A DNA stretch of 32,574 nt from Rickettsiales bacterium (GTDB lineage: Bacteria; Pseudomonadota; Alphaproteobacteria; Rickettsiales; UBA1997): assembly GCA_947487845.1 (NCBI GenBank), contig CANKYC010000003.1, forward strand, positions 1-32,574. The letters run 5' to 3'. Below the pieces are notes generated by a model that saw only the letters and a program-made list of their open reading frames with translations, had not been told where the DNA came from and made no database searches. Shown here one piece after another: positions 1 through 32,574 of this stretch. How positions within the stretch are numbered: the stretch's first letter is position 1; each line of letters begins with the position of its first letter. The position numbers and the translations under genes were made by a program.

Positions 1-74
1 TGAACATCTTTTTTTTCAAGAGAGCTATTTAAGTGGCTTATATTTGGTGATTAACAACGGTTAATGTTGCTGCT

Positions 75-275
75 TTATTTTCTGTCTAATCTTCTTTCGA
101 GCTCTTTCTTCACATTGGCCATATTGTCGCGGATGTGGTCACAAAAAGACACTATGGCATAAAGCTGCTCATCTGAAAAAGTATGAGCATCTCCGGCAAA
201 ATGTCTTAAATCCGTTGCAAACTTTTCCGCCGAAGCTCGTAAAAAGTAGAATTCAATTTTATTTTCAGCCGACAT
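75..275 (-). CDS. Small hypothetical protein (66 aa, MSAENK...), C-terminal coiled-coil-like segment
   Basis: The ORF track starts at 338, but ATG 275 is preceded by a GAGGAG RBS (gaggagttttATG), and the longer version runs through the 302-344 hairpin. No recognisable domain. Confidence 0.55.
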   Translation of the reverse strand: MSAENKIEFYFLRASAEKFATDLRHFAGDAHTFSDEQLYAIVSFCDHIRDNMANVKKELERRLDRK

Positions 276-301
276 AAAACTCCTCAAAAGATTAAAAATA
301 A

Positions 302-344
302 AAAACCGTGTAGAGCCAGTAAATAGAAGGCTTTGCACGGTTTT
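302..344. terminator. 16-bp imperfect stem-loop with T-runs on both strands; probable terminator or leader structure after the RT
   Basis: aaaaccgtgtagagcc (302-317) pairs with ggctttgcacggtttt (329-344), with two G-U pairs on the + strand. Confidence 0.5.
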
Positions 345-383
345 ATTTTACCTTAAAAAAAGCGTCTAGCAAGCTAATTAGTA

Positions 384-1382
384 TTATTTTTTGGGTATTG
401 CGGCAAACTTACCAACCTCTATCTGCCTAGCTTCGCTTAGGTAACTGTTTAATTTAGCAGTTTCTTCTTTGGTCTTATTTTTTTTATTTTTTAAATCATG
501 AATCTTAAGATGGCTTCTATTTCTGAGTTTTAATTCACCTTTGGGGGTTATGACAATTCCGGTTATTTCTTTATTGTCGCTTGGCTGGTAAACTTTGAAT
601 TTCTTTTTGTTGTAGCTTAGCCCATGATTTACGATGATTTTTTTTGCTTCCTCCGCCACTTTTACGGCATTGTCACCTGATATAATAATATCATCTACCC
701 ACAGAGACATTTTGCATCTATAATTACTGGAAATCTCGTCTATCTCATCAAACATTTTTTTATTGGCATAATATGCCATAACCATGCTTACCGGAGAGCC
801 AGTAGGTAAGTGATTTTTAAATGTTAATATTTGTGCAAAAATCTTGGCTACAGGTGTCCGGCATTTTAAATCTTTTTCAAAAAAGTTGAATATTGACTCA
901 AATGTAACTGATGGGAAAAATCCCTTAAGATCAAGCTTAACTGCATACTTATCGCTATTTTCTAAGTGAAATTTTGCGTTATCTAGACAGCTTCTTCCTT
1001 TAGTTCCGGAGAATAAATATTCTTTTGTTTGGATTGATGAGAGCAAAAAAGATAAGCGTTGATGAATTTTATATAACCCTTCTTTTTTATTTCCCTTTGG
1101 AGTTTGGCATAATCTTTCTTTTACTGCGGCGATAGCAAACTTTTTGCCGTTAGGCATCTCTATCTTTTCTCGAATATTTTTATCATTTAGTTCGGCATAA
1201 TCTTTCACTCTTACCAAACGATAATCTTTGACTGCTGATTCTATGAAATTTTTGTCATTGGAGCTGCTGATTTCTTCAAGAGTTGAAACATTCACTCCAA
1301 GTATTTCAGATAACTTCTTTTTGCTCGGAAGCTTGTAAAAGCAGGACTTTTCTAACGGATATTTTTTATTACTTTTTTTCAT
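384..1382 (-). CDS. Retron-type reverse transcriptase (332 aa, standalone)
   Basis: RT motifs KLDLKGFFPSV, LPTGSPVS and WVDD (YxDD equivalent). Retron region X NAxxH (DNAKFH) and region Y VTG-like (EITG). No group II intron maturase or endonuclease domain. Confidence 0.92.
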   Translation of the reverse strand: MKKSNKKYPLEKSCFYKLPSKKKLSEILGVNVSTLEEISSSNDKNFIESAVKDYRLVRVKDYAELNDKNIREKIEMPNGKKFAIAAVKERLCQTPKGNKKEGLYKIHQRLSFLLSSIQTKEYLFSGTKGRSCLDNAKFHLENSDKYAVKLDLKGFFPSVTFESIFNFFEKDLKCRTPVAKIFAQILTFKNHLPTGSPVSMVMAYYANKKMFDEIDEISSNYRCKMSLWVDDIIISGDNAVKVAEEAKKIIVNHGLSYNKKKFKVYQPSDNKEITGIVITPKGELKLRNRSHLKIHDLKNKKNKTKEETAKLNSYLSEARQIEVGKFAAIPKK

Positions 1383-1668
1383 CTTCTTTACAAATCCAAT
1401 CTAGAAAATCGACAGCGGTTTTGGCTAAAAATAATTTAGCTTTTTTTCTTAAGCCTTTTTTATCCTTATATTCTTCTGCAAACAGCATTATAGACGATAG
1501 AGGTATGTCAAAAACATCGGAGTATTTTTGCAAAACTTCAAGAGTTGGGGTTTTGCTATTTGATTCTATTTCTGAAATGTAAGAGCGGGAAATGCCAAGA
1601 TTTTCTGCTAACTCTAGTTGAGTTTGATGATTAAAGATTCTGATGTGTTTTAGTATTGATCCTAGCAA
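1369..1668 (-). CDS. XRE/Cro-C1 helix-turn-helix protein, retron-associated
   Basis: TQLELAENLGISRSYISEIESNSKTPTLEVL is a typical XRE HTH. TTG start preceded by AAGGA. Overlaps the RT start by 14 nt. Confidence 0.88.
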   Translation of the reverse strand: MLGSILKHIRIFNHQTQLELAENLGISRSYISEIESNSKTPTLEVLQKYSDVFDIPLSSIMLFAEEYKDKKGLRKKAKLFLAKTAVDFLDWICKEDEKK

Positions 1669-1707
1669 TGTTGATGTCCTTAAAATTGTAAAAACGGAGT
1701 AGAAGTT

Positions 1708-1827
1708 TTAACTAAAGAAATCGATGACCTTATTAATCGTATCAACTACTGTAAAAACGATTTTTAAAGTAGTTGGGTTTAATAATTTCTTCCTTAGTGG
1801 CTTTTGTTTTTTTCTATTTTTTGACAT
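1708..1827 (-). CDS. Unannotated 39-aa peptide MSKNRKKQKPLRKKLLNPTTLKIVFTVVDTINKVIDFFS; candidate retron small-protein effector
   Basis: Hand-translated from ATG (1827) to TAA (1708); absent from the ORF track. Lies between the structured RNA and the HTH gene in the same orientation. Very basic N-terminus and hydrophobic/amphipathic C-terminus. Confidence 0.7.
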   Translation of the reverse strand: MSKNRKKQKPLRKKLLNPTTLKIVFTVVDTINKVIDFFS

Positions 1828-2140
1828 AATTTTAAAAATAAAATTATGACACAAAGGTGTGTCGCCCCGACTAAACGAAATGAATCAGTCGCCTCAAAAC
1901 CAACGACATTTCCTTTAGTTACTCTCTAGGACGATCAGACGGTAAAAACAAAAGCCGCTTCCACTCCATTTACCCAGATTCACATTACCACTATAATACC
2001 GATAGCGTAACCTAATATAAATTAGATCTGATTTCCTACACATTGTCTTATGCGCAGAAAGGGAGTTAAGATACTTATTCAGCATCTCGTGAGCAAATGA
2101 ATGCTCAAAAAAACATGAGAGTTATCCGCCTTTCACCTTA
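1828..2140 (-). ncRNA. Putative retron ncRNA (msr-msd) or structured leader; boundaries approximate
   Basis: No ORF in the track. Many stems: 2091-2106, 2070-2086, a long stem 1927-1939/2027-2038 enclosing three hairpins, 1868-1891 and 1848-1863. G-U wobbles favour the - strand. Upstream of a retron RT operon. Confidence 0.65.
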
Positions 2141-2144
2141 CACT

Positions 2145-2172
2145 ATTTTCACCACGATAAAATCTTTGTCAA
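2145..2172 (-). promoter_or_regulatory. Putative sigma70 promoter of the retron operon
   Basis: Perfect TTGACA (2172-2167), 16-nt spacer, then a degenerate -10 (GAAAAT). Confidence 0.45.
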
Positions 2173-2331
2173 TAAAAATGTTGCTGTAAGCGAGGCAATT
2201 ATCCCTTGACATCGTGATTTAGTTAAGGAGAATTAGAGCCGTCCTGACCGACAGTTTTTTTAATCTCAAAATCTAAGCACGAATGTCAAAAGATCCAAAA
2301 ATTCCTCCGCCAGTTAAAGATGATTACGATA

Positions 2332-2889
2332 TTAAGAGCCTATAAATATACTCTTCATAAGCATCAAAAAACTGACTAAGAAGGAAACCGAAATAATCGC
2401 CAAAGCGACATTAATAAATAGCCCTTTAGTGGCGTTTATCTCTTTTGCTTTGGCGATTCTTGTTGAATAAGTTTGCAACTGACAACAAATCAAAAAGCGT
2501 AAATCTCCCTTATTATATTTCGCTTTCAGAAGTTCTTCTGGCGATGTTCCAATTGTAGGAAATTTTTCTGTTTTGTAGGTAATCGATAGAATTGCGAGGG
2601 CAAGACAAAAGCCGCTGATTAACACAATTAAAAGCCCCTGATAAGAAGAATCCCCAAATTTTAAAATTCCAAATAAAGCAGTTAAAGAGGCGGCTAAAAA
2701 AGTTCTTACTAAAGCACTTTTATTATCGAGAGAATCATAATTTGCCGACACAATCCGCATCAACTTTTCGCCCTCTTGCAGAATGAAATTTGCCTTATCT
2801 AAATCTATTTTATCCCAATCAATTTCATCAGGATTTGCAAGTATTTGAGGCTGATTTTTTTTAGTAAAAAATTGTTTTAAAATCTTCAT
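2332..2889 (-). CDS. IS passenger: hypothetical membrane protein with about 3 TM helices
   Basis: Three hydrophobic stretches. Starts 5 nt after the transposase stop and lies inside the TIRs. Confidence 0.75.
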   Translation of the reverse strand: MKILKQFFTKKNQPQILANPDEIDWDKIDLDKANFILQEGEKLMRIVSANYDSLDNKSALVRTFLAASLTALFGILKFGDSSYQGLLIVLISGFCLALAILSITYKTEKFPTIGTSPEELLKAKYNKGDLRFLICCQLQTYSTRIAKAKEINATKGLFINVALAIISVSFLVSFLMLMKSIFIGS

Positions 2890-2894
2890 AAATC

Positions 2895-3785
2895 TTACAA
2901 AATTGTTGCTCCAACCAGCTTATCAAAAATAAACTCGTTGTTGCGGTTGTTATATCTAAACGCAAACTCATTCACATAAAGCTGTAAATGTTTCTTGCTC
3001 ACATGATGATAAATCCCATAAACACCACGCTTCAAGGTTGACCAGAAGCCTTCGATTGAATTTGTGTGAGCGTCAGCACCTTTCTTGTATTCACCTTTTG
3101 AGTGATTAACAACTTGGTGCTGAAATTGACTGTAAAGCCAGTAATAAGCCTTGTGTTCATCTGTCATTATTTGGCTGCCTTTCTTCACATTCTCGTGAAT
3201 TTTAGCCATGATCGTATCGCGCTTTGCATCATCAATTACAAAGGCTCTAACCTCCTTATCTCTTTCAAGCATTCCTAAAACAATCATCTTCTCAAAGATG
3301 CCTTTAGCAGCAACTCTTTCACTCATATGTTTGTTTTCTGCTTTGCCGCCCAAGTAGGTTTCGTCAATCTCAATAATTGTATTCATAAAATCATCGTCAT
3401 CATCTTCTTTCTTCTTTTTATTACCCATCGCAAGACGAATCTGGCGAAGCATACGCCAAGCGGTTTTGTAGGTTACTTCAATTTCTCTTTGAAGCTGCAA
3501 CGCACTAATTCCTTTTTTACCATTTAGAAAAAGGTGAATTGCGTAAAACCATTTGCGAAGGTCTGTGCAAGAGTTTTCAAAAATCGTGTCTTTGAAAATT
3601 GAGAAATCTCTATTGCATTCAGCACATCTAAAAAACTTCATCATTTTTTCGTTTGAGTAAGGATAAGTTTTTAAACTTCCGCAGTGGTTGCAGTGAGGCA
3701 TTTCCTTGCTGTATCTAGTTTTAATGTAATAATCTACTATCGCTTGTTCGGTCGGAAATTTTTTCTGAAATCTTAAAAAATTCAT
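2895..3785 (-). CDS. IS1595-family (ISXO2-like) DDE transposase
   Basis: N-terminal zinc ribbon (CNHC...CAEC), HTH (GISALQLQREIEVTYKTAW), catalytic EIDETY, MTDE and HTNSIEGFWS, C-terminal YVNEFAFRYN. Confidence 0.95.
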   Translation of the reverse strand: MNFLRFQKKFPTEQAIVDYYIKTRYSKEMPHCNHCGSLKTYPYSNEKMMKFFRCAECNRDFSIFKDTIFENSCTDLRKWFYAIHLFLNGKKGISALQLQREIEVTYKTAWRMLRQIRLAMGNKKKKEDDDDDFMNTIIEIDETYLGGKAENKHMSERVAAKGIFEKMIVLGMLERDKEVRAFVIDDAKRDTIMAKIHENVKKGSQIMTDEHKAYYWLYSQFQHQVVNHSKGEYKKGADAHTNSIEGFWSTLKRGVYGIYHHVSKKHLQLYVNEFAFRYNNRNNEFIFDKLVGATIL

Positions 3786-3819
3786 AAAATCTTTTTCGTT
3801 TGGTTTAAGAATTGTGATT

Positions 3820-3848
3820 ATTGTAAAAAGATTGTTTCACGATGTCAA
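3820..3848 (-). promoter_or_regulatory. Transposase promoter with its -35 inside the TIR
   Basis: TTGACA-17 nt-TACAAT, 35 nt upstream of the transposase ATG. Confidence 0.7.
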
Positions 3849-4182
3849 GGGATAATTGCCGTAAGCGACATTTAATTTTCTGCAAGATAGCGATAAGTTC
3901 GTAAATGAGACAAAAATTTTGCTCGTAGAAGTGCTTTGATAAGTTTAGGTGAGACATCACAAAGCCAATGTTTTAGAGGCTAAACTATTTGAGAAAGGTT
4001 AAGCATATTCGGAGAAACGGAGAGATAAATACCGAGAAATTGGCGGAAATTCTGAATTGCGGAGAAGAAGCAGTTAAGGCAAATCAAAAAATACAACCCC
4101 CCTTGATCCCGTAAATACAGGGATTGGAGGGGATATAAAAAATTACAAAAACTGAGCGGAGATAGTTTTTGAGCTGTAGTTA

Positions 4183-4274
4183 TGGCGGAGAAAGAGGGAT
4201 TCGAACCCTCGATACAGTTTTACCCGTATACTTTCTTAGCAGGAAAGTGCCTTCAGCCGCTCGGCCATTTCTCC
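4183..4274 (-). tRNA. tRNA-Ser(GCT)
   Basis: GGAGAAATGGCCGAGCGG...CT-GCT-AA anticodon loop, long variable arm, GGTTCGAATCC T-loop, encoded CCA. Confidence 0.96.
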
Positions 4275-4419
4275 GTGTGATAATTATTTAGCTGTGGAAG
4301 TGAACATAAGAGTGAAAAGCATTTCGTCAACTTTTTTTACGAGTCTATCGCAAATCAAAATTTTCTTAAGAACTTTTTGATTTGCGACAGGCTCTTTTAA
4401 GTAATACGCCAATTAATTT

Positions 4420-5532
4420 TTATCTCTCGGCGTTAATCGTAAATGTGATTTCAATCTCGTCTTTCACGCCATTGGCTTTTTTCGGGTCGCGGTCGCCGAC
4501 CAAAAATGTGCTGCGTTTGATTGTGGTTTTGCCAACTGCGCGGGCTTTGGTTTGGCTATATTCTTCTAAAATAAATTCTACCGGAGTGGCGATGGTTTTG
4601 CCTTTTATAGTTAACATACCATCAGCGCGGAAAGTTTTTTGAGCGCTTAAATTTGTGAAGCGACTGGCGGTAAAAGTAGCTTTTGGAAAGGCTTGAACTG
4701 AAAGCCAAGCTGCGTTTTTTATGGCGTCTAAGGCTTCGTTGAAGGAGGTGTCGATTGAGGTTGTGTCAATATCAATCTGGATTTTGCTTTTGGTCAATTG
4801 GTTTTTGTCAAAATTAATTTTGCCGTCAAATTTTCTGAAAGATCCGGTGATGTTGGAATTTTCTTGAATAGCACGAAATTCTAATTTGCTTTTGGAAGGA
4901 ATGATTTTCCATTCATCAACTGTTGCGGCTGCTGTGTCGTCTTTATAAGGCATATTGCTGCCAGCTACGGCGAAAGTTAATTCAGATTCGATGGCGATTT
5001 TAACTTCGTCAGAAACACCCGGTAAGCCAAAATCCATGCCGAATTGCGAACGTTTGATCGTAGTTGTGGCGCTGAATCCCGCGGTTTTTCTCTGGTTGAT
5101 CGGGTTGAGACCAATCTTGTTTACTTTCACGTTTAAAGTCACTGGTTTGGTGGTTCCAAGCAAAGTCAAATTACCTTGAACTTTGGCGCTGGTTTTGCCG
5201 AATGGCGTAACTGATGTGCTTACAAATTTCGCAGTAGGGAATTTTTCGGTATAGAAAAAATCTTTGCTTTTTAAATGTTCATCAAATTTGGAATTTCCGG
5301 TGGAGATGGAATCAGTTTTGATGATGATTTCAACCAAGCTGTTTTGCGGGCTGGCTTCGTCTAAAGTTAAAGTGCCGTCAACATCGGTGAATTTTCCTGA
5401 TGGGCTAGAAAAGCCAAAATGATTGGCCGACCAGTTGATATTGGTGTGATTGGTGTCGAATTTGTAAATTTCAGTGGCGTGGGCGGAAAAAGTGCAGAAA
5501 AAAATAGCAAGAATCGGGAGGAATTTTTTCAT
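4420..5532 (-). CDS. Secreted tandem YceI-domain (polyisoprenoid-binding) protein
   Basis: Signal peptide followed by two YceI-like repeats (DTNHTNINWSANHFGFS...DEHLKSKDFF...FPTAKF and WKIIPSKSKLEF...AFPKATF...LTIKG). Confidence 0.85.
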   Translation of the reverse strand: MKKFLPILAIFFCTFSAHATEIYKFDTNHTNINWSANHFGFSSPSGKFTDVDGTLTLDEASPQNSLVEIIIKTDSISTGNSKFDEHLKSKDFFYTEKFPTAKFVSTSVTPFGKTSAKVQGNLTLLGTTKPVTLNVKVNKIGLNPINQRKTAGFSATTTIKRSQFGMDFGLPGVSDEVKIAIESELTFAVAGSNMPYKDDTAAATVDEWKIIPSKSKLEFRAIQENSNITGSFRKFDGKINFDKNQLTKSKIQIDIDTTSIDTSFNEALDAIKNAAWLSVQAFPKATFTASRFTNLSAQKTFRADGMLTIKGKTIATPVEFILEEYSQTKARAVGKTTIKRSTFLVGDRDPKKANGVKDEIEITFTINAER

Positions 5533-5574
5533 AAAATTTAGTTGGTCGAAACTTGTTAAATAGAAATGAACTTG

Positions 5575-5619
5575 AAGACGGGTTATAAAACCCGTCTTAC
5601 TTGAGTTTTTTTACTCAAG
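5575..5619 (-). terminator. Two hairpins downstream of secB
   Basis: aagacgggtt-ataa-aacccgtctt (5575-5598) and cttgagt...actcaag (5600-5619). Confidence 0.5.
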
Positions 5620-5624
5620 ATTAA

Positions 5625-6071
5625 TTAGTTTTTTGTATCGCTAACTGGTTCCGCATTATTGGCGGCTTTTCTTCTGGCGTATAAATCAGCAAAGTCAATT
5701 GGATCTAACATTAACGGCGCAATTCCACCATCAGTTGTAACATTCGCGATGATACGGCGCAGGAATGGAAAAAGCAGATTAGGACAATAAATCAACAGCA
5801 CTTGCTCCAACATTTCGCCTTCGATTTTTTGTAAAGAGAAAAGTCCAGCGTAAGTTATTTCGCAGATGAAAAACTTTTTATCCTGCATCGTTGCTTCAGC
5901 TGTAACTTTTAGCGCAACTTCAAAAAGTTCGTCGGAAATTTTGTTGGCATCGATATTGATCGAAAGCGCGATATTAGGCTTGTCTTGCGGGTTTAGAAAA
6001 ATTTGCGGTGAGTTCGGAGATTCAAAAGAAAGGTCTTTGATATATTGTGAAACGATCCTGATGTTTGACAT
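5625..6071 (-). CDS. secB: Protein export chaperone SecB
   Basis: QYIKDLSFESP, CPNLLFPFLR and LMLDPIDF motifs. Confidence 0.96.
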   Translation of the reverse strand: MSNIRIVSQYIKDLSFESPNSPQIFLNPQDKPNIALSINIDANKISDELFEVALKVTAEATMQDKKFFICEITYAGLFSLQKIEGEMLEQVLLIYCPNLLFPFLRRIIANVTTDGGIAPLMLDPIDFADLYARRKAANNAEPVSDTKN

Positions 6072-6122
6072 AAATATTTTTTTAAAAGTTAAGATTTGGT
6101 AATGATTTTTTTAAGAGTTAAT

Positions 6123-6257
6123 GGTGATTATCCCTTAAGACACAATAGAAGTCACCCTGAGTTTGTCGAAGGGTGATTTAAGGCTTCGATCTTAGAATCA
6201 CCCTTCGACAAGCTCAGGGTGACATCGAGTTTTTTTGTGAATCAAGGTATAATTATC
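6123..6257. mobile_element. MITE-like element copy 1 (135 bp): IS1595-like ends around a REP-like palindrome
   Basis: Ends GGTGATTATCCCTT and (rc) GATAATTATACCTTGA. Internal GTCACCCTGAG..TGTCGAAGGGTGA...TCACCCTTCGACA..CTCAGGGTGAC. Confidence 0.65.
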
Positions 6258-6321
6258 AAAGAAATTTACCAAAAGAAATTTACCAAAAGAAATTTACCAA
6301 AAGAAATTTACAAAAAGAAAT
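6258..6321. repeat. 14-bp tandem repeat (AAAGAAATTTACCA) x4 plus an 8-bp partial unit
   Basis: Read directly; exactly fills the gap between the two MITE copies. Confidence 0.9.
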
Positions 6322-6484
6322 GGTGATTATCCCTTAAGACACAATAGGCGTCACCCTGAGCTTGTCGAAGGGTGATTTAAGGCTTCGATCTTACAATCAC
6401 CCTTTTAAGGCTTCGATCTTAGAATCACCCTTCGACAAACTCAGGGTGACATCGAGTTTTTTTGTGAATCAAGGTATAATTACC
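6322..6484. mobile_element. MITE-like element copy 2 (163 bp, with an internal 28-bp duplication)
   Basis: Near-identical direct repeat of 6123-6257. Right end (rc) GGTAATTATACCTTGA. Confidence 0.65.
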
Positions 6485-6578
6485 ATATTTAAAATGTGTT
6501 TCGGAATATTTATAATATCATCCTTTAATTACAGATTTCAAGCCTTTCAACTTAAGGATTGCGCAGCGTAAGATGATT

Positions 6579-7688
6579 TTAATTAAACGCTAATCTCAAA
6601 TTATTTTGGTAAGTAATCAAAGTTGTTTTTACAATTTCATCTTCAAGATTTATCGCAATTGAAGAGCTTTCTTTATTCACTAAAAGCTCGATAAAATTAT
6701 AAACATTTTTGGCAAAAAGTTTACTGGCATCCGCCGCAATTCTGCTTGGAAAATTTTCATGTCCAATAATTTTTACACCATCAATTTCGATAATTTTTCC
6801 AACTTGAGTTAAAGCGCAATTTCCACCATTTACCGCCGCCAAATCAACAATGATTGATCCTGATTTCATTGATCGAACCATGGCTTCGGTAATCAGAATT
6901 GGTGCTTTTTTGCCGGGAATTAATGCGGTTGTAATTACAACATCTTGGGTTTTTATAGTATCTTCCAAAAGTTGCTCTTGGAGTTTTTTATATTCTTCAC
7001 TCATTTCTTTGGCGTAAACTCCGTCAGTTTTTTCTTCGGATTTTACTTCGATGAATTTGGCACCAAGACTTTGAACTTGTTCTCTTGCTGATGTACGTAC
7101 ATCGAATGCACAAACAATTCCGCCTAGTCTTTTGGCAGTTGCAATTGCTTGAAGGCCGGCCACACCCGCTCCTAAAATCATAAATTTTGCTGCAGATATT
7201 GTTCCGGCAGCAGTCATCATCATCGGTACGGCTTTTGGCATTTCATAGGCAGCGTCGATTACGGAAACGTAACCCGCTAAATTGCTTTGCGAAGAAAGAG
7301 TATCCATGGTTTGAGCTCGAGTGATTCGCGGAAGTAATTCAAGTGCAAAAGCGGAAATGCCTTTTTTCGCGAAGTCAGAGATTTTATCTTTGTTAAAATA
7401 TGGGTTTAGAAGTGCGATGAAATTTACGTTTGGTTTGGTTTTAGTGAAATCGATGTCGGTGCGTTGGACCGAGATTATTACGTCGATTTCAGGGAGAATT
7501 TGGTTGATGTCAGCGATGATTTTGGCTCCAGCTTTTTCGTAGGCGGAATCAGATATTGAGGATTTAAGACCAGCGTTGGATTCGATGTAAGTTTCAATAT
7601 TTAGAGATTTGTATTTGGTGATGAGATCAGGAGTTAAAGCAACGCGGCTTTCGGAAGGGCGGGATTCTTTTAGGACTAAGAGTTTCAT
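6579..7688 (-). CDS. pntAA: NAD(P) transhydrogenase alpha subunit part 1 (domain I)
   Basis: ESRVALTP, PRITRAQTMDTLSSQSNLAGY, GAGVAGLQA, DGVYAKEMS and TTALIPG motifs; no membrane domain. Confidence 0.93.
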   Translation of the reverse strand: MKLLVLKESRPSESRVALTPDLITKYKSLNIETYIESNAGLKSSISDSAYEKAGAKIIADINQILPEIDVIISVQRTDIDFTKTKPNVNFIALLNPYFNKDKISDFAKKGISAFALELLPRITRAQTMDTLSSQSNLAGYVSVIDAAYEMPKAVPMMMTAAGTISAAKFMILGAGVAGLQAIATAKRLGGIVCAFDVRTSAREQVQSLGAKFIEVKSEEKTDGVYAKEMSEEYKKLQEQLLEDTIKTQDVVITTALIPGKKAPILITEAMVRSMKSGSIIVDLAAVNGGNCALTQVGKIIEIDGVKIIGHENFPSRIAADASKLFAKNVYNFIELLVNKESSSIAINLEDEIVKTTLITYQNNLRLAFN

Positions 7689-7820
7689 GGAGTTTATGAA
7701 TAGGATTTTTAAGATTTTTTTTAATCGAATTTGTTGGTGAAAAGCTTGGCTCTAGCAATCTCCACTAGAACAGTCCAAGAAAAGCTTGGCCTGCCAAGCG
7801 TAGCTCGCAAGAGCGAAGCT

Positions 7821-7907
7821 TGGTGCGGTCGAGAAGATTTGAACTTCCACGGGTTTTACCCCACAACGACCTCAACGTTGCGCGTATACCAATTCCGCCA
7901 CGACCGC
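7821..7907 (-). tRNA. tRNA-Leu(GAG)
   Basis: GCGGTCGTGGCGGAATTGG..., CAACG-TT-GAG-GT-CGTTG anticodon arm, long variable arm, encoded CCA. Confidence 0.95.
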
Positions 7908-7924
7908 ATATAACACTAGCGCGA

Positions 7925-10900
7925 TTAGCTAACTAGTGGTTTTAACCTGTTTAATGCAACGATGAACATTGCCAAATCTGGATTTGGCTGGGCTTTTAAA
8001 TCTAAGATGAAGCTGTCGAAACGCTCAACTAAAAAATCAGCAGATTTAATCCAACCATCCAAAGAATTATCTTCGCAAATTTTTTTATCGTCACTGCTAA
8101 AATCAACAATACGTTTCGCAATACGCATTTGGTAAGAATATAAATCTTCCAAAATTGTTTTGCTCGAAAGTTTTTGCCAATAATTTTCTGGAGCTTGTTT
8201 GTTTAATCTACTGCGTAACCATTTTAATGAAAATCTGGTTCCAACTGCGAAATAGATTTTAGCAATTGTTTTTAGATCAAAATTTGAAGCCGCAGAAATT
8301 TCGGCAATATCAAAAGCTGAAGCCACCGGATCCATAGCGGCAACTTTGCCAGCTAATTTGCGGTTCACATTATTTAAATGATATTTCTCGATTTTTCTTT
8401 CAAATGATTCGCGTGATGCTTGCGCCAAAACTTGTGACAAAACTGCTGATAATTCATCAGCAATTTTTCTAAAGCGCGTAACAATTGCAGAAAGGTTGCC
8501 TTTAGATTGATTGCGCAACAACCACATTACAGATCTTTCAAGCAACTTATTTGGGCTTAAGAACATTTGCATTTGAATATGCGAAGCTATTTTGCCATCA
8601 AGATTTTCAATTTCTTCCCAAATTTCACGAAGCCTGAAAGAACCACAAGCGATGATGAAACTTTTTACCACATCAACAATTCCAAAGCCGCTATCTTGGC
8701 ACATTTGATTAATGAAAGTGATACCGATTCTATTCACAATAAAATTGGTGATTTGAGTGGCGATAATTTCATTTCTTAATTGGTGATGAGCAATTTCATC
8801 AGCAAATTTTTCCTGCATTAATTTCGGGAAATAAGAAAATAGTTCGCTCTCGAAATATTTATCCTTAACTAAATCTGACGCTAAAATGTGATTGTAAATA
8901 TCCATTTTAGAATAGGCCAACATCACGCAAAGTTCTGGGCGAGTAAGACCAATTTTATCATTTTGTCTTTTATCAATTTCTTTTTTTGAAGGTAAAAATT
9001 CAATTTTACGATTTAAGAAACCTGTTTTTTCAAGCTTATCTAAAAACTGTGCCTGATCGTCAATTGCGGCAATTCCTTGTGAATAAGCGATTGAAATAGC
9101 TTGAGTTTGCAGGCGATTGTCACTTAGCACCAAATGCGAAACTTCGTCAGTCATTGATTCAAGAATTTTGTTTCTTTCTTCAAGAGTAACTTTTTTGCTA
9201 CGAAGAGCCGAAGTTAAAGCAATTTTAATATTTACTTCATGATCTGAACAATCAACGCCCGCCGAGTTGTCCATTGCGTCAGTGTTAATTCTTCCTCCAG
9301 TTAAAGCATATTCAATACGACCTCTTTGGGTGAAGCCAAGATTTCCGCCCTCACCTATAACTTTGCAACGAAGTTCGTTGCCATTGATGCGAAGTGAATC
9401 GTTTGCACGATCGCCAACTTCTTGATTAACTTCATCATTTGCTTTAACGTAAGTTCCAATTCCACCGTTCCAAAGAAGATCAACCGGCGCTTTTAAAATC
9501 GCCTGAATTAAATCATTTGGAGATAATTCATCTTCTTCAATTGCCAAAATAGCCTTGATTTCAGGTGTGATTTGAATGGTTTTTGCACTTCTTTCAAAAA
9601 TGCCGCCACCTTTGGAAATTAAGGATTTATCATAATCGGTCCAGCTTGAACGCGGAAGATTGAACATGCGCGTGCGCTCTTTGAATGAAGTTGCAACATC
9701 AGGATTTGGATCAAAGAAAATATGCAAATGGTTAAATGCGGCAACGAGCTTGATATGCTGGGAAAGCAACATGCCATTTCCAAAAACGTCGCCTGCTAAA
9801 TCGCCAATTCCAACGCAAGTAAAATCTTGAGTTTGAGTATCGATGCCCATTTCGCGGAAATGACGCATAACTGAAATCCAGCCGCCTTTAGCGGTGATTC
9901 CCATTTTCTTATGATCGTAACCAACTGAACCGCCAGATGCGAAAGCATCTCCAAGCCAGAAATTATATTCTGCAGAAATGCCATTGGCGATGTCGGAGAA
10001 AGTTGCAGTTCCTTTATCTGCTGCAACTACGAGATATGGATCTTGCGCATCATGCATTACAACATTTTGTGGATGTTCAATTTTATTATTTACGACATTG
10101 TCGGTTATGTCCAACAAACCGCGAAGGAAGTTTTGATAGCATTCAACTCCTTCTTTTTGAAGTTCGTCACGAGTAAAAGCACTAGTATCGCGCTTCAAGA
10201 CAAAACCACCTTTTGATCCAACTGGAACAATTACGGCATTTTTAGTCATTTGCGCTTTCATCAAGCCTAAAACTTCAGTTCTGAAATCTTCTTGACGATC
10301 AGACCAGCGAAGCCCGCCGCGCGCAACTTTACCGCCTCTTAAGTGAATTGCTTCAAACCTAGTTGAATAAACAAAAATTTCAGCGTGTGGAAGTGGAAGT
10401 GGAAGTTCGGGAACTTTTTTGCAATCAAATTTGAAGGAAACATAACCTTTAAATCCGCCATGTTTCAATGATTGATAATAGTTGGTGCGCAGTGTTGCTT
10501 CAATTACACCGAGCAATCTTCTGATAACTGAATCATCAGTTACATCTTTTACTTTATTTAAACCTTCACGGATTTGAGCAGCAATTTTTTCAGTTTTTTT
10601 ATTTCTTTCAGCCAAGGTGATTTTTAAGAACGGATCAAATTTTGCTTCAAATAATTCGACCAATAATTTGGTGATTGCAGAATATCTAACCAAAACATCC
10701 GCAACATAAGTTTGGCTAAAACGAAATCCAGTTTGATGAAGATATTTGCTATATGCGTTAAGCATGTAAACCTGCTTCCAATGCAAGTCAGCGGTGACGA
10801 CAAGGCGGTTTAAAAAGCCAACTTGCATCATATCTTGCCAAATTAATGAAACGGTTTTTTCAAAATTTAATTTAGTTTTTTCTGAAAATAAGTGACCTTG

Positions 10901-12760
10901 TTTGCTTAAGTTTAAATGGAAATAGTGAATCCAGACTTTGCGTTTGCTTCTGATTTTTTCATCTTCTTCCGCAGTTATAACGTAAGTATGTTCTTGAATT
11001 ACGTTAAAGCCGAAACTTTCTAAAATCGGCATGATTGAAGAAAGAATTAATTCTTTTTCTGGGCTAAAAATTTTAAGTTCGGTTACATCTTCGGGAAGCA
11101 AATCGGAAGATTTGTAAAGATTAAATAAAACTAAATTTTTTTGCAGACATTCTTCAATGCGTGAAATATCAATCGCGGCGCGCTTAGAATCGAAACGGTT
11201 GATGTAACTTACTGAGAAAGCATTTTTGTATTTAGCGTAAAGTGAAACACGAACTTCATCATCAAATTTGGCTTTGATTGATTCCAGCAAGTCATCGCTC
11301 CAAACTTTAGTCATTTTGGTAATTTGGCGCTCAATATCATTTTCATCAACAGTTGGAATTCCTTTATTGGTGCGAACAATTACGTGGAAACGAATTAGGT
11401 TTGAATCAGTGATTTGCACAAAAGAATCTGCAACTTCGCCATTATAAACTTGGGCAAGGTAATCTTTAATTTTATCGCGCAATTCAGAATTGCTGCGATC
11501 ACGCGGAGTGAAAATCAAGCAGCTAACGAAACGGTTAAATTTATCTTTGCGACCAAAGAAACGAACTTGTGAACGACCGCAAATCGCTACAATTCCGGTA
11601 GCATTTTTAAGTAAATCTTCGGAGCTAATTTGGAATAATTCATCGCGCGGATAAAATTCTAAAGTCGAAACTAAATCTTTGTAATTATGGCTGGCTTTAA
11701 TGTAGCCAGAATCTGCAATAACTTTATTAATTTTACCACGAATAAGTGGAATTGAAGCTGTGCTGGCGTGATAAGATGATGTAGCAAATAAACCGATAAA
11801 ACGGAATTCACCAATTACCTTTCCTTCAGCAGAAATTTTTTGAACACGAACTCTTTCTGCATTTGCAACTCTGTGAATTCTAGAGCGATAACGCGATTTT
11901 AAAACTTCGATTACATAAGGATTTGTAACTGAATCACTAACTTCTTCAAAAGAAGTATTAATAACTTCTGGTACAAATTCTTCATTTTCAGATCTAAAAA
12001 TTCCAAAACCGGAATTTTTAGCTTCTTCCAAAGCATATTCATTTTTTTTAACTTCGCGAACATCAAATTCTTTAGCACCAAGAAGGATAAAATTTCCGCT
12101 GGCGATCCAGTTTAAAAATTCTTTAATTTCATCAGTTTCTTTATTGATTTTTTTCGCATTATCAATTTGATCCGCAGCTTTATTAACAAGCTCAATCATT
12201 GGCTGCCAATCTTTTACAACCAAGGCAACATTTATCAAAATTTTGCTGATATTTTCTTGCAACATTTTGATATCTGATTCTGCGGTAAGCTTATCTAAAT
12301 GCAGCTGAATTATGGATTCTTGATGAGCAGTTTTAGAAGTAGAAATTTCTTCTAACTTTCCACTTTTACCACGGATTGAAGAATAAATCGGATGAATAAT
12401 ATTTTTAACGCGAATGCCGTATTTATCTAAATAGGCAACAGTTGAATCAACCAAAAAAGGCATATCATCATTAACAATATCCAAAAAAGTATAAGCTGAT
12501 TCGAAGCCATTTTTCTCAATTGTCGGATTGCAAATTCTGACTTTAAATTCACCCGGTTTTTTATTTACATAAAAATCAAAACTCAAAAGAGCCGCGTTGT
12601 ATAACTCTTCGATTGAGTAATTTAGAAAATCGCGCGAAGTGCTTGCTGAAAAAAAGTTTTTTACAAAAGTTGTAAAATCTTTTCCGTCAAAACCGACAAA
12701 TTGTTTTTTCTTTTGAGAAAAGTCGATTACTTGCGCGATTAAATCCTGCATTTTTTGCAT
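7925..12760 (-). CDS. gdhB: Large NAD-specific glutamate dehydrogenase (1611 aa)
   Basis: ARGGLRWSDR, KNAVIVPVGSKGGF, YLVVAADKGTATFSD, GYDHKKMGITAKG and DNSAGVDCSDHEVNIKI motifs. Confidence 0.96.
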   Translation of the reverse strand: MQKMQDLIAQVIDFSQKKKQFVGFDGKDFTTFVKNFFSASTSRDFLNYSIEELYNAALLSFDFYVNKKPGEFKVRICNPTIEKNGFESAYTFLDIVNDDMPFLVDSTVAYLDKYGIRVKNIIHPIYSSIRGKSGKLEEISTSKTAHQESIIQLHLDKLTAESDIKMLQENISKILINVALVVKDWQPMIELVNKAADQIDNAKKINKETDEIKEFLNWIASGNFILLGAKEFDVREVKKNEYALEEAKNSGFGIFRSENEEFVPEVINTSFEEVSDSVTNPYVIEVLKSRYRSRIHRVANAERVRVQKISAEGKVIGEFRFIGLFATSSYHASTASIPLIRGKINKVIADSGYIKASHNYKDLVSTLEFYPRDELFQISSEDLLKNATGIVAICGRSQVRFFGRKDKFNRFVSCLIFTPRDRSNSELRDKIKDYLAQVYNGEVADSFVQITDSNLIRFHVIVRTNKGIPTVDENDIERQITKMTKVWSDDLLESIKAKFDDEVRVSLYAKYKNAFSVSYINRFDSKRAAIDISRIEECLQKNLVLFNLYKSSDLLPEDVTELKIFSPEKELILSSIMPILESFGFNVIQEHTYVITAEEDEKIRSKRKVWIHYFHLNLSKQGHLFSEKTKLNFEKTVSLIWQDMMQVGFLNRLVVTADLHWKQVYMLNAYSKYLHQTGFRFSQTYVADVLVRYSAITKLLVELFEAKFDPFLKITLAERNKKTEKIAAQIREGLNKVKDVTDDSVIRRLLGVIEATLRTNYYQSLKHGGFKGYVSFKFDCKKVPELPLPLPHAEIFVYSTRFEAIHLRGGKVARGGLRWSDRQEDFRTEVLGLMKAQMTKNAVIVPVGSKGGFVLKRDTSAFTRDELQKEGVECYQNFLRGLLDITDNVVNNKIEHPQNVVMHDAQDPYLVVAADKGTATFSDIANGISAEYNFWLGDAFASGGSVGYDHKKMGITAKGGWISVMRHFREMGIDTQTQDFTCVGIGDLAGDVFGNGMLLSQHIKLVAAFNHLHIFFDPNPDVATSFKERTRMFNLPRSSWTDYDKSLISKGGGIFERSAKTIQITPEIKAILAIEEDELSPNDLIQAILKAPVDLLWNGGIGTYVKANDEVNQEVGDRANDSLRINGNELRCKVIGEGGNLGFTQRGRIEYALTGGRINTDAMDNSAGVDCSDHEVNIKIALTSALRSKKVTLEERNKILESMTDEVSHLVLSDNRLQTQAISIAYSQGIAAIDDQAQFLDKLEKTGFLNRKIEFLPSKKEIDKRQNDKIGLTRPELCVMLAYSKMDIYNHILASDLVKDKYFESELFSYFPKLMQEKFADEIAHHQLRNEIIATQITNFIVNRIGITFINQMCQDSGFGIVDVVKSFIIACGSFRLREIWEEIENLDGKIASHIQMQMFLSPNKLLERSVMWLLRNQSKGNLSAIVTRFRKIADELSAVLSQVLAQASRESFERKIEKYHLNNVNRKLAGKVAAMDPVASAFDIAEISAASNFDLKTIAKIYFAVGTRFSLKWLRSRLNKQAPENYWQKLSSKTILEDLYSYQMRIAKRIVDFSSDDKKICEDNSLDGWIKSADFLVERFDSFILDLKAQPNPDLAMFIVALNRLKPLVS

Positions 12761-12780
12761 AACTATTTGAAAATTATTTA

Positions 12781-13320
12781 TTACTTTTTGATAAGTGTTA
12801 CGACCATCTGCATCCCTTCCAGTCTAGGATTGATCTCGGGTTTAGCAAACTCTTCAGTATCTTTTAAAATATCGACCATCATTTTTTCAGCTAAATCACG
12901 GTGAGTAATTTCACGACCTTTCATTCTGATACTGATTTTTACTTTATTTCCCTTCTCAACAAACTCGATAGTATGTCTGATTTTCGTGTCGAAATCGGCC
13001 TTTCCGATATTGATCGTCATTTTTACTTCCTTCACCTCAACTACTTTTTGTCTTTTTTTAGCATCTGCAGCTTTCTTCTGAATTTCATATTTCATCTTGC
13101 CGAAATTGGCAATTTTACAAACTGGTGGCGCCGCATTTGGCGAGACCTCGATTAGGTCTAAATCCGCTTCCTGAGCCATTCTAATCCCTTCAGCCACCGT
13201 TGTGACTCCGATCATATTTCCATCTTGATCGATGAGCCTGATTTCTTTGGCTCTAATTTGATCATTAATTTTAAAAGGATTGTTTGAGCTATTTTGCTGC
13301 TGCGGTTTTACTGGAATCAC
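12781..13320 (-). CDS. infC: Translation initiation factor IF-3 (start GTG 13320 or ATT 13317)
   Basis: INDQIRAKEIRLID, DLIEVSPNAAPPVCKI and KGREITH motifs. Confidence 0.96.
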   Translation of the reverse strand: MIPVKPQQQNSSNNPFKINDQIRAKEIRLIDQDGNMIGVTTVAEGIRMAQEADLDLIEVSPNAAPPVCKIANFGKMKYEIQKKAADAKKRQKVVEVKEVKMTINIGKADFDTKIRHTIEFVEKGNKVKISIRMKGREITHRDLAEKMMVDILKDTEEFAKPEINPRLEGMQMVVTLIKK

Positions 13321-13393
13321 GAGGTTTTTTTTGATTGTTAAAAAAAGAGAAATTGAAAAGAATTTTCATAAACTAAAAGCGCTCCACTAAATT

Positions 13394-13744
13394 TCAACTT
13401 ATGAAATTGGAATAATGCTTGGGGAATAAAAATTTGTTAATTTCAATGAAATCAAAGCGAATATCATAATTTTGAAAATGAGGATTTTGTGAGATAAAAA
13501 ACTGCGCCGATTTTTTGATGCGATCAATCTGCTTGGGACGCAAAACCTCTTCGCTAATAATTTTTGAATTGCGCGCTTTCACCTCAATTAAAATAATAAG
13601 GCGCGATTTTTTGGCGATAATATCAATTTCACCAAAATGCGATCTGTAGCGCCATTTCAAGATTTTGTAACCTTTTAAGCGTAAAAATAATATCGAAATT
13701 CTTTCGGCGAGAATTCCGAATTGATGGGTTTGTTTTTTGGTCAT
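13394..13744 (-). CDS. yraN: YraN (UPF0102) family putative endonuclease
   Basis: GEIDIIAKK...IEVKAR and RFD motifs; conserved position next to rsmI. Confidence 0.9.
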   Translation of the reverse strand: MTKKQTHQFGILAERISILFLRLKGYKILKWRYRSHFGEIDIIAKKSRLIILIEVKARNSKIISEEVLRPKQIDRIKKSAQFFISQNPHFQNYDIRFDFIEINKFLFPKHYSNFIS

Positions 13745-13765
13745 TAGTTTTTTAAGAAAAATTAG

Positions 13766-14647
13766 CTAAGATTTTTTGCTACTTACTTCAAGCGCCAATT
13801 TATAAATCTCCTTTTTATTCATTGAATAAATTTCAGCCAGATTTTGTGACAAATCTTTTAAGCTGTGTCCTAAAAAAATCGCATTGGAAATTTCTTTTTT
13901 TAATTCTTCTTCGCTAAAAATTTTTTCATTTTTATCAGCTTTTTCAACCACAACCACAAACTCGCCGCGCAATTTTCCAGAATTTTCATCAAAAAATTTA
14001 ATCACGTTTTCCAACTCGTTTGTTACAATTTCTTCATGCATTTTTGAAATCTCGCGAGCGGCGCAAACATTGCGATTTCCCAAAGTTTTAAAAACCAAAT
14101 CGAGCGTTTCTTTAACGCGATTTGCCGATTCAAAAAACACAAATGTAAAATTTCTCGGCAATGATTTTAAAAGTTTTTCTTTTTGAATTTTGGAAGTTGG
14201 CAAAAACCCAATAAATAAAAAATTATCGCAAGCGAGTCCGGAAGCGCAAAGCGCCGCAGTCACACTTGATGCGCCGGGAAGTGGAATAATTTTTTGATTA
14301 AATTGGCGTAAAAAATTTATTAATTTATAACCCGGATCAGAAATTAGCGGCGTTCCGGCATCTGAAAGCAAAGCCAAGGATTTTCCCGAAAGCATTAAAT
14401 CGAGAATTTTTTTACGAGTTTTTTCATCGCAATGATCGTTGTAAGTAAGAAATTTTGCTTCTTTTAATTTATAAGCGGCAAATAATTTTACCGAAACCCG
14501 AGTATCTTCACAAATCACAAAATCAACATTATCCAAAACCTGCAAAGCGCGCAGCGTAATATCCGCCAAATTACCAATTGGCGTGGCTACAACATAAAGT
14601 GCATTTTCAAGTTTTATTTCTTGAGTTTTTAGAGAAAAATCTTGCAT
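13766..14647 (-). CDS. rsmI: 16S rRNA (cytidine1402-2'-O)-methyltransferase
   Basis: LYVVATPIGNLADIT, CEDTR, SDAGTPLISDPG and AREISKMHEE motifs. ATG 14647 preferred over the track's start at 14692, which would leave only 3 bp to the divergent gene. Confidence 0.94.
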   Translation of the reverse strand: MQDFSLKTQEIKLENALYVVATPIGNLADITLRALQVLDNVDFVICEDTRVSVKLFAAYKLKEAKFLTYNDHCDEKTRKKILDLMLSGKSLALLSDAGTPLISDPGYKLINFLRQFNQKIIPLPGASSVTAALCASGLACDNFLFIGFLPTSKIQKEKLLKSLPRNFTFVFFESANRVKETLDLVFKTLGNRNVCAAREISKMHEEIVTNELENVIKFFDENSGKLRGEFVVVVEKADKNEKIFSEEELKKEISNAIFLGHSLKDLSQNLAEIYSMNKKEIYKLALEVSSKKS

Positions 14648-14695
14648 ATTGCCCAAATATTTAAATTCACGAATTAATAATTTTCTTTTCAAATT

Positions 14696-15973
14696 ATGAA
14701 AAAACTTTCCCTGCTTTTAGTGTTTTTTCTTTTTAGCTGTCAATCAATTAGCAAAAAGATTGAATTGCTACAAATCCTCAAGCCAAGCGAAGAAACAGCT
14801 CCCGTTAAAACGCATCAACAATTTGAATCTCGTGATTTAGGTGTTGAACAATCACAACTAAAAAAAGTTCAAGTAGCATTATTTTTACCATTTTCAGGAA
14901 AGAATAAAGAGTTGGGATGGAGTTTGTTTAATGCCGCAACTTTATCGTTATTTGACAATGATCCAAATCATAATATTGAATTGATTTTGATTGATTCCAA
15001 AGAAACGCCGCAAGAAACTGCTAAAGCTTTCAAAGAAGTTATTGATCGCAAAATTAAAATTGTCATCGGGCCAATTTTTAGCACTTCGGTTGAGGCAATT
15101 GAAAAAGATGCTAAAGCCAATCAAATCACCGTAATTTCACTTTCTAACAATCAGCAACTAATTGGTAAAATTAATAATGAAGGCGGAATTTTTATCGCTG
15201 GAATGTTGCCTGAAACTCAGATTGATAAAATTGTTAATTATAGTTTGCAAAAAGCTAAATTCAGTTTTGCAATCATCGCACCAAATAATCAATATGGACA
15301 AACCATTAATGGTCTGTTCAAAAAAATGGTGAAAAACCGTGATGGCGATTTTATTACTTCCGAATTTTATGATCCAAGCGGTAAAGATTTGGATCACGCT
15401 GTTAACCGAGTGATTAATTCATTTTCGATTTCACCGCATTTAAAAAATAAAAAAGACGCAGTTATTACCGAGTCGGATCGCAATTATCCCAAGGTTATAA
15501 TTATTCCGGAATCAGGAAAAACTTTATCCAAAATTGTCGCGTCAATTAAAGAGCAAAATAAAGATGAAAGAGAATTTCAGATTGTAGGAACCAGCCAATG
15601 GGATGATGTTTCAACATTAAATGATTTTAACCTTGTTGGCGCATGGTTTCCGGCCCCGGAAAATGAAAAATTCCGCAGTTTTGAAAAAGCTTATTACCAA
15701 ACTTACAATAAATTCCCGCCCAGAATTTCTTCGATTATTTATGATTCAGTTTCGGTTGTAGCAGAATTATCAGACCGCAAAAAAGGCGAAGCGCCTATGG
15801 TTGCTGATTTTACAAACTACAGCAAATCTTCAAAAAATGGTTTTGATGGAATTGATGGTTTATTTAGATATTTGCCCAATGGCTTGGTGCAAAGGAATTT
15901 GGCGGTTTTAAAAGTTGGAAATGGTCGCTTTGAAACTATCGAAAAACCAGTGGAACAGTTTTTGAAATATTAG
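14696..15973 (+). CDS. Penicillin-binding protein activator LpoA/LppC-like lipoprotein
   Basis: Lipobox-like LFSC. VALFLPFSG, IVIGPIFS and FDGIDGLFRY...GLVQRNLAV motifs. Divergent from rsmI. Confidence 0.82.
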   Translation: MKKLSLLLVFFLFSCQSISKKIELLQILKPSEETAPVKTHQQFESRDLGVEQSQLKKVQVALFLPFSGKNKELGWSLFNAATLSLFDNDPNHNIELILIDSKETPQETAKAFKEVIDRKIKIVIGPIFSTSVEAIEKDAKANQITVISLSNNQQLIGKINNEGGIFIAGMLPETQIDKIVNYSLQKAKFSFAIIAPNNQYGQTINGLFKKMVKNRDGDFITSEFYDPSGKDLDHAVNRVINSFSISPHLKNKKDAVITESDRNYPKVIIIPESGKTLSKIVASIKEQNKDEREFQIVGTSQWDDVSTLNDFNLVGAWFPAPENEKFRSFEKAYYQTYNKFPPRISSIIYDSVSVVAELSDRKKGEAPMVADFTNYSKSSKNGFDGIDGLFRYLPNGLVQRNLAVLKVGNGRFETIEKPVEQFLKY

Positions 15974-15977
15974 ATTT

Positions 15978-16257
15978 TATATACCAAAGCTACTTGAAAC
16001 TCGAACATTTCACTTTGGCATAAGAATTGAAATTCGCAAAACCCCCCCAACCCCCCTTAACAGGGGGGCTTTATTCGAGTTTGATATAAAGCCCCCCTGT
16101 TAAGGGGGGTTGGGGGGTTTTGCGATGCTAAAATAAAATGATATTTTTTTTAAAATGAGATTTTTTTTAAAATGATATTTTTTTAAAAAATCCCACCTTT
16201 TAAAGTTAGTGAAATAGCAAAACAAACTGTTCGAGTTTCAAGTATCTTTGGTATATA
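15978..16257. mobile_element. 280-bp MITE-like element with 30-bp TIRs starting TATA and a nested G/C-run palindrome
   Basis: TATATACCAAAG(C/A)TACTTGAAACTCGAACA at both ends (1 mismatch). Internal palindrome at about 16033-16124. Confidence 0.75.
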
Positions 16258-16262
16258 TGTCC

Positions 16263-16316
16263 AAAAACAAGTTCAGGATGATAGCGTTTTTTGACGGTCA
16301 TCCTGAACTTGTTTTT
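16263..16316. repeat. 19-bp inverted repeat, a REP-family variant; probable terminator between convergent genes
   Basis: aaaaacaagttcaggatga / tcatcctgaacttgttttt. Confidence 0.7.
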
Positions 16317-16333
16317 AGGATCTATTTCGATTT

Positions 16334-17395
16334 TCAAACCAACTCCCAACCTAATTCCCAACGCGCCTTCGGCTTAAATTCCAAACTATCCACCAATCCC
16401 AATCTCATTTTTTCAACTCCCGCCCAAGCCACCATCACCGCATTATCTGTACAAAGCGCAATTGGCGGTGCGATTACTTCAATATCATATTTTTTCGACC
16501 AATTTTGTAGCGCCGAAAAAATATAACGATTTGCCGCCACGCCTCCGGCAATAATCAATTTTTTTGCGCCTTTTTCTAAAAGCTGAACATTATCTAAACG
16601 ATTCAAAACAATCTGGCAAACCACGTGTTGAAAGGATGCGCAAATATCAGCTTTGTCTTTTTCATTAATTTTTTGCGGCGTTGTTAAATGCGAAAAATCT
16701 TCACCAACTAACTTTTCAATCTCGCGGCGCACCGCGGTTTTAAGACCAGAAAATGAAAAATCACAAAGATGATCTTTGTGCTTCGCGCCATCAATTAATG
16801 GCTTGGAAAATTTAAATCTTTTTTCATCACCAATCAAAGCCATTTTCTCAACCGAAGGCCCGCCCGGATAAGGCAAACCAAGCATTTGCGCCACTTTGTC
16901 AAAAGCCTCGCCCAAAGCATCGTCAATTGTTTCGCCCAGCTTTTCATAATTACCAACACCGCGCGCAAATAAAATTTGGCAATGGCCGCCAGAAATTAAC
17001 AAAAGCAAAAAAGGAAATTGCAAATCGGAAGTAAGTCGCGCCGTTAAAGCGTGCCCCTCCAAATGATTCACCGCTAAAAATGGTTTTTTATAAACCGAAG
17101 CCAAAGTTTTCGCCGCCATCATTCCAACAATAACGCCGCCAATTAAACCCGGTCCAGAAGTTGCGGCAAAGCCATCAATATTTTCAAATTTTAGATTAGC
17201 ATTTTTTAAAGCCTGCAAAATTAATTCATCCAAAACTTCAATATGACCTCGCGCCGCAAGCTCTGGAACCACGCCGCCAAATTTTTTATGAAGCTCAATT
17301 TGTGAATTTAAAACGTGAGAAAGAATATTTTTTTGCTCATCAACAATCGCAACCGCAGTTTCATCGCAGGAAGTTTCAATACCGAGAATTTTCAT
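16334..17395 (-). CDS. tsaD: tRNA N6-threonylcarbamoyltransferase TsaD
   Basis: LGIETSCDET, GGVVPELAAR, HLEGH, SGGH, DDALGEAFDK, FSFSGLKT and CTDNAVM motifs. Confidence 0.97.
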   Translation of the reverse strand: MKILGIETSCDETAVAIVDEQKNILSHVLNSQIELHKKFGGVVPELAARGHIEVLDELILQALKNANLKFENIDGFAATSGPGLIGGVIVGMMAAKTLASVYKKPFLAVNHLEGHALTARLTSDLQFPFLLLLISGGHCQILFARGVGNYEKLGETIDDALGEAFDKVAQMLGLPYPGGPSVEKMALIGDEKRFKFSKPLIDGAKHKDHLCDFSFSGLKTAVRREIEKLVGEDFSHLTTPQKINEKDKADICASFQHVVCQIVLNRLDNVQLLEKGAKKLIIAGGVAANRYIFSALQNWSKKYDIEVIAPPIALCTDNAVMVAWAGVEKMRLGLVDSLEFKPKARWELGWELV

Positions 17396-17453
17396 TTTAA
17401 TTTTTAAATAAATCAGAGTTATATCAAAAAGATCTAATTAAATTTAAATCCTT

Positions 17454-17539
17454 TATCCCTTCGGGATACGGAAACGCGACACGAGTCGCGCCCCGCTTTA
17501 CGGCGATCCCCATCCCTTATGTCTATAGGACATACGGGA
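17454..17539. other. GC-rich cluster of four hairpins between dnaB and tsaD
   Basis: tatccc/gggata, cgcgac/gtcgcg, ccg/cgg and tccc-tatgtc/gacata-ggga. Confidence 0.5.
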
Positions 17540-17542
17540 AAT

Positions 17543-18985
17543 TTAATTATGAAAATTATCCAAATTTCCAAAGCGCGTAAATTCTGAATCAAAAAATAAA
17601 TTCACGCTGCCAACTGGACCGTTGCGTTGTTTGGCAATTATAACTTCAGCTTTATGCGAAACTTCCTGCATTTGGGTTTTCCATTGATGAAATTTGTCGG
17701 CCTCATTTTCTTGCGGACGTTTGCGTTCCAAATAATAACTGTCGCGATAGATGAAGGCTACAACGTCAGCATCTTGTTCGATTGATCCTGATTCACGCAA
17801 ATCTGAAAGTTGTGGGCGCTTATCTTCGCGTTGTTCAACGGCGCGCGATAATTGCGAAAGCGCCATTACCGGAATGTTAAATTCTTTGGCGATTGCTTTT
17901 AATCCTTGCGTGATTTCCGAAACTTCCTGAACCCGATTTTCGCTAGAGCGCGAAGTTGTGCCGCGAATTAATTGCAAATAATCAATTACCAAAAATGCTA
18001 AATTATGTTTGCGCACCATTCTGCGGGCGCGCGTGCGAATTGCCGAAATTGAAAGTGCTGGAGTATCATCAATAAAAAGTGGCATTTTCGAAATTTCTGC
18101 CGAACGCGCCGCCACAACTTCCCATTCACTTTCATTTAATTGACCGGTTCTAAATTTGGTGGCGTTAATGCTACATTCCATTGATAAAATTCTCGCCGCT
18201 AATTGGTCGGAAGACATTTCGAGCGAGAAAAATCCAACTGCCTTTTTATCTTTCGTATCAACCACATCTTTGTTTAAAAACTTGCAGGCATTAACCACAA
18301 TATTAATTCCCAGCGCGGTTTTACCCATTGAAGGCCTTCCCGCCAGAATAATTAAATCGGATTGTTGCATGCCGCTCAAAATTTTATCTAAATCTGAAAG
18401 TCCGGTTGAAACGCCGCTAATATGGCTGTCGCGTTGACGCGCCAAAATTGTTTTATCCAAAGTTTCTTTCATCGAATGCGAAATGCTGCGAAAATCGCTG
18501 CGGCCATTTCCATGTTCAGAAAGTTTAAATAAATGCGATTCGGCAAGCTCGATTTGTTCAGTTGCCGAAGTTTTTTCTTCAGCTTTAAAAACCCGATTCA
18601 CAATATCTTCACCAACCATTGATAATTCACGCTTCAAAGCCAAATCATGAATTAAACGACCATAATCAGAAATATCGATAATTGCCGAAGCTGTTGCCAA
18701 AAGCGTTGATAAATAAAGAGCGCCGCCAGCTGCTTTAACAGCTGCGTCAGATTCAAAAAATTGTTTCAGCGTAACTTGATTGGCGATGATGTTAACTTTT
18801 TCAATATTGTGTAAAATTTGGGCAAAAATATTGCGATGCGCCGGCTCGTAAAAATGCTCTTCACGCAAAAATTCGGAAACGCGATTTAGATATTCGTTAT
18901 TTAAAATAATCGTTCCTAGAACCGCTTGTTCGGCTTCAATATTAAATAATTCTTTACGGATTGTAACTTGGTTTTCGGATGTCAT
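17543..18985 (-). CDS. dnaB: Replicative DNA helicase
   Basis: EAEQAVLG, GRPSMGKT, SLEMS, IDYLQL, DLRESGSIEQDAD and KQRNGP motifs. Confidence 0.98.
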   Translation of the reverse strand: MTSENQVTIRKELFNIEAEQAVLGTIILNNEYLNRVSEFLREEHFYEPAHRNIFAQILHNIEKVNIIANQVTLKQFFESDAAVKAAGGALYLSTLLATASAIIDISDYGRLIHDLALKRELSMVGEDIVNRVFKAEEKTSATEQIELAESHLFKLSEHGNGRSDFRSISHSMKETLDKTILARQRDSHISGVSTGLSDLDKILSGMQQSDLIILAGRPSMGKTALGINIVVNACKFLNKDVVDTKDKKAVGFFSLEMSSDQLAARILSMECSINATKFRTGQLNESEWEVVAARSAEISKMPLFIDDTPALSISAIRTRARRMVRKHNLAFLVIDYLQLIRGTTSRSSENRVQEVSEITQGLKAIAKEFNIPVMALSQLSRAVEQREDKRPQLSDLRESGSIEQDADVVAFIYRDSYYLERKRPQENEADKFHQWKTQMQEVSHKAEVIIAKQRNGPVGSVNLFFDSEFTRFGNLDNFHN

Positions 18986-19030
18986 TTTTTTTAAGAATTT
19001 TTTTTAAAGAATATGGTGGTTATTTTGGAA

Positions 19031-19561
19031 TCAACTTTTCACTCCCCTTTTTTGCAACTTTCGCGCTAAAGTTCTGCGATGCATTCCAAGAATGCGCGCT
19101 GCTTTGGAAATGTTAAAATCGGCGTCAATCAAAGCTTGGTGAATATATTCCCATTCAATATTTTTAATCGAAGTTTTTTTATCTGATATTTTTTCTTCCA
19201 AAGCCTCGCCATTAAAAGCAGCAATTATTGCATCAACATTTGCTGGTTTTGCTAAGTAATAACAAGCTCCCAACTTAATCGCCTCAATTGTTGTGGTGAT
19301 GCTGGCGTAACCTGTGAGCATCACAATTTTAATTGTAGAATCAAATTCATGCAAAGCTTTGATTAAAGCCAATCCAGATTCACCGGGCATTTTTAAATCA
19401 ACAACTGCAAATCTTGGATGAAAATTTTTTAAAATGGCGAGCGCATCTTTAACATTATTGGCAATTTTAGTTTCATAATTTCGGCGCATAAAAGAGCGCG
19501 ACAAGCTTTCCGACAAAGCTTTATCATCTTCAACAATTAAAACAGTTTGATAATTTTTCAT
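19031..19561 (-). CDS. regA: RegA/PrrA/RoxR-family response regulator
   Basis: Receiver domain (VEDD, VDLK, LTGYASI, YLAKP) plus C-terminal EWEYI...NISKAARILGMHRRTLARKL. Confidence 0.9.
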   Translation of the reverse strand: MKNYQTVLIVEDDKALSESLSRSFMRRNYETKIANNVKDALAILKNFHPRFAVVDLKMPGESGLALIKALHEFDSTIKIVMLTGYASITTTIEAIKLGACYYLAKPANVDAIIAAFNGEALEEKISDKKTSIKNIEWEYIHQALIDADFNISKAARILGMHRRTLARKLQKRGVKS

Positions 19562-20376
19562 TATTTGAAATCACTTTTTTTTGCTTGTTCAAGCCTTTCA
19601 CTTCCTGAATCGGAAAGAATTTCTGAAAGAGTTTTTTTGCAGCGCTCGATTTGCGATTCAATCATTAAAATATCAGAATTTAAATCTTCTTTTTTTAAAT
19701 CGAGATTTTTCCAATCATTTAAAATAACCGAGATTGTCGCCAGCGGCGTTCCCAAATCATGAGCGGCGGCGGTTGCAAGCATTGCGCTTCTAAGCAATTG
19801 TTTTTCTTCCAAAGTTTTTTGATCGCGCTCTTTTAAATTTTTGGAAATTTTGGTAACAAAAATTAACAGCAAAACTGTCGCTAAAATATGACTAATCAAC
19901 ATTCCATTAAGATGTAAATTGAAAGCATTGTGATTATGAAATTCATGCATTTCATTAAAGTTGAAACCAAGCCAAATATAGCAAAATGTTGTAATTGCGG
20001 TGATTGTCCAAGCGTAACTTGTGCGTAGCAAAATAGCGGCAATAATTACTTGTAGTAAAAATAATGAAATAAAAGGATTGGAAGCTCCGCCGCTTAAATA
20101 AAGCTGCGCCGTTAAAGCAGCAACATCAAAAAGCAACTCTATGAATAAGAATTTATCGCTGATATTTCGACAGGTTTTATAGCAATAAAAACTTACGCAA
20201 TTTATCAAAAATAACAGCGTAACCAAACCAAACATTGGCTTTATCGGCAAGGAAATTTCAAAAAATTTACTGACAAAAATAATAGTCACAACTTGCCCAA
20301 TAATCGCGATGATACGAAGCAAAATAAGCTGAAGCAGATTTTTATGATTAGCGCTTTTAGGGAAATTATTTTTCAT
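19561..20376 (-). CDS. regB: RegB/RoxS-like membrane sensor lacking the HATPase domain (truncated or phosphatase-only)
   Basis: About 6 TM helices, LYLSGGASNPF quinone-site-like motif and H-box AAHDLGTPL. Stops after the DHp domain with no N/G1/F/G2 boxes. Confidence 0.75.
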   Translation of the reverse strand: MKNNFPKSANHKNLLQLILLRIIAIIGQVVTIIFVSKFFEISLPIKPMFGLVTLLFLINCVSFYCYKTCRNISDKFLFIELLFDVAALTAQLYLSGGASNPFISLFLLQVIIAAILLRTSYAWTITAITTFCYIWLGFNFNEMHEFHNHNAFNLHLNGMLISHILATVLLLIFVTKISKNLKERDQKTLEEKQLLRSAMLATAAAHDLGTPLATISVILNDWKNLDLKKEDLNSDILMIESQIERCKKTLSEILSDSGSERLEQAKKSDFK

Positions 20377-20418
20377 TTTTTAAGGTTTGTACTAATTCTA
20401 AATTGAATATGTCGAACT

Positions 20419-20502
20419 CTCGATGTCATGCTGAACTTGTCGAAGCATGATTCAAGCCTTTCTATTAAAATCATGCTTCGACAAGTTCAGCATGACATCG
20501 AG
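20419..20502. repeat. REP-like palindrome with perfect 34-bp arms
   Basis: ctcgatgtcatgctgaacttgtcgaagcatgatt and its exact reverse complement. Confidence 0.9.
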
Positions 20503-20540
20503 CTTGATTAGAATGAATATATTTTAGCACAAAACTGCGC

Positions 20541-20558
20541 TTGGACAAATTGTCTCAA
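20541..20558. promoter_or_regulatory. Possible RegA-family binding site
   Basis: TTGGACAAATTGTCTCAA with GACA-N3-TGTC dyad, between the divergent regB and OMP genes. Confidence 0.35.
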
Positions 20559-20633
20559 GTTTAAAAATTATTTTGCGATTGAGATTTGTGATTTTTAAAA
20601 AGCCAAAAATCTTATTAACCAAATAATTTAATT

Positions 20634-21560
20634 ATGAAATTTTCTAAAAAATATTTTTTTGCCGCACTTCTTTTATTCGCAATTTCTTCAAAAGAAGTTT
20701 TGGCTTGCGCTTGTGGTTGTGGCGTTTTCACAGTTGGAACCAGCTCAATTTTACCAAATTGCGAAGGCGGAACGGCTTTTTTGCAATATGATTATATGAA
20801 TCAAAGTCGCAATTGGCATAAAACTGATAATTCCAGCGGACATAATCACGACAAACGCATCAACACTCAAACCGTAACCGCCGGCATGCAATATATGTTT
20901 AACCGCGATTGGGGCGCCGCGATTCGCGTTCCTTACATGACACGTTATGTACAAAACTTGCCTCATTCTGGCGGCATGACTTATAACCGCCATAGCGCCG
21001 TTGGCGATATTCGTATTAATGGAATTTATTCCGGATTTTCTTCCGACATGTCGAGCGGATTAATTTTTGGTTTAAAACTTCCAACTGGCGACACCAATTC
21101 TAAAGGCTTTGAACGCAACACTCAAATTGGAACCGGCAGCACTGATTCAATTTTAGGCGCTTATAAAGTTGGCAAAATTGATATTGCCGGAAAATTTAAT
21201 TATTTCTTGCAAGGAACTTGGGAACATCCACTGACAATTCATCGTGGCTATCATCCCGGTGATGAAATTTCTGGTGCGACTGGTATTTATTACAATGCTG
21301 GATCACATTTTGGCCTAAAAAAAATCGCACCAATTATGCAATTTATGGGTTCTAAAAAAACTCAAGATACAGGTTGGGCATCACCGTCACATAATGCTCA
21401 CAGCGGATATACCCAAATATTTTTTGCGCCAGCAATCGAATTTAGCTTTACGCAATTTAAACTTTATACCGATGTGGAATTTCCAGTTTATAGAAATGTC
21501 AATGGCAATCAATTAGTGCCGCAGAATTTGTATAAATTAATTTTGAGTTATAATTTTTAA
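20634..21560 (+). CDS. Putative outer-membrane beta-barrel transporter with N-terminal CACGC motif
   Basis: Signal peptide, VGDIRI...FGLKLPTG motif, alternating beta-strand pattern, C-terminal YNF, several His residues. Confidence 0.65.
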   Translation: MKFSKKYFFAALLLFAISSKEVLACACGCGVFTVGTSSILPNCEGGTAFLQYDYMNQSRNWHKTDNSSGHNHDKRINTQTVTAGMQYMFNRDWGAAIRVPYMTRYVQNLPHSGGMTYNRHSAVGDIRINGIYSGFSSDMSSGLIFGLKLPTGDTNSKGFERNTQIGTGSTDSILGAYKVGKIDIAGKFNYFLQGTWEHPLTIHRGYHPGDEISGATGIYYNAGSHFGLKKIAPIMQFMGSKKTQDTGWASPSHNAHSGYTQIFFAPAIEFSFTQFKLYTDVEFPVYRNVNGNQLVPQNLYKLILSYNF

Positions 21561-21582
21561 TATCAGCCGATTAAAAACTACG

Positions 21583-21613
21583 CAGTCACGCTTCGACAGC
21601 CTCAGCGTGACTG
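21583..21613. repeat. Single REP-family hairpin between convergent genes (probable terminator)
   Basis: cagtcacgct-tcgacagcctc-agcgtgactg. Confidence 0.7.
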
Positions 21614-21685
21614 TGAATTAGTTTAAAATTTTGATATAATTAAAAAAGTGTGACGCTAAAAAACTCATTTTTTTAATACGCTTTT

Positions 21686-23527
21686 TTACTCCACCGTTAC
21701 CGATTTCGCTAAATTTCTTGGCTGATCAACATCATTTCCTTTGTACAGCGCAACATAATAAGCCAAAAGCTGCGTTGAAACCACTGGCAAAATTGCTTCT
21801 TGAATAATTCCATCAAGCTTCGGAATTTCAATTTTTCTCTTCGCCATTTTGCCAAATTGGGCGATTCCTTTTTTGTCACTAATGAAAATTATTTTCCCGC
21901 CGCGCGCGTTAACTTCTTGAGCGTTGGATAATGTTTTTTCAAACAAGTCATTATCTTTATTATGCGGCGCAATCACGATTACCGGCATTTTTTTATCAAT
22001 CAGCGCGATAGTTCCGTGCTTTAATTCTCCTGCGGCAATTCCTTGCGCGTTAATATAAGAAAGTTCGCGAAATTTTAATGCCGCTTCAAAAGCTGTAATC
22101 TGCGAAATGCCGCGCCCAATATATAAAACATGCTTCGCCGCAGTTAATGATTGGGCGATTTTTTTGATGTTTTTAATGTCATTCTTATCAAACAAATGAA
22201 CCATTTTCGCGCCACTTTCGGCAAGTTCCTGCAATAATTTTTCTTTTTCTTTAGTCGAAATTTTGCCTTTTATACATCCAAAATGAATTGCCAAAAGCGA
22301 TAAAACCGTAATTTGCGCCGTGTAAGCTTTAGTTGATGCCACGCCAATTTCAGGCCCTGCAACTGTGCGAATTACTGTGTCAGAAAGTTGCGCCATTGTA
22401 CTGTGCGCCACATTTACAATTGAGAGAATTTTTTGACCATTTTGTTTGGCAAATTTCAGCGCCGCTAAAGTATCAGCGGTTTCGCCCGACTGCGAAACAA
22501 AAACCATTAAATTATCATCGCGAAACGGATGAGCGCGGTAACGAAATTCGGAAGCAATATCAACTTCAACTTCCACGCCAGCAATTTCTTCAATCAAATA
22601 TTTGGCGCACATGCCCGAATAATAAGAAGTTCCGCAGGCAATAATTGTGATTTTATTAATTTTTTTAAGATCAAAAGCAAAGTTCGGCAAATGAATTGAG
22701 GAATTGCTTAAATCAACATAGGCTTGAATTGTTTCTTCTAAAACTCGCGGCTGTTCGTAAATTTCTTTGAGCATAAAATGATCGTAACCATCTTTGGAAA
22801 CGCGGTTATTTTCAGCTTCCATTAATTTTGGCTCTTTGTGAATTGGCTTATTTTTAGCATCAAAAACTGCAATTTCATTTTTGGAAATAATGGCAAATTC
22901 TTCATCTTCCAAAGCAATGATTTTGCTAGTGTGATCTGACAATGCGTAATAATCAGAAGCGATATAATTTTCATTTTCACCAAGACCAATAACCAATGGC
23001 GAGCCGCGTTTGGCAACTGCGATTACATTTGGATGACCTTTAAAAATTACGGCAAGCGCGAAAGTTCCGTGAATTTCTTTAGCAGTTTCCAAAATTGATT
23101 TTTTGATGTCGCCAGTTTTTTCAAAATGATATTCGATTAAATGTGGCACAACTTCGGTGTCAGTTTGGCTTAAAAATTTGGCACCGCTTTTGGCTAATTT
23201 TTCTTTTAATTCCTGATGATTTTCAATAATGCCATTATGCACCACGCAAACATTTGATGAAGCGTGCGGATGCGCATTTTGCTTGCTTGGACGACCATGA
23301 GTTGCCCAACGCGTGTGACCAATTCCAATGTCAGATTCCAATTTAGTTTTTTTCAAAGCCGCTTCCAACTTGGCTATTTTACCCTCTTCTTTAACGGTTT
23401 TAAATTTATTTTTTTCCAAAACCGCAATTCCCGCCGAATCATAACCGCGATATTCCAGTTTTTTCAAACCTTCAAGAATGATAGAAACAGCATTTTTACT
23501 ACCAACGACACCAACAATTCCGCACAT
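21686..23527 (-). CDS. glmS: Glutamine--fructose-6-phosphate aminotransferase
   Basis: MCGIVG, EYRGYDSAG, GHTRWATHG, SQSGETADT and PRNLAKSVTVE motifs. Confidence 0.98.
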   Translation of the reverse strand: MCGIVGVVGSKNAVSIILEGLKKLEYRGYDSAGIAVLEKNKFKTVKEEGKIAKLEAALKKTKLESDIGIGHTRWATHGRPSKQNAHPHASSNVCVVHNGIIENHQELKEKLAKSGAKFLSQTDTEVVPHLIEYHFEKTGDIKKSILETAKEIHGTFALAVIFKGHPNVIAVAKRGSPLVIGLGENENYIASDYYALSDHTSKIIALEDEEFAIISKNEIAVFDAKNKPIHKEPKLMEAENNRVSKDGYDHFMLKEIYEQPRVLEETIQAYVDLSNSSIHLPNFAFDLKKINKITIIACGTSYYSGMCAKYLIEEIAGVEVEVDIASEFRYRAHPFRDDNLMVFVSQSGETADTLAALKFAKQNGQKILSIVNVAHSTMAQLSDTVIRTVAGPEIGVASTKAYTAQITVLSLLAIHFGCIKGKISTKEKEKLLQELAESGAKMVHLFDKNDIKNIKKIAQSLTAAKHVLYIGRGISQITAFEAALKFRELSYINAQGIAAGELKHGTIALIDKKMPVIVIAPHNKDNDLFEKTLSNAQEVNARGGKIIFISDKKGIAQFGKMAKRKIEIPKLDGIIQEAILPVVSTQLLAYYVALYKGNDVDQPRNLAKSVTVE

Positions 23528-23584
23528 GTTTTTAGAAATTTATTTTAAGAAAAAATACAAAGCGCGGCAGCCTAGAAAGGCTTC

Positions 23585-23602
23585 AAGATAAGTAAATTGT
23601 AA
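23585..23602. repeat. 18-bp direct repeat, copy 1 (overlaps a plausible glmS promoter)
   Basis: AAGATAAGTAAATTGTAA, identical at 24948-24965. Confidence 0.7.
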
Positions 23603-23706
23603 TGTTTTGTAAGAACCAGTTTACCATCTTTTTTAACCTCAGATTTTGGCATATTTTTAGCGTTTTTTTCGGGTGCTCGCGAATTATAAATTGCCTAAAT
23701 TTATAC

Positions 23707-24822
23707 TTAATGTTCGCGTTCACCAGACTTATTGTTTTGAGTTGGGTCATTGTGAGTATCAAAAATCTTTTGTAAAAAATCAGGTCTTGAAGCCAATGTT
23801 TTTGCGACAGGATGAGTTTCTAGCGGCAGCTCTGATTCTCTAGTTGCAAGGCTATTTATTCTTTTGGCAATTTCAGTAATGGCTTGCGGATTAGCAGAGT
23901 TTTCACTCTCTGGATCTGTTTGGTAAACAGCATCATAAGGCACTTTAGTAGTCACTTTAATTTTCTCATCATTGGGAGCATTTCCTTCTTTAATTCCTAA
24001 CGTCTTAATTAATCCTTGCGCATCTTTGCTGTTTTCAAACAGAATAGCACCACCTTTTGCATCACCATATTTTTGGGCGGCATCTAAAATATCCTGCGTT
24101 GTTAATTGACCAATCACTCTGTCACCTTCTTGCGCGACTTCATACATTTCTCCATATTGATTAAGTGGGAAAAACCCGTCTCTTCTTTCTTCTTGGACAC
24201 CAGTAGCATTGCGGCTGTCCATGTGTTTGACGATTTTATTAATATCACAATGAGCCACGGCAATAACTGATGGGCAGGAAAAATTGTGATCTGCCATATA
24301 TTTATTAAATTCTGCCACAACATCATATTTACCCAAAGGAACCACATCCAAAACGCTAGGCAAGCCATTTCTAGAATTTTCCATTGCCCGTGCAAAAATA
24401 TTTTCCATTATTTGAGAATTTGATGGTGAATTTTTGGCAGCTTCTTGAAATGGTTCGCAATATTTTTCTATCAAACCTTGTATTTTGGTGAGTTTATCTG
24501 CGCTATAAATTTCAGATTCTTCTGGCAATTTATTGTTATGAATTGGTAGTAAAATATTAATTGGTTCTAAATTCTGCTTTGTCTTCAAGTCAATAAAATC
24601 AGGATCTTGATCAACAATACTAAGATGAACGTCTCCTAAATTAGGATGCCTTCTGCATTCCAAATCAAGTCCATCTTCCTGCCAGTCTAGCCTGTCTTTT
24701 GGATCTTTTGCCTCATCTTGTTTTTTCAACTCTTTAATGATCGTACCTTTACCAGCCGATGATGTTCCAAACAAAAGCACTATTGTTGCTTTTCCGCGTT
24801 CTTTTCTTGTTGAATCTTTCAT
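23707..24822 (-). CDS. Hypothetical P-loop NTPase or small-molecule kinase-like protein
   Basis: N-terminal Walker A IVLLFGTSSAGKGT, Walker-B-like SVLD, lid-like SRNATG...ERR. Confidence 0.6.
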   Translation of the reverse strand: MKDSTRKERGKATIVLLFGTSSAGKGTIIKELKKQDEAKDPKDRLDWQEDGLDLECRRHPNLGDVHLSIVDQDPDFIDLKTKQNLEPINILLPIHNNKLPEESEIYSADKLTKIQGLIEKYCEPFQEAAKNSPSNSQIMENIFARAMENSRNGLPSVLDVVPLGKYDVVAEFNKYMADHNFSCPSVIAVAHCDINKIVKHMDSRNATGVQEERRDGFFPLNQYGEMYEVAQEGDRVIGQLTTQDILDAAQKYGDAKGGAILFENSKDAQGLIKTLGIKEGNAPNDEKIKVTTKVPYDAVYQTDPESENSANPQAITEIAKRINSLATRESELPLETHPVAKTLASRPDFLQKIFDTHNDPTQNNKSGEREH

Positions 24823-24947
24823 GAGAGATTTTGAAATTTTTTAAAGGAGATTTTTGTTTTCAAGACCTCTAAATAAAGATCAACAAGATCTATTAGTTGG
24901 ACAATGAATTTTTCAAATTTGTTTAAAAAAAAGCGCCACAACAGTTT

Positions 24948-24965
24948 AAGATAAGTAAATTGTAA
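24948..24965. repeat. 18-bp direct repeat, copy 2
   Basis: Identical to 23585-23602. Confidence 0.7.
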
Positions 24966-25058
24966 AAACCTCGATGTCACCCTGAGCCTGTCGAAGGGTG
25001 ATTCAAGCCTGAAGCTAGAATCACCCTTCGACAGGCTCAGGGTGACATCGAGGTTTTT
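24964..25058. repeat. REP-like palindrome with perfect 41-bp arms
   Basis: aaaaacctcgatgtcaccctgagcctgtcgaagggtgattc and its exact reverse complement. Confidence 0.9.
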
Positions 25059-25186
25059 TTACGGGGATTCTTTCAGTTGCAGAATTACCCATCCAACAAA
25101 CTAAAATAAGTTGCGCGAAAAAATCTAAAAATTAGAAGGTAGAATAAATATCTGCGCACTCATTTCCAATTCCCTAAATTTCAAAA

Positions 25187-26467
25187 ATGTATAATTTAAG
25201 ACACGTTAAAGCCGGCTTATTTATTGCTTTGGCAATGTGTTTTGTTGCGTCAAAAACTTGGGGCGAAATTGCGGAAGTTAAGATTAAAAAAATTGGCTTT
25301 AACGCCAAAAACCAGTTAGAAATTTTTATTTCTGATAAAAGTGAATTTAAAATTTTTACCTTAGAAAATCCTTCGCGTCTGGTGATTGACATTGCTAATG
25401 CCGATTTCGAAAAAACTAATTACCAACCAGCAATTCCCGCTTTCGCCACTTCATTTCGTAGTCGCAAAGGTGATGGTTCGCTGCGCTTGGTTTTTGATTT
25501 GAATCAAAAAATTTCCGTACAAAAATCTAATTTTGAAAAAGGAAAGATTACCGCTGAATTAGTTGGAATTGAAAGCGGCGCACAAACAACAGCGATTACA
25601 AAAGTTAAAACTATTGTAAAAAATGATGCCATTTCCGACAAGGTTCAGGAATTTGAAGTTCAAACTGAAAGAATTGTTAATCCTGATGGTTCGGCAAAAT
25701 ATATAGTAAGAAAAATTCCCAAAGGCGCGAATTATGAAACAAATGCAGTTTCAAATAAAACTTCTGCTGTTTTGCAAAGAATGCCAATTATCGTAATTGA
25801 TTCTGGTCACGGCGGCAAAGATCCCGGAACAATTGGAACTTTTGCCCGCACCAAAGAAAAAAACCTGACTTTGTCTTACGCCAAAGAACTCGGTAAACAG
25901 CTAATAAATACCAAACGCTATAAAGTTTATTTAACTCGCGATGAAGATAATTTTATTCCTTTGCGCAAACGCGTACAAATCGCCCGCAAAAAGAAAGCTG
26001 ATTTATTTATTTCGCTTCACGCCGACTCAATCCCTAATTCTCAAGTTGCTGGTTTTTCAATTTATACTTTATCCGAAAAATCTTCTGACAAACAGGCTGA
26101 ATTATTAGCTCAAAAAGAAAACCGCGTTGATATTATTAACGGCATGAATTTTTCTGGCGCTAGCCAAGACATCATGAAAACTTTAATTGATTTATCACAA
26201 CGCGACACTATGAATGGCTCGGCGCGATTCGCTAATATCGCCATCAAATCAATTAAAAATTCCGAAATAAATATTCTGCAAAACACTCACAGATTTGCCG
26301 GCTTTGAGGTTTTAACTGCGCCCGACATGATTTCGGTTTTGATTGAACTTGGGTATTTATCGAGCAAAGAAGAGGAAAAACTTCTAAACAGTCTTACATA
26401 CAAGCGCAAAGTGGCGGAAAGTCTGACCAAAGCGATTGATGAATATTTTTCTAAAAACAAAACTTAA
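25187..26467 (+). CDS. amiC: N-acetylmuramoyl-L-alanine amidase (AMIN + Amidase_3)
   Basis: LENPSRLVID (AMIN), IDSGHGGKDPG, LFISLHAD and SVLIELGYLS motifs. Confidence 0.92.
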   Translation: MYNLRHVKAGLFIALAMCFVASKTWGEIAEVKIKKIGFNAKNQLEIFISDKSEFKIFTLENPSRLVIDIANADFEKTNYQPAIPAFATSFRSRKGDGSLRLVFDLNQKISVQKSNFEKGKITAELVGIESGAQTTAITKVKTIVKNDAISDKVQEFEVQTERIVNPDGSAKYIVRKIPKGANYETNAVSNKTSAVLQRMPIIVIDSGHGGKDPGTIGTFARTKEKNLTLSYAKELGKQLINTKRYKVYLTRDEDNFIPLRKRVQIARKKKADLFISLHADSIPNSQVAGFSIYTLSEKSSDKQAELLAQKENRVDIINGMNFSGASQDIMKTLIDLSQRDTMNGSARFANIAIKSIKNSEINILQNTHRFAGFEVLTAPDMISVLIELGYLSSKEEEKLLNSLTYKRKVAESLTKAIDEYFSKNKT

Positions 26468-26473
26468 AAAACA

Positions 26474-28942
26474 GTGACCAGATCAAGAAAAAAATTAAAA
26501 AAAACCTTGGGCGCATTATTTGCGGTAGGCATTTTTGCGACTCTTATTTTAATCACTTTCGGATTTTTCTTATTTAAAAAATATAGCGAAAACCTGCCTG
26601 ATTACGAGCAGCTAAAAAATTACAACCCAATGATTACAACCCGTCTTTACGCGGCTGACGGCTCATTAATTAGTGAATTTTCTAAAGAAAAAAGAATTTT
26701 CGTTCCAATCGATACAATTCCAAAAGATTTAATTAACGCCTTTTTGGCGGCAGAAGATGCCAATTTCTACAAACATTCCGGCATTGATCCTTTGGCGATT
26801 TTTAGAACTTCGGTACAAAATTTCTTTTCGATAATGAAAGGCGATAGTTCAATGGGCGGCGCTTCGACAATCACCCAGCAAGTTGTAAAAAACTTTTTAT
26901 TAACCCGCGAAAGAACTTTTGAACGTAAAATTAAAGAAGCAATTTTGGCTTTTCGCATGTCGCAAACTTTTTCCAAAGACCGCATTTTGGAACTTTATTT
27001 AAACCAAATTTATTTAGGCTCTGGCGCTTACGGAGTTGCAGCTGCGGCGCAAGTTTACTTTAATAAATCAATTGATGATTTAACGACTGAAGAAGCAGCT
27101 TTACTTGCAACTTTGCCTAAAGCTCCTTCTAAACTTGATCCGCGTAAAAATATTGAAAAAGCCAAAGTGCGCCGCAATTGGGTAATTGAGCGCATGGTGG
27201 AAAATGGTTTTATCGATGAAAAAACTGGCGTTGAAGCTTCGGAAAAACCAATCTCGCTTAAAGTTAAAGACAGTGACGAAATTACTAAAGCCAACTTCTT
27301 TTCTGACTCAGTTAAAAAAGAATTAACTCAACTTTACGGTTCAGATTCAGTTTTTGAAAATGGCATTGTGGTTCGCACCACGCTTGATCCGCGCTTGCAA
27401 AAAATTGCTTCAAGAGCATTTGATGCCGGTATTGAAGAATATGACCAAAAACATGGTTATCGCGGCGCTTTAACTAAAATTGACGCAAATGGAAATTGGC
27501 AAGAAGAGTTGCAAAAATTTGATCCAAAAAAACTTTATAAAGAAACTTGGAGCAAAGCCATTGTGCTTTCTTTGTCGAAAGACATCGCCGCAATTGGCGT
27601 TGAAAATGGCGCTTTAGGTTCAATTGAATTTTCTTCGCTGAAATGGGCGCGTAAATATCGCAGTGTTAATTCGGTTGGTCCGGCTCCAAAAAAGATCGCC
27701 GATGTTTTGGCGGTTGGCGATGTTGTGTTAGTTGAAAAATCGGAGAAAGGCGAAAATTATTTCTTGCGCCAAGTTCCAGAAGTTAACGGCGCGCTTTTAG
27801 CAATGGATCCGCACACCGGCCGTGTTTTAGCAATGATGGGCGGCTACGTTGACACGCCAAACCAGTTTAACCGCGCCACGCAAGCGATGCGTCAACCCGG
27901 TTCAACCATGAAAACTTTTGGTTACATCGCCGCTCTTGAAAATGGCATGACTCCGGCGAGCGTGATTATGGATGAAGAAATTTCTCTAAATCAAGGTTTT
28001 GCGCTGCCGCCTTATCGCCCAAGCAACTATTCTGGACAATATTACGGACCAACAACTTTGCGTATTGGTCTTGAACAATCGCGCAACGTTACAACTGTAA
28101 GAATGGCGGATCAAGTTGGTTTGGATAAAGTTGTTGATGTGATAAAAAAATTCGGCGTTAGCGACAATCCACAAAAAATTTATTCCCTAGTTTTAGGTTC
28201 GACCGAAACAACAATGGTGCGCCTTGTTACTGCTTATTCTATGATGGTAAATGGTGGCAAAAAAATCTCGCCTTTGATGATTGAAAAAATTCAGGATCGC
28301 GACGGCAAAACAATTTATCGCCGCGACAAAAGAGAATGTAGATCTTGTTCAATTGCCAATCTCAATGATTATGTTTCCAAAGATGTCAGCGAATTGCCGG
28401 TGCCATTTTTAGATGAAAATAAAGAACAAGTTACTGATTCTGCAACCGCTTATCAAATCACCTCAATGCTGCAAGGCGTTGTTGAACGCGGAACGGCGGC
28501 ACGCGCCAAATCGGTTGGTAAAATTATCGGCGGTAAAACAGGTACGACAAATAATTCATACGATTCTTGGTTTATTGGCTTTTCACCAGATTTAGTAACC
28601 GCAGTTTACATTGGTTTTGACACGCCAAAAACTTTGGGCTCTGAAGAAACTGGCGCTTCGGTGGCGCTTCCTGTTTTCATCAACTTTATGAAAGAGGCTT
28701 TGAAAAATACTCCTTCAACTCCATTTCGCGTTCCTAACACGGTTAAATTTGTAAAGATTGATCGCACAAGTGGAAAATATCCAACACCATTAACGCCTAA
28801 AGAGCGGGTGTTTTTTGAAGCTTTTAAAATGGACGATACAATTTCCAGCGCCGATTCATCGGATAATGCCAGTGACGACGCCGAAGAAGATGATGGATTT
28901 GGCGACAAAACCTCAGATTCCGACCCGACGGGAATTTATTAA
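26474..28942 (+). CDS. mrcA: Penicillin-binding protein 1A
   Basis: Transglycosylase motifs AAEDANFYKH, GASTITQQVVKN and RKIKE. Transpeptidase motifs STMK, SRN and KTG. Downstream of amiC. Confidence 0.95.
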   Translation: MTRSRKKLKKTLGALFAVGIFATLILITFGFFLFKKYSENLPDYEQLKNYNPMITTRLYAADGSLISEFSKEKRIFVPIDTIPKDLINAFLAAEDANFYKHSGIDPLAIFRTSVQNFFSIMKGDSSMGGASTITQQVVKNFLLTRERTFERKIKEAILAFRMSQTFSKDRILELYLNQIYLGSGAYGVAAAAQVYFNKSIDDLTTEEAALLATLPKAPSKLDPRKNIEKAKVRRNWVIERMVENGFIDEKTGVEASEKPISLKVKDSDEITKANFFSDSVKKELTQLYGSDSVFENGIVVRTTLDPRLQKIASRAFDAGIEEYDQKHGYRGALTKIDANGNWQEELQKFDPKKLYKETWSKAIVLSLSKDIAAIGVENGALGSIEFSSLKWARKYRSVNSVGPAPKKIADVLAVGDVVLVEKSEKGENYFLRQVPEVNGALLAMDPHTGRVLAMMGGYVDTPNQFNRATQAMRQPGSTMKTFGYIAALENGMTPASVIMDEEISLNQGFALPPYRPSNYSGQYYGPTTLRIGLEQSRNVTTVRMADQVGLDKVVDVIKKFGVSDNPQKIYSLVLGSTETTMVRLVTAYSMMVNGGKKISPLMIEKIQDRDGKTIYRRDKRECRSCSIANLNDYVSKDVSELPVPFLDENKEQVTDSATAYQITSMLQGVVERGTAARAKSVGKIIGGKTGTTNNSYDSWFIGFSPDLVTAVYIGFDTPKTLGSEETGASVALPVFINFMKEALKNTPSTPFRVPNTVKFVKIDRTSGKYPTPLTPKERVFFEAFKMDDTISSADSSDNASDDAEEDDGFGDKTSDSDPTGIY

Positions 28943-29028
28943 AATATTCCCGATATTATGAAAAATTTTACCAAAAAGACAAATGCTATAGAAGGGTTTA
29001 TTTTTGGGTTTGGTAAGGTTGATATGAT

Positions 29029-29131
29029 TTTGTCGAAGGGTGATTCTAAGAGCCCGTCCTAAGATCGAAGCCTTAAATCACCCTTCGACAAACTCAGGGT
29101 GACATCTATTGTGTCTTAAGGGATAATCACC
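29029..29131. mobile_element. Truncated, inverted third copy of the 6123-type MITE/REP element
   Basis: Ends ...ctattgtgtcttaagggataatcacc, the reverse complement of the start of copies 1 and 2. The other end is missing. Confidence 0.75.
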
Positions 29132-29214
29132 GTTTTTTTAAAACAAAAAATCTATTGCAAGTTCATCAATTTACCAAATGAATTAATTCAACAAAACTTT
29201 ACCAGCATAAGCCT

Positions 29215-30138
29215 ATGAAACAAAGAAACGTAAGGATTTCCAAGATTCAGGATAAACAATTAGATTTTGGTCAAGTTATTAATATTTTAACAAGTTCGGT
29301 AAAAAAAACCGCTAAACCAAAATTCACTTTCATTGATTTGTTTGCTGGGATTGGTGGCTTTCATTTAGCTGCTTCGCAGAATGGCGGCAATTGTGTTATG
29401 GCTTGCGAAATAGACAAGGCGGCAAAACAAACTTATTTAGCCAACCATAAAGTAAAAAACTTTGTTGAAGATATAACGAAGATAAAAACAAAAGACATTC
29501 CAGATCACGATTTACTTTGCGCTGGTTTTCCTTGTCAGCCTTTCTCACAAGCGGGATTTAAAAAAGGTTTTGATGACATAAGAGGCACTTTATTTTTTTA
29601 CATTGCCGAAATTATCAGGGTTAAAAAGCCAAAAGCATTTTTTTTAGAAAATGTAAGACATCTCTTAAATCACGATGACGGCAGAACATTTGCCAAGATA
29701 AAGGAAGTCTTAGAAGAGCTTGGATATTCTTTTTCTTATAAGATAGTTAAAGCCTCTGATTTTGGACTTCCTCAACATCGTCCAAGGCTTTTTATGGTTG
29801 GGTTTAAAAACAAAAAAACTAAATTTGAATTTCCCGAAAAAATACCTTTAAAAGCGACGATGTCAGATATTTTTGGGGAACCTTGCAATAAAACTATTGG
29901 ATTCACCCTTAGAGTTGGTGGCAGGGGTTCTAAAATTGATGATAGGAGAAATTGGGATAGATATTTGGTTGGTGGCAAAGAATACAAGATTCAGTCGAAA
30001 GATGGCGTAAAAATGATGGGCTTTCCCTCTGATTTTAAATTTCCTGTTTCCGAAACGCAGGCAATGAAGCAACTAGGAAATAGCGTTGCCGTTCCAGCAA
30101 TCAGTAAAACAATTGAAGCAATCACAAAATACTTATGA
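29215..30138 (+). CDS. DNA (cytosine-5) methyltransferase
   Basis: FIDLFAGIGG (motif I), GFPCQ (IV), ENV (VI), QHRPR (VIII) and GNSV (X). Confidence 0.96.
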   Translation: MKQRNVRISKIQDKQLDFGQVINILTSSVKKTAKPKFTFIDLFAGIGGFHLAASQNGGNCVMACEIDKAAKQTYLANHKVKNFVEDITKIKTKDIPDHDLLCAGFPCQPFSQAGFKKGFDDIRGTLFFYIAEIIRVKKPKAFFLENVRHLLNHDDGRTFAKIKEVLEELGYSFSYKIVKASDFGLPQHRPRLFMVGFKNKKTKFEFPEKIPLKATMSDIFGEPCNKTIGFTLRVGGRGSKIDDRRNWDRYLVGGKEYKIQSKDGVKMMGFPSDFKFPVSETQAMKQLGNSVAVPAISKTIEAITKYL

Positions 30139-30737
30139 GCGAAATTTTTGAGATTTTAAAGCTAGGCGATAAAGAGCTACATAATCTTTTTAAAGAAATT
30201 ATAAACAAAGCAACTTATACGAGTCCTAGTCAACTAATTAGCGATTGTTGGGCTGAATACGAAAAACAATCAGGGAACAAATCTGCTGACTCTTCTAAAA
30301 ATAAAAACGGGCAATTCCTAGAGTTATTGGTTCAATACATACTTTGCAAAAACGATATTTTACCTTTTTACAAACAAGCAAAAGTTGCCTTTGTTCCCAA
30401 TGTAAATTTTGACGCGCTGTTATACACGAAAGAAATTGGCTCGATAGTTTTAAGTATAAAAACCTCGTTAAGGGAAAGATATAAACAAGCCGATTTAGAA
30501 GCTATCGCACTAAAACAAGTTCACCGCAGATCAAAAACTTTTTTGCTTACGCTTTCTGACGAATATTTGAGCATAAACAAAAAAATAGAAAAAGGTGATG
30601 TAGCTGGCTTGGAAAAAGCCATAAATTGCCGCAATAGTGATTTTGATTTGTTTATAGAGGAGTTGAAAAAATACACTTTTATCGAGGCTGGAAGCGTTGA
30701 AATAGTTATTGGTAATTTACTAAAACAGAAAAAATAA
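30135..30737 (+). CDS. Putative Type II restriction endonuclease (PD-(D/E)xK fold)
   Basis: ATGA overlap with the MTase. NFD...SIKTSLRERYKQ resembles the KxxxRER motif of the EcoRII/SsoII/NgoMIV group. Confidence 0.7.
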   Translation: MSEIFEILKLGDKELHNLFKEIINKATYTSPSQLISDCWAEYEKQSGNKSADSSKNKNGQFLELLVQYILCKNDILPFYKQAKVAFVPNVNFDALLYTKEIGSIVLSIKTSLRERYKQADLEAIALKQVHRRSKTFLLTLSDEYLSINKKIEKGDVAGLEKAINCRNSDFDLFIEELKKYTFIEAGSVEIVIGNLLKQKK

Positions 30738-30811
30738 GAATAATCAATCAACTCAATAAGAAGTCTCGAAGCCTTCGAATTTAAAAAGATTAAACTATTA
30801 AAAACTACCAA

Positions 30812-32574
30812 ATGACCGCCTTACAAAATCTATTAAAAACCCTTCGTCAAAATTCTTTAAGCCCGCGCGAACAAGGCACTTATTTTGAAGAATTGGCAAT
30901 TAAATATTTTCAAAACGAGCCTTTTTACCAACAGCTTTTTTCTTCGGTTCAAACTTATTCAAATTGGGCAGATGAGCAAAATTTAGCTGGACAAAAAATA
31001 GATCGGCGCGACGCAGGAATTGACTTGGTTGCCACAACTCACGGAACCAACGAATTTCACGCCATTCAATGCAAATTTTACGAAGAAACCTACCGCATTC
31101 AAAAATCTGACATCGACAGTTTTTTCACCGCTTCGGGCAAAAAACAATTCAGCCAAAGAATCATCGTTGCCACAACCAACAATTGGTCCGAGCATGCTGA
31201 AGATGCGCTACAAAATCAACAACCACCCGTCACCAAAATTGATCTAAACGATTTAGAAAATAGCCAAATTGATTGGTCAAAATACCAACCAAACCAGCAG
31301 CCGATTTTAAAGAAAAAGAAAGATCTGCGCGACCATCAAAAAGCTGCCCTAAAATCAGTTGAAGAAGGTTTGCGGGAAGCGGCTCGCGGCAAGTTAATCA
31401 TGGCTTGCGGCACTGGAAAAACTTTCACCTCTTTAAAAATTGCCGAAAAACTAGCGGGCAAAAACAAGCGAGTTTTGTTTTTAGTCCCTTCGCTTTCGCT
31501 ACTTTCTCAAACCCTAACCGAATGGACGCAAGAAAGCGCAACGCCCCTAAACAGCTTCGCCGTTTGTTCTGACTCCGACGTTGGCAAGAAACGAAAAAAT
31601 GAAGACGACATCGTCCAAACCTTCACTCACGAACTGCGCTACCCCGCAACCACCAACTCTGCGCGCCTAGCTTTTGAAATGCAAAAACGCCACGACTCGC
31701 ACCACATGAGCGTTGTATTTTCAACCTACCACTCAATTGAGGTAATTTCTAAAGCCCAAAAAAATCACGGCCTCGAAGATTTTGACCTAATCATTTGCGA
31801 CGAAGCGCACCGCACCACCGGACAAACTTTTGATGACAAAGACGAATCAAATTTTGTGCAAGTTCACGACGCTAATTTCATCAAATCAGCCAAGCGCCTT
31901 TACATGACGGCAACGCCGCGCATCTACGGCAATGAAGCCAAAGCCGTTGCTGAAAAAGATAAAATTGCTATTTGTTCAATGGATGACGAAGCGCTTTACG
32001 GCGAAACACTTTTCACCATCAATTTTTCTGAAGCCGTAAAACAAGGCTTACTGGTTGATTACAAAGTAATCGTCTTGGCCGTTGATTCTCAACATGTCAG
32101 CGACCGCCTTCAACATTTATTAAAAGACGAAAACAACGCGCTTAAAGTTGACGACGCCGCAAGAATCATTGGCTGTTGGAAAGCGCTTTCAAAACAAGAC
32201 ACGCAAGAAGATTTAACCGACGACCAAAACCCAATGCGCCGCGGGGTTGCTTTTTGCCAAGTGATTGAACCGCAAAACACCACTTCAAAAACCAATAAAG
32301 TCAGCTCCAAAAAAATCTCCAGCATGTTTTCGGCGGTTGTCGAAGAATATAAAAAGCAAGAAGCTGCCAGCGACCAACTCGCAACCAAACTAGTTTGCGA
32401 AGCCGCGCACGTTGACGGCTCAATGAATGCCAGCCAAAAAGAAGAAAAACTAAATTGGTTAAAAGAAGAAGCCCCACAAAACACCTGCCGCATTTTAAGC
32501 AACGTGCGCTGCCTTTCTGAAGGTGTTGACGTGCCAGCTTTGGACGCAGTTTTGTTTTTAACCCCAAGAAATTC
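30812..32574 (+). CDS. Type ISP restriction-modification enzyme (LlaGI/LlaBIII-like), 5' part; runs off the window
   Basis: Not in the ORF track because no stop codon is reached. Hand translation from ATG 30812 gives MTALQNLL...QGTYFEEL...DAGIDLVA...AIQCKFY (Mrr-like nuclease), MACGTGKT, IICDEAH, MTATP and CLSEGVDVP (SF2 helicase). Confidence 0.88.
   Translation, partial: MTALQNLLKTLRQNSLSPREQGTYFEELAIKYFQNEPFYQQLFSSVQTYSNWADEQNLAGQKIDRRDAGIDLVATTHGTNEFHAIQCKFYEETYRIQKSDIDSFFTASGKKQFSQRIIVATTNNWSEHAEDALQNQQPPVTKIDLNDLENSQIDWSKYQPNQQPILKKKKDLRDHQKAALKSVEEGLREAARGKLIMACGTGKTFTSLKIAEKLAGKNKRVLFLVPSLSLLSQTLTEWTQESATPLNSFAVCSDSDVGKKRKNEDDIVQTFTHELRYPATTNSARLAFEMQKRHDSHHMSVVFSTYHSIEVISKAQKNHGLEDFDLIICDEAHRTTGQTFDDKDESNFVQVHDANFIKSAKRLYMTATPRIYGNEAKAVAEKDKIAICSMDDEALYGETLFTINFSEAVKQGLLVDYKVIVLAVDSQHVSDRLQHLLKDENNALKVDDAARIIGCWKALSKQDTQEDLTDDQNPMRRGVAFCQVIEPQNTTSKTNKVSSKKISSMFSAVVEEYKKQEAASDQLATKLVCEAAHVDGSMNASQKEEKLNWLKEEAPQNTCRILSNVRCLSEGVDVPALDAVLFLTPRN

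Follow-up and report, generated by a model that had tools for sequence, protein, structure and literature searches.

The SP-HTH-RT architecture of Type VI retrons, in which genes for a small protein (SP) and a helix-turn-helix (HTH) protein accompany that of the reverse transcriptase (RT), is already published, as is the model of SP as a toxin (Mestre et al., 2020; Zhang et al., 2025; Garcia-Rodriguez et al., 2026). Retron RTs carry an NAXXH motif in the interval from RT2 to RT3, and their RT7 contains a VTG-type triplet (PMC7736814). The class described by Mestre et al. (2020; PMC7736814) combines a clade-3-type RT bearing motifs of this kind with a Cro/C1 HTH protein of 91–110 aa and a small auxiliary protein that has no identifiable domain, the named auxiliary clusters being 75–79 aa long; that study identified no ncRNA for the class. 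As reported, Retron-Vpa2, a Type VI retron of Vibrio parahaemolyticus (Zhang et al., 10.1101/2025.10.22.683967), has a 55-aa SP and one structured RNA of ~470 nt, and Retron-Sen3 with the cl2075 lineage (Garcia-Rodriguez et al., 10.64898/2026.04.27.721009) has a 79-aa SP with an N-terminal extension of ~25 residues, occurs in Beta- and Gammaproteobacteria, and guards RecBCD.

We analyzed a window of 32,574 nt (contig CANKYC010000003.1, positions 1 to 32,574 of the forward strand). Positions 2172–294 on its minus strand very probably constitute a Type VI retron that would act as an abortive-infection anti-phage system, consisting of an RT, a Cro/C1 HTH protein, and a hybrid RNA that encodes an SP toxin. 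An earlier note on this DNA had likewise called an HTH-associated Type VI retron, and the PADLOC family models agree (RT_VI, 8.5e-70; HTH_VI, 2e-33). The features are as follows.

2194–3860, minus strand: IS1595-family insertion, outside the retron (1667 bp, perfect 20-bp terminal inverted repeats)
2145–2172, minus strand: sigma-70-like promoter (TTGACA at 2172–2167, 16-nt spacer, GAAAAT at 2150–2145)
1699–2130, minus strand: hybrid-RNA-like unit of leader plus SP ORF, bounded by the outermost ends of the RNA-library contigs
1975–2128, minus strand: 5' multi-hairpin domain, msr-msd-like first arm (hairpins 2107–2090, 2088–2068, 2060–2033, 2028–2009, and 2007–1989)
1944–1969, minus strand: IR1, upstream arm shared by two long-range helices (1969–1958 and 1956–1944), predicted from folds
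1862–1934, minus strand: long imperfect hairpin, candidate msd template stem-loop, predicted from folds; apical part variable in locus L171
1825–1848, minus strand: 10-bp A/U hairpin with the SP start codon (AUG, 1827–1825) in its 3' arm, predicted from folds; stem identical in L171
1708–1827, minus strand: SP gene, predicted toxin (ATG at 1827, stop at 1710–1708), 39 aa MSKNRKKQKPLRKKLLNPTTLKIVFTVVDTINKVIDFFS
1799–1811, minus strand: SP codons 6–10, forming a 13-bp helix with 1956–1944, predicted from folds
1694–1705, minus strand: IR2, just 3' of the SP stop, 12 bp with 1969–1958, then a U run, predicted from folds
1369–1668, minus strand: Cro/C1-type HTH protein, 99 aa, TTG start (PADLOC HTH_VI, Pfam HTH_3)
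384–1382, minus strand: retron reverse transcriptase, 332 aa (PADLOC, Pfam, alignment of 25 RTs, RT tree)
294–344, minus strand: terminator-like hairpin after the RT stop, 9-bp plus inner 4-bp stem, then a U run (z −1.93)

Compared by description, Retron-Vpa2 and the window share the gene order SP-HTH-RT, one structured RNA that holds both a non-coding part and SP (~430 nt in the window), a start codon within a stem, a 3' end that pairs back upstream, as predicted for the window, and a hydrophobic C-terminal core in SP. They differ in the length of SP (39 aa here), in the catalytic box (WVDD vs. YADD in Vpa2), and in the C-terminal helix, which is more amphipathic in the window (hydrophobic moment of 0.58 over the last 18 residues vs. 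0.3–0.4). Unlike Vpa2, the window has no Shine-Dalgarno sequence to sequester, and its host genus appears to possess AddA and to lack RecB. With Sen3 and cl2075 the window shares an IR1-IR2 pairing that flanks the SP gene (the window helix being borderline against shuffles), a structured SP coding region, an HTH gene that overlaps or abuts that of the RT, and an amphipathic SP C-terminal helix. Its SP is half as long as theirs, with a basic head of +8, and its host belongs to the Rickettsiales. The RT type and motifs, the 99-aa HTH protein, and a small auxiliary protein of no identifiable domain all agree with the class of Mestre et al.; an SP of 39 aa falls outside the range of the named auxiliary clusters, such as cl2075, cl2760, cl3272, and cl3897, and an ncRNA is evident in the window.

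Both protein-coding genes downstream of SP are placed in Type VI by the family models. PADLOC's RT_VI covers positions 2–274 of its 279-position profile on the RT (233 bits), the runner-up being RT_III-A (3e-32), and Pfam RVT_1 matches at 1.1e-12. The HTH_VI model is matched over positions 1–91 of 92 and Pfam HTH_3 at 1.5e-13; 13 residues of the HTH protein are invariant in 20 sequences. An AAGGA motif lies 8 nt 5' of the TTG start of the HTH gene, which overlaps the RT gene by 14 nt. The XRE HTH gene overlapped by an RT with NAxxH and ITG, as read in the earlier note, was recovered by PADLOC, Pfam, and alignment: among 25 aligned RTs, the H of NAKFH (residues 135–139) is invariant, as are G275 of ITG (residues 273–275) and the catalytic DD, with T274 conserved at ≥90%. 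The same note had proposed a retron phylogeny, a PADLOC run, and a check of homologous loci for a small ORF with an HTH gene. In our tree of 87 RTs, the window RT is nested in a clade of 53 rows (SH-aLRT 99) that takes in all 18 loci found to have both HTH and SP. Relatives of the RT in viral contigs numbered 78, all with ≤37% identity and with ≤30% where most of the RT was matched.

The catalytic box of the RT (WVDD, residues 228–231) was considered as a novelty and set aside. Its first residue varies among Type VI loci (Y, F, W, C, L, or I), and counts of the variants are biased because the search pattern itself included WVDD. A literature search for "WVDD" together with "reverse transcriptase" found no papers.

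The 39-aa ORF mentioned in the earlier note is that of SP, and its stop lies 39 nt before the HTH gene. The ORF listing starts this frame at TTG 1854, giving 48 aa; in locus L012 an extra T at 1839 disrupts the TTG-started extension without affecting the frame from the ATG, which makes ATG 1827 the SP start common to both. Membership in the SP family comes from an HMM built from 13 relatives, with the window sequence excluded. Of the window's 696 frames, it picked out the SP frame alone (E = 1.4e-6; next best 0.12), and the model also matched the pre-HTH ORF in four further loci outside the training set (E = 8e-9 to 4.5e-8). PADLOC and Pfam searches did not recognize SP. Gene callers appear nearly blind to effectors of this type: among 5.8 billion predicted proteins one SP relative was found, using the 48-aa TTG-started form as query, vs. 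12 close homologs of the RT; RT homologs P0002–P0012 are 76–84% identical.

Comparison with individual relatives shows how the small gene varies. The SP homolog P0033 is also 39 aa long and is 82% identical, with 7 substitutions that are all conservative by our reading of the sequences. In locus L172 the corresponding position is occupied by an ORF that is built alike and also 39 aa long (BLASTP E = 0.010). L012 and the window are identical over all 120 nt of SP, against 19 differences in the 286 nt that belong to HTH only and 33 in 985 nt of the RT gene. In L171, which is from the same genus, SP is frameshifted. The window's SP is the shortest among those examined. No Shine-Dalgarno sequence precedes it, and one is present in 13 of 13 relatives examined; lacking such a site, SP might be translated poorly or not at all.

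Hok, TisB, and other type I toxin-antitoxin peptides are small and toxic, and the folding of their own mRNA keeps their translation in check. SP would work in a similar way, yet it stands outside that family. Unlike the Hok and TisB systems, that of the window would involve no antisense RNA, and control would lie with the RT and the HTH protein. SP also differs in that no membrane-spanning segment is predicted (maximum 18-residue hydropathy 1.27); its N-terminus has a net charge of +8.

Upstream of SP, both the TTGACA promoter and the ~300 nt of hairpin-rich leader noticed earlier were located on the minus strand. The promoter at 2172–2145 is plausible from its sequence, matching the consensus at 10 of 12 positions where 13 promoter-like sites occur in positions 1–3000 vs. 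10.1 ± 3.1 in shuffles, a number not above chance, and both hexamers are unchanged in L012 and L171. Between the −10 box and ATG 1827 lie ~310 nt of leader. The fold of 2145–1669 has an energy of −137.8 kcal/mol (z −6.70), which none of 100 shuffles equaled, and that of 2130–1690 has a z of −6.72. The earlier note had placed a small protein beside the ncRNA; the small protein is there, but its ORF is part of the structured RNA rather than next to it.

Folding the window and L171 independently recovered in each the long-range helices, the long hairpin, and the hairpin that holds the AUG. RNAalifold with L171 (79% nt identity) gave 140 pairs, 9 with two-sided and 14 with one-sided changes, a covariation signal drawn from one diverged lineage, L171 being the single diverged RNA homolog. 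The two-sided changes keep hairpins 2107–2090 and 2060–2033 paired in L171 (columns 32/43, 33/42, and 83/98). In the 13-bp helix, one C-G pair is replaced by U-A and one U-A by U-G (columns 200/354 and 201/353). Seventeen of the 140 pairs are disrupted, or fall in a gap, in one of three aligned sequences; five of them belong to IR1-IR2, where the alignment is shifted by a single column. The energy of the IR1-IR2 helix is borderline, being reached by 7 of 200 shuffles, and only 2 of 12 relatives score at ≤1 of 200, so that this shuffle test is not counted in favor of the helix; the independent fold of L171 contains it as 8 + 7 bp. Assigning 1934–1862 as the msd is a guess by analogy with what is described for Vpa2 and Sen3. 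The terminator-like hairpin at 294–344 folds no better than 8 of 200 shuffles and, owing to its long loop, is absent from the consensus scan listing.

Rfam at the gathering score returned two tRNAs only and no retron RNA family, and a permissive Rfam search of 1600–2250 gave only chance matches (E ≥ 1.8). Against 168 loci (L001, L006, and L012 excluded), blastn-short with the RNA region found chance matches of 14–18 nt (best E = 0.96); since these distant loci share no nucleotide similarity, no covariation was drawn from them. Two candidates were discarded: a helix pairing 2146–2140 with 2008–2002, which is lost in L171 and lies upstream of the RNA-contig ends, and a 56-aa leader ORF at 1915–2085, not accepted as a gene since no more than 29 aa of it are left in L012.

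RNA-library contigs of 420–442 nt covering the leader and SP ORF were present in four of four metatranscriptomes examined (lake or marine, four studies), at 1699–2113, 1701–2130, 1701–2121, and 1736–2121. Such contigs give neither strand nor level nor proof of a single transcript, and their coincident ends are a weak hint only. They match the hybrid RNA published for Retron-Vpa2, as far as it is described, and by analogy we infer that the ~430 nt of leader plus SP form a discrete, accumulating RNA. Short RNA contigs of diverged relatives match just 1913–1974 and 1940–1971. Most of the HTH and RT genes (561–1680) had no RNA contig in the four runs, which is uninformative on expression; a single run, X18, had a short piece within the RT gene (466–492) as well as short contigs at 123–268 and 2197–2230.

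The host is an uncultured lake-water Rickettsiales bacterium. Occurrence of the retron is patchy, with 4 of 126 genomes of the family and 2 of the 44 searched genomes of the host's own genus carrying it, the window's included. A 99.3%-identical copy in another genus implies recent transfer of the intact unit. The retron always adjoins a tRNA gene, whose identity changes from locus to locus (Ser, Ser, Ala, and Met), and neither an integrase gene nor any other island gene turned up at the loci. The conserved unit, 2193–250, which L001, L012, and L171 have in common with the window, has no common gene other than SP, HTH, and RT, and the statement in the earlier note that no enzymatic effector is present holds for this unit by ORF list, PADLOC, and Pfam. 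The IS1595 element sits 14 bp upstream of the promoter −35 box, flanked by an 8-bp target duplication (TCGCTTAC at 2186–2193 and 3861–3868), and carries a transposase gene (2895–3785) and a 185-aa ORF (2332–2889). It is absent from L001, L012, and L171 and may alter retron expression in the window's genome.

From the relatives, we infer SP toxicity, msDNA, phage defense, and a trigger at this locus. The roles given in the earlier note, with the peptide as toxin and the RT, RNA, and HTH protein in control, coincide with the published Vpa2 and Sen3 models as described and are adopted here by analogy. In the mechanism we propose, the RNA contigs are the step with data from the locus itself, and the remainder follows Retron-Vpa2. 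A single promoter would drive the operon, whose leader and SP ORF are seen as the ~430-nt contigs. SP translation would be held off by the placement of the AUG in a hairpin, by the lack of a Shine-Dalgarno sequence, and by the predicted pairing of codons 6–10 with an upstream segment. Read-through would yield the HTH protein (from its own AAGGA site) and the RT (coupled via the 14-nt overlap), both of which may bind the RNA, with the HTH protein restraining both reverse transcription and SP. Upon infection, RT-made single-stranded DNA would accumulate or the HTH protein would be released. The trigger would probably be phage recombination or anti-nuclease proteins, here acting on an enzyme of the AddAB and not the RecBCD type. 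SP, with its +8 N-terminus and amphipathic C-terminal helix in 39 aa, would then be made and the cell arrested.

A different division of labor, as in Sen3, is possible but clearly the less favored option: SP and single-stranded DNA would be constitutive, the HTH protein would bind SP as a post-translational antitoxin, and infection would free SP with no change in translation. The hydrophobic moment of SP (0.58) is nearer to the ~0.6 of Sen3-type SPs than to the 0.3–0.4 of Vpa2, as far as these are reported, and a predicted HTH-SP complex lends weak support, with a score of 0.42 (runs of 0.42, 0.49, and 0.36) vs. 0.00 for the best of three controls. The runs agree in ≥86% of contacts, partner pLDDT is ≥63, and the input alignments were our own. 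Of 80 solved complexes, 58 passed the mark used, as did 2 of 110 mismatched pairs; those that passed with scores ≤0.60 were only 7 of the 80 solved complexes and both mismatches, so that, on this calibration, a prediction scoring 0.42 is wrong in most cases unless the pairing was probable to begin with. The AUG in a hairpin, the missing Shine-Dalgarno sequence, and the 13-bp helix with a compensatory change all point instead to translational control, although the Sen3-like and Vpa2-like mechanisms are not mutually exclusive. More speculative, and in our view rather doubtful, is that SP is a minimal Type VI toxin, a +8 head plus one amphipathic helix with no ribosome site, whose translation would depend wholly on RNA remodeling. 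Within that reading, a host with AddA and without RecB would mean that the trigger is not RecBCD inhibition as in Sen3; it may be another guarded target or direct sensing of a phage recombinase.

A selfish toxin-antitoxin addiction cassette that mainly stabilizes a tRNA-linked island and is no phage defense would fit the ever-present and ever-different tRNA neighbor, the patchy, recently transferred distribution, and the description of Sen3 HTH-SP as a toxin-antitoxin pair independent of RT and ncRNA (10.64898/2026.04.27.721009). We consider it unlikely, as RT and RNA are conserved along with the HTH-SP pair, catalytic residues included, characterized relatives are described as defending against phages in an RT-dependent manner (10.1101/2025.10.22.683967), and the loci show no integrase or island genes. 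To a decaying, non-functional remnant beside a tRNA gene we give little credence. Patchiness (4/126 and 2/44 genomes), the L171 frameshift, the IS beside the promoter, and an SP that is the shortest seen and has no ribosome site could all be signs of decay, but the three ORFs are intact and keep the invariant RT and HTH residues, SP is identical in L012 and conservatively changed in P0033, the leader and SP contigs recur in 4/4 runs, and the 99.3%-identical copy speaks for transfer of an intact unit. Scarcely any weight falls on a 39-codon frame that is untranslated and conserved as retron RNA only, the effector lying elsewhere. The missing Shine-Dalgarno sequence and the overlap with conserved helices would agree with this, and the 0/120 differences in L012 fit RNA constraint equally well; against it, the protein profile matches at E = 1.4e-6 despite the lack of nucleotide similarity to distant loci (blastn-short E = 0.96), P0033 and L172 retain exactly 39 codons, the L012 indel kills the TTG extension and spares the ATG frame, and unit 2193–250 offers no other common gene.

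Read as a Type VI retron with an SP toxin, the locus leaves the known picture of the class unchanged. A 39-residue SP would narrow the minimal toxic core of the family, and, if the minimal-toxin reading is true, the RNA contigs from multiple lakes would mean that the hybrid RNA is constitutively abundant in populations in nature. Whether Type VI retrons in general keep watch over RecBCD has a natural test case in the host genus, which appears to lack RecB. With this locus, an anti-phage system whose workings were dissected only recently is also seen in a freshwater family of uncultured, small-genome Rickettsiales, in which it is rare and has recently been exchanged between genera.

The earlier note had read five co-oriented elements on the minus strand (promoter, leader, 39-aa ORF, HTH gene and RT gene), and all are present:

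TTGACA at 2172-2167, 16 nt, GAAAAT at 2150-2145, minus strand: putative promoter, 10 of 12 consensus positions matched
About 310 nt between promoter and small ORF, minus strand: leader
ATG at 1827 to stop at 1710-1708, minus strand: small ORF for the small protein (SP), 39 codons
1668-1369, minus strand: HTH gene, 99 aa, TTG start, AAGGA 8 nt upstream
1382-384, minus strand: RT gene, 332 aa, overlapping the HTH gene by 14 nt
344-294, minus strand: terminator-like hairpin and U run, 3' of the RT gene

Promoter-like sites are not enriched (13 observed vs. 10.1 ± 3.1 in shuffles). Downstream of the terminator lies an 87-aa ORF (75-338, minus strand; 66 aa from an internal ATG) with no family match, common to the window and retron copy L012 and replaced in copy L001 from window position 250 onward.

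The top PADLOC model for the RT is RT_VI (8.5e-70, 233 bits, almost the whole profile; next RT model 3e-32), and the HTH protein matches HTH_VI at 2e-33 across the whole profile; the Pfam domains are RVT_1 and HTH_3, respectively. A tree of 87 RTs, built by a quick maximum-likelihood run, places the window RT in a 26-row clade (support 100), nested within a 53-row clade (support 99) that contains all 18 loci with both HTH and SP found. These matches and this placement bear out the Type VI identity proposed in the earlier note. The window RT subclade carries an N-terminal insertion of ~33 residues (about 66-100; window about 1185-1083) relative to other aligned Type VI RTs. Its nearest sister group (L013/L014; 45% identity, GC 0.28-0.35) has no HTH gene; an ORF of 55-59 aa whose product has a basic head (L013 961-1128, L014 428-607) stands directly before and overlaps the RT, making these loci an SP-RT form of the system.

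Judged by sequence, the 39-codon ORF is a genuine gene of the Type VI SP family. Where an HTH gene and sufficient upstream DNA are available, an ORF stops 19-66 nt ahead of the HTH, its product being basic at the head and hydrophobic or amphipathic towards the tail, and several share the LLNPTTLK-like motif of the window SP. A profile built from 13 relatives' ORFs, window excluded, matches the SP frame at E 1.4e-6 (runner-up of 696 six-frame segments, 0.12). It also matches ORFs of four loci outside the training set (L015, L016, L017, L019; E 8e-9 to 4.5e-8), with no match in L027 (E 2; SP-like by eye only) or in the small ORFs of L013/L014. Among 5.8 billion proteins searched, the one SP relative (P0033) is exactly 39 aa and 82% identical, with seven substitutions that we read as conservative. 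Copy L172, whose genome belongs to another genus of the family (RT 47-56% identical), carries in the equivalent position an ORF of 39 aa and like build, with weak similarity (BLASTP E 0.010, HMM E 0.03). SP residues 1-16 have a net charge of +8, and the last 18 residues a mean hydropathy of 1.27 and a hydrophobic moment of 0.58.

That the 39-codon frame is untranslated is unlikely. No Shine-Dalgarno sequence precedes it, whereas one is present in 13/13 relatives examined. Compared with L012 (96.5% identical overall), the SP shows 0/120 differences and the spacer 0/39, against 8/345 in the leader, 19/286 in the HTH-only region and 33/985 in the RT; the unchanged SP could reflect constraint on the RNA as readily as on the coding sequence. 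An extra T at 1839 in L012 breaks a TTG-started 48-aa form and leaves the ATG frame intact; a 56-aa leader ORF, a rejected candidate, is shortened there. It is likewise unlikely that the locus is a dead retron remnant: across 25 aligned RTs no residue changes at the catalytic DD, at the H of NAKFH (135-139) or at the G of ITG (273-275). The YXDD box reads WVDD, which we do not take as a defect because its first residue varies among Type VI loci (Y, F, W, C, L, I).

The region 2130-1690 folds at -133.1 kcal/mol (z -6.72; 0/100 shuffles as stable), with these predicted elements:

2128-1975, minus strand: 5' multi-hairpin domain
1969-1958 (IR1) with 1705-1694 (IR2, just 3' of the SP stop), minus strand: 12-bp helix closing the 3' domain
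1956-1944 with SP codons 6-10 (1811-1799), minus strand: 13-bp helix within the 3' domain
1934-1862, minus strand: long hairpin within the 3' domain
Inside the 3' domain, minus strand: 10-bp hairpin with the SP AUG
Inside the 3' domain, minus strand: hairpins in the remaining SP coding sequence

The predicted fold has the three-arm layout of the Retron-Vpa2 hybrid RNA as outlined in 10.1101/2025.10.22.683967, and may share the IR1-IR2 frame of Retron-Sen3 as outlined in 10.64898/2026.04.27.721009. Of the copies from a family-wide genome search, one, L171, was diverged enough to be useful (79% nucleotide identity over window 2193-430; same genus). RNAalifold predicted 140 pairs on a three-sequence alignment: 9 are preserved with both sides changed (in the 13-bp helix, for example, C-G becomes U-A), 14 are preserved with one-sided changes, and in 17 one of the sequences has a broken pair or a gap. 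Five broken pairs lie within IR1-IR2, where MAFFT places L171 one column off; folded independently, L171 recovers this helix as 8 + 7 bp, along with the 13-bp helix, long hairpin and AUG hairpin. The IR1-IR2 duplex energy is borderline against shuffles. In L171 (G485:C24) an additional T follows SP codon 27, at the position equivalent to window 1747, and the resulting 31-aa product lacks the C-terminal helix. The allele is detoxified or else the assembly is in error; HTH and RT are intact.

Contigs from four metatranscriptome runs (four studies) were aligned to window 1-2400. All four runs contain a 420-442-nt contig covering leader and SP ORF (1699-2113, 1701-2130, 1701-2121, 1736-2121), which, as contig data, attests presence in RNA libraries and does not tell the strand, the level or whether the transcript is a single one. 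Coincident contig ends are a weak hint; at 2121 (two runs) and 1736 (one run) the contigs run on into what we take to be Illumina adapter. In two short contigs the match is limited to 1913-1974 and 1940-1971, with unlike sequence beyond, which suggests that the IR1 core is common to diverged relatives.

The window is a contig start in a 1.05-Mb genome (57% complete), and 0.80-0.99 of the words sampled from it recur in each of 14 DNA runs from lakes, freshwater or wastewater. The RT was found in 6/400 genomes sampled from the order and 4/126 of the family, window genome counted. The conserved unit starts at 2193 in L001, L012 and L171, adjoining a tRNA-Ser gene flank in L001 and L012; in the window an IS1595-family element intervenes, 14 bp upstream of the -35 box:

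2194-3860: IS1595-family element, 1667 bp, perfect 20-bp inverted repeats, 8-bp target duplication (2186-2193, 3861-3868)
Window 4183-4274; L171 3166-3241; L172 2323-2399: tRNA genes near the retron

The element, single-copy in this incomplete genome and absent from L001, L012 and L171, encodes a 296-aa transposase and a 185-aa ORF (2332-2889) without family match, possibly a passenger gene. Each of the four family copies has a tRNA gene no more than about 450 nt away, and these genes (Ser, Ser, Ala, Met) represent three amino-acid types; the stretches examined around the copies showed no integrase. One copy (L001/L170, genome G463), of another genus per the genome index, is 99.3% identical. 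Its tRNA-Ser is read as anticodon GGA vs. GCT in the window, and over the common tRNA flank identity is only 90.6%; these observations point to recent transfer of the retron. Elsewhere in the window, ORFs of 1611 aa (7925-12760, minus strand) and 425 aa (14696-15973, plus strand), without NCBIfam match at E 1e-5 or better, stand among the housekeeping genes pntA, rsmI, tsaD, dnaB, glmS and PBP1A.

By analogy, we commit to the reading that the locus would work by the published Type VI scheme; a pure addiction cassette is unlikely. A Vpa2-like translational lock on SP is the more likely reading, because the AUG lies in a stem, no ribosome site precedes it, and the pairing of codons 6-10 shows a compensatory change. 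Possibly, as in Sen3, the HTH protein also acts as antitoxin in direct contact with SP, which is compatible with such a lock; complex prediction (0.42 vs. 0.00 for the best control) lends this weak support.

None of 21 genomes from the genus reached the cut-off of the RecB model (best 218 bits vs. 696); with the AddA model for alphaproteobacteria the same ORFs score 568-865 bits. The locus belongs to an already described class: Type VI retrons were defined in 2020 (PMC7736814), and their RNA, toxin and triggers are dissected in the two preprints cited for Vpa2 and Sen3. Distinctive here are the short SP (39 aa, no ribosome site), the host lineage, which has an AddA-type nuclease, and the RNA contigs from environmental samples.

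Follow-up and report, generated by a model that had tools for sequence, protein, structure and literature searches.

A 39-codon reading frame upstream of HTH and reverse transcriptase genes in a Rickettsiales bacterium, very probably a Type VI retron's SP effector gene within a structured RNA

The window, a 32,574-nt stretch of DNA from a Rickettsiales bacterium whose assembly measures 1.05 Mb and is 57% complete, carries near its start three minus-strand genes and a series of promoter-like and RNA features. Read along the minus strand, these are as follows:

2145..2172, minus strand: promoter-like site, TTGACA-16 nt-GAAAAT, with 10/12 consensus matches (a consensus match only)
1699..2130, minus strand (inferred from the promoter and the genes): putative hybrid RNA of ~420-430 nt, made up of the ncRNA part and the whole SP gene, from metatranscriptome contigs
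2095..2102, minus strand: direct repeat copy 1 (ATTCATTT, 8 nt), in the loop of hairpin 2090-2107
1958..1971, minus strand: IR1, 5' arm of a predicted long-range helix closing around the SP gene (alignment columns 191-204 with 459-472)
1944..1956, minus strand: upstream RNA segment, predicted to form 13 bp with SP codons 6-10 (1799-1811)
1878..1885, minus strand: direct repeat copy 2, in the loop of a hairpin, 51-58 nt ahead of the SP ATG
1825..1848, minus strand: AUG hairpin, 10 A/U bp with a 4-nt loop and the SP start codon in its 3' arm; the pairing is invariant in 5/5 sequences
1708..1827, minus strand: probable SP gene, 39 codons plus TAA; basic N-terminus followed by an amphipathic C-terminal helix (residues 18-38)
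1692..1705, minus strand: IR2, 3' arm of the IR1 helix, beginning 3 nt past the SP stop codon
1369..1668, minus strand: Cro/C1-type HTH gene, 99 aa, TTG start, AAGGA 8 nt upstream; matches HTH_3 and HTH_VI
384..1382, minus strand: retron reverse transcriptase (RT), 332 aa; matches RVT_1 and RT_VI

The two downstream genes are recognized by existing profiles. The RT matches Pfam RVT_1 (1.1e-12) and PADLOC RT_VI (8.5e-70, 233 bits), with RT_III-A as the runner-up (3e-32). RT homologues were gathered, and the catalytic residues D230 and D231 are the same in all 21 sequences aligned. The HTH gene matches Pfam HTH_3 (1.5e-13) and PADLOC HTH_VI (2e-33, profile positions 1-91 of 92) and encodes a probable antitoxin or regulator. 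The last 14 nt of the HTH gene are shared with the start of the RT gene, and 39 nt separate the SP stop codon from the HTH start, a gap that is typically 24-50 nt at related loci. Together, the RT_VI and HTH_VI matches and the SP-HTH-RT gene order identify the locus as a Type VI retron.

The SP frame runs on the minus strand from an ATG at 1827-1825 to a TAA at 1710-1708, and its product has a net charge of +8. Translation of the minus strand reproduced the 39 residues reported in the earlier note, with 8 K/R among residues 1 to 14. The open reading frame (ORF) list holds a longer, 48-aa version of the same frame that begins at TTG 1854. This start was rejected, as the extension is not conserved: it is interrupted by an in-frame TAG in the related locus L004 and, in L083 and L084, by a 1-nt indel that falls between TTG and ATG. 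ATG 1827 is therefore the SP start, and the 39-aa form is the correct one. Inspection by eye revealed no Shine-Dalgarno-like motif before this ATG, and no Pfam, PADLOC, or NCBIfam family covers the product.

Taken by itself, the ORF means little. The first 8 kb of the window contain 61 ORFs of at least 30 aa, and in the window as a whole there are 696 frames open for 25 aa or more; frames of this size are common in its A/T-rich DNA, and the SP ORF on its own is within chance. The lysine richness of the product is likewise partly accounted for by A-rich DNA. Chance does not explain the ORF's conserved position or its match to a profile of other SPs.

The position was assessed in 87 loci (80 from species-representative genomes, 4 from metagenomes, and 3 from an order-level search) together with the window. 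An HTH match lies upstream of the RT in 70 of these 88 sequences, and in 67 of the 70 an ATG ORF of 25 aa or more ends 5-90 nt upstream of the HTH gene. With the threshold raised to 39 aa, and with L003, L083, and L084 dropped as near-identical to the window, such an ORF is found at 63/67 loci. As controls, shifting the position by 300, 600, and 900 nt gives 9/66, 15/63, and 17/62, and the reverse strand gives 5/67. An SP-like ORF in 63 of 67 loci makes SP look near-universal in HTH-bearing Type VI retrons. A recent preprint reports an annotated SP in just ~27% of them (Garcia-Rodriguez et al., bioRxiv 10.64898/2026.04.27.721009).

Nearly all of these upstream ORFs encode a basic segment and, after it, a hydrophobic helix, and a subfamily has in common with the window SP the core L-x-[N/R]-P-x-T-[L/W]-[K/R], again followed by the hydrophobic helix. 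A hidden Markov model (HMM) was built from 57 non-identical SPs of other lineages, the window's own clade being excluded. In its curation, L010, L039, and L060 were removed (the automatic pick was clearly the wrong ORF), the picks for L040 and L042 were replaced by a 47-aa ORF, and SPs longer than 70 aa were trimmed to their last 60 residues. This model ranks the SP frame first among the 696 open frames of the window (E = 2.8e-5, 19.4 bits), with the runner-up at 0.079. A profile of the subfamily recovers 78 cluster representatives, mostly of 46-58 aa, among 1.84 billion proteins. Where the ORF pick is clear, the other recovered SPs have ~45-80 aa, and the window SP is the shortest of those recovered. 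A protein-collection search with the 48-aa (TTG 1854) version returned a single homologue, P0033, which also has 39 aa and is 82% identical to the window SP; its 7 substitutions look conservative.

Among the DNA sequences compared, L004 is the only relative at an intermediate distance (~79% DNA identity, with an RT that is 78% identical). Its SP frame has one additional base between codons 26 and 27 and yields a 31-aa product that lacks the helix. The tail of the L004 SP, followed in the shifted frame, still reaches the stop used in the window and retains 6 of 13 residues; the contig's name indicates 5.8x coverage. This is consistent with a recent lesion or an assembly error. The SP codons of the window and L004 differ by 5 synonymous and 9 non-synonymous changes, which gives no clear sign of purifying selection in this comparison of two sequences. 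Since the region is heavily base-paired (see below), the conservation of its sequence within the clade is not to be credited to the protein alone.

The lineage itself is divergent. In the species-representative set, the next RT beyond L003 (99% identical) and L004 is 46% identical to that of the window, and the bulk are 27-36% identical; the RT homologues P0002-P0012 are 76-84% identical. An order-level search for the RT found matches in 4 of 400 scored genomes, the window's own included, and the retron was found in none of the 17 other genomes of the same genus that were searched (0/17).

The DNA around and upstream of the SP gene is predicted to encode a strongly structured RNA. The 472 nt from 2140 to 1669 have a minimum free energy of -136.8 kcal/mol (z = -6.63), and 0/100 shuffles are as stable. 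A consensus fold of five sequences, four nearly identical ones and L004, has 153 pairs, of which 11 are preserved via changes on both sides; the compensatory pairs derive essentially from the one divergent sequence, L004. Within this fold, the SP start codon lies in the AUG hairpin (alignment columns 314-323 with 329-338), and codons 6-10 pair with the upstream segment (columns 206-218 with 352-364), a helix in which L004 changes a C-G pair to U-A and a U-A pair to U-G. The remainder of the ORF forms an internal hairpin (1711-1798), and nearly the whole ORF is thus base-paired. The 14-bp IR1-IR2 helix, which closes around the gene, is matched by a fraction of 0.01 of 200 shuffles and is partly broken in L004. 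A search for such a helix elsewhere took the longest ungapped helix, with G-U pairs allowed, between 33 nt around the SP stop and 310 nt upstream; in this crude test of little power, which says nothing of other lineages, 2/59 loci (the window and L064) beat shuffles at 0.05.

The two copies of the direct repeat occupy the loops of two hairpins. The stem of the first (2090-2107) has two compensatory pairs in L004, where repeat copy 1 differs at one base. Taken singly, so short a repeat (8 nt) in A/T-rich RNA carries little weight. Among the loci compared, 36/59 have an exact repeat of 7 nt or more whose second copy lies 40-62 nt ahead of the SP ATG, compared with 13, 17, 7, and 11 of 59 in four control windows. 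The sequence of the repeat varies among lineages, and the copies in the window are ~215 nt apart as against ~60-80 nt in many loci. Farther upstream, the -35 element and most of the -10 element of the promoter-like site are conserved in L004. A search of positions 1-4500 with Rfam returned nothing but a tRNA and two sub-threshold matches.

Metatranscriptomic data point to an RNA with much the same extent. Twenty-two metatranscriptome runs contain 0.10-0.20 of the sampled words of window positions 384-2193. In four of these runs, from four studies, comparison with positions 300-2300 gave one contig each, of 420-442 nt and at least 99% identity, spanning 1699-2113, 1701-2130, 1701-2121, and 1736-2121. 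The loose contig letters at 2121 (two runs) and 1736 are sequencing-adapter letters. Contig cover is absent on 493-1698 and above 2130, and no contig of this population falls on the HTH or RT gene; this is an internal contrast and not proof that they are silent. The contigs fit a discrete RNA of ~425 nt that begins just below the promoter-like site, takes in the SP gene in full, and stops within IR2, short of the ribosome site of the HTH gene, a pattern that matches the hybrid RNA reported for Retron-Vpa2 (see below). The contigs carry no information on strand, abundance, or true ends, and carry-over of DNA is formally possible; it is unlikely, however, because the same two end points in four studies are not expected of DNA. 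These contigs point to a build-up of the hybrid RNA in natural populations.

The AlphaFold2 model of the peptide (25-sequence alignment) has a mean pLDDT of 76.8. The helix-like segment described in the earlier note corresponds in this model to a helix over residues 18-38 with a pLDDT of ~93, which is preceded by a short 5-residue helix (11-15) and by poorly ordered residues 1-10 (pLDDT 54). The long helix has a hydrophobic moment of 0.58 over 18 residues, and hydropathy peaks at residues 21-35. The highest Kyte-Doolittle mean over any 19 residues is 1.16, no stretch free of charge exceeds 7 aa, and charged residues (D29, K33, and D36) lie inside the helix. SP therefore has no transmembrane segment and only a strongly amphipathic helix, which speaks against the likeness to type I membrane-active toxins that the earlier note had drawn. 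In a search of the ESM Atlas, the best matches to SP (0.84) were all unnamed clusters, and the nearest named cluster, TisB, scored 0.76, which is chance level.

SP was also modeled with the HTH protein. The model has an ipSAE of 0.46 (runs of 0.50, 0.46, and 0.44), compared with 0.00 for the best of 3 controls, and is rated weak; the pLDDT of the partners is at least 66, and the three runs share at least 96% of their contacts. In the calibration of the tool, the mark was reached by 58/80 solved complexes and 2/110 mismatched pairs, and at values of 0.60 or below by just 7/80 solved complexes and by both mismatches. By that calibration, a weak pass is more often wrong than right unless binding is likely beforehand, and the model lends weak support to an SP-HTH complex.

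Two Type VI retrons, in each of which SP is reported to be toxic on its own and to act as the effector of abortive infection, offer a guide to the function of such a gene. In Retron-Vpa2 of Vibrio parahaemolyticus, a 55-aa SP is the toxic effector and is toxic alone; it is encoded with the msr-msd in a hybrid RNA of ~470 nt, in which the RBS and the start codon lie in stem-loops, and its translation requires reverse-transcribed DNA (msDNA) (Zhang et al., bioRxiv 10.1101/2025.10.22.683967, Oct 2025). The same authors propose that cDNA of the first loop pairs with the second repeat loop, freeing the start codon. Retron-Sen3 has a toxic SP of 79 aa that is constitutive and neutralized by the HTH protein, and an IR1-IR2 pair flanks its SP gene (Garcia-Rodriguez et al., bioRxiv 10.64898/2026.04.27.721009, Apr 2026).

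Established at the locus studied here are the type of operon, the conserved position of the ORF, its profile-level homology to other SPs, and its placement in a highly structured RNA of ~425 nt that appears as a discrete species in RNA libraries. The ORF is very probably the SP effector gene of the Type VI retron, the first gene of an SP-HTH-RT operon, carried in a hybrid RNA. By analogy with Retron-Vpa2 and Retron-Sen3, SP would be toxic to its own cell and would stay silent until phage is sensed, its release then halting the growth of the infected cell (abortive infection). From sequence alone, the earlier note had picked up an effector gene that gene callers and family libraries overlook.

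Repression in cis by the surrounding RNA, by the HTH protein, or by both is more likely than repression by an antisense RNA. The lock may be mainly translational, as in Vpa2, given the lack of a Shine-Dalgarno motif and the burial of the AUG in a 10-bp hairpin. Codons 6-10 of SP would be held in their pairing with the upstream segment, and the IR1-IR2 helix would close the entire domain. Opening could be brought about by reverse-transcribed DNA of the 5' hairpins, perhaps through the 8-nt repeat in the two loops. In a second layer, the HTH protein may restrain the RT, bind SP, or both. On balance, we lean toward a Vpa2-like translational lock for this copy over a purely Sen3-like control, and both may coexist.

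Control of the Sen3 type, in which SP would be made constitutively and neutralized after translation by binding of the HTH protein, with the RNA serving as a scaffold and not as a translational lock, is a credible reading that we hold to be somewhat short of probable. The weak pass of the HTH-SP model (0.46 as against 0.00) is consistent with it, as is the layout of IR1 and IR2, which the locus has in common with the Sen3 lineage; moreover, the Sen3 HTH-SP pair is reported to function without RT or ncRNA. However, the modeled Sen3 interface is formed by a long amphipathic C-terminal extension and an N-terminal helix of the 79-aa SP, neither of which is present in the 39-aa window SP, and the AUG hairpin, the absent Shine-Dalgarno motif, and the codons 6-10 helix all resemble a translational lock.

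A second alternative differs from our main reading solely in the mode of killing: SP could be a membrane-active toxin like those of type I systems that depolarizes the cell. Membranes are often the site of action of cationic amphipathic peptides, and SP combines its charge of +8 with an 18-residue amphipathic helix (hydrophobic moment 0.58). The toxicity of Vpa2 SP is also described as requiring hydrophobicity of the C-terminal helix. Against this stand the absence of a transmembrane segment; the lack of any antisense RNA gene noticed in passing, the predicted pairing partner lying in cis; and the amphipathic helix of Sen3 SP, which is modeled as the face that binds the HTH protein. Both preprints call the mechanism of SP killing unknown. 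We regard a membrane toxin of this kind as unlikely. Of the earlier note's view of the peptide as a candidate toxin in infected cells, the toxin role is therefore upheld by homology and context, as the SP of a Type VI retron, and the analogy with type I membrane toxins is not.

It is highly unlikely that the frame is untranslated and kept open merely as part of a structured RNA scaffold that is itself the functional product: nearly all of the ORF is base-paired (codons 6-10 with the upstream segment, the rest in hairpin 1711-1798), its AUG lies inside a hairpin without a Shine-Dalgarno motif, L004 has a frameshift, and 18 significantly covarying pairs are reported within the cl2075 SP coding region by Garcia-Rodriguez et al. 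(10.64898/2026.04.27.721009), but the frame stays open in 63/67 loci, against 5-17 of 62-67 in controls, although the DNA of these loci has diverged beyond alignment, the basic stretch, the N/R-P-x-T motif, and the hydrophobic helix persist despite sequence change, the SP profile matches at E = 2.8e-5, the shifted tail of L004 keeps its stop and 6/13 residues as fits a recent lesion or an assembly error, and, for Vpa2 and Sen3, the preprints report that SP stop or frameshift mutations abolish toxicity or defense and that tagged SP was detected.

The main reading, an SP effector gene carried in a hybrid RNA and held by a lock in that RNA, can be extended to a more specific form that we consider possible though rather unlikely. 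Here, a minimal SP of 39 aa and charge +8, without an N-terminal domain or a Shine-Dalgarno motif, would be gated purely by RNA locks (the AUG hairpin, the codons 6-10 helix, and the IR1-IR2 clamp) and would reside in a discrete ~425-nt RNA stable enough in uncultured freshwater bacteria to assemble alone in independent metatranscriptomes, without the HTH-RT message. If this were true, it would be the first in situ sight of a retron hybrid RNA, and SP would represent a very compact form of the toxin, perhaps a cationic amphipathic peptide acting on membranes or nucleic acids. The shortest SP would, in any case, narrow what the toxin requires in order to work.

Among known systems, Retron-Vpa2 offers several likenesses. 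Both loci have the order SP-HTH-RT and an SP gene inside one structured, enriched RNA (~470 nt in Vpa2 and ~425 nt in the window). In both, the start codon lies in a stem, the 3' end pairs to the 5' domain, direct repeats occupy two loops, and SP has a hydrophobic C-terminal helix. In a comparison made by description and not by sequence identity, the window SP differs in its length (39 versus 55 aa), in that no Shine-Dalgarno motif is seen, in the extra 13-bp codons 6-10 helix, and in the spacing of the repeats.

With Sen3 and the cl2075 lineage, the locus has in common an IR1-IR2 helix that flanks the SP gene, with IR2 just past the stop, and an HTH gene directly downstream; the weakly positive SP-HTH model of the window is a further likeness to Sen3. 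In contrast, the Sen3 SP has 79 aa, an N-terminal extension of ~25 residues, and a long amphipathic tail, its control is described as post-translational with SP made constitutively, and the hosts are Beta- and Gammaproteobacteria. The SPs of Sen3 and Vpa2 are described as having a two-helix core, whereas the AlphaFold2 model of the window SP has one long helix and a 5-residue helix.

The locus also agrees with the Type VI retrons of Mestre et al. 2020 (PMC7736814), which are described as having a clade-3 RT, a Cro/C1 HTH protein of 91-110 aa (99 aa in the window), and a small auxiliary protein without known domains. These auxiliary proteins are given there as 75-79 aa (clusters 2075_1, 2760_1, and 3272_1), and the window SP is half that size; with 39 aa as against 75-79 aa, its membership of the named SP clusters (cl2075, cl2760, cl3272, and cl3897) is therefore unlikely. 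Type I toxins such as TisB and Hok are likewise small cationic or hydrophobic peptides whose translation is blocked at the RNA level, but the window SP is without a transmembrane helix, and its blocking RNA would be the 5' part of the same transcript. The kind of system found here is thus already known from the preprints of October 2025 and April 2026, whose general picture is left unchanged by the shortest SP and the RNA contigs, and the window SP is an unannotated member of a divergent lineage within it.

An insertion sequence of the IS1595 family lies 21 nt upstream of the −35 hexamer of the promoter-like site of the Type VI retron. The element has terminal inverted repeats of 23 bp and a target duplication of 8 bp, and it is present in a single copy in the assembly to which the window belongs. 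It is absent from all three of the near-identical retron loci compared (L003, L083, and L084). The features on this side of the retron are as follows.

2194 to 3860: IS1595-family insertion sequence, 1667 bp, with flanking repeats at 2186 to 2193 and 3861 to 3868
2895 to 3785: transposase of this element (DDE_Tnp_IS1595, 1.5e-41)
2332 to 2889: ORF of 185 aa inside the element, no family match
4183 to 4274, minus strand: tRNA-Ser (gct)

Judged by eye from its sequence, the 185-aa ORF looks like a membrane protein. Because the promoter would lie about 330 nt downstream of the tRNA-Ser (gct) gene once the insertion sequence is removed, the retron region looks like a tRNA-adjacent accessory island.

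At the other end, a further ORF lies downstream of the reverse transcriptase (RT) gene.

75 to 338, minus strand: ORF of 87 aa from a GTG start, without a family

Near-identical copies of the retron differ in their downstream context, since this ORF is conserved in L083 (97%) while the sequences of L003 and the window part from about position 250.

In L004, a relative with an RT 78% identical to that of the window, the frame of the small protein (SP; L004:2533-2628) has one extra base and reaches a stop after 31 codons, although both the HTH and RT genes are intact. This frame represents either a disarmed toxin or an error in a low-coverage assembly. An SP-like ORF, with a basic stretch and a hydrophobic helix, is also found in Type VI-like loci that have no HTH match.

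L005:1548-1715: SP-like ORF
L006 and L011:2778-3044: SP-like ORF
L013:2810-2992: SP-like ORF

In all four loci, the 3′ end of this ORF is at the RT start or overlaps it, and such loci would represent a two-gene SP-RT form.

Only one region of the window, 1913 to 1974, which includes the IR1 arm and the segment predicted to pair with the SP start, is matched (90 to 95%) by further short contigs in metatranscriptome runs X1 and X4. The flanks of these contigs differ from the window outside this region, and the contigs are probably products of related retrons from the same communities. A second hairpin directly precedes the SP start hairpin.

1848 to 1863, minus strand: terminator-like hairpin with a U-rich tail

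Metatranscriptome RNA contigs continue across this hairpin, at which attenuation is possible.

A direct repeat of at least 7 nt, with its second copy 40 to 62 nt upstream of the SP ATG, is found in 36 of 59 related loci, compared with 7 to 17 of 59 in control windows. The repeat sequence is lineage specific, the distance of the second copy from the ATG is fixed, and both copies vary in concert between lineages. This pattern fits the loop-repeat idea proposed by Zhang et al. for Retron-Vpa2 (bioRxiv 10.1101/2025.10.22.683967).

Follow-up and report, generated by a model that had tools for sequence, protein, structure and literature searches.

A Type VI retron of an uncultured Rickettsiales bacterium with a hairpin over the start codon of its presumed toxin gene

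Genes of the retron and their surroundings

The DNA analysed here is a stretch of 32,574 nucleotides from a Rickettsiales bacterium (assembly GCA_947487845.1, contig CANKYC010000003.1), referred to as the window throughout; the source genome amounts to 1.05 Mb and is 57% complete. Close to the beginning of the window, three genes follow each other on the minus strand in the order SP-HTH-RT (SP 1827-1708, HTH_VI 1668-1369, RT_VI 1382-384):

384..1382, minus strand: reverse transcriptase (RT) gene, 332 aa, xVDD active site; PADLOC RT_VI, Pfam RVT_1
1369..1668, minus strand: HTH_VI gene, 99 aa, TTG start with AAGGA before it; PADLOC HTH_VI (2e-33), Pfam HTH_3 (1.5e-13)
1708..1827, minus strand: SP gene, the presumed toxin, 39 aa, with a basic N-terminus and a hydrophobic C-terminal helix

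By its sequence the locus is assigned to the Type VI retrons, an anti-phage system. Specifically, the RT matches the RT_VI model of PADLOC at 8.5e-70 (233 bits, model positions 2-274 of 279), with RT_III-A as the runner-up at 3e-32, and its catalytic aspartates are intact (WVDD, D230 and D231 being invariant among 21 aligned RTs). The gene upstream of it, which encodes an HTH protein of the Cro/C1 type, overlaps the RT gene by 14 nt. The SP has no match in Pfam or PADLOC, and relatives of the window SP were found only among the locus's own kin and none beyond; like the aligned SPs of 15 other loci, it has a basic stretch ahead of a hydrophobic helix. Its toxicity is presumed by analogy with the SPs of Retron-Vpa2 and Retron-Sen3, to which we return below. 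At E values up to 1, a scan of window positions 1-5000 against Rfam returned a tRNA-Ser alone above the gathering score.

The RT family is sporadic in its distribution: among 400 genomes sampled from the order, 9 have a match to the RT_VI model at E <= 1e-30, and the window's own RT is matched at E <= 1e-30 in 4 of 126 genomes of the family. The usable relatives, ranked by RT identity, are L003/L016 (99%), L019 (96%), L017 (78%), L018 (56%) and L020/L021 (45%), and a further 11 RT relatives known as proteins (P0002-P0012) have identities of 74-84%. A scan of viral contigs for relatives gave nothing above 36% identity, and then over short segments only. The loci of L020 (961-2017) and L021 (428-1496) encode Type VI RTs (RT_VI 2.9e-71 and 2.7e-74, respectively) in which the SP gene overlaps the RT gene and no HTH gene stands between the two; downstream in L020 there is an XRE gene (123 aa) in convergent orientation that matches HTH_VI weakly (6.8e-10). 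In L017 the SP gene (2259-2351, minus strand) has an extra T at about codon 27, which leaves 31 residues and loses the C-terminal helix, and this frameshift may mean either that the toxin gene is decaying or that the assembly is in error.

The neighbourhood of the genes deserves a separate remark. The retron cassette (250-2193) is 99.3% identical in L003/L016, a genome placed in another genus of the same family, and the RT of the same-genus relative L017 is only 78% identical. The flank with tRNA-Ser(GCU) (4183-4274) has 90.6% identity with L003/L016 and the other flank is unrelated, which suggests that the cassette moves as a unit beside tRNA-Ser, or that bins have been mixed. An IS1595-family element occupies window positions 2194-3860, 14 nt upstream of the -35 box of the RNA described in the next section. 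It has perfect 24-nt terminal inverted repeats and an 8-bp flanking duplication (2186-2193, 3861-3868), carries genes for a 296-aa transposase (3785-2895) and for a 185-aa membrane-like passenger ORF (2889-2332), and its site is empty in L019 and in L003/L016.

The hybrid RNA and the start of the SP gene

The SP frame is part of a longer structured RNA of about 420-470 nt, the hybrid RNA (hyRNA), in which the following elements are distinguished, given here in the direction of transcription:

2145..2172, minus strand: predicted sigma-70-type promoter of the hybrid RNA (TTGACA, 16 nt, GAAAAT)
1699..2130, minus strand: hyRNA; extent from RNA-library contigs, strand deduced from promoter and ORF
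1975..2128, minus strand: arm 1, msr-msd-like, with five short hairpins; closed by 2128-2112 with 1986-1975
1958..1971, minus strand: internal 'splint', able to pair with the 3' end (1705-1692) and, alternatively or alongside, with the 5' end (2122-2115)
1944..1956, minus strand: 5' arm of H13, a 13-bp helix in which L017 has one compensatory change (C:G to U:A)
1862..1934, minus strand: SL-I, first stem-loop of arm 2, 73 nt, carrying the second copy of AUUCAUUU (1885-1878)
1848..1863, minus strand: hairpin hp1, 6 bp, GACACA (1863-1858), loop CCUU, UGUGUC (1853-1848)
1825..1848, minus strand: hairpin hp2, 10 bp, CAUAAUUUUA (1848-1839), loop UUUU, UAAAAUUAUG (1834-1825)
1799..1811, minus strand: 3' arm of H13, corresponding to SP codons 6-10
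1692..1705, minus strand: 3' inverted-repeat arm, just past the SP stop codon and with a U run after it; pairs with 1971-1958

The promoter-like site lies about 300 nt upstream of the SP AUG; it is a consensus match only, at 10 of 12 positions, and 25 of its 28 positions are kept in L017.

The extent of the RNA comes from four metatranscriptome runs (X1-X4) belonging to four different studies and labelled freshwater, lake water or marine. Each run yielded one contig that matches the window unbroken at 99% identity or more, namely 1699-2113 (X1), 1701-2130 (X2), 1701-2121 (X3) and 1736-2121 (X4). Because these single contigs (records of 420-442 nt) bridge arm 1, hp1 and hp2, and the SP ORF in all four runs, the non-coding arm, both hairpins and the SP frame stand on one assembled RNA-library molecule. 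The contigs give neither the strand, the level nor the exact ends of the hyRNA, and the coincidence of their 3' ends at 1699-1701 in three of the four runs is a weak hint only. Two contigs have loose ends at 2121, which we take to be sequencing adapter. Over the HTH and RT genes (493-1698), the four runs provided only a 27-nt piece of a chimeric record, an absence of cover that is no sign of low expression. The possibility that hp1 and a U run form an intrinsic terminator was also considered and rejected, because the contigs of all four runs read through hp1, which is therefore not an efficient terminator.

The 681-nt region folds with a z-score of -6.78 (none of 20 shuffles was as good), and a three-arm fold is obtained with the predicted ends and with the observed RNA ends alike. 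Arm 2, which is closed by H13 (1956-1944 with 1811-1799), contains the 73-nt stem-loop 1934-1862 plus hp2, and arm 3 is the remaining SP frame (1798-1711). In the predicted full-length fold every stem base of hp2 has a pairing probability of at least 0.96 and the AUG one of at least 0.97, and the AUG is likewise paired in L017. The smaller hairpin, hp1, competes with the closing helix of SL-I (1934-1928 with 1868-1862); it is missing from the minimum-energy fold of the window and present in that of L017.

Several repeated motifs were seen along the hyRNA. The 8-nt direct repeat AUUCAUUU occurs at 2102-2095, in a hairpin loop, and at 1885-1878, in arm 2, and is kept at 7 of 8 positions in L017; by our own estimate (about 0.5 expected) such a repeat is at roughly chance level in A/U-rich RNA. 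Three copies of GUUUUUAC are present, at 1949-1942 (the 3' end of the 5' arm of H13), at 1758-1751 (within the SP frame) and at 1695-1688 (in the 3' tail), and a 10-nt repeat, CGUUUUUACA, includes the latter two. In more distant Type VI loci, AAUUC(C)GG is found in the loop before the SD, with a second upstream copy in L030, L004, L026 and L025 that is near (about -112) only in L026 and L025. Long pairing between arm-1 cDNA and arm 2 was dropped as a candidate, since the complementarity of the two is equalled or bettered by shuffles (-37.2 vs -42.5 ± 5.0). As for the RNA ends, contig ends at 2121 and about 1700 would set the 5' and the 3' end adjacent on one internal segment, 1969-1958 having both the RNA 5' end and the 3' tail as partners, either alternative or adjacent.

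The start codon of the SP gene (AUG, 1827-1825) lies within the 3' arm of hp2, and C1848 is common to hp1 and hp2. A preliminary description of this DNA, made from the sequence alone, had reported a perfect 10-bp hairpin with the AUG in its 3' arm and with one base shared with an upstream hairpin, and this is exact when the minus strand is read. Its further remark, that no Shine-Dalgarno (SD) sequence is exposed, agrees with the absence of GGAG, GAGG and AGGA from the 20 nt before the SP AUG. Indeed, an SP start without an SD is normal for this genome: the other gene starts in the window (n = 23) have A/U-rich leaders and, when read by eye, an SD-like motif (AGGA, GGAG or GAGG) within the 20 nt upstream was found at one of the 23, that of the retron HTH gene, with AAGGA. 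An upstream TTG at 1854 was tried as an SP start and rejected, because the one-U insertion in the hp2 loop of L019 and L017 would change its frame.

At 37 C the RNA energies are -6.1 kcal/mol for hp2, -5.6 for hp1 and -11.6 for the two together; hp2 reaches -10.6 kcal/mol at 15 C and -5.5 kcal/mol when folded as DNA. Perfect hairpins of at least 10 bp with loops of 3-8 nt are found at four distinct places in the window, giving 5 counts vs 0.99 ± 1.14 in 100 dinucleotide shuffles, and the 76-nt local fold has a z-score of -1.85 (equally good folds in 9 of 200 shuffles). As a bare palindrome hp2 is thus only weakly above chance, and the 1.05-Mb, 57%-complete genome contains its exact sequence a single time.

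Conservation and possible roles of the start region

The window and L017 are identical at 338 of 460 positions (73%) over the whole hyRNA, and these are unevenly spread. Arm 1 is the most variable part (61% identity); SL-I keeps 5 of 23 positions in its distal part and 26 of 29 on its 3' side; hp1 keeps 14 of 16 and has 5 bp in L017. The best-conserved stretch is hp2 together with SP codons 2-5, with 24 of 25 and 13 of 13 positions identical, respectively, and the block 1848-1812 as a whole keeps 37 of 38. Conservation of the hairpin, the lack of which the preliminary description had listed among the results that would count against its reading, was found: the hp2 arms are unchanged in L019 and in L017, the relative with a 78% identical RT, and the sole change in both is an extra loop U.

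Evidence from paired changes is more selective. In a three-sequence alignment counted on the window's fold, compensatory changes affect 6 of 155 pairs; shuffles give 1.9 ± 1.2, with a count this high in 1 of 500, and slid controls give 0-1. Within arm 1 they concern two pairs of hairpin 2107-2090 and one pair of hairpin 2060-2033, and one of the six sits in H13, where compensatory change inside the coding region suggests selection on pairing of the start region. The hairpin hp2 receives no support from covariation, because 14 of the 15 pairs of its helix never vary among the three sequences; such invariance says nothing on pairing, neither for nor against. Comparable arrangements occur in more distant relatives. 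In L020 and L021, SP positions +19..+29 pair with an upstream segment in an 11-bp helix, in which the two loci differ by a C:G to U:A change, and a 5-bp tetraloop hairpin adjoins an A/U hairpin that has the AUG in its 3' arm, in a sequence unlike that of the window. In L018 there are also two adjoining hairpins, the second of which covers GAGG and leaves the AUG free. Among the Type VI loci compared, the buried element follows the host, being the SD in GC-rich hosts and the AUG in AT-rich lineages.

The cost of opening the start region depends on how much of the RNA is included. Positions -18..+12 of the window take 6.9 kcal/mol to open; shuffles take 8.4 ± 2.9, with 99 of 150 reaching the window's value, and in the window, L017, L018, L020 and L021 alike this segment is no harder to open than in shuffles (z -0.5 to -1.1). 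Given 100 nt of flanking context at either end, the SP start requires 7.35 kcal/mol vs 5.7 ± 2.6 for the 23 other window genes, which makes it fourth of 24, and over four context sizes the figure is 7.4-8.1 kcal/mol. By itself, hp2 is energetically ordinary, and weak at 37 C. When the segment is extended to -18..+30, so that H13 is included, the cost becomes 16.8 kcal/mol in the window vs 11.0 ± 3.0 (5 of 80 shuffles as high) and 18.9 in L017 vs 8.5 ± 2.7 (0 of 80); in L018, L020 and L021 it is not above that of shuffles. According to these models, closure of the start would exceed chance when H13 joins hp2, borderline in the window and clearly in L017. Over 17 Type VI loci, opening the SP start averages 14.6 kcal/mol vs 8.0 for HTH starts, and the SP cost is the higher one in 14 of the 15 loci that have both genes, many of these loci being kin. 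Occlusion in this RNA may plausibly rely, in energetic terms, on hp2 and H13 together and probably on bound proteins.

A mechanism of this kind has been described for Retron-Vpa2, a Type VI retron of Vibrio parahaemolyticus with a hyRNA of about 470 nt (Zhang et al. 2025, bioRxiv 10.1101/2025.10.22.683967). According to that preprint, its SP's RBS and start codon lie in stem-loops of the second arm of the hyRNA and translation of the SP is repressed; a phage trigger makes msDNA accumulate, which is needed for SP translation and sufficient in trans; a conserved direct repeat of 7 nt, with one copy in an msd loop and one in a loop of the riboregulator, is proposed as the contact; and RT, HTH and hyRNA co-purify. 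For the present locus we see a roughly even chance that hp1 and hp2 likewise belong to the second arm in a Type VI hyRNA and, together with H13, repress the SP, with RT-DNA as the agent that would derepress it. In this proposal, one transcript of about 420-470 nt would begin some 300 nt upstream of the SP gene and carry in turn the msr-msd-like arm, the SP start region and the rest of the SP frame, its 3' end folding back onto an internal segment. In a genome that rarely uses an SD, hp2 would hide the AUG itself and H13 would in addition pair SP codons 6-10 with an upstream segment, so that the two would keep the ribosome off the toxin message at rest. After phage infection, by analogy with Vpa2, the RT would copy arm 1, the resulting DNA would remodel arm 2 and the SP would be translated, and the HTH protein would restrain the RT, the SP or both. 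The retron type, the fold, the unbroken RNA contigs and the conservation are results of the present analysis; repression, derepression by RT-DNA and toxicity of the SP are inferred.

Because the locus is a Type VI retron with a layout of the Vpa2 type, and because hp2 and H13 are predicted to close the start together, the idea of occlusion is plausible, and it is already in print. The preliminary description had proposed that RNA structure occludes translation and that reverse transcription relieves it; the Vpa2 mechanism and the same RNA layout at this locus speak for that proposal; taken alone, hp2 is energetically ordinary.

A different division of labour is unlikely but has an appreciable chance, namely that the SP is always translated and that the HTH protein neutralises it post-translationally, the hairpins being a scaffold or a setting of the basal level and no switch. 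Such is the case in Retron-Sen3, a Type VI retron of the cl2075 lineage from Salmonella enterica (Garcia-Rodriguez et al. 2026, bioRxiv 10.64898/2026.04.27.721009): ssDNA and SP are constitutive, tagged SP is seen without phage, and the HTH protein acts as a post-translational antitoxin that neutralises the SP without RT or ncRNA and whose loss is lethal, even though the SP RBS lies in a stem. The ordinary energetics of hp2 alone would fit this, and the predicted HTH-SP fold of the present locus gives it weak support, with a score of 0.44 vs 0.01 for the best of three controls. Of 157 solved complexes 116 reached the mark applied to such folds, as did 2 of 215 mismatched pairs; at a score of 0.60 or under, however, only 18 of the 157 reached it, along with both of the passing mismatches. 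The runs, for which we used our own alignments, share at least 86% of contacts, with a partner pLDDT of at least 61. However, Sen3 belongs to an SP lineage known from Beta- and Gammaproteobacteria (10.64898/2026.04.27.721009), whereas the window SP has no relatives found outside its own kin, and the strong conservation of hp2 with codons 2-5, along with the compensatory change of H13 in the coding region, suggests that pairing of the start region has been selected. Given the HTH-SP fold and the Sen3 data, post-translational control may operate alone or beside RNA-level control, and the two can coexist. For the same reasons, the preliminary description went too far in offering RNA occlusion in place of the protein sequestration seen in many retrons, since the Sen3 HTH does neutralise a constitutive SP. 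It is improbable that the hp2 block of the RNA serves above all to bind protein, with RT or HTH docking there and burial of the AUG as a side effect. The co-purification of RT, HTH and hyRNA in Vpa2 is in line with docking, and the block 1848-1812 is kept in sequence beyond pairing (37 of 38 in L017), which is more than a plain stem needs; yet its equivalents in L018, L020 and L021 are unrelated in sequence, and the recognition helix of the HTH protein is near-invariant nonetheless (residues S27, S29, Y30, E33 and E35 are invariant or nearly so among 15 Type VI HTH proteins).

The constancy of that helix also bears on a caveat of the preliminary description, that the palindrome could be a DNA operator for the XRE-type HTH protein. 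A perfect 24-bp palindrome near an HTH gene, with a DNA hairpin of -5.5 kcal/mol, would suit an operator, but the minus strand has its only good promoter match (2172-2145) some 300 nt upstream of this palindrome, a scan of minus-strand positions 1900-1820 found no promoter-like site, and the palindrome is present once in the genome, with no second copy at the promoter. Moreover, its sequence is wholly different between lineages that have the recognition helix unchanged, and in L020 and L021 the hairpin module is present even though SP and RT are not separated by an HTH gene, an argument made soft by the convergent XRE gene of L020 with its weak HTH_VI match. The published roles of the HTH family are repression of reverse transcription in an RNA-protein complex and neutralisation of the SP (10.1101/2025.10.22.683967, 10.64898/2026.04.27.721009), and the available portions of these two Type VI preprints contain no report of DNA binding by it. 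An operator is thus very hard to credit. It is likewise quite improbable that hp2 is an A/U palindrome that arose by chance and does nothing in itself. At this composition roughly one perfect 10-bp hairpin would be expected in every 32 kb, the z-score of the local fold is only -1.85 and the stem is without covariation, and these figures leave room for chance; against it, the palindrome falls exactly on the toxin start codon in a system known for such stems, hp2 is the most conserved part of the hyRNA, and positional equivalents exist in L018, L020 and L021.

Within the preferred reading, repression of the SP start by hp2 and H13, a more specific version can be formulated, to which we give a small chance only. 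In hosts that seldom use an SD, the switch may have been rebuilt in such a way that a weak, temperature-sensitive A/U hairpin hides the AUG while a long-range helix clamps codons 6-10, and that processed ends of the hyRNA (2121 and about 1700) compete for the 12-14-nt splint 1969-1958, which would couple reverse transcription of arm 1 to the opening of the toxin start in cis.

Comparison with known systems

Type I toxin-antitoxin systems offer a familiar parallel: their mRNAs for small hydrophobic toxins keep the translation start buried in structure until they are remodelled, and are opened or closed by antisense RNA or by 3' processing. The opener proposed for the present locus differs from these in being reverse-transcribed DNA.

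Among retrons, Sen3 shares with the window the gene order SP-HTH-RT, an SP frame inside a conserved structured RNA (with the SP RBS in a stem in Sen3) and a long-range inverted repeat whose 3' arm lies past the SP stop codon. It differs in its control, which is post-translational by the HTH protein with a constitutive SP.

The likeness to Vpa2 extends to (i) the gene order SP-HTH-RT, (ii) a three-arm RNA with the start signals of the SP in two stem-loops of the second arm, (iii) a 3' end that folds back on an inverted repeat and (iv) an SP with a basic N-terminus and a hydrophobic C-terminal helix. Unlike Vpa2, the window has no SD and holds the AUG itself in a stem, and it has an extra 13-bp helix over SP codons 6-10; its hairpin is made of A/U pairs and is weak at 37 C, its RT has VDD in place of the YADD of Vpa2, and its loop repeat is 8 nt long, of another sequence and not clearly above chance. 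In addition, msDNA, trigger and toxicity have been shown for Vpa2, whereas the locus in the window is known from sequence and RNA contigs.

The start-codon hairpin is therefore one more case of a design already known, since control of the toxin at the level of RNA was described in 2025, and not a new design. Since the 2025 preprint established the mechanism for Type VI retrons, the interpretation offered in the preliminary description is sound in kind, and not new. What the locus adds, a modest gain, is a case from a bacterium that is uncultured, AT-rich and small in genome and makes little use of SD sequences, where it is the start codon itself that is buried; a helix that clamps codons and shows compensatory changes within the coding region; and contigs from RNA libraries of natural waters in which the toxin gene and the non-coding arm are joined without a break. 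Set beside Vpa2 and Sen3, it could help to tell which features of hyRNAs are general, and whether control of the Vpa2 or of the Sen3 kind is the commoner one.
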